Of a stretch of DNA of 64,000 nt, positions 1 to 64,000 are shown one piece after another. The DNA is taken from assembly GCA_000004695.1 (NCBI GenBank), contig CM000152.2, forward strand, positions 3,360,001 to 3,424,000. The letters run 5' to 3'. Position 1 is the stretch's first letter; each line of letters begins with the position of its first letter. The notes below the pieces were generated by a model. The model made no database searches. It worked only from the letters and a program-made list of their open reading frames with translations, and was not told where the DNA came from. The stretch comes from Dictyostelium discoideum. Taxonomy: Eukaryota. A program made the translations under genes and the position numbers.

Positions 1-1
1 T

Positions 2-3000
2 TATAAAGCACCACAAAATCAAGTAAATTCAATCACAAAATTTTGTAAATATTGCAAAAAGAAAGGTCATGTAATTCAAGAGTGTTGGTCTAAAGATAAA
101 AAGAATAATTATAATGAGAATAAACAATCATATAATAATCATAGCACTAATGCAATTACAATGGTTAATGATAAAACGATTAATTCTATTGGAACTGATA
201 GTATGAATGCAGCATTATTAATAAATGATAAGAATGTTAGAAGGTTAGTTGATACTGGTTCTTCTCTTACCATCATTTGGGAAAGTATTGCTAAAAAATT
301 AAATTTAAAAGTTGAAGGTAAATCATTTTCAGTTAATTCAGCATCAAATAATGAAATTAAGATAGTTGGTAGTTGTGATACCATAATTAAATTAGGTAAA
401 GCATCCGCAAAAGGTAATGTTAATATTGTTAAAGATAATGATACTTCAATCGATTGCATTTTTGGTGTAGATACACTTATTGGATTGAAATTAATAATTG
501 ATTGCAAGGAAATGATCATTAAGAATCTTGAATTTAATGTTGGTACAAGATTAATCACCAGAGAAACCAAACCAATTGTTTGCAAAATTGATCTAAATAT
601 ATTAGAAAAAGTATCAAAACCAATGGCTGAGTTATTAATCAAAAATGAAGAGATTTTTGAAACCAAATTGTCAAAACCAGGATCATTAATAGATGTTGAA
701 CATTCAATTAAATTAACTGATGAAAATGTTTCTGTTTATACTCCACCATACAAAACTAGTCCAGCTGATAAAGAATTCATTGAAGAATACATTAAAGATG
801 CATTAGATAAAGGTATAATCGAGAAATCAGATTCATCACAATACGGTTCTCCAATAGTCTTATCCAGAAAGAATGATAAAATTAGATTTTGTGTTAATTA
901 TAAAAAACTAAATGACCTCACAATTAAAGATAGATATCCACTTCCATTAATTTCTGATTGTTGGTATTATCTCAAAGATGCAAAAGTTTTCTCAAAAATT
1001 GATCTTACTTCTGGTTATTATCAAATCAAAATGAAAGAAGAGGACAAGGATAAAACAACCTTTGTCTCTCATATGGGTCAATTTAGATATGTTGTAATGC
1101 CATTTGGATTATGTAATGCACCAGCAACTTTTCAAAGATACATGAATGAATTATTAAAAGATGAATTAAGAAAAAGTAATATTGGGTTTATTGACGATTG
1201 TATAATTTATAGCAAGAATAATGAATATCATATTGAACATGTCAAACTATTATTCGAAAAATTCAAAGAAAAAGGTGCAAAGTTACAAATAACTAAATGT
1301 GAGTTTGAAAAAGAAGAGATCAAGTTTTTGGGATATATCGTTTCAAAGAATGGTATTACTTATGATAGTTCAAAGTTTAATGAATTATTAAAAACACCAC
1401 CTCCATCAAATCAAAAAGAATTAATGAAATTACTCGGTACTGTCAATTACTTTAGAACATTCATTAAAAATTTCACTCATTTAACTTCATCATTTTATCC
1501 ACTATTAAAGAAGGGTGTTAATTTCAAATGGACTGATGAATTGGAAAATGATCGTGTAAAATTATTTACTACATTAGCACAAACTAATCTTTTAAGTTTT
1601 CCACAAGATACAGATGATAATGTTATTGAAACTGATGCTTCAATTATTGGTATTGGTGGTGTAATGATTCAAAATGGTAAACCAGTTTCTTATTATTCAA
1701 GAACATTAAACAACGCTGAAAAGAATTATTCTGTTACTGAAAGAGAATGTTTGGCAATCATTGAATCAATTAAATATTTTAAATCCTATATCAATGGTAG
1801 AAAAGTAAAAATCATCACTGATCATCAACCTTTGAAATATCTCTTAACTGGTAAATTTACTGATCGTATTACAAGATGGACTGTATTACTTCAAGAGTAT
1901 AATTACGAAATTATATATAGACCTGGTAAAGAAAACTTTTTAGCTGATGCATTATCAAGATGTCCAGATAGAGATCAACAGCCAATTGATTGTGATATTC
2001 CAGAAAAGATATTTACAATTACTCACTATCCAGTAGCTTCACCATCAACTACAATTTTACCAAGAGTCTTACCATCAAGATCAAATCAAACATCTAATGT
2101 TTCACCAGCTACAACAATTCAACCACCAAATTCATCAAGTTCAAATCAATCATCAAATATCCCACCAACAACAAACCAATCATCAAATATTACAAATCAA
2201 CCAATAAATACTTCATCAATGAATTTAAATCAATCATTATCAAATCCACCATCTCTTATTACAAATCAAGCAACAACCGCTAGATTATTGAATAGTGTAC
2301 CTATCTCAATCAACAATGATAATATTAATACAACAATTCCACAATTTACACAAGAGTCAATAAGAAAAGAGTTGGAAAAAGAAAATTATTATAGAGCAAT
2401 GTATAAATATCTTGAAGAAACAAGACTTCCAGACAATGCACAAGCAGCAAGAAGAATTTTGTTGGAGTCTGAATTTTATTCAATGATTAATGGATTTCTT
2501 TGTCACGGTTTAAAACATACTTTATCAAGTAAGAAATCTCATTTTAAACATCTTCAAATTGTAGTTCCAAAAACTATGACTAAATGGATAATGGAAATAT
2601 TTCATGATTCGCCACTTACTGGAGGACATTTTGGATTATTAAAAACTGTTGCAAAAATCAAAGAAAGATTCTATTGGATTGGTATGATTAAGGATATAAA
2701 AGAATTTATCGATAAATGTACAACTTGTTTACAAATTAAAAGAAAGTATGGTCCAAAAGAAGGTTTACTCATTCCAATTGAGATTGAACCTGAACCATTT
2801 AATACAATTGGTATTGATTTTATTGGTCCAATTACAAAAGATAATGCTCAAGTTTATTTGTTGGTTGTTATGGATTATTTTACTAAATGGCCAGAAGTTT
2901 TCTTTACCCTTGATATGGAAGGGGAGACTGTAGCTCAATTATTGTTGTATGAAATCTATACTAGATATGGGGTTCCAAAGAAGTTGGTTTCTGATCGTGG

Positions 3001-3610
3001 TAAGAATTTTTTAAGTAATGTAGTCTCTGGTGTTAATAAATTATTCGGTGTTCACAAATTAACAACTACTGCTTATCACCCACAATGTGATGGTCAAACT
3101 GAAAATTTCAATAATACATTAATTAAGATGCTCAAAGCTTTTATTGGTAATGAATTGTATGGCAATTGGGGTGAATTATTAAGATGTGTTTTATACTCAT
3201 ACAGAATTACACCACATGTTTCAACTGGTTTTTCACCCTTTTTCTTAATTTTTAATCGTCAACCAACTTTACCATTAGATACAACTTTAAATGTAAATTT
3301 TTATTCAAATTCACTAAGATTAGATTTCGCTGATAATTATGCACAATCCGTAAATAATAATCTTAAACGTGCCTTTTGGTTTACAAAGAATAATCATAAT
3401 CGTCCAACAAATATTCAAACAGGTGATTTTGTTTATTTACATACACCATATTCACAAACTTCTATTGGTCCAAAGAAATTCTATAAACCTTGGAGAGGTC
3501 CTTTTAAAATTCAAGAAAAAGTTAGCGATGTTACATTCAAATTAGATATGGGTAATCTTAGAGATCATAAAGTAGTCAATATTGAAAGATTGAAAAAAAT
3601 TTTCAACTAA
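2..3610 (+). CDS. gag-pol polyprotein, 5'-partial and open to the window edge. It holds the gag zinc knuckle, aspartic protease, reverse transcriptase, RNase H and integrase.
   Basis: Frame 2 is open from nt 2 to the TAA at 3608-3610; the ORF track's 1149 aa run 161..3610. The D(T/S)G protease motif is near nt 251. RT motifs read YVVMPFGLCNAPATFQ and FIDDCIIYS. RNase H reads IETDAS...TDHQPL. The integrase shows H..H...C..C, then D (IGIDFIGP), D (VSDRGKNF) and E (TENFNNT). A 110-aa S/T/N/P/Q-rich low-complexity linker separates RNase H from integrase. Confidence 0.85.
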   Translation, partial: YKAPQNQVNSITKFCKYCKKKGHVIQECWSKDKKNNYNENKQSYNNHSTNAITMVNDKTINSIGTDSMNAALLINDKNVRRLVDTGSSLTIIWESIAKKLNLKVEGKSFSVNSASNNEIKIVGSCDTIIKLGKASAKGNVNIVKDNDTSIDCIFGVDTLIGLKLIIDCKEMIIKNLEFNVGTRLITRETKPIVCKIDLNILEKVSKPMAELLIKNEEIFETKLSKPGSLIDVEHSIKLTDENVSVYTPPYKTSPADKEFIEEYIKDALDKGIIEKSDSSQYGSPIVLSRKNDKIRFCVNYKKLNDLTIKDRYPLPLISDCWYYLKDAKVFSKIDLTSGYYQIKMKEEDKDKTTFVSHMGQFRYVVMPFGLCNAPATFQRYMNELLKDELRKSNIGFIDDCIIYSKNNEYHIEHVKLLFEKFKEKGAKLQITKCEFEKEEIKFLGYIVSKNGITYDSSKFNELLKTPPPSNQKELMKLLGTVNYFRTFIKNFTHLTSSFYPLLKKGVNFKWTDELENDRVKLFTTLAQTNLLSFPQDTDDNVIETDASIIGIGGVMIQNGKPVSYYSRTLNNAEKNYSVTERECLAIIESIKYFKSYINGRKVKIITDHQPLKYLLTGKFTDRITRWTVLLQEYNYEIIYRPGKENFLADALSRCPDRDQQPIDCDIPEKIFTITHYPVASPSTTILPRVLPSRSNQTSNVSPATTIQPPNSSSSNQSSNIPPTTNQSSNITNQPINTSSMNLNQSLSNPPSLITNQATTARLLNSVPISINNDNINTTIPQFTQESIRKELEKENYYRAMYKYLEETRLPDNAQAARRILLESEFYSMINGFLCHGLKHTLSSKKSHFKHLQIVVPKTMTKWIMEIFHDSPLTGGHFGLLKTVAKIKERFYWIGMIKDIKEFIDKCTTCLQIKRKYGPKEGLLIPIEIEPEPFNTIGIDFIGPITKDNAQVYLLVVMDYFTKWPEVFFTLDMEGETVAQLLLYEIYTRYGVPKKLVSDRGKNFLSNVVSGVNKLFGVHKLTTTAYHPQCDGQTENFNNTLIKMLKAFIGNELYGNWGELLRCVLYSYRITPHVSTGFSPFFLIFNRQPTLPLDTTLNVNFYSNSLRLDFADNYAQSVNNNLKRAFWFTKNNHNRPTNIQTGDFVYLHTPYSQTSIGPKKFYKPWRGPFKIQEKVSDVTFKLDMGNLRDHKVVNIERLKKIFN

Positions 3611-3620
3611 AAGGGGGGGA
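3609..3620 (+). other. Polypurine tract (plus-strand primer site) of the LTR retrotransposon.
   Basis: aaaaggggggga lies immediately after the pol stop codon and immediately before the putative LTR start (TG at 3623). Confidence 0.7.
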
Positions 3621-3959
3621 TATGTAATAAAGTTACTCTATAAAATTAATAGATATTAAATATGCATATTACATTACTAATTATAGTTGACACACATTTA
3701 AATAATATAATAATAATAATAATAATAATACTGTCAACTCATTATGAATAATATAAATACTAAAGAATAATTGTATAAACAATATTGAATATTATAAATA
3801 TAAACTAATATTAAATAAAGATAACAAAGTATTATTCAATTATATAATTATTAATTATATATATTTATAAATTTTTTTTTTTTGAATTGGATAACGCAAT
3901 TATTATTTGCTTCTCCTTGAGATGCTAGATCTCATTTTATTTTTTTTTTTTTTTTTACA
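3621..3959 (+). repeat. Putative 3' LTR of the Ty3/gypsy element. The 3' boundary is uncertain (anywhere from 3890 to 3959) because it abuts the 3' end of the neighbouring TRE5-like element.
   Basis: The segment begins TG just after the PPT and is non-coding. A possible terminal CA sits at 3958-3959 just before the B-module-like repeat starts. The 5' LTR is not in the window, so no direct comparison is possible. Confidence 0.45.
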
Positions 3960-4155
3960 GGGTCTTTTTGATTAAAACATCTTTTTTGTCCAAACTTTTT
4001 TCTAAATCTTTTTTTATTTTATCGTCTGGTTCGTGATTGATGTTTATGACGTATTTGAATTGTTTTTTTTTTAATTGAGTTTTATCCACAATTTCGCTTA
4101 TTTTTTGTAGGCATTTGTGTTGCTTAATATTTGTGGTGTTGTTTGTGATTTTCAT
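3955..4155 (-). pseudogene. Truncated duplicate of the ORF1 start (66 aa), lying inside the second copy of the B-module-like repeat.
   Basis: Its protein is identical to the first 63 aa of the 442-aa ORF, and it sits within the 3968-4200 repeat copy. Confidence 0.7.
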
Positions 4156-4196
4156 TTTATTTTCTTTCTATCTTTTTTATTTTTCTGATTAACTTG

Positions 4197-4256
<60 letters not shown>
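3968..4256. repeat. Direct repeat copy 1 (B-module-like), ending in T55 on the + strand.
   Basis: It is near-identical to 5696-5965, with the shared string ttttgattaaaacatcttttttgtccaaac...gattttcattttattttctttctatcttttttatttttct. A 55-nt T run follows at 4201-4256. Confidence 0.8.
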
Positions 4257-4257
<1 letters not shown>

Positions 4258-4553
4258 TTATAGAAAGTACTGAGTGAATTATTGTATTTTTTGAGATGTT
4301 TAGGAAGTTCTATTGCGGGTGTTGATGATGATTTGTGACACCCCTTGTCCTGTTTTATCAATTGGTGCGTGGTGTGTTATTTTGTTTTTATATTGTTGAT
4401 TTATTGAGTAAATTTTATTTGTTTTTATATTTGTTTCAGTTAGAAGTGCTGCGTCCAGCTTGTTGTTGTCTAAAACGGTGTTTATTATGCTGGCAGATTG
4501 GATGGTGTTGGATCCTTGGACGTTCCAAACACCTATTCTTATTGTGTTTTTCT

Positions 4554-5882
4554 TTATAGTTTTATTTGGGGTAGATTTTTATCTACCTTTTGAAGTTTCT
4601 GGTTTATTTTGTCTTCTAACTGATCTTTACTTTGTTCGTTGTGTTGTTGGTCTTGTGTGTTTGTGGGGTTTTTTGATTTATTGATTTGTTTTAGAATTTC
4701 CTTGTTGAAGTTGTCTATATCTTCATCCATTTTTGTTTTTATGCTTTTTTGTCCATATTCACCCAATTTTGGTTTGACTGGTGTTTTGTTGTTTGTTTTG
4801 TCTTGTTGTTTCTTTTTTGGTGTGTTTAACAATTTACTTGGTGAATCGATAATTTTCGATGGTGTACCATAGGTTGGGCTGAAACTCATGATATGTTTTA
4901 TTGGAGAGGAGAAGAACCATTGATTTGAAGGGATTGAAAGTGGGAATTCTATTTTTCTTATTGCATCAGTGTTTGGGCTGGTGAAGTCGAAGATATCATT
5001 TGCCTCTCTAAGTTTTTCTTCCGTTGTTAGTCCCTTTGTTTCGCCGTGTTGTTTTATTGGTGTATTGTATGGAGATGGTGGTTCGATAGGTTTTTCTGAT
5101 TTTGTTTTAATTTCTTGATTGTTTATCGATTGTGTATTGATCTCATTCTCTATTCTTGTTAGTTCATCTACGTTTTCTAGTGATGCTTCTATTACCTTTT
5201 GAGCTGTATCATCTAGGGCCATAAATGTTTTATCATTAGATGAGGATGTGATTGGTGGGATAATGATTGTTCTTTTTCCTTGTTTTGGTATTTGTTCTGA
5301 TGTAGATTGTGGTTGTTGTTCATCTGATTGTTTTTTATTTTTGTTTTCTTCTTGATTTTCTGGTAATGAGGTTTGCTCTCTCCCTCCTTTGTTGGAGTCT
5401 CCAATTAATGTTAGATTGTCTAGTTCAATGATAGTGTCAAATTCTTCTACGACTCTTTTCACTGTTTTGATAATTAGAGTTTCGCCTTTAATTTCTAATT
5501 TAATTAGTTTACATCCTTCATTTTCTATTACCCATTCTATTTCTGTGAGTGATTTATACCAATCAAAATCTGTATACATATTTTTTGGTCTTATAGTGGT
5601 TATAAATTGTCCTTTTAATTCTGCATCAAACATATTTACAAAATAGATTACTGTACTAATACTGTCTGTGAGAATTTTGAATGTATTATTACTTTTGATT
5701 AAAACATCTTTTTTGTCCAAACTTTTTTCTAAATCTTTTTTTATTTTATCGTCTGGTTCGTGATTGATGTTTATGACGTATTTGAATTGTTTTTTTTTTA
5801 ATTGAGTTTTATCCACAATTTCGCTTATTTTTTGTAGGCATTTGTGTTGCTTAATATTTGTGGTGTTGTTTGTGATTTTCAT
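4554..5882 (-). CDS. Retroelement ORF1 protein (442 aa), lysine/acidic-rich with no recognisable enzymatic motifs.
   Basis: It is an intact ORF from the supplied track, with composition far less N/Q-rich than the host genes. Its first 63 codons are duplicated verbatim at 3955-4155. Confidence 0.6.
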   Translation of the reverse strand: MKITNNTTNIKQHKCLQKISEIVDKTQLKKKQFKYVININHEPDDKIKKDLEKSLDKKDVLIKSNNTFKILTDSISTVIYFVNMFDAELKGQFITTIRPKNMYTDFDWYKSLTEIEWVIENEGCKLIKLEIKGETLIIKTVKRVVEEFDTIIELDNLTLIGDSNKGGREQTSLPENQEENKNKKQSDEQQPQSTSEQIPKQGKRTIIIPPITSSSNDKTFMALDDTAQKVIEASLENVDELTRIENEINTQSINNQEIKTKSEKPIEPPSPYNTPIKQHGETKGLTTEEKLREANDIFDFTSPNTDAIRKIEFPLSIPSNQWFFSSPIKHIMSFSPTYGTPSKIIDSPSKLLNTPKKKQQDKTNNKTPVKPKLGEYGQKSIKTKMDEDIDNFNKEILKQINKSKNPTNTQDQQHNEQSKDQLEDKINQKLQKVDKNLPQIKL

Positions 5883-5957
5883 TTTATTTTCTTTCTATCT
5901 TTTTTATTTTTCTTTAAAAAGTTAAAAATCTGGAAATTTTCTAATTAACTTGGTTCC

Positions 5958-6026
<69 letters not shown>
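5696..6026. repeat. Direct repeat copy 2 (B-module-like) with a 27-bp insertion, ending in T61 on the + strand.
   Basis: Same sequence as copy 1 plus ttaaaaagttaaaaatctggaaattttc inserted before the terminal taattaacttgg. A 61-nt T run lies at 5966-6026. Confidence 0.8.
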
Positions 6027-6029
<3 letters not shown>

Positions 6030-6145
6030 TCTTTTTTATATGAAAAATGAAATAATCAAAAAAAGAGATTGTTGTTGTTGTTTGTTTTTTTCGATCTCAT
6101 ATATATTTATAAAGCTAACAAGCTTTATTACATGAAAAACATCAA

Positions 6146-6218
6146 GGTTTTATAGTGTAATTGGTTAGCACCCAGGACTTTGAATCCTGTAATCTGAGTT
6201 CGAGTCTCAGTAGAACCA
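6146..6218 (+). tRNA. tRNA-Gln (anticodon UUG).
   Basis: It folds by hand into a cloverleaf. The acceptor stem is ggtttta/tagaacc (one G-U pair) and the D stem is gtgt/gcac. The anticodon stem cagga/tcctg carries loop cTTTGaa (U33, anticodon TTG, A37). The T stem ctgag/ctcag carries loop ttcgagt, the variable loop is 4 nt, and the discriminator is A. The A and B boxes are internal. A T5 run follows immediately. Confidence 0.85.
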
Positions 6219-6226
6219 CTTTTTAT
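6219..6226 (+). terminator. Pol III terminator T-run after tRNA-Gln.
   Basis: cttttta lies directly 3' of the discriminator base. Confidence 0.6.
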
Positions 6227-6254
6227 TATTTCAAATTTCAAATTTCAAATCGCT

Positions 6255-6265
6255 GGTTCGATTCC
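6255..6265 (+). promoter_or_regulatory. External B box (exB) downstream of the tRNA gene.
   Basis: ggttcgattcc is a perfect B-box consensus 37 bp after the tRNA 3' end. Extra downstream B boxes are a known feature of many Dictyostelium tRNA genes and are bound by TFIIIC. A (TTCAAAT)3 repeat precedes it at 6229-6249. Confidence 0.6.
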
Positions 6266-7338
6266 ATATGGTGGAGAAATAAGCAATTAATGACTTGTGG
6301 TTCATGAACAAAAAAGTGGAAACTCAGATCAAAATTATAAAAATCCATTATAAATCTTCCTGGTACTAATCCTTTATTATTGAAAGATTATGCTAGAATT
6401 GGTTCTAACTTCAAATATAAGAGGTCTTGTCCAAAAAACAAAGAAATCCACAAAATTACACCTATAAATACACTAAGTATGCAGATGGATCATGAGGTAA
6501 AATAGACAACCCAAATCTTAGATTCTACAAAGAATACTTTAAATGGGGATATAAATGTGTAAATTGTGACCTATCCCTCATATAGAAACATAATTGCATT
6601 AATAATTCATAACATCTGTGTGGGATGTGCACTCAATTTTATAGTAATGAAAAGCTATCATACTAGATTCTATTTAATGTTACAAACCAGTAACTATAGA
6701 ATATAAAAGAAAAAAAATTGAAATTAACTCTTCCAAAGGATCTTATCAATTTTAAAGTCTCAAACAATTTCTTAAAAATGAATTATTAAATTAAGAAAAT
6801 TAACTTGCAAAGTATATTCCCTAATCAGTGCTTCCAACTAGGTTGGAACAAAAAATAATAAAATGGGTCAGTAGAAATGGATTAATCTCCTTTGACCAAA
6901 TCATTATTTGATAAAAAAAATATTTTAATTTTAATAATAACTAATCATGCTCGAAATGTACCATTGAAAATAGCTAGCTCACTATCTTGTTTGAAAATCA
7001 TGAAACTGCTGGTTTAATTGGTATGGAATGTTGCTCAACTATCTACAATGAATCAGAATGCCTGCAAAGACATCAGTATTGATCGATTTCAAGATTTATA
7101 TTAACTTTCATAATTTCAAAATAAATTGGGGACTCAAACACCACATCCGCCCAATTCATTGGTTTATGCGGTTCCAAACACTACACATCCAATAATATTT
7201 AAATGAAAAAAAAAATCTTAATTAAAGGTTTATAATTGAATCAAAAATTATTTAAAACAACTATTTTATATTTTTATTAATTTTTAAATTCTAATTTAAA
7301 AAAAAAAAAAGACACAAATTTAGGTAACCATCAATATT

Positions 7339-7898
7339 TTAAATATGATTATGATATATTGGTTCATTTTGCCAATTATCAGTTGCACCATCTAAAAATG
7401 TAACCTTTAATTTTGAAAGTTGTTCATGAGTAATGCCTTCGATTGTATTAACGTTAACAGCATAAAATGGAGCATTTGGAACACCTTCCATTTTGACAAG
7501 AGTATATGTATTAACACCACAGGCTTTGCAAAAATAGTTATCATTTATCTTTGAACCATATAGGTAATTTTCTTGATCATTTTCACCTTTTAATACTTTG
7601 AAATCTTTAGGGCAAACAATAATTTCCCAAAATCTAGTTTTTAAACAATATGCTTTTTTTTTTTTTTTTTTAAAAAAATTTATTTTATGTTTTATTAATA
7701 TTTAATTTTGTTTTATTTGATTTCTTTTATTTTTTTTTTTTTTTTTTATTTAATTTTAAAATAAAAATTGGTATACTTACAACAATTACATCTTAAAGTT
7801 TCTGATTTTAATAATTCAGTTTCAAGTTTACATTGAAATCTAACATTACCACAATGGCATGATCCAAAAAATTCTTTACTATTTTCATTAATATCCAT
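7339..7898 (-). CDS. GFA / CENP-V family (Mss4-like zinc-binding) protein, 143 aa, two exons. It is absent from the ORF track because of the intron.
   Basis: Exon 1 is 7898-7781 and reads MDINENSKEFFGSCHCGNVRFQCKLETELLKSETLRCNC. The donor is GTAAGT and the intron spans 7780-7653. Exon 2 is 7652-7339 and reads SYCLKTRFWEIIVCPKDF...FCKACGVNTYT...stop. The CxCG and CxCSxC cysteine signatures match the glutathione-dependent formaldehyde-activating (GFA) / CENP-V family. Confidence 0.65.
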
Positions 7899-8288
7899 TT
7901 TTATGTATTTTTTTTTATTTTTGTGAGAGTGAATAATAAGATGAAATTATTGACGTGTGGTGAAATGGTGAAATGAAAATCTTTTGAACAAAAAAATAAA
8001 AAAAAAAATTTTTTTTGTTGTTTTTATACCTTTCACAACCTTCAGTTTGAAATATCTTTTTTTTTTTTTTAATTTTTTTTTTATTATTTTTAAATAATGA
8101 AAGGTCACTATTTAATTACAAGAAAATCAATTTTTATTCGAAATTTAATTAATTTTTGCAGGCCAGTCCCAATCTGATGGTGCTATTTCAAAAATATCTC
8201 AAATCAAATTATTTTAATTTTATTTTTAGTTCAAATAATTAACCTAAACTTTTTTTTTTTTTTTTGATTGGAAATAATGATTTGAATA

Positions 8289-8324
<36 letters not shown>

Positions 8325-8361
8325 TTGTTATTCTATTACAAATTTTAATTTATTTATTTAT

Positions 8362-9166
8362 TTATCTATTTGAAGAAAAAGATTCGTAATCTTCATCCTC
8401 AAAATTACCTTTATTATCATTATCGTCACTATCGTCATTATCTCTACTAGTTCTTGTACTTCTATTTTTATAACCGCTATAATCGTCGTCATCATTATTA
8501 TTATTGTTGTTATCATCATCATCCCCATTTTCACTCTCATCTGGATGATACTCCTCTTCTTCATCTTCTAATTCCAATGGATATCTTAAAATTGCTGCAA
8601 CACCTGATAATTTTGAAAGTTCTATATTGATAATAATAATATTATTATTAATAATAAATTAATAAATTAAATGAGTATATATAAATATATAAATATATAA
8701 ATATAAATATTAAATTTTTAAATATATATATACATACGTTCACCAGTTACATGTAAACCAGAAAATAATTTAACATCACCTTTATTATCTTTAACGGATT
8801 GAACCAAGTCAACATACTTTTTTCTAGTTTTTACATCTTTACCACGAAATAATTCATCAGTGACCAAGAGGGTTTCAATTGCTAATCTTTCATTTGCCTT
8901 TTTAACATGTTCGTAACCATAGAAAGCTCTATTTGGATCTTTTTTCAACATATCATAAAAATCATTAAGAATCTTAACTTCACTAGCTGCTTTTGTATTT
9001 GAGAATTGTTGAACGATTGCTTGATCTGATAAAACCTCTTTCAATGAATATCTATGTCCTGATGATGAATGTGTTAAAATAAATTTTGATTTATTTTGTC
9101 TAAATACTTTATACAAATCATTCTTTGATGATTGATCCATCATATATTGAAAGAATTTATCCTTTT

Positions 9167-9201
<35 letters not shown>

Positions 9202-9212
9202 TAAATAAATAA

Positions 9213-9246
<34 letters not shown>

Positions 9247-9914
9247 TATTAATTATAAATTATTATATTTACTTTAACAAAAGCTGGTGAAGCAATTATA
9301 AAACATTTTACAACATCAAAATTAATATTTCTAGTCATTGATTGTAAGATTGTATTGAAAAAGTTTTCTAAACCTTTTTGATGATTATCAGATGTTGATC
9401 TACCTTTACGTGGTACAGGTACTTCGATTCTACTTTTAACAACGGTCATTGCTGATGTGATTAAACAAAGATTTGCTAAACCCTCATTCATGATTAATGC
9501 AGCAACATCGGCACGTTGACCTATATCAGTTGCATTTTTGACCAACTCCAATGAGATCATATCCCATTCTTGTTTTTGTAACTGAAACTCTCTATTCATC
9601 TCTAAATCGATAGTATGAAATGATCCAAGTTTAACAAATCTATTCTCTACACATGTTGCTCCACTAACACGAAGTAATGATGATTCATTATCGTGATCGA
9701 TTTTGGTGACTTGAATGGTTATCTTTAATTTCTGTCTCTCACTTGTTACACTACCAGTTGCTGTCTCTTTTTGAATCTTTCTTACTGTTGAACTTGTTAA
9801 TAGATCACCTACACTTATTAAATTATAACAATGCCATAAATCTTCTTCTTCTTCTAATTGTAATTTTACATATCCTGATAAATCTTTTTCAATATATTTT
9901 TTAATTAATTTCAT
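8362..9914 (-). CDS. Pelota / Dom34 (no-go decay ribosome rescue factor), 3 exons with an acidic Asp/Asn-rich C-terminal tail.
   Basis: The exons are 9914-9273, 9170-8738 and 8621-8362, with a GTAAAT donor after exon 1 and a GTATGT donor after exon 2. The protein opens MKLIKKYIEKDLSGYVKLQLEEEEDLWHCYNLISVGD...ASPAFVK, runs through ...LTHSSSGH...AFYGYEHV...LLVTDELFR... and ends GEQLSKLSGVAAILRYPLELEDEEEE.... These are strong pelota hallmarks. About 444 aa. Confidence 0.85.
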
Positions 9915-10545
9915 TTTTCTAAATTATTTCTTTTTTTTTAATTATTTTTTTTTTTTTATAATAAAATTATTTGCATATTATTTTTTTTTTTTTTAAAATC
10001 TTTTCTACTTTTTGTTGTATAAATTCATATATAAAAATAAAATTGTTGTTGTTGAATTTCTTTTTTAAAAAAAAAAATATTTTTTTGTTTGATATTTTGT
10101 GGAAGCGAGAAAAAAGAAAAAAAGAAAAAAAAATAAAAAAAAAAAATTGAAAAAAAAAAAATGAAAATTAAAAAAAATTAATAAAAAAAATAAAAAAAAA
10201 AATAAAAATAAAAAATAAATTAAAAAAATAAAATAATTTTTTATTTATTTAATTATTTAATTATTTTTGGTGGGGATGTAGTTCAAAAAAAAAAAAATAT
10301 TGCAAAAAAAAAAAAATAACAATAATAATAATAAATGGATATAAAAAGAAAAAAAAAAATAAAATAAAATAAAAAAGATAATTAGATAATATATTTAATA
10401 GTTGTTAAATTGATAATTTTGTTTTGTTTTGTTTTTTTTTTTTGGAAAAAATGGAAATTAAATTTTGTTTTGTTTTTTTTTTTTTTTTTTTTTTGGAAAA
10501 ATTATTTTTAGATTTTTTTTTTTAGATTTTTTATTTTAAAATTTT

Positions 10546-11762
10546 TTATTTGTTACCATCTGTACTTCTACTAAAAAAGGAAGATCTTTGAGGTTGCGTA
10601 TTATTATTATTATTATTATTACTATTATTACTATTATTATTATTATTATTATGAAATTGAGCCTTCATCTCTTCATTTGTTTTCTTTTCAAATTCTCTTA
10701 AACTTTCCATATCCATATCAAACCATTGATCAATCCAACAGAATATCTGTCTATGACCCATAAAAAAAGTATCTCTAAGTGCAACTCTTTGAATAAAATT
10801 CTCTACTTTATTTTGAACACCCCAACATCTAAATTCTACTTTACAAACTTTATAACAACACATAATTGGTTTTGTCGATTTCTAATTTTTTATTTATTAT
10901 TGTTGTTAATATAAATTATTATATTAATAAATTGATTTGTTGTTTTGGTTTTTTTTATAAATATAAAAAAGATTAACAAACTTACCATCCAATCATTTTG
11001 TAATTTTCCTCTACCAGTTTTTACAGATTGAAATATTTTTGGATCTTCTTCTGGTTTATAATGTGCTTCGTCGATTGGATCATTTACAATATCAATATGT
11101 TCTACCTCTCTAATACTTAATTCTTCACTATTTAAATTTAAACACTATTGGATTAAAAAATTAAAAAAAAAAAAAAAATGAAAAAGAAGAAATAAAATCA
11201 TTAGAATTTATAACTCCTCAATCAAATAGAGGTGTGAGTGTGATATGACATATCTAGGTATTTACATTGTCTTGTGTACCTGAATCTGGTTCATATCTAG
11301 TTTCGATTGATACTGAAAATCTATCACCCAATAAAGGACACTATATAATTATATTTTTAAAAATGATGTACGTTAATATAAATTTATTTATTGATAAAAT
11401 ATCATCTCTATCACTCTCTTTCTCTTTCTTTCTCTCTCTCTCCTATTGTAATGAATAATGATACAAACAGCATAACTTGTTTTACAATATGGATATGCAT
11501 TCCAAGCTTTCTCTTCAATTTGTAATGAAGTTGGAGCGAATGATCTTAACCAGGTTGGTAATCTACCACCTAAATGAAAAATTTTACGTGTAAAGAAACC
11601 AGTTGTTGCACCGTCTGCGTATGGTTTATTCTCTATGACTTCAATACCTTCACCCAAAGATGTATTCTTTTTACTTATTGTTGCAACCATAAAAAGTTGT
11701 GCTACTTTATATTCTTCAACTGTAAGTGGTAATGGAATTCTAAATTCTTTAATTAAAACCAT
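10546..11762 (-). CDS. Phosphatidylinositol transfer protein (class I PITP), 4 exons, with a poly-Asn C-terminal tail.
   Basis: Exon 1 is 11762-11469 and reads MVLIKEFRIPLPLTVEEYKVAQLFMVAT...EKAWNAYPYCKTSYA. Exon 2 is 11340-11266 (CPLLGDRFSVSIETRYEPDSGTQDN). Exon 3 is 11144-10986 (...EAHYKPEEDPKIFQSVKTGRGKLQNDWM). Exon 4 is 10881-10546 (KSTKPIMCCYKVCKVEFRCWGVQNKVENFIQR...HRQIFCWIDQWFDMDMESLREFEKK...). The product is collinear with mammalian PITPalpha, about 287 aa. Dictyostelium has pitA and pitB; I cannot tell which this is. Confidence 0.85.
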
Positions 11763-12243
11763 TTTTTTTTTTTTTTTTTTTTGTTGCTTTGAAAATAAAA
11801 AGTTTTTGATTTTCGTTTATTTCTTTTTTTTTTTTTTTTTTTTTTTTTTTGCTTCGAAAATTTTTATTATCTTAAAATTTCCGTGAGGCGACTGGTTTCT
11901 TCTTAAATATTTAAGATGGGAAAAAAAAAAAGTTACTTTATTTTTTTGAGAAATAAAATTAAAAAAAATATATTTTTACAGTTATTATTATTATTATTAC
12001 TATATTATTATTATTATTATTATTACTATTTATCTGTGTGGTAATCAGGTGAAAAAAAAAAAAAAAAAAAAATAAAAAAAATAAAAAAATAAAGAAAATT
12101 TTTTTTTTTGAAAATAATAAAAAAATAAAAAAATAAAAAATAAAAGAAAAAAAAAAAAAAAAATTGAGGGTGTGGGGGGAGATTGAGACTATTGGCTAAA
12201 AAATCCAATGTATGTTGATGATATCACACTTAATACGATTATT

Positions 12244-12302
<59 letters not shown>

Positions 12303-12357
12303 TTGGTTTTACAAAAAAAAAAAAAAATAATAATATGTTATAATGTTTAGAAAAAAA

Positions 12358-12389
<32 letters not shown>

Positions 12390-12580
12390 AAAATATAAAA
12401 AAAAAAAAAAATAAAAATAAAAAAAAAAAAATAATAAAAAAAAATATTACAATCGTTTACAGTAAAAATTTTAAAAAAAAAAAAATTTTGAAAAAAAAAA
12501 AAAAATAATTTTTAAAAAATAAAAAAAAAATCAAAGTTTTGTGTTGACATTTTAAAAAAAAATAAAAAAAAAAAAAAATA

Positions 12581-12726
12581 ATGCAATCTTTACTCGTTGG
12601 CGATTACAAATGCAGGTAAATAAATATTATATTTATTTCTTACAAAAAATTGAAAATTTTTAATTTTTTTTTTTTTATGATATTAATATCTTTTTTTTTT
12701 TTGTTATTATTATTATTATCTAAATA

Positions 12727-12759
<33 letters not shown>

Positions 12760-13165
12760 TAGAGTTAGTTCAGTATTAAATAAACAAACTAAAGAATATG
12801 GTAAAGAGAATTTATTTGATAAAAGTGAAGAAACATGTTGGAATTCACATCAAGGTACACCACAATTTATAGTGATTCAATTTCCTCAAGAAAATGGTGT
12901 AACATTGTCAAGTGTGAATATTATGTTTCAAGGTGGATTCGTTGGTAAAGATTGTGAAATTTTAACAATGTCAACAAATTCAGATTCAAAAGAATTTATT
13001 CACTCTTGTTATTTCTATCCAAAAGATATTAATACAACTCAACAATTCCCAATTGATTCAATTAAAAATACAAATATTAAACAAATTAAAATTTTATTTC
13101 CTCAAAGTACTGATTTCTTTGGTAGAATTACAATTTATCAATTAGATATTTTAGGTGAACCAACT

Positions 13166-13171
<6 letters not shown>
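12581..13171 (+). CDS. NR2C2AP (TRA16)-like small galactose-binding-like domain protein, 2 exons, about 147 aa.
   Basis: Exon 1 is 12581-12615 (MQSLLVGDYKC, then AG at phase 2), with a GTAAAT donor. Exon 2 is 12763-13171 (R VSSVLNKQTKEYGKENLFDKSEETCWNSHQGTPQFIVIQFPQ...FQGGFVGKDCEI...FFGRITIYQLDILGE). The motif order matches human NR2C2AP. Confidence 0.7.
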
Positions 13172-13200
<29 letters not shown>

Positions 13201-13360
13201 AAAAAACAAAAAACAAAAAACAAAAATTAATTCTGTAAAAACATTAAATTTTAATTTTATCCTTTTTTTTTTTTTTTTTTTTTTTACACTTTTTATTTTT
13301 CAGTTTAAAAAAAAAATAAAATAAATAATAAATAAATTTAAATGATTTTATTTAATTTTA

Positions 13361-13422
<62 letters not shown>

Positions 13423-13443
13423 TGTTTTTTTTTTTTTTTTTTT

Positions 13444-14060
13444 TTAATAAAGATTTGAAACGATTTTCTTTTCCCAAATTGTTAATTTTTCGAAATTTGT
13501 GTTGATTTGAGGAAGTTTTTGAAAAATTCTTTCACCTTGGTATTCAAATTTATTATATGGGATTGATGATTTTGGAGTAAATCCAATATGTTCACAAAGT
13601 TTTTGACCAGATACAGTTGCAGTTTCTGCACACATATATTGAAAGTTATGAGCTCTACCTATATCTGTACTATGATACCACATATCATATGCAACACCCT
13701 TAAAAAGGAAATTTAATTAATAATCTATATATATTTCAAAGTGATGATAATTCTGTTTGTTGTTGTTGTTTTTTTTTATTTTTTTTACATACTTGACCTC
13801 TAGAACTTGGAACAACGCATGTAAAATATAAAGAATGAATAATCTCACCAAATCTAATTGTATTTGGATGTTCTTTTTTATATTTATGATGTAAATTTGA
13901 AAACATTGATTTTACTGGTTCCTAATTGTTTTTCATTTTGAAAAAAAAAAAAAAAAAAAAAAATTATTAGTATTTTTTTATTAAATTATTATTATTTTTA
14001 TTTTTTTATTTTTTTATTTTTTTTTATTTTTTTTTTATAATAATAATAATAATAATAATG

Positions 14061-14114
<54 letters not shown>

Positions 14115-14418
14115 TTTTTACCCATTTTTTATCTAAACTTGTATGAAATTCTTCAGGTTCTCTAGTTTTCCAATCTTCATTAATAATACAACCAACGATT
14201 TGATCTGTTTCATTATCAATTGCAACTAAGCTTAAATCTTTTTTTGCAGCTCTGTCAACGAATAATGTTGCCATTTCAGTCCAATTATTTTTATTTAAAT
14301 TTAACGCAATTGAAAATGGATCTGTTGCAAAACTTTTAGTAATTGAATCTACAACTTTTGGTACCATATTTGGTGTTAACATTTTATATGTTATTTTTGA
14401 TAAATGTTGATGACTCAT
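13444..14418 (-). CDS. GNAT-family N-acetyltransferase, 3 exons, about 226 aa.
   Basis: The exons are 14418-14122, 13921-13793 and 13698-13444, with GTAAAA and GTATGT donors. The acetyl-CoA binding motif R-G-Q-G-V-A spans the exon 2/3 junction. Surrounding sequence reads ...IVGCIINEDW... and ...FTCVVPSSRGQGVAYDMWYH.... The (TAA)n tract at 14038-14116 lies in intron 1. Confidence 0.65.
14038..14116. repeat. (TAA)n microsatellite of about 26 units in intron 1 of the GNAT gene.
   Basis: It is a direct ataataata... array. Confidence 0.9.
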
Positions 14419-15529
14419 TTTATTTTATTTTTGATTTTTTTTATTTATTTATTTAAAATATTTGAAATCCTGTTTTAAAATTACTATTTTTATTTTTATT
14501 TTTTTTTATTTTTTTATTTTTATTTTTATTTTTTTATTATTACAACTTCCAAATTTAACACAGACTTGAATGAAAATGAAAATGAAATTTTTTTTTTTTT
14601 ACTTTTTTTTTTTTTTAATTTAAAAATAAATTTTAATTATTAAAAAAAAAAAAAATAAAAAAATAAAAAAATAAAAAAATTTTTAATTTAATAAAAATTT
14701 TTAAAAAGTAATCAAAAAAAAAAAAGATATTTTTAATTTTTTTATAAGCAGTATTTTTATTATTATAATTTTTTTTATTAAAAGTATTTTTAAAAATAAA
14801 AATTTATTTTAAAACAATGGTTGTTTATTTTTTATATGAAAAAAAGTTTTTTTTTTTTTTTTGGAAATATCAAATAAACTAAAATTAGTATAAAAATATA
14901 AAAAATCATATATCTTTTTTATTTTAATTTATATTTTTTTATTCTTCCAATCATCTATCTTTTTTATTTTATAAAAAAAAAACAAATAAATAAAAAAAGG
15001 AAAATAAAAAATTTATAAAATAATTAACCAATTCAATCAATCAATTATTATTATAATTATTTTTTTTTATAAATCTATTTTTTATATAAAATTTTTTCCC
15101 TACTCATTGTTTTTCAAAATAAAAAAACAAATACAAAAAAAAGGATGATAAATAATTAAATTTAAAAATAAAATTTTATTTTGATTAAAAAAAAAAAGAA
15201 TTGTTAATTCATTTTTTAATATTTTTAAAATCACCTTGTGTAATTTGAGTGCTCTATTTTTCTATTATAAATTCAATTTAAAAATAAATAAAATTAAATA
15301 ATTGTTTGTAAAAAAAGAATATTTCTATCAATATTTCTTCACAATTTCCCATAAAAATTTTTTTTTTCACTTTTTCATTTTTTTCATTTTTCATTTTTTT
15401 TTTTTTTTTTTTTTTTTCATTTTTTTTTTACAAGCTTTCTAAACAAATAACCATAATAAAAAAGAATCAATATAAGTAATAATTTATAACCAAATAAAAA
15501 ATAATAATAATACATATATTTTTAAAAGG

Positions 15530-18381
15530 ATGCAACAACAACAACAACCAAAAGTTAAATTAAGTAAAAAAGATTATATTGAAAAGAAAGAAAAAGAACA
15601 ACAATTACTTAACAATAATAATAAAGTTAATAGAGAAAAAGATGGTAAAATAATGATTGAAAAGAATTTACAAGAGAAACAAGATGATATATTAATGAAT
15701 GAAAAAAAAAAGCAACAATCAGGTTTAGGTATTGATAAAACCTTTACATTAGTAATCAATACATTGGGACATTTAGAAAAGAAGAATGATTTAGATCAAT
15801 ATTGGGTACTAAATAATAAAGAATATCATCTATCATTCATAACATTCTTACCAGCAGATAACAATGAACAAGGCTCATCCGAAGAATCAATACTATTCAT
15901 GAATTCCGATTTATCAAGTTTATTAAAATTTCAATATAATATATTTTGGTCACATTGTATTTTCAATAAATCATTAAACGAATTCATTGATTCATTTTTA
16001 AAATTTTTTAAAAGAGATAATCAACCAATAATTTCATTAGTAAATAATAATAGTGTTAATAATAATAATAATAATAATAATAGTATAATTAAAAAAGGAT
16101 CAAAAGATTTTAATGAATCAAAGAAATTATTATTTAAACGTGTATTTTTGGTTTTGGTTAGAATGTCGTTACAACAAGAGAAATCAGGTTTTATAACTAG
16201 AGAATTCTATTCTGATTTAATTTATAAAAATAAATTATTTACAATTCCAAAATTATTCGATATAGTTTCATTATATTCATCTCATGCAAGAGATGCTGTA
16301 ACAACAATGATTCAAAGTATTTTCGATACTCAACCAAATTATTATAAAGATTTACTTCAACATTTTCAATTAATTTCAAAAACATTATTTGAATTAAATC
16401 AAAGTTTATTAAATAGAGTATATATATATATAAATATATAGTAAATTTATTTTATTGATAATAATAATAATAAATAATAATACTAATAATTTAAATTATT
16501 TTAGAATTTATTAGATTTATTAAGATTAGAAGATAATTATTTAATGGATATTGTTTATAATTTAGAACAATTTATTAGAATATTTCCAATGGGTAGTCAT
16601 CAATTATTTGATGAATATTTGATGAATTTAGAAAAGGGTGGTGGTGATGGTAATGGTGGTGTATTGGGTTGGTTAACTTATTTCTATGAATATATAATAC
16701 CAATTTTTAATAAGGAGAATCAAAAAGCATCAAATAAACAAGTCAATTTGACGCCATCGATTTACGTACCACTAAAACAACATATTCTTTCTATTTTCCA
16801 TACGATTTTCAGACACCATTTCATGATAAAGCTTGAGCAATTACAATTGTTAATTCAAGATCCATGTCAGTTATGTAAAAAGTTACCATTGGATGAAATC
16901 TCTCATAGATTCTTCTCTTTGTTGGGTAATATCACTTCATTTAGTCAACAAATCATTGGTTCAACTAAATCTAATAGATCAAAACTTTTCAATGAATATT
17001 TCGATAATATTACAAGTGCTTCAATCTTATATGATTATGAACAAACTTACAAGTTATCAAATTTCTTGGATAAATTGGTTACCTTGGATTCATCAATTGA
17101 TTTCACATCTTATACTTATTTTATGCAATTAATTGGTAAACCTGTATCACAAGATCAAAAACAAATTCAAAAACCAAAATTCAAAAAATCAACAACAATT
17201 ATTGATTCAAATATATCATCATCATCATCATCATCATCATCATCGTCACCATCAAATGCTACTACAACAGTTAAACCAATCCTTTCAAATAATCCTGTAA
17301 TTATGAATACTGTTAAAATTGATCAAGTTAAATCTTTATTCCCTGATCTTGGTGATTGGTTCGTTCATTGTTGTTTAAAGTATTATAATCAAGATGTTGA
17401 ACAAGTTATTAATGCACTTTGTGATGATTCTTCCCTTCCACCACATTTGAAATCAATGGATAGATCTTTATCTTCTGATCCTTCTCAACCTTCTAAAAAT
17501 ATACCAACACCAACAACTACAACAACTACAACTACTACAACTGATAAACCAAATAATACTACTACTGCTACTACTACTACAACTACTACCACTTCAAGTA
17601 GCAAATCACTTGAAAAATCTATGAATGAATTGAATATTAGCATAGGGTAATATACATATATATATTTATGTATATTTATATATATTTTTTTTAGAATTTT
17701 ATTTTTTATTTATACTTACTTTTTTTTTTTTTATATTATTAATATAAAGACAAAAACCAAAGAATGATATTAGTATGGAAAAGGTTAAGGCATATATAAA
17801 AGCTATGAAAAAATTTATGATGAAAAATATGATGATTCACTTGAAGAGTTTTCAGGTTTCTCTGTTCAAGATGGTGAAAAATATAATGATGAAGATGAAG
17901 ATGAAAAGAAGGATAGTGAAAATAATACAAATACTGAAGACCAAAAACATCCAACCACCAGTGCATCAGGTAGAACTCCAAATGAATCAAATAATCTTGG
18001 ACGTCCAAGACAAAATAACCCAAACAAGGGTAGAAAAGAGGATAATCGTAATAATAAGCAACAAACTCATTCATCTCATCATTCTCAGCCACAACAACAA
18101 CAACAACAGCAACCACCACAACATCAACCACAACCACATCAACAACCACAACAACAACCACAACCACATCAACATCAACAACCACAACAACAGCAACCAC
18201 AACAACCACAACATAAACAGCAACCAAAACCACAACAATCAAAACAACATCCACAACAACAACCAAAACAACAACCAAAACAACAACCACAACAACCAAA
18301 ACAACAATCACAACAACAACCAAAACAACATCCACAACCACAACAACCGCAACAACCACAACCACAACCACAACCACAACC

Positions 18382-18430
<49 letters not shown>

Positions 18431-18598
18431 AGACAACCACAACAACCACAACAACCACAACCACAACAACAAAACCAACAACAAAATCAACAACAAAATC
18501 AACAACCTAAGAAATCACAAAATGATGATAAACCCAAACCAGATAAAAAACCAAAAGGAAGTTACTCAAAAGGGGGTTCAGTTGGAGGTGGCAGATAA
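15530..18598 (+). CDS. ASCC2-like CUE-domain protein, 3 exons, about 941 aa, with a C-terminal Gln/Pro/His-rich (QP/QQP)n tail.
   Basis: Exon 1 is 15530-16417 with a GTATAT donor. Exon 2 is 16505-17646 and continues ...LLNR|[22 protein letters not shown].... Exon 3 is 17803-18598 and reads ...[25 protein letters not shown]...(Q/P/H repeats)...KGGSVGGGR*. The CUE domain is at about 17290-17420 ([39 protein letters not shown]). The track's 304-aa ORF 17775-18689 is the wrong frame of exon 3. Confidence 0.6.
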
Positions 18599-18635
18599 AA
18601 ATAATAAAAACCTTTATCTTTACACTTATTTTATC

Positions 18636-18683
<48 letters not shown>

Positions 18684-18781
18684 ACTTAATATACAAGGGT
18701 TTTATTTATTTATTTATATTTGAAAGGTAGATTTATTGTCTACAAATAATGTACATTGATTTTTTATGAATATATATTAAA

Positions 18782-18833
18782 TCATTTCCAAAAAGAGATT
18801 AATCTTTTGAAAGGATTTGAATTTTTGTTATTA

Positions 18834-18891
<58 letters not shown>

Positions 18892-20059
18892 TACTACTAG
18901 GGTCATTATTTTCATCTTTATTTTCAGAGTCACCATCATCGTCAGAGTCGGCTTTACGTTCTAAACTTTTATCTTGTGATATCTTTACACTTGTTTTGTT
19001 TTTTTTCGAGGATTTTGAAAGTTTTTGGAATGAATTTTTATCGGTATCTTTTTGTTCTTTGAATCTTTTATTATCATTTGAATTATTGGAATCATCTTTA
19101 CGTTTTTTACTTGATGATTTATTGGTTGATGATGATGATGATGCTGATGCTGATGATGTAGTTGTGGTGGTAGTTGTGGTATTACTATTTAATTCGTTAT
19201 CAACTTTAATTGATTCCTCTTCTTTTGGTTTTTCCTCTAAATCATTAATATATTCAACTTTATAAATATCTTTTGTACAAAACTCAGCACGACAACATGG
19301 ACATGTTGAGTAAGATTTTAAACCATTACTTGATGAACTCCAATAATGTTTGATAACGCATTCCATACAGGTAACTGGACCACAGTTACATGAGGCTTTT
19401 TCACAAAATGTATTTCTTGGTGGTGGTGGTGGTGAGGTTGGACCACTAGTGGAAGATTGTGAAGATGAGTTGTTTCTACCAATGAGTGATGGTGGAGGTT
19501 CACAAGTTGGTATACCATTGCTTGGTGGTTTACAAGTTCTTTTAATTATAACATCGGAATCATTGTCGAGACAAATAGTGCATCTTAATTTTTTACTAAT
19601 TGGAACTTGTTGATTTTTATTTTTCTCAAGTCTTTCGAGAACCTTTTTTCTAAAGAGTTCCTCTGTTGGTGGGAAAATATGATCAGAAAGTTTTTTAATT
19701 GTATTGATTTGTGATGTAACTGTTGGTTCAATCTTTGTGAGTGCATTATGCATTTCCTTTTGATTTGTATTTAACTCTTCTTTTAATTGCGCTACTAATA
19801 CGGGATCATCATCAACAAACTTATCCAATTCCTTTGATAACTCTGCTAAACTCTCTTTTGATTTTCTAATAAACTTTGCAAGATCTCTACTGAATGCTTC
19901 ATTTCTATCTTTAAATGATTTTACCTTTTGAACGATTGGTGGAAAGTTTGAATCATCACTTGTAAGATTTGATATTAATCTAAGTAAAAGTTGTGAATTT
20001 GGTATTGATAATGCATTGTTTTGTAAATTTGATACAAAAAGATTAAAATGTACATCCAT
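18782..20059 (-). CDS. RING-type zinc-finger protein (putative E3 ligase), single exon, 425 aa, with Ser/Thr/Asn-rich and acidic tails.
   Basis: The cysteine and histidine spacing reads RCTICLD...CNCGPVTCMECVIKHYW...STCPCCRAEF, with a coiled-coil-like N-terminus. There is no closer family assignment. Confidence 0.5.
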
Positions 20060-20346
20060 TTTTATTTAAATTGATATAAAAAAATATAAAAAGTGTGTAT
20101 GTATTGAATTTATTTCTTTATTTCTTTTTTTATGTTTGATTTTAATTGATTTTTTTTATTATATTGTTTTTTTTTTTTTATGTTTGATTTTAGTTGATAC
20201 TTTTGTTTTGTTTTTTTTTTTTATTTTTTTTTTTTATTTTTTTTTTTTTGTTTGGGTATACACTATTTAAATTATCTTGTTTGAAAAATTGAAAATAAGA
20301 AAAAAAAAAAAAAATAAAATAAATTTATATTTTTTTTTTTTTTTTA

Positions 20347-20386
<40 letters not shown>

Positions 20387-20724
20387 AAAATCAATTAAAA
20401 TTTTTTTTTTTTTTTAATTTATTGAGATTTACTTAAAAACAAGACTTACTAAATTCTTGGAATGATAAAGAAGAATTGAACAACATTCCAAATTAGGAAA
20501 AAAAAATAGCGTCAACGATCGTCAAAAATAAAAATAAAAAATAAAAAAAAAATTAAAATAAAATAAAAAAAAAAAAACTAAAAAAAAATCAAAAAAAAAA
20601 AAATTAAAAAAATTAAAAAAATTAAAAAAAAAAAAGATTTCAAAAAAAAACTCTAAAAAAAAAAACATTTTTTATAAAGCATAAAAACCATACAAATACA
20701 CCGTGTGTATTATTTGTAGTTTTT

Positions 20725-20758
<34 letters not shown>

Positions 20759-21126
20759 AACCCCGATATTATTAATATATTAAAATAGATTAAAAAAATA
20801 AAAATAAAAATAAAAATAAAAAAAAAAATAAAAAATAAAAAAAAGAAAAAAAATTTTGGAAAAGAAAAAAAATTTTAAAAAAAAAATTTAAAAATAATTT
20901 AAAAATTTTTTTTTTCTAATTTTTTTTTTTTTTAATACACACCACAAAAACAAATAATAGTTTTAAATAATATTAAATAATATATAATAACAATAATAGT
21001 AATAATAGTAAAATAATACTAATAATAATAATAATAATAATATAAAATTTATAAAATTAAATAATAATAATAATAATAATAATAAAACCATTGGACACGG
21101 TAAAAAAAAAAAAAAAAAAAAAAAAA

Positions 21127-21435
21127 ATGAAGTGTATTCAGAGTACACCTTTTCGAAAATGGTGTTCATTGATAGGTTTCAATTTAATAACATTAATATT
21201 ATTGACGATATCAGTTCAGAATATATTTATTGATATTGACCCTAATACTTGCACTATGACATATATGGTACCAAATTACTTTTTAGTACCAACAAACCAT
21301 TCAATGTATAGTTTATATTATTATAAAGAAGGAAGGGATTTAGGTTCTGCAAATTCAAAATTATTAATAAATGATGTAAGTTCATACTATATATTTTAAC
21401 CACAACCACTTTAAAAAAATAAATAATTTTAGGTG

Positions 21436-21470
<35 letters not shown>

Positions 21471-22340
21471 AAGATAATAGAAATTTTAGGGAAATTATAA
21501 ATAAAATATCCAAAAAATAATAAAAACCTTATTTATATTTTTTATTTATTATTAATTTATTTTTATTAATTTATTATATATATATATATATATTTTTTTG
21601 TTTTTTTTTTAATTTAGTTAAATCAACCATTAAAAGGTATGCCAGTATTATTTATTCCAGGTAATAGTGGAAGTTATAAACAAATTAGATCGATTGGAGC
21701 AGAGGCATTTCATCATATAAATAAAGGTAGATCATCAAATCGTTTTGATATAGAGAATCCAAATAAAACAAAGAAAAAGAGATCAATTGATTATCAAAAT
21801 GAGTTGGATATATTTACATTGAACTTTGAAGAGGAGTTATCTGCATTTGGTGGTGATGTTATGTACTCTGAAACTGAATTTGTTAATGATTGTATCAATA
21901 CAATTTTAAAACTTTATGAAAATAATAATAATATACATAAAAAACCAACTGTAATTATCAATTTTTTTATTATCTTTTTTTTTTAATTTTCTTCTTCTTT
22001 CTTTACAACTTTAGGATAATAATGGTGTATTAAAATTAAACTAATTCTTAAATATATTTTTTAAAAGAGTGTAATATTAATTGGACATAGCATGGGTGGG
22101 GTTGTAGCAAGAATGTCGATATTGTTACCAAATCATGTTTATGGAACTGTAACAACCATTATAACATTAAATTCATCTCATAGAAATGCACCAGTTTATT
22201 CACATATATCAACAGCTAATTTCTATTTAGAATTAAATAAACATTGGAGTAAATCAATTCAACCAAAACATTTTAAATATAATGAAAAAGGTGATTTAAC
22301 ACATTTACCAAGTGGTATGTAATTGATAATATCAATTCTA

Positions 22341-22408
<68 letters not shown>

Positions 22409-23941
22409 TATTAATTTTAATTTTTTTTAAATACTATAGTTTATGATGATATTGTTGTAGTTTCAATTGCAGGTGGACATAGAGATACATTGATTAGATC
22501 AGAATTAACATCATTAGATGGATTGGTTAGACAGGATAGATCATTTTCAGTAGTAACAACCAGTGTACCAGATGTATTGATAGAGACCGATCATCAATGT
22601 ATTTTATGGTGTAATGAAGTTGTATTATCTTTGGTATCTGGTTTATTGTTATTAGGTAATCCAGAGACCAAACAAAACACATTTGGACCAACAGAAAGAT
22701 TATCATTATTAAAGAGTGTATTACATAGTCATGTACCAGAGATTTTAGGTATCACTACATTTTCAGATCAACCACAATTCACAAAAGAAAACAGAAAGAA
22801 TACTCGTTACGATATCGATACTCTATCTGATATTGCAAAGAAGAAACCATTCGAATCTTACTCAATGATCTCTTTAATTCATAAACCAATAGTATCATAT
22901 AAATCAAATCCAAGAGTTAGGATCACTTCTTCAGCTTCTTCTTTAACTTCATTTTATTTTCATTTTAAAATTTCTGATTGGTAATATTATTATTTAATTT
23001 AATTTAAATTTATTATTTATAAAATTTAATATTAATAATAATATTTTTTTTTTTTTTATTTTTTTATTTTTTTTTATTTTTTTAATTTTAGGATTGGTGA
23101 AGAAAATTATTTTTCATTAACAACAAGTTTAGCACAAGGCGATTTTACAGCAATTTTATATAAAGATAAAGATTTTACAGATGCAGTTGATGTTTCATTT
23201 AATTCATATTCATATCCACCATTACCACCATTAACAAATTCAGTGATAGAGTCACCATCAACTCAATTGATATTGACACATGAAGAGATGAAAGGACATC
23301 ATTCATTATTGATTGCATTCCCAAAATCAATTAGAAAGGATAGATTTGTAGCGGTGGCACAATTTTATAATTCGACATCAAGTAAAGTTGTAATTCCATC
23401 AGTATCATTTTTTGATGAATATAGATTCGTTTTACCAATTGGTCATCCAATCATTATGAACTTTACACTTCCAAAGTATACCAATAAATTCCCAATTAAA
23501 GCAGTGTTGCAAACTAAATATTTGGATATTGATAATGTTAATTCATTAAGAGATGAAGATGTTGAAGCTTCAAAATATTCAAGATCATTGGTTGTTAATA
23601 ATTTAAAACATCCAGAACCATATACAACATCAATATCAACAGGAATATCACAACAACAACAACAGCAACAGCATCAATCAGATCCTGATTCTAATAATGA
23701 AGGATTTGAAGATTTTGATATACGTTTAGCATTCTCTATGAAATTTATTGATAAAGAAGCTGTAATTCCAAATAATTATCCAATATTTTTACCAATATCT
23801 TATCATTTCATACCACAATTAATGGAGGAAGGTAAATTTGTTACAAATTGTACAGTCACAAAAATTAAATTTCATCAATCTTCAAAAGCTCAATTAGCCT
23901 ATAGAGAAAATAATAACAATAACAATAACAATAATAATAAC

Positions 23942-23974
<33 letters not shown>

Positions 23975-24711
23975 TCTTTCAAAGCTATTAATGGTAAATT
24001 AAAATATTTAGATCAAAAAGTTGATTCAGTTGATAATGTTGAATATAGCAATAACAATAATAATAATAATAATGATAACAGTAATGAAGAAGAAGAAGAA
24101 GTTGTAGTTTTGGTAGTTGATCGTTTTGATGAACAAAATGAACAACAAATTCAACAACAAAGAGCAGCATCAGATTTAATTAAATTTAATCAAAAATTAT
24201 TATATGTACAAGAGGATCCAGAATTGATTGATACAATTCCAACAAATTCAGCAGAGAATACAATTAATGAAAATGGTCAAATGGAAATCGATATTAATAA
24301 TCCACATTTATTAATGATATTGGATCCATTCTTTTCATATGAGATCGTCATTACATATGATTGGATTGGATCAATTGGATCATTGGTATTCTCTTATGCA
24401 CTTTCACTCATTTCATGTACATTTGCTTTATTCCTATGGGTATTCTCTGCGCAATTGAATAGCTTCATAAGGAATGATAAATTCCCATCTCTACTTATCA
24501 CCCTTAGAGATCAATCAGTTCAATTGGTTCCATATTTAATTTATTTCCCTTCTTTGGTTTGTATTGTTTTCACTATCTTTGGTTTACCAATTCCTTCATT
24601 CTATGGAGAATTCTTACCTGATCCATTCATTGATAGTTTTATGTTGGAAAGAATTCCACCATTTTGGTCAATTCCATTTTTATTTATTGTTTCAATTTGT
24701 ATTGTAAGTAT

Positions 24712-24762
<51 letters not shown>

Positions 24763-24995
24763 AAAATTAATACTAATGGTTTTTTTTAAAAATATTTAAG
24801 TTAACAATTTTAATTTTAGTTACAAATATCTTATTTACAATTGGATCAATTTGTAGCAGTGTTTGTTTATCAATTTTAAATCTAATCAATAGTCATCCAT
24901 CAAAAAATACACCAATTCATCCAAGAAGACCAAATGCTCAAAATGTCTCCTTTAATATGGATAGATTGGATCTTTCGAATGATGATGGATTATTA

Positions 24996-25032
<37 letters not shown>

Positions 25033-25160
25033 TTAATAACAATAATAATAATAATAACAATAATAATAATAATAATAATAACGGTGGTAATAATACCAAC
25101 AATATAAATAGTAACAATAATAATAGTAACAGTAATAATATAAATTCAACCGACTATATA

Positions 25161-25218
<58 letters not shown>

Positions 25219-26525
25219 TAAATAATAGCAATAGTTTCGTCAATAATCAAAATTTAGATGGAACTAATTTTAATATCAATATAGAAAATGGAGCCAATAA
25301 TATGGACTCCAATAATCTAAATATTGAAAGAGTAGAAAATACCAATTCTTTTGGTGTTAATAATAATAATAATATTAATAATAATAATAATATAAATAAT
25401 AATATAAATAATAATATAAATAATAATATAAATAATAATATTAATAATAATATAAATAGTAATATAAATAATAGTAATATAAATAATAGTAATATAAATA
25501 ATAATAATATAAATAATAGTGTGAATAATATAAATAATATTATCCTTAATAATATGAATAATATAAATAGTGGCAATAGTGATTATAATAATATTAATAA
25601 TAATAATAATAATAATAATAATGGTAATAGTGAATATAATAATATTTATTTAAATAATAATAATATCAATAATAATAATAACAATATATTGAATAAAGAT
25701 AATAGTAATGATTTATTATATAATAATGAACCAATTGTAATTAGTAATAGATGTACAACAAGTACTACTAGTAGTCCTGTAACTGGTAGTTTTTGTTTAG
25801 GGTCAACAGTAAACTCAAGATTAAATGGAAATCCACAATTTTCTTCATCAAAGTGGGTTATTATTGGTTGTATTATGGTAATTATAATTCACTCTGCTTT
25901 AGGTTTAGCTGCATTCCTATTGTTCTTAATGTTTTCATCGAGTAAACAATTCAATGGTACCAGCAATGGAAATAGTGCAAGTGTAAATTCGCCATCCTCT
26001 TCAATATCATCAGTGTCACCTTTATTAATTTCAAGCATATCTGCAAGTGTAAAAAAGAAATCATTAAAGATTCAAAATGCAATCAGAAAGGAATTGTATT
26101 ATCGACAAAGTATCTTTTTAATGTATATTTTTTCTGCTTTCATCATGGCTCCTAACTTGGTCATTTGGATTAAACATTTATCATTTGAATGGCAAGTCTT
26201 TGACTCTTTTGAATTGTTTATCTTATTGGCCATAACTCATATCTTTTTATCAACAATCGAATTAAATCAAAGTAATCTTTTTATTTTAAGGTATGTTTTT
26301 TTTTTTATTTTATTTTTTCCCCAACTAAATTTTTCCTAACTTTTTTTTTTTTTTAAAAAAAAAATAATAATTAATAATAATAGAATTGCCCTCATGATTG
26401 CCTCAGTTTTAGTATCAATTTATTGTATTTTATTTTTATATAGAATGCTTTACTTTAATTTGGTACTTTCACTTTTGTTTGTAATTTGTCATGCTTGGTC
26501 GAGATTAAAAGAAAAAATAGTTTAA
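21127..26525 (+). CDS. PGAP1/Bst1-like GPI inositol-deacylase, 7 exons, about 1536 aa, with very large poly-Asn inserts and a multi-pass TM C-terminus.
   Basis: The exons are 21127-21375, 21618-21947, 22068-22314, 22440-22980, 23092-24703, 24801-26290 and 26384-26525. Donors are GTAAGT, GTAATT, GTATGT, GTAATA, GTAAGT and GTATGT. Hallmarks include GMPVLFIPGNSGSYKQIRS, the lipase pentapeptide LIGHSMGGVVAR, and DDIVVVSIAGGHRDTLIRSEL...TDHQCILWCNEVV. The C-terminal exons are hydrophobic. Confidence 0.75.
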
Positions 26526-26880
26526 AAATAAAGGTTCCTTGTGGTCATTTTAATTTTTTGTTTTTGTTTTTTTTTTTGATTTGTTCAAAACTTTTTTTTA
26601 GATTTTTTTTTTTTTTTTTTTTGTGTCTCAACGAAAAACAATTCCCAGACAACTATTTTCTATTTTTTTTTGAAAAAAATTTAGGACCCTGGTATTTTTT
26701 TTTTATTTATTTTTTTTTTTTTATTTTAAGTTATTACTGCCTTTTTTTTTTTTTTTTAAAAAAAAAAAAAACAAAATGATTTAAAAGTAATCATTTTAAA
26801 TTAAATAACATTGTTTAAATTCTTTTTTTTTTTTTTTTTTTTTTTTTTCCAGTTTTTATTTTTATTTTTTTATTTTAAAT

Positions 26881-29364
26881 ATGATCAAAAAAATTAAAAA
26901 TATAATAAATAAAATAATAAACTTTTTTTCTACAATATATATATTATGTAAAATATATTTATATTATAATATTAAAAATAGATATGAAGCATATAATATT
27001 TTATCAGTATATGGAGATGATGATTTTTTCAATAAACCATGTCCTGAAGATTCATCAAATTGGAAAGATAAGTTAACATTTAAATGGGTTGAAAGGATAA
27101 TATTTGTTGGATTTTTTAGAGCACCTTTAAATTTAAATGATATTTCAGATTTACCAAGTAGTTTAAAAGTTGAAAATACAGCACCACTTTTAAAAGATAT
27201 AATATTCAATGATTCAACTATACCTTTAATTAAACACATATATTCAAAATTTTTACCAAGAAATTATATTGCAACTGGTTTATTTGTTTTTGTTTCTGTA
27301 TTTTCTTTTATAACACCTTTAATTTTAAAAAAGTAGTGTACCCCTTTTTCTTTTAATTAATTAAATAAATAAAGAAAAAAAAAAAAAAAAAAAGGATTTA
27401 AATATTAATATTATTATTATTATTATTATTTATTAGTTTTTTAAGTTATGTTGAAAAAATTGATGAACAAAAACATATTTATATTGGTATAATTCAATGT
27501 TTTTTATTATTTTTAAGTTCATTTATAAATATGGCATCTCAACAATATAGTTATTGGTTTGGATTTAAAACATCATTAGAAGTTAAAGGAGCATTAGAAA
27601 CTATAATATTTGAAAAGATGACAAAACTTTCAAATTTATCAAAAAAGAATTATAATATTGGTTCAATGTTAAATTTAATGTCAGTGGATACAGATTTTTT
27701 TCAATATTTCTTTTGTCATTATTATATAGAGATATTTTTATTTCCAATTCAAATTTTATCATTATTAGGTTTTTTAATTTATGTAATTGGTATAGCTGGT
27801 TTTGTAGGATTTTTAGTGATGTTAATTACAATTCCACTTTCATCATTTTTAGGTACACAAATAAGTAAAAATTTAAGTACATCAATGGGATATGCAGATA
27901 CAAGAATAAGTTTAACTGGTGAACTTATTAATGGAATTAAATTTTTAAAACAATATGCATGGGAGAAAATGTTTTGTGAAAGAATTGAAGAACAAAGAAA
28001 ATTACAATTAAAATATCTTTATATTAGAATTATTTATTGGGTATTGGTTCAAATTGTAACTCAAGCATCATCAGGTTTAGTATTGGTTTCAACTTTTACA
28101 ACCTACACTTTATTGGGTTATGAAGTATCTTTGGAGATTGCATTCACATCGATTACAATCCTACAAAATCTTAGACGTCCAATTGAATCACTTCCAGATT
28201 GTCTTCATAAATTCATTAGTTTAATTGCATCTGCTAAAAGAATTGAAACATTTTTACAATCTTCAGAATTACAAAACCAACCATTCATACATAATCAAAG
28301 TGGTTTAAATGATATTTTAATTAGAAATATTAATTTTAATTGGAATGAACATAATTTAAAATTAAAAAATAATAAAAATAATCAAAATAATAATCAAAAT
28401 AAAAGATCAATTATATTAAGTAGTGGTGAACAATTCGAAATTACAAATGATTTTACATTTGATGGTATTGATATTCAAGATGATAATTATGATTATGAAA
28501 AAGAATATAAAATTAATTATAATAATAATGAAGAGGAAGAAAATTTTATGACAGATTGTTTATTAAAAATTAAACCATTAATAAAAGATAGAAGGTTACA
28601 ACAACAACAAGCAGATTATCAAGATTTATTATCAATTAATTTACCTCCACCACCATCTGAGAATGTTGATTTTAAAGCACCAAAAGGTTTATTAACAATT
28701 ATCTCTGGTGGTGTTAGAAGTGGAAAAACAAGTTTAGCAAGTGGTTTATTAGGTGAAATTTGTAAAGCTGTTGATAAATCATCACCTGATTCTGTTAATA
28801 GTATTTTATCAACAATTCAACAACCATTCCTTCAAAGTACATCATTTCGTGAGAATATTTTATTTGGTAAACCAATGAATATGGAACGTTATATAAAGGT
28901 AATTGAAGCTTGTTGTTTAGCACCAGATCTATTAGCAATGGGTGAAGGGAAAGATTTAACTGAAATTGGAGAACGTGGTATAAATTTAAGTAATGGTCTA
29001 AAACATCGTATTCAATTGGCAAGAGCATTATACGCTGATTCCGATTGTTATATATTGGATGAAATTTTATCATCTGTTGATCCAGAGATTGCAAATTATA
29101 TCTTTCAACATTGTATTAAAGGTATGATGAAAGGTAAAACAGTAATATTAGTAACACATCAAATTCAATTCATTTCATCAGCGGATCATGTAGTTGTAGT
29201 TGATAATGGTGTATTAATTCAAGGAACTTATTTGGAATTATTAAGAATGGGTATTGATTTTGAAATGATTTTAAAAGAAAAAGAAAATAGAATTGAAAAA
29301 CAAATAGTTCAACTTCAAGAAGATGAGGATTATTATGAAGAGGTTGAAATTTTAGATTTTACAA

Positions 29365-29409
<45 letters not shown>

Positions 29410-31295
29410 GCAATTTTAATGGTAATAATAAATTAAAAAGATCATCAATTTCTTTACCAAAAGGTATTTCAATTGAATCAATAATTAGTAAAGATTTTGA
29501 TCAAACGACAATTGAAAAAGCAAAATTATTTGTACAAGAAGATAGAAATAAAGGTGATCCTGGTTGGATAATTTATAAAAAATATATTCGTATGGGTTCA
29601 TCAATTTCTTTTTTCATTTTTACATGTATTATCTATTTAACAAGTCAAATTATATTATTACTTTCAGATTATTGGCTTCAATCATGGGCAAGTCATGATA
29701 GATTAAACGTTTCAGAACCAACTGATGTACATTACCTATTGATTTATTTAGCCTATATTGGTGGATTTGTATTTACATTGGGTGTTAGGTATTTATTAAT
29801 CGCAAAGATTACATTTGGTTCAGCGGAAACTCTTCATAGATCTCTTTTAAAATCAATAATTAGAGCACCATTAACTTTTTTTGAACAAAATCCAGTTGGT
29901 CGTATTTTAAATAGATTTGGAAAAGATATCAGTGATATTGATATTTTATTATTGGATTGTTTCTCTGATGTTTTATATTGTGGTGCATGTCTAGTCACAT
30001 CAATTGGTATCATAATTTATATTTCACCCTATATTGCAATACCATTTGTTATTTTAATAGCTATAAATTATATTTTTCAATTGTTTTATAATTATTCAGT
30101 ACTAGAATTAAAACGTATTCAATCAATTTCTAGAAGTCCTGTTTATTCATTATTATCAGAGGTTTATAATGGATTAACAACTATTAGATCATTTGGTCAA
30201 CAAGAAAGGTTCTTTAATATGATGAAAGATAATATCAATATTAATTTAAGAGTATTTTTTTATAATTTTGCTGTTAGTAGATGGATTGGTATTAGAGTTG
30301 AATTTTTATCGGCTATTGTAGTGTTAATGTCTGCTTTATTTTCAATTTTTAATGATAATCCTGGTTTATCAGCATTAGGTGTAACAACAGCATTGGGTAT
30401 AACATTTAATTTAAATTGGTTTATGCGTCAATTTGGTGAATTAGAATCAAGAATTAACTCTGTTGAACGTGTACAAAGTTATATATCAATTCCAAAGGAA
30501 AAAGAAACCAATGAAGATGAATTCATTCAAACAGGTTTCATTTGGCCATCAAGAGGTGAAATTGAATTTAAAAATGTTGAAATTAGATATCGTCCAAATT
30601 CAATAGCAACACTAAGAAACTTTTCTATGAAAATTAATGCACAAGAAAGAATTGGAATTATTGGTCGTTCAGGATCGGGTAAATCAACAATTGGTATGTC
30701 ATTATTCCGTATGATAGAATGTTCATCTGGTTCAATTTTAATTGACGGTGATGATATTTCACAAATTGATTTAAAAAGATTAAGAAGTTCAATTGGTATA
30801 GTACCACAAGACCCGTTTATTTTCTCTGGTAGTATTCGTTTAAATCTTGATCCATTCGATCAATTCACTGATAATGAAATTTGGGAAGCATTAAGTAAAG
30901 TTAAATTAAAGAAAATGGTTTCAACAATGCCAATGAAATTAGAGAGTTTAGTTCAAGGTGGAGATGGTTTAACCATTGGTAATAAACAATTACTTTGTCT
31001 TTGTAGAGCAATATTAAGAAATTCTAAAATCGTATTATTCGATGAAGCAACCAATAGTATAGATTTTCAAACTACTCGATTAATAAAACAAACGATTGAA
31101 GAAAACTTTAAAGATTGTACCATTTTAACCATTGCTCATAATATTGATACCATTTTAGATAGTGATAAAATCGCTATCATTGATGAGGGCGAACTTATTG
31201 AATTTGATACTCCATTAAATTTAATTAAAGATTCAACTTCTAGATTTTCAAAATTAATTAAATTAAATAATAATCAAAAAAATAAATTAAATTAA
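26881..31295 (+). CDS. ABC transporter, C (MRP) subfamily, full transporter (TMD-NBD-TMD-NBD), 2 exons.
   Basis: Exon 1 is 26881-27332 and contains ...FNKPCPEDSSNWKDKLTFKWVERII...; the donor GT is at 27333 (phase 2). Exon 2 is 27437-31295. NBD1 shows a degenerate Walker A (SGGVRSGKTS), the signature LSNGLKHRIQLARALY and Walker B (CYILDEILS). NBD2 shows Walker A GRSGSGKST, the signature LSIGNKQLLCLCRAIL and Walker B IVLFDEAT. The true initiator Met may lie in an undetected upstream exon, since the first 40 aa are odd. This is one of the Dictyostelium abcC genes, but the paralogue cannot be named. Confidence 0.8.
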
Positions 31296-31534
31296 ATTAT
31301 TTAAAATTTTCAATAAATAAAATTATTATTATTTTATAATATTTTTTATAAAAAGTTTTAAATAAATTATAATAGATTTTTTTTTTATTTTTTATAATTA
31401 TTTATTAAAAAAAATGTTATTTATATATGGTATTAGTTTTAAACTATACCAAAAAAAAAAAAAAGTTATATTGTTTTTAAAAAATAAAATGTTTTGGTAT
31501 ATATATAAAATAAAAATTTTTAAAATAGGAAGAT

Positions 31535-31708
31535 TTAATTAATTAAACATTTCCATGATTTTCTTTTTTGTGATCTTTTTTTCCCTCCACTACTTGTACT
31601 TGTTCCACTACTATTGCTACCATTACTTCCTAAACTACTATTACTAAATGAACTATTTACACTACTTGTACTTTGTGGAGATGCACAATTTTCACAAATA
31701 ACTTTACA

Positions 31709-31768
<60 letters not shown>

Positions 31769-31772
31769 ATTA

Positions 31773-31813
<41 letters not shown>

Positions 31814-32987
31814 TATATTATTTTCAATTTCAGCAAATTCATTTAAATTCTCTAAACAATCATCTGGTATTAATGATAACATGCACCAATCATTTATTGA
31901 TTGATCATCAAAATGAGGATTTGAAACTACAATTGGAGTAGAAGGATATGGACCGTCAGGAGTTTCTTTTACTAATTTTATTGCCAATTGATCTAATGTC
32001 TGTACAATATCGGTAAATGATGGTCTATCATTTGGATCATAATTACAACATTTCATTGATAATTCTAAAAATTCTCGTGGACATTCCGATGGTATTTTAT
32101 TTTGAAGCTCTTCATAATCAATATCGAAATTATTTTGTGGTAAACGTTCATCCAATTTACTACGGGTAATCAATTCAAGTAACACCATACCAAAACTATA
32201 TATATCTGCTGAATAACTATATTGAATACCTAAAATAACCTCTGGTGACATAAATTCATCTGTACCGCAAATTGTCATTGATAATGGATTTTGAATTGTA
32301 ATTTCTTTTGCAAATCCAAAATCACAAACTAAAAAAAATAAAACAATAATAAAATTTAAATTTTAAAATAAACAAAATTAGATTATTAAATTTTAAGATT
32401 TTTTATAATAATAATAATAATAATAATAAATTTACTTTTTATAGTCCAATTTCTCCCTAATAATAAATTATTTGATTTTAAATCTCTATGCATTATTTGT
32501 TTTGAATGAAGGTATTCCATACCTTCTGCTATATCTTTGGCAATTTTAACTCTTAATGACCATGGTATATGAAATTTATGATCTAATAATATATTACCCA
32601 AATCACCACCATTTATTAATTCTGTAACTAAAAATAATAAAGAATCTTTTTCACCAATACCTATAAATCTTATAATATTTTTATGACCTTGATTTAATAA
32701 ATTTCTATTTTTTATCAAAAAATAATTAAAGTTAGTTTTAAAAATATATTTAGTATTGTTTTTAAAATATTATTAATTATTTAAATACTATACTTTAAAA
32801 TACCAATTTCTCTTTTTAAAAATACCCAAGATTCTTTATCAATGAGTGTATCTTTTTTAATAACTTTAACACAAACTGGATTACCATAATAACTTCCTTT
32901 ATAAACTTTGGCAAATGAACCTTTTGAAAATTCATTTTCCTCTATTTTTAAATTATCACATTCTATATTAAAATCCTTTATTTTCAT
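31535..32987 (-). CDS. Small Ser/Thr protein kinase (TKL-like catalytic domain), 3 exons, about 418 aa, with an Asn/Ser-rich C-terminal tail.
   Basis: The exons are 32987-32794, 32704-32436 and 32328-31535, with donors GTATAG and GTAAAT. The kinase motifs are GKGSFAKVYKG...VCVKVIK (subdomains I-II), HRDLKSNNLLL (VIb), ICDFGFAKE (DFG, spanning the exon 2/3 junction) and GTDEFMSPEV (VIII). Confidence 0.75.
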
Positions 32988-33056
32988 TTTTTTAAATAGT
33001 ATATTATATATATTTTAAAAATAAATTATTCTAAAGGATAAAATGATTTTATATTT

Positions 33057-33093
<37 letters not shown>

Positions 33094-34024
33094 CTTCTTG
33101 ATACTGTATTTATTATGAATTTTGTTTAGAAAATTTTCTTTTTCCTGTTTTTTTTTTTTTTATTTATTTATTTTATTATTTTATTTTATTTTTTTCAATT
33201 TGATTTATTGTTATTTTTTAAAAAATTTTAATTATTTGGATGATTATCTTATTTTGATTATTAATAAAAATGATGGGTTAATATGAATATTATCTTTACA
33301 AAATAATTTTAAACAAACACACACATATTTACACACATATCCCAATAATAATTATACAAATAAGAAGATTAAATTTTAAAATTTATACAAATACACACAC
33401 AAAAACATACAGTATGATATCATAATAAAAATTAATTTTATAAAAAAAAAGTGATAAAAATTAATAATATCAAAAAAAAAAAAAAAAAAAAATAAAAATA
33501 ATAAATTAATAATAAAAATTTAATTACATACCCTTTTTTTAAAATTTAAAATAAAATTTTTCTGAATATTAAAATTTTAACTTGTTTTTATTATTATTAT
33601 TTTTATTATTTTTTTTTTTTATTTTTTTTTTTTTAATAATAAACTTATAACTATTATTTGATAGCTCTTAAAATTTTTTTAATACAATTAAAAAAAAAAA
33701 AAAAATTATTATTTTTTTATTATTTTTTTTTTTTTTTTAAATTAATTTAAAAAAATAAATAAAAATTTAAATAAAAAATTAAAAAATTAAAAAATAAATT
33801 ATAAATAATAAATAAATTTAATAAAAGGGTATGGGGGGTTGGTTTATTTATTCATTAAATTATTTTTTTTTTTTTTTTTTTAACAGAAATTTTGAAAAAA
33901 AAAAATAAAAAAAAATAAAAAAAAATAAAACAAAAATTAAAATAAAATAAAATTAATTGAATAGTGTTTACCACCAAATTCTATGATTAATAGATTTTTT
34001 TTTTTTTTTTTTAAATGTTATTGT

Positions 34025-34150
34025 TTATTTTTTTTTTAAAAAATCTGACAATAAATCTTTTTCAAGATTATTACTGGTATTTAAACTATTTATGTAGTTG
34101 CTATTTTTTTTCTTTGTATTATTGGTATTATTGCTATTGTTATTAATATA

Positions 34151-34186
<36 letters not shown>

Positions 34187-35734
34187 ATTATTATTGATAT
34201 TTTTTATAGTTGGTTGTAAAACAAAATTTGAAGATATTGATTTTGATTTAGATTTTGATTTTAATTTTTTGGAATTTATTGGTAGTTGTTGTTGGTGTTC
34301 AATTTCTTCATCACTATTATCGACATTTTCATGACCAACAGCAGCAGCAGCATCATCATTATCTTTGATAGTTTCGGTTGTACCTTCAATTGAAGAAATA
34401 AAATTTTTAAAATGAGATGGATATTGAATTGAAAATTCTTTAATTTCATTTAAAATTGGATGAACAAATTTCAAATTCATTGAAGCTAACAATAAATATG
34501 ATACTAAAAATTGTTTAGATTTACTTGAATAAATTGGATCACCAACGATTGGAATATTTTCAGATGCCATATGAACTCTAATTTGATGAGATCTACCTGT
34601 ATGTAATGTTACCTCTAATAATGAAAATGTATTTGATGTAATCATTTTAGTTTTCTGTTGTAATCTTAATATAATTTCATCATAATTTTCTTCTTCATCT
34701 TCTTCCTCTTCATCATCTTCTTCTTCCTCTTCATCTTCATCATCATCATCTTCTTCCTCTTCTTCTTCATCTTCTTCTTCATCATCTTCTTCTTCTTCAT
34801 CTTCTTCATCTTCATTTTCTTCTTCATCCTCATCTTCTTTTTCATCTTCATCTCCATCTTCTTTTTCTTCTTCATCATCATCATCAACAGATAAAAATTG
34901 CATTCTTGAATTTACATTTTTAGAAGTAATATTTGATTTTTTGGTATTTTTCTTTTTATTTTTATGAAGTTGATTCATAGCATTATCATATTCACTTAGA
35001 GTTGAATTTATAATATTGTTTGTAGTGGTATTATTATTATTATTATTATTTGTTGTTGTTTGTTGTTTTGAAGTTTGTTTATTTTTTTGATTATCTAAAA
35101 CTTTAGCATTAACATTTTCCCAAACTTTGAGTACTTTAAATTCAGTTAAAGCTTCTTTACCATTATCTTGATCGATTACCATTTTATTTTTATCAGCTGG
35201 ATGTCTTGAGATTTTCTTATTGATGAAACCATGTTGTTCTTTTGGTTTACCTAAAACGATACAATGGTATTTCTTTGAGATTGTAAGTGGTATTTTTTTA
35301 CCTTGTAACATTCTCTCGATTTGGTTATTACTAATGGAACCATTGTCTTCGTATTGATCGATAGTGGTATGAGTGATCATTGTTGAAGTATGCTTTTCAA
35401 ATAGAGTTTGCAACTTTTGATGAACATCATTATTACGAGCGATAATTATCATACCGGCGGTATCCTTATCCAATCTATGCACAATACCAGGACGTTCAAC
35501 ACCACCAACACTCGAAAGGTTCTCAACACCACCATAACGATGAATCAATGCATTCACCAATGTATGTGTTTGATCCTCTTTATTAATAACCAATGCATTC
35601 GATCCCAATGTCAATGCTGTCGGATGTACTAACATACCTGCTGGTTTATTTATAATTGCAAGATCTTTATCCTCATAAACTATATCTAATTTAATATCTG
35701 TTGAAACTAAATTAAAATTACCACTATTATTGGA

Positions 35735-35766
<32 letters not shown>

Positions 35767-36265
35767 TCTTATTTTGTGGTTTTTTAATTGGTTGTTTTTT
35801 AATTTGTGAATGTTGTCTAATTTCTGGATTATTATTATAATTATTATTATTATTTTGTTGTTGAGCAAATGGATCTTTTTCTTTTTCTTTATTTTTCTCC
35901 CACCATGGTTTTGAATCTGCTGGTTTTGTTTGTTGTTTTTGAGCTTGTTGTTGTTGTTGCTGTTTTTGTTTTATTATTTCTTGTTGTTCTTCACTCTTTA
36001 ATTGTTGTTGTTGATCAACTTTGAATGAATCAATATTTGCTAATTGAATTGTGATAATATCATTTGGTTTCACTTTTGTACTTTTATCTTTTAATGGTAA
36101 ACCATTAATTGAAACACTTTTTAATGCTAAAATCTTTGGTATTGCTGATCTAGTTAATTTAACATATTCTCCAGTTTCTTTTACTTTAATTCTACTTGAT
36201 GCAATGAATCTATCAAATTTTTCTGGTACATGTTGTTTTGGTACCACAACTTCTAATGTAAACAT
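34025..36265 (-). CDS. RluA-family RNA pseudouridine synthase (RPUSD-like), single exon, 746 aa, with a poly-acidic insert of roughly 70 aa (34676-34884) inside the catalytic domain.
   Basis: It has an S4-like N-terminus, then ...DIVYEDKDLAIINKPAGMLVHP...GIVHRLDKDTAGMIIIAR (the catalytic Asp motif)...[D/E-only insert]...LLEVTLHTGRSHQIRVHMA...IVGDPIY. Confidence 0.8.
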
Positions 36266-36576
36266 TTTATTTATTTATTTTTTAAATAATAATAATAAAA
36301 ATAATAAATAATTATTTTTATAATTACTAAAAGTTGTAAAAAAGAAAAAAAAGGAAATTGAAAAAAAAAAAAAAAAACGAGTCGTCTGAAAGGAAATTTT
36401 TTTTTTAAAAATTTTTTTTTTAAAAATTTTTTTTTTTTTTATTTTATTTTTTTTTTATTTTAATTTTTTTAATTTTTTTTATTTTTTGACAAAATCTGAA
36501 TTAAATTTTTAAATTTCATTTTTTTTTTTTTTTTTTTTTTTATCTTACTTTAACAACACACAAACACCTTTTAAGA

Positions 36577-37708
36577 ATGTTTTTAAGAAAATCAATTCAA
36601 ACTTTATCTCAAAGATATTACTCCACTTCTAACATCAAGGTAAAATTTTTATTTTATACTTAAAATATTTTCCTTTTTTTTTTTTTTTTTTTTATTAAAA
36701 TAAAAAAATAAAAAAAAAAATCTAAAAATAAATTTGATGATCATTTTTTTAATTATTATATTTTTTTTTAAAAAAAAAAAAAAAACAAAAGTCTGTTGGT
36801 GTTATTGGTGGTGGTCAAATGGGATCTGGTATTGCCCAAGTTTTAGCACAAGTTGCAAAGAGAAATGTTATCCTCGTTGATCTTAATAAAGCTGTTGTTG
36901 AAAAATCATTAATCAATATCAATGGTTTCTTACAAAAGAGTGTTGCCAAAGGTGTAATCACTGAAGAAGATAGACAAAGTACTTTAAAAAGAATTTCATT
37001 CTCTGATGATCTTAATTCTTTAAAAAATGTTGATTTTGTTATTGAAGTAAGTTGAAAACAATAATAATAATAATATTTTAATATATTATATAAAAGTACT
37101 AATAATAAAAATAATTAATTAATTAGGCAATTGTTGAAAATACAGAAATTAAATGTAATTTATTTAAAGATCTTTCAAAAATTTGTAAACCAGAAGCAAT
37201 TTTAGCATCAAATACATCATCAATTTCAATCACACAAATTGCATCAAATACTAATAATCCACAAAACGTTATTGGTATGCATTTTATGAATCCAGTACCA
37301 ATTATGAAATTGGTTGAAGTTATTCCAAGTCTTCAAACTAATGATGAGACTCTTAAGACTACAATGGAATTAGCTGCTGAAATGAATAAAACTACAACCC
37401 TCTCTAAAGATATGCCAGGCTTCATTGCTAATCGTTTATTAATGCCATACATTAATGAAGCAGTTCAAGCATTACATGAGGGTTTAGGTACTAGAGAAGA
37501 CATTGATACCACCATGAAATTAGGTTGTAATATGCCAATGGGTCCATTAACTTTAGCTGATTTCATTGGTTTAGATACTTGTTATTCAATTATGAATATT
37601 CTTCATACTCAACTTGGTGATAAATATAAACCATCACCATTATTAAAAAGATATGTCGAAGCTGGTAGATTAGGTAAAAAAGTTAAACATGGTTTCTACA
37701 CTTATTAA
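36577..37708 (+). CDS. Mitochondrial short-chain 3-hydroxyacyl-CoA dehydrogenase (HADH), 3 exons, 299 aa.
   Basis: Exon 1 is 36577-36639 (MFLRKSIQTLSQRYYSTSNIK, a presequence) with a GTAAAA donor. Exon 2 is 36792-37046 (SVGVIGGGQMGSGIAQV..., a Rossmann GxGxxG) with a GTAAGT donor. Exon 3 is 37127-37708 (AIVENTEIK...NTSSISIT...MHFMNPVPIMKLVEVI...PGFIANRLL...). It is collinear with human HADH. Confidence 0.85.
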
Positions 37709-38088
37709 ATTAAAAAAAAACCAGTAATAATAAATAAATAAATAATTAAATGAATAATAATTAAAAAAAAAAAGTTAAAATCAATCATCATCTTCATCAT
37801 CATCATCATCATTATTATTTTTATTTTGGTTTAGAAAATTTTATACTTGGATTTTAATTATTATTTTTTAAACATTACTAAAATAAGAAATATTAAATCT
37901 CCTTAAAGAATAGTTTTCAAATTAAGATGAATATATTAATTTTAAGATTTGAAGAATTTTTTTTTCTTTTTCTATTGTTTTTTAATATTTTTCATTTGTC
38001 ATTCATCTATTGATATTGAGTATATTAAAAAAATAAATTAAAATAATTAAAGAAATTTCAAAAACAAATTTTAAATATCCACCACAAC

Positions 38089-38130
<42 letters not shown>

Positions 38131-38651
38131 CTTTTTCCTTTAACTACAATTACCACACATTTTTATTTATTTCTTTTAAGCAACACGATTAATATTAAAT
38201 TTTTTTATATTAATTCAAGATTGCCACCACCATTTTTATCAAATTAACATATTAAACTTCAATCTTTGTACAGTCATTTTACAAATTGATTGGTAGGTTT
38301 ATTTGGAAATTTCATAATTATGTTTTAAAAATTGAAATAAAATATAATTTATTACCTTTAATTAAATTTATTCAAAATTCAATTTTAAAATTGTCTTATA
38401 TCATTTGAGAATGAAATTGAATCTATTAATAATTATAAAAAAAATATATTAATACCAAAAAAGTTTCATTTTTTATTTTTTATTTCTTGAAAAATATTTA
38501 ATTGGTTCATTTAATAAAAGGAAAAACAAAAAAAAAAAAAAAAAAAAAAAAGGTTTGTCGTTGTGGAGAATTAAAATTTGTTTATGAAATTTTATTAATT
38601 GAAAATTAAATTAATATAATTGGGTTTTTATTAATTTTAAATGGTAATTTT

Positions 38652-38825
38652 TTAACAACATCTACGATGACGACGACCAATATTCATGTCAACATTGATA
38701 ATATTTAAATTTGAACCACCACATCCACCAAAACCACCACCACAACCTCCGAATCCACCACAACCACCACAACCATCGAATCCACTTAACCATGAACTAC
38801 TATTACCACTACTTGAAATTGTCAT
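38652..38825 (-). CDS. hssA/2C/7E-family-like small Gly/Cys-rich protein, 57 aa. It falls below the 60-aa ORF-track cut-off.
   Basis: Reading the minus strand gives [57 protein letters not shown]. The MTI(S)n start plus a (GCGG/GFGG) core is typical of the dictyostelid hssA/2C/7E small-protein family. The + strand ORF 38686-38928 in the track is its antisense artefact. Confidence 0.5.
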
Positions 38826-39457
38826 ACCATCAACATTTGCAATTAAGCTTTGTTTATATAAACCAGTTGAGTTTGAAATTGATGAAATTGAATCTATTAA
38901 AAAAAAAAAAAAAAAAAAAAAATTTTAATATCAATTCATTTAAAATTAATAAATACAAATTAAATAATAATACTAAAAAGTGTCATTATTTATTTTTTTT
39001 ATTTTCTATTTCTTTAAATAATATTTTATTTGATTATTAAAATTTATTATTTGCAAAAAAAAAAAAAAAAAAAATAATTTATTTTAAACAAACCAAAATT
39101 TGTTGAAATAGTTATTATTTTTTGAAGTTAATAATAAAAAATTATAAAAATATAAAAAAAAAAAAAAAACACATTTATATTTTTAAATAATAATTTAATA
39201 AAAAAATTTTTAAAAAAATTTTCTTTATAGTATTTTATTTCATTTTTTGGATAAATTAATATTTTGGATAAATTTTAAATTATTGCTGATTTAAAGAATG
39301 GAAATATTGATTATGGTGCCAATGGAAAAAAAAAATCCAATATGGTACAAATTTAAGATTTTATGAATCCTTTTTTTTTTTTTTTTGGGTATTTGAAAAA
39401 AAAATTATATATGTTTATTTTTATTATTTTTTTTTTTTTTTTTTTTTTTAATTATTT

Positions 39458-39508
<51 letters not shown>

Positions 39509-39573
39509 AAAGTAATAGTATGTTAAGTAATAATATTTTATTATTTTTCAATTTAAAATCGATAACATGCCTT

Positions 39574-40116
39574 TCAGGTAAAGGTGTAACGATTATTTAC
39601 AGGTACCCTAAAATCTTCTTTAACTTCATTTTCAATTTCAGAATCATGATTGGTATGATTATTTTCATCATCGTCATCATTACCGCTATTACTATTTGTT
39701 GACATAATATCTTCAAGTGAACGATGAGAAGATAAAGCAGCGATCGTTGAAGGATCAACTGGTAATAATGATTTTCTTCTTATCATTGATGGTTTATCAG
39801 CTTTAGTTTCGGTTGAACCATTATTATTATTATTGTTGTTGTTGTTGTTGTTGATATTATTATTATTATTATTGTTGTTTTGGTTAATTTGTTTAGATTT
39901 TTGAGTTTCTGGCGCATTTTGTTTGAATTTTTCACGTTGTTGTATTTGTTGTTGTTTCTTTTTACTTTCTTTATATTTTTCACTAATTTTATTAAATAAA
40001 TCCATATCAATTTCCATAAATAATTTTAATGAACTAATTGATAAATTTCTAATTGATCTAAAAAAATAAATAAATAAATTAATAATTATTAATAATTAAA
40101 ATAATAATAGAATAAA

Positions 40117-40147
<31 letters not shown>

Positions 40148-41307
40148 TACCTATTCCAATGCGAAATTGAATTTTCATGTAATGGTTTATAAAAAGTTTC
40201 CAAAGCTAAAGTGAAATTATTTTTTGAAGCTATTAATAAAACTATATTTTCATTACTAAAGAGATAGAGAGCTCTTTCAGCAACTTGAAAGTGTTCACTT
40301 TGGAAACATTTTGTCATTTGACGGAAGAATTGATTTCTAAATTTAGCAAATTGTTCATCACTTACCAATCCCAATAGATCCTCCATCTCAGAGAGGAATA
40401 AAACCTCCTTTTGACTATTACCACATGGCCAAAGTCTAAGAATTGATTTAAAGATTGGTTCAGCCAATGATGGTTCCTTCTCGATGAATTGTGACATACA
40501 ATAACCCAAATGGGAACAATAGACTGAATATGATTTTGGTTTATGTAATGGTATTAAAACTTTGATGAGAAATTGTTTATGTTCATCTTTCAATGGAACG
40601 AGGAACCCATTGATGATACTTCCCAACACCTCTAAAATCTCTGAAATGCCATTATGCTGATGGGATTCATAGACAAAGGTACAAAACAAATTTCTAATTG
40701 CGGTTCTAATGAAACCTCTGAGTCCTAAAAACTTTCCATAGATTCTGTGTAATGTGGTCTTGAGGTAATCTCTCTCTCTTGGATCTTCACTATCGAAAAG
40801 ATCCAACATTTGTAATACAAATCGATCGTCGACATAGTTTTTTGCAATGTGTGTATTGAAAGTGGGTGAATCTATAAATCTTAATAATACTTCGTAGACA
40901 ACTTGAATGTGTGGCCATGCTGCCTCTAAAATGGGTTCATCCTCCTCTGGATCATACATTACACCATAGGGATTGATTCTTGGTGGAAGTGGTCTAAAAA
41001 GATTGACTGCCACCATTTCAAATACCATCTTGTAAATACTCTCATGGAGAGGTTGATCATTTGTTGATAAAAAATTAACACATTGTAAAAGTGCCTCTTG
41101 TTTAACACCTTTTGATACCATATACGTATTGTCCGAGAAATCATACACATAACAACATTGTTTCAACTTGAGAAGAAATAATGATGGTCTTTCCTCTGGT
41201 GAAACATCTTGAAAGTTGGCTATTTTAGTAAGTTCACCTTGTGGTTTCTCATGAAAACGACTAGAATAACTCTTTCTTAATAAACTACCATGTTGTCCAC
41301 CTGCTAA

Positions 41308-41341
<34 letters not shown>

Positions 41342-41544
41342 AATGTTAAATTATTTTTTAATGGTTCACTAAATGGTATTTGTTGTGGTGATAATTGTGG
41401 TACTTGTTGATGTTGAAATTGTTGTTGTTGTTGTGGGTTTTGTTGTTGTTGTTGTTGTTGTTGTTGTTGGTTTTGTTGGGTTTGATTTTTATTAGAATTT
41501 AAAATTGGTGACTGTGATAAGTTTTGTTGATAATTTATATGATC
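39574..41544 (-). CDS. psrA: PP2A regulatory subunit B56 (B'), 5' end unresolved. Two exons are confidently placed, 41544-40151 and 40057-39574, giving at least 625 aa.
   Basis: The core is collinear with B56: ...SLFLLKLKQCCYVYDFSDN...YESHQHNGISEILEVLGSIINGFLVPLKDEHKQFLIKVLIPLHKPKS...WPCGNSQKEVLFLSEMEDLLGL...HWN|R SIRNLSISSLKLFMEIDMDLFNKISEKYKESKKK.... A GTAAAA donor sits at 40150 and the acceptor at 40058/59. An in-frame TAG lies immediately upstream of 41544, preceded by ttttatag, so the initiator Met must be in a small upstream exon I could not place. I recall Dictyostelium having a B56 gene called psrA, hence the symbol; this is unverified. Confidence 0.75.
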
Positions 41545-41795
41545 CTATAAAATTGAGGTTTCGAATGAATATTGAAAAAAAAAAAAAAAAAAAAAATTTT
41601 TTTTTATTTTTATTTTTTTTTTTTTTGTAAATTGTAGGAGATATAAAATTTTTTTATGATAAAAAAAAATAATTATCATAAATTAAAATTAAAAAAAATA
41701 AAAAATTAAAAAATTAAAAAATTAGTAAATAATACTTTTCCATTAAATAAATAAATATTATCCAAAAATAATAATAATAATAATTATAAAGGAAA

Positions 41796-41859
<64 letters not shown>

Positions 41860-41904
41860 TTTTTATTATTATTATTATTATTTTTATTATTATTATTATT
41901 TTTA

Positions 41905-42003
<99 letters not shown>

Positions 42004-42888
42004 TTATTATTATTATTTTTATAATTATTATTTTTTTTAAATATAATAATATAAAATAAAATTAAATTACATTTTTCATTTTTTTCTAAAAATATGTATT
42101 TTGACTTGGTTACACCAAAATAATAAAAAAAAAACAACGTTTGTACTTTTTCTTGTTTTTTTTTTTTTTTTTTTTTCCTTTTTCTTTATTTGTTTTTACA
42201 CCTGTTTGTTCTTGAAGTTTTTTTTTTTATTATTAACTAATTTTTTTTTTTTCCTTTTTTTCTTTATTTGTTTTTATACCTGTATGTTCTTGAAGTTTTT
42301 TTTTTTTTTTATTATTTTAAAATTTTTAATTGTTTTTTTTTTTTTTATTTTTTTAAAATTTTTAATTGTTTTTTTTTTTTTTTATTTTTTTTTTATTTTT
42401 TTTTTATTATTTTTTTATATATAAAGCAAAACAAAAAAAATAAAAATAAAAAATAAAAAGAAAAAAAAAAAAAAAAAAAAAAAAAAAATGTGTAATTATG
42501 AATTTTTTGAATTTTTATTTTTATTTTTATTATTATTTTTTATTTTTAATATTTTTTTTGAATCTGACAGGCGAGATAAAGTAGGAACATCTATTTTACA
42601 CAGATATTTGAGGTGAAAGTTAATTTACAATATTTACAAAAATAAAAAAAAAAGGACGTGCTTTTTTTTTCAAAAAAAATAAAATAAAATAAAATAAAAA
42701 AAAAAAAAATAAAAAAATACAAATAAGGACACAACATTACTTATTTTAATTATTTTTAATTGATTGATTGTATAAATTTCACACATAAAAAAAAAAAAAA
42801 CATTATTTTAATAAAATTGATTAACGGCAATTTTTTTATTCATTTATTATTATTATTTATTTATTTTTTTTAAAAATAACACAACAAA

Positions 42889-42924
<36 letters not shown>

Positions 42925-43117
42925 TTAAATTAATATCAAAAAAAAAAAAAAAAAAAAAAGTTTTCAAAAATTAAAAACCTTATTATTTTGATTTAAAAAA
43001 TATTATCATATTATTAAAAACAATATAACTTTTTTAATAAATACTATATTTTATTAAGGACGGTAAAAAAAAATGAAAATACTAAAAAAATTATTAAGGC
43101 CTAGCTGTTATTATTAA

Positions 43118-43172
<55 letters not shown>

Positions 43173-43801
43173 TTGAGTTTAATGAACCAAAAAAAAAAAA
43201 TATTTGAGTAATAATAAGTTTGGTGATGGACAAAAAAAAAAAAAAAAAAATTAAGACGGCGAGTATTTGGTTATAAGTTTGGTAATTATAATTTTATTTT
43301 ATTTTCAGTTTTTTTAAAATTTCTCAATTTTTTTTTTTTTTTTTTTTTAAAATTGTATTTATTTATTTTATAAACTATGAGAAAGAACCTTAAATATACA
43401 AATAGAAAAGTTGTTTTTCATAAATAACAATATTACAATAAATCACAAAATAACCTATAAATATTATTTAAAAAAATAACAAAAATAATAATAAAATAAA
43501 TTGGTTACACTTTTTTTCATTAGGACGTGGTTTCTCATAAAAAAACAAAAATAAAAATAAAAATAAAATAAAATTAAAAAAAATAAAATTTAATTAAAAA
43601 AATATAAAAAAAAAAAAATTAAAAAAAATAAAATTTAATTAAAAAAAAAAAGAAACAAAAACTTGAAAATTTTGGAAATTCTTTTTTACTTTTTTTTTTT
43701 TTTTTTTTTTCTCAACATATTATAAAACAATAAACAAACACACTACAACACAAATATTACAATATTACATACAAACTTTTAATATATACATATATATATA
43801 A

Positions 43802-43833
<32 letters not shown>

Positions 43834-43853
43834 TTTTTTTTTTATAAATAATA

Positions 43854-45851
43854 ATGAATAATAATAATAATATAAAACTTCCACCACCATGGCAACTTGT
43901 TAATGATGGAATGGGTAGACAATTATATTATAATCCAATGACAAATCAACAAAGTTATACACCACCACCAGGTTCAACACCACAACAACAACCTACACAA
44001 CAACAACCACAACAAATGCAATTCCCAATTTCAAATTTAGGTACACCCAATTCATCTATTTCAAAATCCTTACCAGATGGTTGGGAAGAATCAACAGATA
44101 ATCAAGGTCGTGTTTATTATATTGATCATGTAAATAAAAAAACATCTTGGATTCATCCAAGTTTCACTCATCAACTTCATCAACAACCAACATCACCAGC
44201 TACACCAACAAATAACAACAACAACAACACAACCTCATCAAAAGTAACCCCAGCTCAATCTGTACCAATTGTATCAAAACCAATAACTTCACCATCACCA
44301 TCATCTTCTTATCAAGATAACGCTTTTTATCCATCATTTTCTGAATATGGTTATGCACCAAATTCAAATAATAATATTAGCAGTAGTAGCTCTACAACAA
44401 CAACAACAACAGCACATATACCAACACAATCTAAACCAATACCAAGTACTAGTAATAATAATAATAGTAATAATAGTTCATATAGTGATGATTCATCATA
44501 TAAATCTAGAAATGTTGCATCATCACCACCATCAGTTAAAACACCAGTTTCAACATCATCAACATCACCTCAAGGATCTGGAAGTAAAACAAATGTTTTA
44601 CTTTCACATATTTCACCACTTTGGGACTTGGAAAAAATTGTACCAGCTTGTTCAAATTGTTATTCACCATTTACTGTGATTAAAAGAAGAGTAAGTTTAT
44701 TTATTTTTTTGATTTTTTGATTTTTTGATTTATTAACCTTTTTTTTTTATTTTATTTTTATTTTTTTAGCATCATTGTAGATGTTGTTATAGAGAATTTT
44801 GTGATGCATGTTCAACAAAGAGAATAAAGATACCACAATTTAATTATAATGACCCAGTTAGAGTTTGTGAATATTGTTATTCACATACATCATCAAATGA
44901 AAAAACATGTATTTCTAGATTGGTTCCATATTTATTTGAAAACTATAAGAATGCCACACAACAATATCAAGCACTATTGGAAATCTATGATTACGTTTTA
45001 ACCTATCAAAATTATCCAACCTCTATTGAAGCTGCAATCGTCGGAGGTTTAAAACCATTTTTAGAATATGTTATAAGGGATCAATCTGATAAGAGCGAAA
45101 CAGTTGCTTTATGTTGTCAAATTATGGCATTCACTTCAAAGTTTGAAAAAGTTTTAAAACCAATCACAGATAAAGAATCGTTAATCTCGCTATTTGATAT
45201 TTTATATACTTCAAAGAATCAATCAGTTCAAGTAGATTGCGCTAAAGTTATCAAAGAGATCTTAGTTTATAATTCAAAGAAATCTCCAGTTGGTACTAAT
45301 ACTTCAAATCAATCCATTAATAATAATAATACTTCAACAACAACAACCACCAGCACTACAACAACAACCGCAGCAGCAACAACAACAACAGCAACAACCA
45401 ATAATACCACACCATCACCAACTGATCCAATGATACCAACATCAACTTTACAACAATTTATTTCAACATTAGATGTTAAAAATAAAGAGGATTATCAATT
45501 GGAAGCATTGAAAATTTTGAAAAGACTTGTACAAGATGAGAATACAGCAATTGCAATGGTTGGTGCAGGTGCAATCGATATTGTTACACCAATGTTGTTA
45601 AGTTCAAAACAAGGTATCCTTAGAAGAGTATTAAAACTTTTATTAACTTTTATTGAATATGATCAAAAGAATAGTGATAAAATTTTTAATCTTGGTGGCG
45701 CTTTATATCTTGGTGAATTATTATTCAAACAAATTTCTCCAAATTATAATATTTATATTTTAACCATTTTAAAATGAATTAGTTCAACAAGGTAATATAT
45801 ATCCTATTTTTTTTAAAAAAAAAAAAACAAATTAATATTTAATAATTTTCT

Positions 45852-45910
<59 letters not shown>

Positions 45911-48900
45911 TTTAGAAAATGCAAATAATATAACAAATATGGATGGATTATTAGATTCATTATTAGAACCATTTAATAATAATCCAAATAGTAAAGAATT
46001 TAAAGAATTATTATTGTTAGTTAATAATTTATTAGCTGCTACAACCGTTTCAAATTCACAATCATTAATTAATAGAATTTGCGCACATGAAGGATTTTTA
46101 AGTGCATTAATTTCAACAATGTCTGTTACAGCAATTGAACCAACTTCAATAAAAACATTATTATATCTTAGTCAAGGTGAAAAAGTAAAGGAGAAACTTC
46201 GTGATCTTGGTATCATTGATCCATTGTTATCAGTGATTTGTGATAAATCAAAGAATCCATTGAATGCTTTAACCATTTTAACAAATTTGGCAAAGAATAA
46301 TGAATCAATCTGTAAGAATATATTTGAAGTTGGTGGTTTAGCATTGTTAATGGATATTGTAACTGCTCCAACTCCAAAGTTAGCACCACCATCAGTTTCT
46401 GCATCACCATCACCAAATCCTGTTGGTGCATCAATTTTGTCAGCAAATGGTAAATTAACAAGTGTACCATATAGTGGTGATGTAGTATCAACCTCTGCAA
46501 ATAACACTGCCACCGAAGAGAATGATAAGAAAATGTCTGATTTCAAAGCAACTCAATATCAATCTGTTTTATTATTATCAATGTTATCAAGATCAAAGGA
46601 TATCGTACGTGAATTTGTCAACTTTGAAAATGGTAATGGTGTTAAAACTTTGGTTGGATTAATGAATCCAACTTGTGATGATCAAATGAAAGTAGCAACC
46701 TCTGAATGTCTTTGTAACTTTTGTGATGATGAAACTTGTGCTATCCTTGTAATTAGTGAAGGTGGTTTAACATATGCTCAAGCATTACTATCATCCAATC
46801 AAACTCATATCAAAGCAAATACCTTGAAACTCATTCAAAAGTTGGCTACTCATTCACCAGATATTAAATTGGCCATTTCAGAAGGTACTTCAATTCAAAA
46901 GATGGTTGAAATGTTAACAAATTCCAATCCAGAATTAAAGAAATGTGCAATCTTTTCATTGTCAGAGTTATGTCGTGAAAATAACTCCAATCGTGATTTG
47001 GCCTATAAATGTGGTTGTTTACAATTGTTGGTAAATTCATTCAATACCTATACAAATGATACTAAAACATTGGTTTGTCTATTGGAAATTATCTCTGGTT
47101 ATGTTCAACAAAGTGATCAATATAGAAATGTTATTCTTGGAACTGATTTGGTTCAATCGATTATTGAATATCTCTTCTCAAGTGTTCCATCACAAAATCC
47201 AACTCAATCAGAGAGTACCAATAGTAGTTTTATCATTCAATCTCAGCTATACTCTGTATTAATTCTATCAGTACTTATTAAAGATACTTCGAGTGATCTC
47301 ATTAGAAAAGTTATTGACTCTGGTATTATTCTCTCTTTGATTCCAATGTTGGCAATTAAAAATTCTTACCTTCAAGAGTATACACTTGCCACTTTGAAAA
47401 TGGTTTCAAAATCAACAACACCTGAACTTCGTGATACAATGATCTCATCTGGTATTCTCGCTTGTCTATCTGATTTACTCTTTTCAAAGAATGAAAGTAT
47501 TCTTACCAACACACTTCATATTTTAATTGAACTTTCAAAAAGTCAAGATTGTGGTGGTTATTTATTATCTACAAATGCAATCACTCAAGTTTCAGAATTG
47601 GTAATTTCTCAAACCACCCCACAACCTGTAAAATCATTGGCAATTCAATTGATTTCAACCCTTTTGGAAACCAGTTCAAACACTTCAAACATTTGGGAAA
47701 CCTTTACTTCTAAATCTGGTATTCCAGGTATCATTTCACTTCTTTCCTCTGATAATCCATCATTGGCTATCAATGCTGCCAATGCCCTATCATCAATTGT
47801 CGTCGATGGTCCAGGTAGAGCTAGAGTTGTTGAAAATGGTGGTTTACCATTGCTATTACAAGCAATGTCATCATCCAATGTAAATATTGCTTGTGCTGCC
47901 TTAGTAACAGTTTTAGGTCTCTCATTAGAGGATGAATTATGTGAAATGATTGTAAATTTGGGTGGCCTTAAAACATTGGACCTTATGATCTCTGATAATA
48001 GCTACATGAGCAATAGTATTAATATCGATACCAAATTATACGCCTGCGAAACCATTTTCAATTTAGGTAGTAATAATCAATGTAGAGGTAGTATTTGCCA
48101 AGATAATCAAATAATTCCACAAATCATTTTCATTCTTTTACTCTCAACCAATCCAAATTATCATAGTGTCGCTTGTAAAACATTGGCTCTTTTGGTAACC
48201 AATGCCATCATTGCTAAACAAGTCGTTGAATTGGGTGGTGTAATTGGACTTGGTCCACTTTTATCAAATAAAACCGATGAAATCACTAGAATATCAGCTT
48301 CTGTTGCACTCACTAATTTAGCAAAATATTATAATCCATCAAGAGTTGAAATTTTAATAACTGTAAATGAAAATAATGAACCTTGTCTATTAGAATATAT
48401 TAAAATTCTTTCAAATAAACCACCACAATCACAATCAAATACCACCGAAAATAATAATAAAGATTCAAATATTATTGATAGTTCTACAAGTGATATAAGA
48501 TTAAAATTACAAATTTTAGAACTTTTAGAACTCTTATCAAATGAACCACAATTCTCTGAAGTTATTGAAAATATTAATGGTGTACCATCAATTATTTCAT
48601 TATTATCAAATCATTTATCTTCCTCCTCCTCCAATAATAATAATAATAATAGTAATAATAATAATAACAATGAAGATAATATTTTATTATTTAAAACTTT
48701 ATCAATTATTACAAATCTTGGTTCAAATCTTTCAAATAGAAATGCTTTATTAAATAATGGTTTTTTGAAACAATTGGCAGGATTAATGACACCACCACCA
48801 GAAACTTTAATTTCACTTGATGATAATATCTCAAATTCTCTTTCATCACTTTTGGATATTCAAGAGAAACCTAGCACCCCCTCAACAACTGATTTCGCTA

Positions 48901-49622
48901 AATTCAATATCTCAACCACTGATGAAGAGAAAGAAGATATCAATAAATTGGCTTTGAATTTAATTTATACATTCTCATTGTCCGAAGATGGTAAACATAT
49001 AATTAGAAATTCAAAATTAATCAATATTGTAATCAGATTTATTGATTCTAAAGTAGAGGATCAAGTTTGTTTTGCTTTACGTACCATTGCTTTGTTAGGT
49101 TTATCATCATTGAATAGATTGGAAATTTTAAATAATGGTGGAATGGATAAAGTTTTAAATCAATTTTCCAAAGCAAACAATAATCCAAATGTAATTTTGT
49201 GTTGTTTGGTTGCCATCTACAATTTGGTATTTTTAGAACAAAACCTCGCAAGTTTCATTCAAAAGGATTGTCTAAAACATTTAGTCAACGTTGGTTTAAT
49301 GTATCCAAATGAAACCATACAACAACAAAGTATACTAATTATCAATAGACATTTGAACTCTACTAAATATGTTGAAGAATTGGTAAACAAATTTGATATC
49401 ATCACTCTTCTTGTAAATATTTTAAGTAATGCCTCAAGTGAAAGTTTAATCCTTCATGTTCTTAAAACTTTAACAGATTTCATTCCATTCGATTCTGCTA
49501 GAACCTCAATATCCTCAAAGATTCCAGTTCAAATTTTAAAAACTCTTCAAAATGTTAGTAATCCTTCACTAAGAGAATATTCTGAAAAATTATTACAATT
49601 ATTTTGTGGAATAGATCTTTAA
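43854..49622 (+). CDS. Large WW-WW-FYVE-armadillo/HEAT repeat protein, 3 exons, about 1828 aa.
   Basis: Exon 1 is 43854-44690 and holds two WW domains ([30 protein letters not shown] and [30 protein letters not shown]), then ...[14 protein letters not shown] and a GTAAGT donor. Exon 2 is 44770-45712 and completes the FYVE finger ([15 protein letters not shown]...RVCEYCY) before ARM-like repeats; its GTGAAT donor is phase 1. Exon 3 is 45916-49622, acceptor tttag, with about 1230 aa of ARM/HEAT-like repeats. The exon 2/3 join is inferred because phases match and the in-frame TGA at 45775 would otherwise truncate; alternatively these are two separate genes. Confidence 0.6.
45845..45905. repeat. 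T61 homopolymer in intron 2 of the WW-FYVE-ARM gene.
   Basis: It is an uninterrupted T run. Similar 50-60 nt A/T homopolymers occur at 4201-4256, 5966-6026, 12247-12297 and 22345-22403. Confidence 0.9.
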
Positions 49623-49630
49623 ATAAATAA

Positions 49631-49670
<40 letters not shown>

Positions 49671-52250
49671 AAAAAAAAAAAAATAATAAAAATAAAAATA
49701 AATAAATTATTAAATAAAAAAATAGATTTAAAAAAAAAAAAAAATTAAAAAATTAAAAAAAAAAAAAAAGTAAAAACATTTATTGGAATAAAATTTTAGT
49801 GACATACTACTAATATTTGATATTACAAATACTTTTTTTATATATTTTTTATAATTTTTTATTTTTTTTTATTTTTTAAAAAGGGAGAATCTGTTATTTT
49901 AGTTTTAAGTTGGCTGTCAAAAGGTATTGAGTAATAAATTAATATTTACTGGATAAATTTATCTAAAACTTATTTTGAATTATAAAAAAAGTTTAGTTAC
50001 CATAAAAGGATAAACTGTGTTTCCTTATTTGTATGCATATGTGTGTGTATGTATGTGTGTGTGTGTATTTTTCTGAAAGAATTTTAATTTGTTTTATTTC
50101 TTTTCTTTTAAAAAAAAAATAAGAAAACAAAAATAAAAATAAAATTAAAATTAAAATTAAAAATAAAAAAATCGAATCTGACAAAATAATTCTGATCGAT
50201 TGAATTCGAAAAAAAATTTAAAAAAAAAAATAAAAATAAAAAAAATAAATGAAAAAATCCAATCGAGTGGATATTTCGCGTGCCGATAACTTTCATACTA
50301 TTTTTAATATGAATTATAAATTGTCCGAGGGCAGTATGAAACTCAAAAATTTTGACAAGGAGCACTGTCATTGAATAAATAATTTTTTTTTATTAATCCT
50401 TTTTTTTATTTATTTATTCAATATGTTTTTCTTTATTTATTATTTTATTAATTTATTTATTTTTTTAATTTATTATTATTATTATTTTTATTATTTTTAT
50501 TATTATTATTCTTTTTATTATTATTTATTATTATTATTATGTTTTTATTTTTTTTTATTATTATTTTATTATTTTTTTTTTTATTTTTTTTTTTTTAATA
50601 AAACATTTATTAAAACACTATAATTAGTGCATGTGTTGTTGCACACATTTATGTGTTTTTATGTGAGTATAATTGTATGTAAAAAAATAATAGAACTGTG
50701 TGAATAATTAAGTTAATAAGGGTGCCAATCAAAATTTTTTTTTTTTTTAATTTTTTTAATTTTTTTGGGGTGTGGTTGGATTTTCAGATTTTTTATGACA
50801 TTTAAACTTCCCAAAAAAAAAATCGAAAATTATAAAAAAAAAAAAAAAAAAAAAATATAAAAAAAAAAATCAAAAATAATTGTGAAAAAAATAAAAAAAA
50901 AAAAAAAATAAAAAAAAAAAAAACACACACCGATTTCTTTTCTTTTTTTTCAAAAGTTTGACATTACCAATAAAACACACATAAACTCAACATTCATACA
51001 TAAAAAAAAAAAAATTAATAATAATAATATAACATAATATTTAATTATATATATATATATATATATTTTAGTTTTTTTTTTTTTTTTTTTTTTATTGATC
51101 AGAAAGGGTATGTTATATAAAATTTTTGTTTAGAAAAAAAGTTTTTATTTTTTTTTTTTTTTTTTTAATTATAACTTATTTTTAAATTTATTATATATTT
51201 TATTTTTTATATTTTTTAAACTTTTTTTTTTTTTTCTTTTTAATTTTATTAATTCTATATTTAAAATTTATTACTAACATAATACTTTTTTATATTTTCT
51301 TTTTTTTTTTTTCTCTTTTTTTTTTCTTTTTTTTTTTCTCTTTTTTTTTTATTATCATAATAATTTTTACGACTTTGTTGCGGTTGTGTCACAAAAAGAA
51401 ATCAGAAATCACATCGGTATGATTAATTTTTTTAAAAAAAAACTTTTTTTTATATTTTATTTTTTTTTTTAATTTTAATTTTTTTTTTTTTTTTTTTTTT
51501 GTGGCAAAGTGTCAATCAAGAGCTGTTTTTTTTTTTTTTTTTTGATTTCTTTTTTTTTTTTTATTTTTTTTTTTTTTTAAAAAAGTAATCATAAATTTTT
51601 TTTTTTTTTTTCCTCGAGAAATATCTGGGACTATTTTTAAAATTTGTTCACATAAAAAAAAAAAATAAAAGGTATATAGACAAATATAATTTTATTATTA
51701 TTATTATTATTTTTTTTTTTTTTTTCCATTCACTTTATTCATTGTAGTCTTTTTTTGTTTCATTCAATCTCCTTTTGTTATTTTTAATTTTTTTTAATTT
51801 TTTTATTTTATTTTATTTTTTCTCTCATTCGCTTTTCGATTTTATAAAAAAAAAAAAACCTTTTTCAGATAATTTTAATTATATATTTATATAAATTTCA
51901 AATAAAAAAAATAAAATTATAATTTTATATAAATAAGTGAAGGGCTTGTATATTTCAAATTTTTTAATTATTATTTTTTTACACCTTTTTTGGAATGGTT
52001 TTAAAAAACACAAATTTTTTTTTTTTTCTAACACAAAAAAAGTTTCAGAGTGAAATCACATCCCCACAATATACTCTCCATTTAAATTTGTGTTAGTTTT
52101 TTATTTTTATTTTTTTTCTTGTATTGTAAATAAATGTATGTGAATATTTATTTGTTTTTTTTTTTTTCATTATTTAAATTAAAATTTCATTTAATTTTTT
52201 TTATTCTATTTTTTTTTTTGTTGCACTATAATATTAAATTAACTTTGGAC

Positions 52251-52304
<54 letters not shown>

Positions 52305-52475
52305 AAAAAAAAAAAATAATAATAATAATAATAATAATAATAACTTCAACAAAAATATTTAATTACTAATTAGATTATTTCACATAATTTTTTTTTCTTT
52401 TTCATAAATCCTAATTAAAAAAAATATTTTTATATATATATTTATTTATATTTCATTATAGATATTTAACTTAAA

Positions 52476-54653
<2,178 letters not shown>

Positions 54654-54982
54654 TTAATTATTAAATTTTTTTTTTAAAAAAAAAAACATAAAACAAAAAA
54701 CAAAAAACAAAAAACAAAAAAAAAAAGTTTTCAAAAATGAAATTGTACACATAAATATTTAATAATTAATTATTACTTTATTTATAAAATTTATAAAAGA
54801 AATAATAATAATAATAATAATGATAATAATAAATTTTTTTAAAAAAAAAAAATAAAAAAAAAAATAAAAGTTAAAATTAAAAATAAAATAAAAAAAAGAA
54901 TGGTTAGTTTTTAATTTTGGAATTTACAATTTATATTATTATTTACTTTATTATTTATTTATTTATTTATTTATTTGTTTTT

Positions 54983-55636
54983 TTAAACTCTTGTTGATAA
55001 CCAAATTGCAGTTTTTGTACCAACTTTGACAAGTTCTGAAAATGGTTTATAGAGTGGTGCTAATTCAGCATCGTGTTCGATACCAATGTGCATATGTTCA
55101 AGTTCGTCATCTCTAAACTTTTTAATTGTTTCTTTTAATTCTTTATCATCAATACCGGCATCGTTTAATTGTCTTAATTGGTCATTGTAATGATCAGAGA
55201 TAACGGTTTCAACGGCGACAGTGACTGCCATTGCTGCTTCTTTACCCATTAATGCTGATACATAACCTAACCCAAATCCTGCAACATTCCAAATTGGTGA
55301 TAAAATTGTTGGTCTAACACGTTTTTCATAGATTAATTGATTGAATTTTGCTTGATGTTCTTTCTCTTGATCTGCCATCTCTCTAATTAATGGTCCTTCT
55401 TTTGTATTTGCCAACACTGCTAATTGACCTTCATAGATTCTTGCTGCTCCAAATTCACCTGCATGGTCTACACGAATTATTCTTTCAATGATTTGTCTTT
55501 TTAATTTCTCTTTTTCGATTTCACTTAATACATTTTTAGTGATGTTTGTATTATTATTATTATTGGTTTTTGTACAATAACTTCTAATTATATTGGTTTT
55601 CTTTAAAAATTTTGTTGACTTTATTAAACTATTCAT
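54983..55636 (-). CDS. coq7: COQ7 / CLK-1 5-demethoxyubiquinone hydroxylase (ubiquinone biosynthesis), single exon, 217 aa.
   Basis: It shows RVDHAGEFGAARIYEGQ...EKEHQAKFNQL...RVRPTILSPIWNVAGFGLGYVSALMGKEAAMAVTVAVETVISDHYNDQLRQL...FRDDELEHMHIGIEHDAELAPLY. The di-iron carboxylate EXXH motifs are present. A putative mitochondrial presequence and poly-Asn run sit at the N-terminus. Confidence 0.9.
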   Translation of the reverse strand: MNSLIKSTKFLKKTNIIRSYCTKTNNNNNTNITKNVLSEIEKEKLKRQIIERIIRVDHAGEFGAARIYEGQLAVLANTKEGPLIREMADQEKEHQAKFNQLIYEKRVRPTILSPIWNVAGFGLGYVSALMGKEAAMAVTVAVETVISDHYNDQLRQLNDAGIDDKELKETIKKFRDDELEHMHIGIEHDAELAPLYKPFSELVKVGTKTAIWLSTRV

Positions 55637-55953
55637 TTTTTTTTTTTTCGTGTATATATTATATATGTAAAATGTAAGATTAAGGTGTGGGGCTGGTGGG
55701 AAATTATAAAAAAATAAAAAAAAAATATAAAAAAAAATAAAAAAAATTAAAAAAAAAAAATAAAATAAAATTAGAAATTTAATTTGTAATAATCATTTGA
55801 CCATTTTTTTCATTTTTTTGGAATAAGATTGAGGAAATAAAATTTCCATTGATTTTCACAAAAAATGATATAAGATAAAAATAATAATCCCAAAAAAAAA
55901 AAAAAAAAAAAAAAATTTATTCAACAAAATTTTTAATATAAAAAAAGTAATAA

Positions 55954-55989
<36 letters not shown>

Positions 55990-56377
55990 AAAATATAAGC
56001 CAATTTATTTATTAATATTATTAAACTGTTTTATTTTAATCAAACAAATTCATTGCCAAATAAAAAAAAAAAAAAAAAATAAAATAATAAAAATATCTAA
56101 AAATGGGGTTTCGAAAATAATTTTTTATTTTTTTTTTTATTTTTTTTTTTTATTTTTTTTATTTTTTTTTCAATTCATTCATTTTTATTTTTTTTTTAAA
56201 TAATTTTTATTATATATTTTTTTTTTATATTTTTTTTCTCAAAAACTATATTATTTATCATGTATATTTATTAAGATATTAAATTATTTTTTTGTTTTTA
56301 TTTCACACAAATTTTTTTTTTTTTATCTTTTTTTTTTTATCACCACATTTATTTAATTTAAAAATCCGAAAATAAAA

Positions 56378-64000
<7,623 letters not shown>

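Follow-up and report, generated by a model that had tools for sequence, protein, structure and literature searches.

A probable TRE5-A.2 insertion inside the 3' LTR of a DGLT-A retrotransposon at a tRNA-Gln(UUG) gene of Dictyostelium discoideum

Introduction

DGLT-A (2001; Spaller et al. 2016, PMC5006619; Kling et al. 2018, PMC6101501) is a Ty3/gypsy element of D. discoideum with an ORF of 1437 aa (PMC6101501) and a polypurine tract placed directly upstream of the right LTR (PMC5006619). The LTR element analyzed here resembles it in its single gag-pol ORF with a CX2CX4HX4C knuckle, the lack of a chromodomain and a short C-terminal extension of the integrase. Its LTR is of similar length (about 265-268 bp), the right one follows a polypurine tract, and in the orthologous locus a TGG-type primer binding site (PBS; TGGCGACATCGTCTTT) lies 2 bp beyond the left one. 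Its position, 13 bp upstream of a tRNA gene, is a further similarity. The present copy differs in that its 3' LTR is interrupted by a second element, probably TRE5-A.2.

TRE5-A.2 is a form of TRE5-A/DRE (Marschalek et al. 1992; Beck et al. 2002; Siol et al. 2011, PMC3159450) with the published architecture AB-ORF1-BC, in which ORF2 is deleted and the B/C region carries a further deletion (PMC3159450). The second element shares the AB-ORF1-BC order and the oligo(A) tail, the loss of ORF2, a B/C deletion of ~72 bp with a 3'-terminal remnant of the C-module, a 5' end that faces the tRNA 5' end at 47 bp and a 15-bp target-site duplication (TSD). Differences concern ORF1, which has 442 aa instead of 444 aa, and the target, which is a DGLT-A LTR and not native flanking DNA.

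Yeast Ty3 is likewise an LTR element; guided by the Pol III machinery, it inserts about 15 bp before the 5' end of the mature tRNA, and nested Ty insertions illustrate how tDNAs gather successive insertions. Nonetheless, Ty3 integrase contacts TFIIIB, whereas the RNase H/IN-NTD region of DGLT-A contacts the TFIIIC subunit Tfc4 (PMC6101501), and a non-LTR partner like TRE5-A is absent from yeast.

Results and Discussion

The tRNA-Gln(UUG) gene and its surroundings

The window, i.e., the complete 64-kb stretch of DNA that was analyzed, derives from chromosome 3 of D. discoideum AX4, where genes DDB_G0280521 and DDB_G0280523 are located. One tRNA-Gln(UUG) gene has almost certainly received two Pol III-directed retrotransposon integrations in succession, first DGLT-A and then TRE5-A.2, and is the Pol III target for both. 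The gene and its flanks comprise:

6133-6145, plus strand: native upstream flank of the tRNA gene, 13 bp, TGAAAAACATCAA
6146-6219, plus strand: tRNA-Gln(UUG) gene (ARAGORN, ttg; Rfam RF00005, 67.4 bits)
6255-6265, plus strand: external B box GGTTCGATTCC, 36 nt downstream of the tRNA end

The B-box core GGTTCGA has just two occurrences in the window. The same B-box motif lies 29-41 nt downstream in six out of 11 sampled D. discoideum tRNA genes, and it recurs downstream of tRNA genes of this species in L002, L005 and L008. The orthologous locus in an independent assembly (L001) has an identical structure, with 99.5% identity across 15.9 kb, so the arrangement is not an assembly artefact.

Anatomy and family of the minus-strand element

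The minus-strand element is composed as follows (plus-strand coordinates):

3872-6098, minus strand: TRE5-A.2 non-LTR retrotransposon, 2227 bp, 5' end at 6098 facing the tRNA
3872-3883: oligo(A) tail
3884-3965: 3'-terminal remnant of the C-module
3966-4198: 3' copy of the B-module, preceded by poly(A) at 4199-4255
about 4256-4317: ORF2 remnant (last ~60 nt), with the junction of the 3.1-kb ORF2 deletion at about 4317
4318-4553: ORF1-ORF2 spacer
4554-5882, minus strand: intact TRE5-A ORF1, 442 aa (DDB_G0280523; 100% identical to XP_641179.1)
about 5693-5961: 5' B-module, containing the ORF1 ATG
5962-6026: poly(A)
6027-6098: terminal 72-nt partial A unit

Read from its 5' end, the element thus consists of a partial A unit, B-module, ORF1, deleted ORF2, B-module, truncated C-module and oligo(A). 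The two B copies are marked by a 221-nt direct repeat (100%; 3966-4186 equals 5693-5913). Elements in nine other loci are colinear with it (98.2-98.7%), and in these nine genomic copies homology begins at the complement of 6098. Relative to the full-length copy in L004, a 3133-bp deletion removes ORF2, and a B/C deletion of ~72 bp leaves about 85-87 nt of the C-module. ORF1 shows 97-98% identity to a 444-aa family, of which D. discoideum chromosomes carry at least 17 sequence variants, one exact variant being encoded at no fewer than nine places. At least one full A unit of 199 bp occurs in all nine comparison copies, whereas only the 72-nt partial unit is present here. This lone unit may result from 5' truncation, an internal start or a later collapse of repeats. 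As a complete A-module of 199/200 bp is absent, TRE5-A.2 probably misses the full plus-strand promoter.

The element is almost certainly a non-autonomous TRE5-A.2 deletion derivative without a complete A-module. It is very unlikely to be TRE5-B, TRE5-C or an unclassified TRE5-like element, even though a location 34-95 bp upstream of tRNA genes is common to all TRE5 elements, Pfam finds no domain in the 442-aa ORF1, and NCBI names the latter just a hypothetical protein. The DGLT-A and TRE5-A names rest on published architecture, lengths, the 17-mer of the PBS and the 1437-aa ORF length. Duplication of the B-module (5' and 3') is unique to TRE5-A among TREs (PMC5006619). TRE5-B and TRE5-C have no 3' B-module and TRE5-B has no C-module (PMC3159450), whereas both modules are present here. 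The pair of deletions is also exactly the one published for TRE5-A.2. Moreover, the element belongs to a high-copy family with ORF1 variants on many chromosomes, and the published copy numbers are 102 for TRE5-A, 25 for TRE5-B and 18 for TRE5-C. Restoring the deletions and one A unit yields about 5.63 kb, which fits the TRE5-A consensus of 5647 bp and not a length of 5971 bp. The distance of 47 bp to the tRNA coincides with the published primary site of TRE5-A (47 +/- 3 bp), and the 15-bp TSD lies in the published range of 10-16 bp. The initial annotation had recognized the tRNA gene with its external B box and had expected the 442-aa ORF to match TRE5-A ORF1; ARAGORN, Rfam and the motif search agree with the former, and a high-copy family with the published TRE5-A architecture agrees with the latter.

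The split LTR and the order of insertion

The sequence on both sides of TRE5-A.2 belongs to the 3' LTR of the other element:

3609-3620, plus strand: polypurine tract AAAAGGGGGGGA, read from the sequence, 2 bp upstream of the 3' LTR
3623-3871, plus strand: left 249 bp of the DGLT-A 3' LTR, starting with TGTAATAAAG
3857-3871, plus strand: left copy of the TRE5-A.2 TSD, 15 bp, ATATATATTTATAAA, the last 15 bp of the left LTR part
6099-6113, plus strand: right copy of the TRE5-A.2 TSD, 15 bp, ATATATATTTATAAA, LTR sequence
6114-6132, plus strand: final 19 bp of the DGLT-A 3' LTR, GCTAACAAGCTTTATTACA

The 15-mer ATATATATTTATAAA is found at both junctions and nowhere else in the window (0.03 occurrences expected by chance), and the intact 5' LTR in L001 holds a single copy of it. 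TRE5-A.2 sits inside the 3' LTR, 19 bp from the LTR end, so that the right TSD copy and the last 19 bp of the LTR, 34 bp altogether, remain on the tRNA side of the element. Its 5' end is oriented head-to-head with the tRNA gene, 47 bp from nucleotide +1. Rejoined, the two LTR halves are identical to the intact 5' LTR in L001 at 268/268 positions. A split LTR whose rejoined halves equal the intact 5' LTR fixes both junctions and proves that DGLT-A arrived first and TRE5-A.2 second.

It is extremely improbable that TRE5-A.2 came first, or that recombination or mis-assembly created the adjacency. The preferred site of DGLT-A (13 bp) is nearer to the tRNA than that of TRE5-A (47 bp), so a later DGLT-A would also finish beside the tRNA. 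However, it would then stand whole between TRE5-A and the tRNA, whereas the TRE actually divides the LTR into parts of 249 and 19 bp, 15 bp of LTR sequence are duplicated, and the halves rejoin without a mismatch (268/268). The split-LTR test thereby refutes both a reversed order and a non-insertional origin. Such repeats are easily mis-assembled, yet the independent assembly has the identical structure.

The insertion of TRE5-A.2 into a resident DGLT-A agrees with the initial annotation as to the sequence of events. The boundary it had placed at 6098 is exact and, at 47 bp from tRNA +1, lies within the 45-55 bp it had predicted; the TSD to be sought there and at the LTR/TRE junction is the 15-bp repeat at 3857-3871/6099-6113. 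It was right that the TRE5 element is the later arrival but not that this element is wedged between the LTR element and the tRNA, as it sits inside the 3' LTR. The assignment of positions 6114-6132 to the LTR, as its final 19 bp, had been overlooked.

Identity of the LTR element

1-3610, plus strand: DGLT-A internal region, C-terminal 1202 codons of the single gag-pol ORF

DGLT-A is represented in the window by its 3' 3.9 kb (1-3871 plus 6099-6132), while the ORF start, the gag N-terminus and the 5' LTR lie to the left and are seen only in the orthologous locus L001. The gag-pol frame, which corresponds to DDB_G0280521, is open from window base 2 to a TAA stop at 3608-3610 and encodes, in this order, the gag NC zinc knuckle, protease, RT, RNase H and integrase. 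The knuckle (CX2CX4HX4C, CKYCKKKGHVIQEC) is in frame with pol. In the ORF at 161-3610, Pfam detects protease, RT, RNase H and integrase but no chromodomain; the RNase H match falls inside the published RNH segment of DGLT-A (733-879), and the integrase ends ~34 aa beyond the GPF motif. Over 100% of its length, the frame shares 98% identity with Q9GQ51/AAG37039.1, a polyprotein with the 1437 aa published for the DGLT-A ORF (PMC6101501). The copy measures 4970 bp with an ORF of 1422 aa (consensus: 5054 bp and 1437 aa). Compared with Q9GQ51, it has 26 substitutions as well as in-frame indels, one of which removes 14 aa from the C-terminal region of the integrase.

The LTR has a length of 268 bp (3623-3871 joined to 6114-6132) compared to 265 bp in the literature, and its end (GCTAACAAGCTTTATTACA) and start (TGTAATAAAG) form a terminal inverted repeat. 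A full-length DGLT-A copy (L011) carries the identical polypurine tract. The published PBS TGGCGACATCGTCTTTC is located 2 bp after the left LTR and matches at 16/17 positions in L001 and 17/17 in L011. Between the LTR end and the tRNA are 13 bp (published DGLT-A range: 13-33 bp), the first four of which (TGAA, in 6133-6145) are the right copy of a putative DGLT-A TSD; its left counterpart, which is not contained in the window, immediately precedes the 5' LTR in L001. This TSD is short; L011 also has one of 4 bp (TTTT).

Polyprotein identity, the single frame, the lack of a chromodomain, LTR length, PBS and tRNA distance all point to DGLT-A. A Skipper-type chromovirus (Skipper-1 or Skipper-2/DGLT-P) shares the RT-RNH-IN order and also belongs to the Ty3/gypsy elements of D. 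discoideum, and Skipper-2 is also associated with tRNA genes, but this identity has a negligible probability and is refuted by the integrase that stops ~34 aa after the GPF motif without a chromodomain, by gag NC and pol in one frame instead of two ORFs, by a TGG-type PBS instead of a polypyrimidine tract, by a 268-bp LTR instead of 390 bp or 208 bp, by a position upstream and not downstream of the tRNA, and by 98% identity to Q9GQ51. Skipper-1 is about 34% identical to DGLT-A. The DGLT-A type had been favored over Skipper from the outset, and Q9GQ51, the absent chromodomain and the PBS in the orthologous locus bear this out; the single gag-pol frame proposed with it holds too, although in the window it is visible only from the NC zinc knuckle onward.

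Proposed course of integration

In a first step, DGLT-A very probably inserted 13 bp upstream of tRNA +1, oriented like the tRNA gene and flanked by a putative 4-bp TSD (TGAA). TRE5-A.2 then inserted 47 bp upstream of the same tRNA, very probably by target-primed reverse transcription, and duplicated 15 bp of LTR sequence; based on the literature, a TRE5-A.1 may have supplied the ORF2 protein for this mobilisation in trans. As DGLT-A was already present at this position, the insertion site fell inside the 3' LTR. Published work further suggests that targeting relies on protein contacts with the tDNA-bound TFIIIC/TFIIIB complex, DGLT-A RNase H/IN presumably contacting Tfc4 and the TRE5-A ORF1 protein TFIIIB.

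The anatomy, junctions, TSDs, insertion order and family identities are results of the present analysis; the locus itself is already known and ordinary, and its every feature agrees with published descriptions. Because the target DNA of TRE5-A.2 is foreign LTR sequence, the distance of insertion appears to be measured from the tRNA and not from the local sequence.

Organization of the locus

Upstream of a tRNA-Gln(UUG) gene, a DGLT-A element and a TRE5-A.2 element are nested, and a diverged repeat lies on the other side of the gene. The features comprise:

1-3871 and 6099-6132: the two parts of DGLT-A
3608-3610: stop codon of the DGLT-A open reading frame (ORF)
3609-3620: polypurine tract AAAAGGGGGGGA, after the stop codon and ahead of the LTR
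3623: start of the DGLT-A 3' LTR, TGTAATAAAG
3872-6098, minus strand: TRE5-A.2
6146-6219, plus strand: tRNA-Gln(ttg), called by ARAGORN and matched by the Rfam tRNA model (67.4 bits)
6255-6265: external B box GGTTCGATTCC, 36 nt past the tRNA
6484-6825 (wider context 6270-7312): diverged repeat that contains no ORF, located downstream of both tRNA and external B box

The tRNA-Gln(UUG) gene and its external B box, both proposed in the initial annotation, are borne out by the ARAGORN and Rfam calls and by recurrence of the B-box motif. Of 11 tRNA genes sampled in the D. discoideum loci that were retrieved, six have the GGTTCGATTCC 11-mer, or a one-base variant of it, 29-41 nt downstream, which identifies it as a genuine external B box. 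The minus-strand 442-aa ORF at 4554-5882 matches DDB_G0280523 of D. discoideum AX4 at 100% identity, and the polyprotein beside it corresponds to DDB_G0280521, which places this stretch on AX4 chromosome 3. The orthologous locus in an independent D. discoideum assembly (L001; GCA_054883475.1, CM142509.1) shows 99.5% identity across window bases 1-15935 and reaches 5.4 kb beyond the window's left edge. A self-BLAST found no second copy of DGLT-A or TRE5-A within the 64-kb window.

Identity of the LTR element

The LTR element is DGLT-A, and the main features on which the initial annotation had based this type (a single gag-pol frame and no chromodomain) hold up. Pfam profiles identify aspartyl protease, RT, RNase H, integrase zinc-binding, integrase core and integrase C-terminal SH3 domains in the ORF at 161-3610, i.e., the Ty3/gypsy order PR-RT-RNH-IN within one ORF, with no match to the chromodomain profile (PF00385). 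The ORF ends about 34 aa past RGPF, in line with the short integrase C-terminal extension of about 32 aa after the GPY/F motif that characterizes DGLT-A. Its frame stays open back to window base 2 and includes CKYCKKKGHVIQEC, a nucleocapsid knuckle of the CX2CX4HX4C type; because this knuckle sits in the open frame of pol, gag and pol share a single frame. Over the entire length of the 1202 codons that the window covers, identity to the D. discoideum polyprotein Q9GQ51 (AAG37039.1) is 98%. A rival assignment to Skipper was rejected, and an antisense ORF at 139-666 (minus strand) was treated as a chance ORF inside the element.

The name DGLT-A is tied to Q9GQ51 by ORF length and domain coordinates rather than by an accession list. 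The single DGLT-A ORF encodes 1437 aa, of which residues 733-879 make up the RNase H domain (PMC6101501), and the Pfam RNase H match falls at about 774-868 in that numbering. The complete ORF, seen in the orthologous locus, encodes 1422 aa and differs from Q9GQ51 by 26 substitutions and by in-frame indels, one of which removes 14 aa (Q9GQ51 residues 1355-1368); these indels agree with the literature, according to which the DGLT-A copies of AX4 are not full-length. The primer binding site (PBS) of this copy lies outside the window and was read in L001, where TGGCGACATCGTCTTT begins 2 bp after the 5' LTR and shares 16 of 17 bases with the published DGLT-A PBS, TGGCGACATCGTCTTTC (PMC5006619), at the published position. 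Completed from L001, the copy measures 4970 bp with LTRs of 268 bp, compared to a published element of 5054 bp with LTRs of 265 bp and integration sites 13-33 bp upstream of tRNA genes. Here, 13 bp separate the last base of the LTR (6132) from the first base of the tRNA (6146), a distance within the published range. TGAA on both sides of the element is a putative 4-bp target-site duplication (TSD).

Identity of the minus-strand element

The minus-strand element is TRE5-A.2, a name that rests on published architecture, deletions and length rather than on a match to a named sequence. TRE5-A has the architecture AB-ORF1/ORF2-BC, with A, B and C modules of 200 bp, 290 bp and 134-137 bp, respectively, and TRE5-A.2 is AB-ORF1-BC, with an additional 72-bp deletion at B/C that keeps the last 87 bp of C (PMC3159450). 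Duplication of the B-module sets TRE5-A apart from all other TREs (PMC5006619). In the window, a perfect direct repeat of 221 nt (3966-4186 and 5693-5913) is found, the ORF1 start (ATG, 5882) lies within its 5' (second) copy, and a C-module remnant with an A12 tail occupies 3872-3965. The last ~82 nt of the element contain a hairpin fold (z = -2.7), in line with the hairpin published for the C-module. The initial annotation had proposed a minus-strand TRE5-A from the 442-aa ORF, and the B duplication, the ORF1 family and the TRE5-A.2 deletions all uphold it. TRE5-B and TRE5-C were rejected as rival identities, and a plus-strand ORF at 5389-5646 was treated as a chance ORF inside the element.

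The deletions were located by comparison with nine other loci that encode a 444-aa ORF1 (L002-L010). Their elements are colinear with the window element across positions ~100-2227 at 98.2-98.7% identity. L004, a full-length copy with an RT-containing 1047-aa ORF2, served as the reference. Relative to it, the window element misses 3133 bp (L004 764-3896), with the junction at element position 1782 (window base ~4317), and a further ~72 bp at the B/C junction, where element positions 2133-2143 stand in place of L004 4272-4356. With both deletions filled in and a single 199-bp A unit added, the 2227 bp of the window element would grow to about 5.63 kb, next to a published TRE5-A consensus of 5647 bp. 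When 13-16-mers taken from the ORF1 start and from the three modules A, B and C were looked for in the full text of the literature, the sole match was a bacterial paper with no bearing on TREs, and the primer lists of PMC4559204 and PMC3159450 contain no TRE5-A-specific oligonucleotides.

The window copy carries no complete 200-bp A-module, which is the plus-strand promoter; all that it retains is 72 nt of a terminal partial unit (6027-6098). In the nine elements used for comparison, a terminal partial unit of this length comes after a tandem array of between 1 and 22 A units of 199 bp, and the window element begins exactly at an A-unit boundary, GAGATCG. The missing module is a defect of this copy, e.g., by 5' shortening or repeat collapse, and does not speak against family membership.

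Two further observations concern the modules. In the long-read assembly, TRE5-A.2 copies carry A-unit arrays of about 22 units in L007 (627-4921) and about nine units each in L002 (3219-4921) and L008 (3216-4921), next to no full unit in the window copy; as array lengths differ among insertions, A-module copy number is highly variable. On the element's sense strand, a long poly(A) precedes both B-module copies (57 nt at 4199-4255 and 65 nt at 5962-6026) and therefore seems part of the duplicated unit; the 3' B copy is without about 36 nt (the AATTTCCAGATTTTTAACTTTTTAAAG region) found in the 5' copy.

Junctions and order of insertion

TRE5-A.2 inserted into the pre-existing 3' LTR of DGLT-A, 19 bp from the LTR end, duplicating 15 bp. 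Both anatomy and order can be read directly from the junctions. The 15-mer ATATATATTTATAAA flanks the element on either side (3857-3871 and 6099-6113) and is absent elsewhere in the window (0.03 occurrences expected by chance); published TRE5-A TSDs span 10-16 bp. To the right of the second 15-mer lies GCTAACAAGCTTTATTACA (6114-6132), whose end is the inverted complement of the bases that open the LTR. Joining 3623-3871 to 6114-6132 restores 268 bp that are present uninterrupted and 100% identical (268/268) as the 5' LTR in L001 (reverse complement 4386-4653), so that the 5' LTR serves as an empty-site reference. The split LTR thereby confirms that the LTR element came first, and the reversed insertion order was rejected. 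Where the initial annotation had placed the later TRE5 element between the LTR element and the tRNA, it turns out to be nested inside the 3' LTR.

The element boundary that had been proposed at about 48 bp from the tRNA was found at 47 bp from tRNA +1, flanked by the 15-bp TSD. TRE5-A.2 and the tRNA gene stand head-to-head, the element's 5' end facing the gene, as published for TRE5-A, which inserts about 47-50 bp upstream with a primary site at 47 ± 3 bp.

Downstream remnant and a different junction

A TRE3 element was looked for in 6270-7300, and only a diverged repeat remnant was found. At 6484-6825, it shares about 71% identity, in matching relative orientation, with a repeat downstream of tRNA-His in L002, and at 6505-6576 there is a weak match to the C-terminal portion of an ORF2 of TRE type with 1059 aa (L009 and L010). 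It is probably an old TRE3-like remnant, in which case the tRNA-Gln gene would be the target of three element classes. The A-run at 7299-7311 could be the tail of this repeat.

Elsewhere, in L010 (1255-4434 and 4611-6998) and likewise in L009, TRE5-A.2 lies directly against the 5' side of another non-LTR element; the 1059-aa ORF2 of that element and TRE5-A ORF2 are 32% identical. These loci show no detectable tRNA gene between the two elements and may thus represent a non-canonical or secondary target.

A second DGLT-A copy and possible recent activity

According to the literature, the D. discoideum reference genome contains no full-length DGLT-A and the family is probably dead. In assembly GCA_054883475.1 (JBTAPE010000033.1), locus L011 holds a structurally complete DGLT-A of 5044 bp (2551-7594) with an intact 1437-aa ORF, an exact match (17/17) to the published PBS, LTRs 98-99% identical to the window LTR and a 4-bp flank repeat, TTTT. 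It also lies 13 bp from a tRNA gene (tRNA-Met), in opposite orientation. The window-locus copy combines 100% identical LTRs with a PBS, a polypurine tract and an uninterrupted 1422-aa ORF. The identity of its LTRs implies a recent insertion or LTR homogenisation, though the ORF has several in-frame indels relative to the consensus. Taken together, the two copies would point to very recent DGLT-A activity in D. discoideum, or to a competent copy that some strains still carry, a reading we consider improbable. If it applied, the window-locus copy would have been disabled by the TRE5-A.2 insertion in its 3' LTR.

Targeting and significance

From published work, we infer the mechanism by which both elements came to this gene. 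DGLT-A would be targeted via binding of its RNase H/IN-NTD to the TFIIIC subunit Tfc4 (PMC6101501), and TRE5-A via contact of its ORF1 protein with TFIIIB, with TRE5-A.2 presumed to use an ORF2 protein borrowed from TRE5-A.1. The 47-bp spacing is kept even though the target DNA is foreign LTR sequence, as expected if the distance is measured from a tDNA-bound complex. Such spacing is in keeping with elements tethered to the Pol III transcription complex and not with recognition of the target sequence. All of this has already been described for D. discoideum, and published surveys explicitly report such nesting where elements share a tRNA gene; for a reference genome as well studied as this one, the value of the finding is little beyond confirmation of known biology. 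As such, the locus is a clear case from nature of one tRNA gene used by two retrotransposon classes that are unrelated, each of which keeps a fixed distance of its own (13 bp and 47 bp, respectively).

What the first reader, a model, noticed from the sequence alone, without database searches (positions are those of the whole stretch)
2..3620. Apparently intact gag-PR-RT-RH-IN reading frame in a tRNA-associated gypsy element
More than 3.6 kb of gag-pol is open in one frame with every catalytic motif intact (DTG, FIDD, the RNase H DEDD residues, HHCC and DDE), and a PPT is present. If this is DGLT-A, copies in the reference genome are reported to be degenerate, so a coding-competent 3' two-thirds would be notable. 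Alternatively it is a recently active, possibly uncharacterised Ty3/gypsy lineage. The single gag-pol frame with no frameshift or stop between the zinc knuckle and protease is also worth noting.
Basis: partly seen in the sequence, partly recalled or inferred. Interest (0 to 1): 0.55.

Follow-up and report, generated by a model that had tools for sequence, protein, structure and literature searches.

The report
Known DGLT-A retrotransposon copy, slightly damaged
This is the already annotated chromosome-3 copy (DDB_G0280521) of the known tRNA-targeting retrotransposon DGLT-A of Dictyostelium discoideum AX4; its reading frame is open, but a private 14-residue deletion in the integrase and a second transposon inside its right LTR make it an ordinary, young, decaying copy.

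Summary
Window 2-3607 is one open frame ending at TAA 3608-3610, with 1 stop against 67-168 in the other five frames. It has a zinc knuckle, PR, RT, RNase H and IN with every catalytic motif, then a polypurine tract and an LTR.

It is not a new lineage. The 1202 residues are 100% identical to DDB_G0280521 (1422 aa, D. discoideum AX4 chromosome 3) and 98% identical to the published DGLT-A polyprotein.

A syntenic locus in a second D. discoideum assembly (L001, 99.4% identical) supplies what the window lacks: the gag start, the PBS and a 268-bp 5' LTR identical to the 3' LTR.

The element sits 13 bp upstream of tRNA-Gln(UUG) with a 4-bp TGAA duplication. Its 3' LTR is split after base 249 by a 2227-bp ORF2-less TRE5-A inserted 47 bp upstream of the same tRNA.

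Compared with 12 relatives, this copy alone lacks 14 conserved residues of the integrase core-to-SH3 linker helix and has further private changes at invariant positions. No daughter copy carries the deletion.

So few substitutions have occurred that an open frame is expected by chance (47-78%).

Verdict: already known, low interest. It fits the literature's view that AX4 has no intact full-length DGLT-A, although this copy is nearly complete.

The parts
2..3610 (+). C-terminal 1202 codons plus stop of the DGLT-A gag-pol ORF (= residues 221-1422 of DDB_G0280521)
   Evidence: Open frame. 100% identical to P0122/XP_641178. 98% identical to the DGLT-A polyprotein AAG37039.
44..85 (+). Gag zinc knuckle CX2CX4HX4C (CKYCKKKGHVIQEC)
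   Evidence: The motif is described for DGLT-A in PMC5006619.
218..472 (+). Aspartic protease domain with DTG at 251-259. The AX4-private G->R change is at codon 81 (242-244) and V->G at codon 138 (413-415).
   Evidence: Pfam PF13650, aa 73-157. Private changes.
869..1342 (+). Reverse transcriptase domain (KIDLTSGY and FIDD)
   Evidence: Pfam PF00078, aa 290-447. Aligned to Ty3 RT 4ol8/7q5b.
1529..1960 (+). RNase H domain (D, E, D, D in ETDAS, TERECL, ITDHQ, LADALSR). In DGLT-A this is the domain reported to bind TFIIIC subunit Tfc4.
   Evidence: Pfam PF17919/PF17917. Motifs. Tfc4 binding from PMC6101501.
1980..2341 (+). Low-complexity S/N/T/P-rich linker between RNase H and integrase (approximate bounds). 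It includes NPPSLIT (2243-2263), which the published 1437-aa reference lacks but most copies have.
2564..3106 (+). Integrase HHCC zinc domain and DDE catalytic core
   Evidence: Pfam PF17921 (aa 855-914) and PF00665 (aa 932-1027). Motifs.
3395..3400 (+). Junction (CATAAT = His-Asn) of a net 42-nt in-frame deletion. It removes 14 conserved residues at the C-terminal end of the integrase CCD-CTD linker helix.
   Evidence: Aligned to Ty3 LEHAQIEMETNNNQRR in 7q5b. AF2 model helix 275-306, with the deletion at about 296-309.
3422..3598 (+). Integrase SH3-like C-terminal domain
   Evidence: Pfam PF24626/PF22938 just below cut-off. Beta strands in the AF2 model. Fold matches Ty3 and PFV integrases.
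3609..3619 (+). Polypurine tract AAAAGGGGGGG, followed by ATA and then the LTR
3623..3871 (+). 3' LTR, bases 1-249 of 268 (starts TGTAAT)
   Evidence: Exact match to the 5' LTR of the syntenic locus L001 9580-9828.
3872..6098 (-). TRE5-A non-LTR retrotransposon, 2227 bp, lacking ORF2, inserted into the DGLT-A 3' LTR. Features: ORF1 5882-4554; exact 221-bp repeats 5693-5913 and 3966-4186 (read here as the duplicated B-module); oligo(A) tail 3883-3872. It is flanked by the 15-bp target duplication ATATATATTTATAAA (3857-3871 and 6099-6113).
   Evidence: ORF1 is 100% identical to DDB_G0280523. Published TRE5-A ORF1 primers match: Rep-109 in full, Rep-108 over its first 16 nt (PMC4559204).
6099..6132 (+). 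3' LTR, bases 235-268 (ends TTATTACA)
   Evidence: Exact match to the end of the L001 5' LTR.
6133..6136 (+). TGAA, right copy of the 4-bp DGLT-A target-site duplication. The left copy lies outside the window and is seen in L001 at 9576-9579.
6146..6219 (+). tRNA-Gln(UUG) gene, the integration target. The DGLT-A LTR ends 13 bp upstream and the TRE5-A 5' end lies 47 bp upstream.
   Evidence: ARAGORN. Rfam RF00005, 67.4 bits. Distances.

Best explanation
The region is the 3' 85% of one genomic copy of DGLT-A, the known Ty3/gypsy-type LTR retrotransposon of Dictyostelium discoideum. This copy is annotated as DDB_G0280521 on chromosome 3 of the reference strain AX4.

What is shown here:
- DGLT-A integrated 13 bp upstream of a tRNA-Gln(UUG) gene with its 3' LTR facing the tRNA, making a 4-bp TGAA duplication.
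- A TRE5-A non-LTR element later integrated 47 bp upstream of the same tRNA. That position falls inside the DGLT-A 3' LTR, after base 249 of 268, with a 15-bp duplication.
- Both insertions are shared by AX4 and a second D. discoideum assembly.
- The two LTRs show no differences.

How the family works (from the literature, not tested here): a single Gag-PR-RT-RNH-IN polyprotein is translated; reverse transcription is primed at a PBS 2 bp after the left LTR and at the PPT; target choice is attributed to RNase H and IN-NTD binding TFIIIC subunit Tfc4.

State of this copy: the frame is still open, but the copy carries private lesions. These are a 14-residue deletion that shortens the integrase CCD-CTD linker helix, two conservative replacements at invariant positions, and, in AX4 only, G->R three residues before the protease DTG plus V->G.

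Inference: this is a young copy drifting neutrally. It is most likely unable to integrate on its own. It may still be transcribed and supply Gag, PR, RT and RNase H.
For: Identity:
- 1202/1202 residues match P0122 = DDB_G0280521.
- The neighbouring ORF is 100% identical to DDB_G0280523, on the same 6.36-Mb contig.
- 98% identical to the DGLT-A polyprotein AAG37039.
- No chromodomain hit in Pfam.

Anatomy:
- The syntenic locus L001 is 99.4% identical over 13.7 kb.
- L001 has a 268-bp 5' LTR, then TT, then the PBS TGGCGACATCGTCTTT and the gag ATG.
- P0122 and P0124 differ at only 2 of 1422 residues, both within the window.
- The window's LTR pieces of 249 and 34 bp match that 5' LTR exactly and overlap by 15 bp. 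The TGAA duplication and the 13-bp and 47-bp distances were measured directly.

Lesions:
- The 14-aa gap occurs only in P0122 and P0124 among 14 aligned DGLT-A proteins, which go down to 55% identity.
- It aligns to conserved Ty3 residues in 7q5b.
- It falls in helix 275-306 of a confident AF2 model, just before the SH3 domain. The model's best fold matches are the Ty3 and PFV integrases.
- The Ty3 intasome paper reports that the extended alpha-helical CCD-CTD linker positions the CTD for target binding (PMC8632968).

Neutral drift:
- Against the full-length copy L002 there are 3 synonymous and 9 non-synonymous differences.
- 20% of random substitutions in this ORF would be synonymous and 6.1% would create stops. 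An open frame therefore has a 47-78% chance after 4-12 hits.

Literature: AX4 has 20 DGLT-A insertions, none full-length with intact ORFs (PMC5006619). [quoted passage not shown]
Against: - Loss of integrase function is inferred from conservation and a predicted structure. No assay was done, and linker length could be tolerated.
- Every catalytic residue is present, the LTRs are identical, and the PBS and PPT are present.
- The TRE5-A insertion lies about 55 bp downstream of an AATAAA in the LTR. It may therefore sit in U5 of the 3' LTR, which is not part of the genomic RNA. If so, the split LTR need not block transcription or replication.
- The AX4 5' LTR, PBS and gag DNA were not seen directly. 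They come from a second assembly plus the AX4 protein record.
- The substitution counts are too small to exclude weak purifying selection.
Confidence: 0.8

Rival explanations
1. This copy is a fully autonomous, currently active DGLT-A source element. On this view the integrase deletion and the split 3' LTR are tolerated, and the literature's view that AX4 has no competent copy is wrong.
For: - Uninterrupted 1422-codon ORF with all catalytic motifs.
- Identical LTRs, with PBS and PPT present.
- The TRE5-A break is 19 bp from the LTR end, downstream of an AATAAA at about LTR position 190, so it could lie in the dispensable 3' U5.
Against: - The 14 deleted residues are conserved in all 12 other DGLT-A proteins and in Ty3. 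They form part of the CCD-CTD helix.
- Only this locus carries the deletion, as P0122 and P0124. No other protein in the 90% clusters has it, so no progeny are visible.
- There are private replacements at invariant positions, one next to the protease active site.
- The S:N ratio looks neutral.
Confidence: 0.1
2. The ORF is a domesticated host gene, kept open by selection for a cellular function.
For: It is annotated as a protein-coding gene (DDB_G0280521), and the open frame is retained in two strains.
Against: - It still has both LTRs, the PBS and the PPT of a recent insertion.
- It differs from a canonical full-length copy at only about 0.3% of nucleotides.
- The two strains differ only by non-synonymous changes at invariant residues.
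- The open frame is expected by chance.
- No orthologous, LTR-less gene was seen in the sister species hits.
Confidence: 0.03
3. It belongs to an uncharacterised Ty3/gypsy lineage distinct from DGLT-A and Skipper.
Against: - 98% amino-acid identity to AAG37039 (DGLT-A) and 100% to DDB_G0280521.
- The LTR, PBS and target distance match the published DGLT-A description (PMC5006619).
Confidence: 0.01
4. The long open frame is an artefact of assembling a repeat family in the Sanger-era AX4 reference, that is, a chimeric or consensus-like sequence.
For: - Repeats were hard to assemble in AX4.
- One odd adjacent double difference (AGAAGG against AGAGGT, window 241-246) could be a base-calling error.
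Against: An independent assembly of another strain (GCA_054883475.1) reproduces the same locus at 99.4% identity over 13.7 kb. It has the same 42-nt deletion, the same TRE5-A insertion and the same flanking genes.
Confidence: 0.02

Closest known systems
DGLT-A of Dictyostelium discoideum (reference polyprotein AAG37039 / Q9GQ51, 1437 aa; consensus element 5054 bp, LTR about 265 bp)
   Same: - 98% amino-acid identity.
- Single gag-pol ORF with a CX2CX4HX4C knuckle and PR-RT-RNH-IN order.
- No chromodomain.
- PPT before the right LTR.
- 268-bp TG...CA LTR.
- PBS TGGCGACATCGTCTTT 2 bp after the left LTR (seen in the syntenic locus).
- Insertion 13 bp upstream of a tRNA gene.
   Different: - 1422 aa rather than 1437.
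- Private 14-aa deletion in the integrase CCD-CTD linker.
- Lacks 8 gag residues and has 7 extra linker residues relative to the reference. For both of these, this copy shows the majority state among copies and it is the reference that is unusual.
- 3' LTR interrupted by a TRE5-A.
Full-length DGLT-A copy in D. discoideum assembly GCA_054883475.1 (L002; protein KAM9945456, 1437 aa)
   Same: Same family. 99.1-99.4% nucleotide identity over the aligned ORF and LTR. It also lies 13 bp upstream of a tRNA gene (tRNA-Met) with a 4-bp duplication.
   Different: L002 has the complete integrase linker, uninterrupted LTRs (271 and 268 bp, differing by one 3-bp indel), and only 3 residues different from the published reference. 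It is the better candidate for a competent element.
Ty3 of Saccharomyces cerevisiae (structures 7q5b, 4ol8)
   Same: Ty3/gypsy domain order, integration about 15 bp upstream of the mature tRNA coding sequence, and a long alpha-helical CCD-CTD linker followed by an SH3 CTD (PMC8632968).
   Different: - Only 29-30% identity to the Ty3 integrase in the fold search; PMC6101501 gives 35% for the RT/RNH core and 26% for the IN core.
- Ty3 expresses POL3 through a +1 frameshift, whereas DGLT-A has one frame.
- Ty3 integrase binds TFIIIB and carries a vestigial chromodomain. DGLT-A RNase H and IN-NTD bind TFIIIC subunit Tfc4, and no chromodomain is present (PMC6101501, PMC8632968).
Skipper-1 / Skipper-2 (Dictyostelium chromoviruses)
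   Same: Related Ty3/gypsy elements of the same host. Skipper-1 is 34% identical to DGLT-A in the RT-RNH-IN cores (PMC5006619).
   Different: Skipper has two ORFs, a chromodomain after the integrase, and a polypyrimidine tract instead of a PBS. It is found in centromeres (Skipper-1) or downstream of tRNA genes (Skipper-2). None of these applies here.

Membership tests
DGLT-A (D. discoideum) | High sequence identity to the published DGLT-A polyprotein | tested here: met
   98% over 1202 aa to AAG37039. 100% to DDB_G0280521.
DGLT-A (D. discoideum) | Gag (CX2CX4HX4C), PR, RT, RNH and IN all in one ORF | tested here: met
   No stop or frameshift between the knuckle (44-85) and the end of the integrase (3607). 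The complete 1422-aa ORF is in P0122/P0124.
DGLT-A (D. discoideum) | No chromodomain, and only a short extension after the integrase core | tested here: met
   No PF00385 hit at E <= 0.01. The ORF ends directly after the SH3-like domain.
DGLT-A (D. discoideum) | LTRs of about 265 bp | tested here: met
   268 bp with TG...CA ends, reconstructed from 3623-3871 plus 6099-6132. Identical to the L001 5' LTR.
DGLT-A (D. discoideum) | [quoted passage not shown] | tested here: inconclusive
   This lies outside the window. In the syntenic locus L001 the sequence TT + TGGCGACATCGTCTTTA is present, matching 16 of 17 positions.
DGLT-A (D. discoideum) | [quoted passage not shown] | tested here: met
   AAAAGGGGGGG at 3609-3619, 3 nt before the LTR.
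DGLT-A (D. discoideum) | Insertion 13-33 bp upstream of a tRNA gene | tested here: met
   The LTR ends at 6132 and tRNA-Gln starts at 6146, leaving 13 bp.
DGLT-A (D. discoideum) | RNase H / IN-NTD binding to TFIIIC subunit Tfc4 | not testable with these tools
   This is a biochemical property reported in PMC6101501. The RNase H sequence here is identical to the reference.
Retrotransposition-competent (autonomous) LTR element | All proteins intact relative to functional relatives | tested here: not met
   Private 14-aa deletion in the conserved CCD-CTD helix of the integrase, plus private changes at invariant residues.
Retrotransposition-competent (autonomous) LTR element | Two uninterrupted LTRs | tested here: not met
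   The 3' LTR is split after base 249 by a 2227-bp TRE5-A. The functional consequence is uncertain if the break lies in U5.
Skipper (chromovirus) | Chromodomain C-terminal to the integrase, and separate gag and pol ORFs | tested here: not met
   No chromodomain hit and a single ORF.
Ty3 (S. cerevisiae) | GAG3/POL3 overlap with a +1 frameshift | tested here: not met
   Single continuous frame. Shares 29-30% identity with the Ty3 integrase in the fold search. The family is the same (Ty3/gypsy) but the element is different.
TRE5-A (the element inserted in the LTR) | Non-LTR element with ORF1, a duplicated B-module, a C-module and an oligo(A) tail, lying about 48 bp upstream of a tRNA gene with its 5' end facing the tRNA | tested here: met
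   - ORF1 is 100% identical to DDB_G0280523 and belongs to a multi-copy family.
- Published TRE5-A ORF1 primers match: Rep-109 in full, Rep-108 over its first 16 nt.
- Exact 221-bp internal repeat.
- A12 tail, 15-bp duplication, and 47 bp to the tRNA.
- ORF2 is absent.

The most novel reading that the evidence does not exclude
DGLT-A is not extinct in D. discoideum. On this reading the chromosome-3 copy, despite its shortened integrase linker and split 3' LTR (the break possibly lying in the dispensable U5), still yields a packageable RNA and working Gag, PR, RT and RNase H. It is then mobilised, either by itself or by integrase supplied from a consensus-like copy such as the one seen in another strain (L002). 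That would overturn the published view that AX4 lacks any competent DGLT-A, and it would provide the retrotransposition-competent element the field says it lacks.
Probability: 0.1. Interest if true: 0.4.

Novelty: already known. Interest (0 to 1): 0.15.

Why it matters
It matters little for discovery. The element, its single-ORF layout, its tRNA targeting and this very gene model are already in the literature and the reference annotation.

The modest practical value concerns assays. Kling et al. (PMC6101501) state that no retrotransposition-competent DGLT-A is available for them. This copy is nearly complete, and within the window it differs from a consensus-like copy by one 42-nt deletion and about 10 substitutions. 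A second assembly also holds a natural 1437-aa copy with two uninterrupted LTRs (L002). Either could serve as a template for a marked element.

The locus is also a clean example of two unrelated retrotransposons using the same tRNA gene at their characteristic distances of 13 and 47 bp.

Tried and rejected
- A whole-window repeat search was swamped by low-complexity AT-rich and triplet repeats and gave nothing usable. LTR boundaries were found by exact-string and BLAST comparison instead.
- Exact-protein look-ups for the AX4 proteins DDB_G0280521, DDB_G0280523 and DDB_G0294236 returned 'not on record'. AX4 DNA to the left of the window could therefore not be fetched, and the syntenic locus of another assembly was used.
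- The original DGLT-A description (Glockner et al. 2001) is not held. No paper mentions DDB_G0280521.
- The apparent 8-aa 'deletion' in gag and 7-aa 'insertion' in the RNH-IN linker were first considered lesions. This was rejected because most copies, including those of sister taxa, share this copy's state, and the published reference is the outlier.
- Domestication was considered and rejected on the neutral substitution pattern.


Full report
**Observation.** The frame beginning at window base 2 runs without a stop to TAA at 3608-3610. The same 3.6 kb has 67-168 stops in each of the other five frames. At 27% G+C, the chance of 1202 stop-free codons is about 3e-48. Pfam finds an aspartic protease, RVT_1, RT-associated RNase H, the integrase HHCC zinc domain and the rve core above the curated cut-offs, and the SH3-like C-terminal domain just below them. 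These are the zinc knuckle, DTG, the RT aspartates including FIDD, the four RNase H acidic residues, HHCC and DDE. The polypurine tract AAAAGGGGGGG lies at 3609-3619.

**Identity.** A search of the protein collection gave a 98% match over the full query to the D. discoideum polyprotein AAG37039/Q9GQ51, 1437 aa. Listing that cluster and comparing its members showed that the window's 1202 residues are identical to residues 221-1422 of DDB_G0280521 (XP_641178, 1422 aa) from D. discoideum AX4, on a 6,357,299-bp contig. The adjacent minus-strand ORF (4554-5882) is 100% identical to DDB_G0280523 on the same contig. The window is therefore AX4 chromosome 3, and the feature is an annotated gene model of the known element DGLT-A. 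No chromodomain is detected.

**Extending to the left.**
- AX4 DNA outside the window could not be fetched.
- The near-identical protein KAM9949775 (P0124) differs at 2 of 1422 residues, both inside the window. It led to the syntenic locus L001 in assembly GCA_054883475.1.
- L001 aligns to window 1-13681 at 99.4% identity.
- L001 shows a 268-bp LTR (TGTAAT...TTATTACA), then TT, then TGGCGACATCGTCTTT. That is the published DGLT-A primer-binding site apart from its last base.
- An A-rich leader follows, then the gag ATG.

Gag is therefore not disrupted, and a 5' LTR is present at this locus in the species. For AX4 itself this is an inference, resting on synteny and on the identical N-terminal 220 residues of the AX4 protein record.

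**The 3' end and the tRNA.**
- The window's 3' LTR starts at 3623 and matches the L001 5' LTR exactly for 249 bp, up to 3871.
- The last 34 bp of the LTR are found, again exactly, at 6099-6132.
- The two pieces overlap by 15 bp (ATATATATTTATAAA). This is the target-site duplication of a 2227-bp insert at 3872-6098.
- The LTR ends 13 bp before tRNA-Gln(UUG) at 6146-6219. This is within the published 13-33 bp range for DGLT-A.
- TGAA flanks both ends of the element.

The insert is a TRE5-A on the minus strand.
- Its ORF1 belongs to a multi-copy AX4 family.
- It is matched by the published TRE5-A ORF1 qPCR primers (PMC4559204). Rep-109 matches in full and Rep-108 over its first 16 nt.
- It has an exact 221-bp internal repeat, which I read as the duplicated B-module (PMC5006619 mentions the duplication).
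- It ends in A12 and lacks ORF2.
- Its 5' end lies 47 bp from the tRNA, the characteristic TRE5-A distance.

Both insertions are shared by the two assemblies. Two unrelated retrotransposons thus used the same tRNA gene in succession, and the second landed inside the first one's LTR.

**Is the copy intact?** I aligned 14 DGLT-A proteins from D. discoideum strains, D. cf. discoideum and D. citrinum, down to 55% identity.
- The 8 residues 'missing' in gag and the 7 'extra' residues (NPPSLIT) in the RNH-IN linker are the majority state. They are not lesions; the published 1437-aa reference is the outlier.
- A 14-residue gap, with Leu-Asp replaced by His-Asn (window 3395-3400, net 42 nt), is found only at this locus, in P0122 and P0124. 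Every other sequence keeps the conserved K-[AS]-[QK]-E-x-Q-[KE]-x-x-Y-[DN]-K-[GD]-R segment.
- HMMER aligns that segment with high confidence to LEHAQIEMETNNNQRR of the Ty3 integrase in structure 7q5b, directly before the SH3 domain.
- An AlphaFold2 model of the intact integrase, taken from the full-length copy L002 (mean pLDDT 77), has a 32-residue helix at 275-306 followed by the SH3 strands. The deletion removes roughly residues 296-309, about the last third of that helix plus the start of the loop.
- The model's best structural matches are the Ty3 and PFV integrases.
- The Ty3 intasome paper reports that this extended CCD-CTD helix positions the C-terminal domain for target-complex binding (PMC8632968).

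There are further private changes. L->I and V->I at otherwise invariant positions are shared by both strains. In AX4 only, G->R lies three residues before the protease DTG, and V->G lies nearby. That the integrase is impaired is an inference from conservation and structure. It has not been measured.

**Does the open frame indicate selection?** Against the full-length copy L002, the window ORF differs at 12 codons, 3 synonymous and 9 non-synonymous. The two strains' alleles differ by 2 non-synonymous and no synonymous changes. In this ORF, 20% of random single-base changes would be synonymous and 6.1% would create a stop. After 4-12 substitutions an open frame is therefore retained with probability 0.78-0.47. 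The open frame needs no explanation beyond youth. The identical LTRs likewise only say that the insertion is recent on an evolutionary scale. No other protein in the clusters carries the 42-nt deletion, so no progeny of this copy are visible.

**Comparison with the literature.** Spaller et al. count 20 DGLT-A insertions in AX4, none 'full-length with intact open reading frames'. They suggest the family may no longer amplify, although its ORF domains are transcribed (PMC5006619). Malicki et al. say all AX4 copies are incomplete (PMC5633606). [quoted passage not shown] The present copy fits these statements, but it is much closer to complete than 'degenerate' suggests. It has a complete frame, and both LTR sequences are present. 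Its defects are a 14-codon deletion and a TRE5-A sitting 19 bp from the end of the 3' LTR. That break lies about 55 bp downstream of an AATAAA in the LTR. It may therefore lie in the 3' U5, which is not part of the genomic RNA. This is a conjecture that 3'-RACE would settle.

**Verdict.** The feature is a known family member in the reference genome, so novelty is 'already known' and interest is low. The most novel reading still open is that this copy remains mobilisable and that DGLT-A is not extinct. I give it about 10%.

Noticed in passing
window 3872-6098 (minus strand): A 2227-bp TRE5-A lacking ORF2 sits inside the DGLT-A 3' LTR with a 15-bp target duplication, 47 bp upstream of tRNA-Gln. 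It has an exact 221-bp internal repeat (3966-4186 = 5693-5913), each copy preceded on the element's strand by a very long A run (57 and 65 nt; T runs at 4199-4255 and 5962-6026).
   Followed up: yes
L002 9551-14594 (assembly GCA_054883475.1, contig JBTAPE010000033.1): A natural full-length DGLT-A. It has a 1437-aa ORF only 3 residues different from the published reference and two uninterrupted LTRs (271 and 268 bp, differing by one 3-bp indel). The PBS is TGGCGACATCGTCTTTC and the duplication is TTTT. It lies 13 bp upstream of a tRNA-Met gene. It is a candidate for the retrotransposition-competent element that the literature says is lacking.
   Followed up: partly
window 241-246: AX4 reads AGAAGG where both copies in the other assembly read AGAGGT. 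These are two differences within one codon, giving G->R three residues before the protease DTG. It could be a complex mutation or a base-calling or compensated-indel error in the reference.
   Followed up: partly
alignment A1, columns about 220-250 and 1045-1051: The published DGLT-A reference polyprotein (AAG37039) carries minority states: a divergent gag stretch with 8 extra residues, and a 7-residue deletion in the RNH-IN linker. Most copies, including those of D. cf. discoideum, differ from it. The '1437 aa' form is therefore one sub-lineage rather than the ancestral state.
   Followed up: partly
proteins P0004, P0005, P0006: A second DGLT-A-like family, only 56-58% identical, is present in D. 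citrinum and in one assembly labelled D. discoideum (ACTFIR_000607). It has full-length ORFs of about 1360 aa. No DGLT-A family this divergent is described for D. discoideum in the papers read here.
   Followed up: no
protein P0127 (KAM9942001, assembly GCA_054883475.1), alignment A1 columns 1297-1304: Another long-ORF DGLT-A copy in the second assembly has its own private 8-residue deletion (GKNFLSNV) inside the integrase catalytic core. Several copies therefore keep open frames while each carries a different in-frame lesion.
   Followed up: no
L001 9866-9999 and window-L001 alignment: All 9 gaps in the 13.7-kb alignment between the two strains were reported without position. From visible length differences (for example the T runs around window 3872-3960 and 4199-4255 against L001), they appear to be homopolymer-length differences. 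They could be real polymorphism or assembly error.
   Followed up: no
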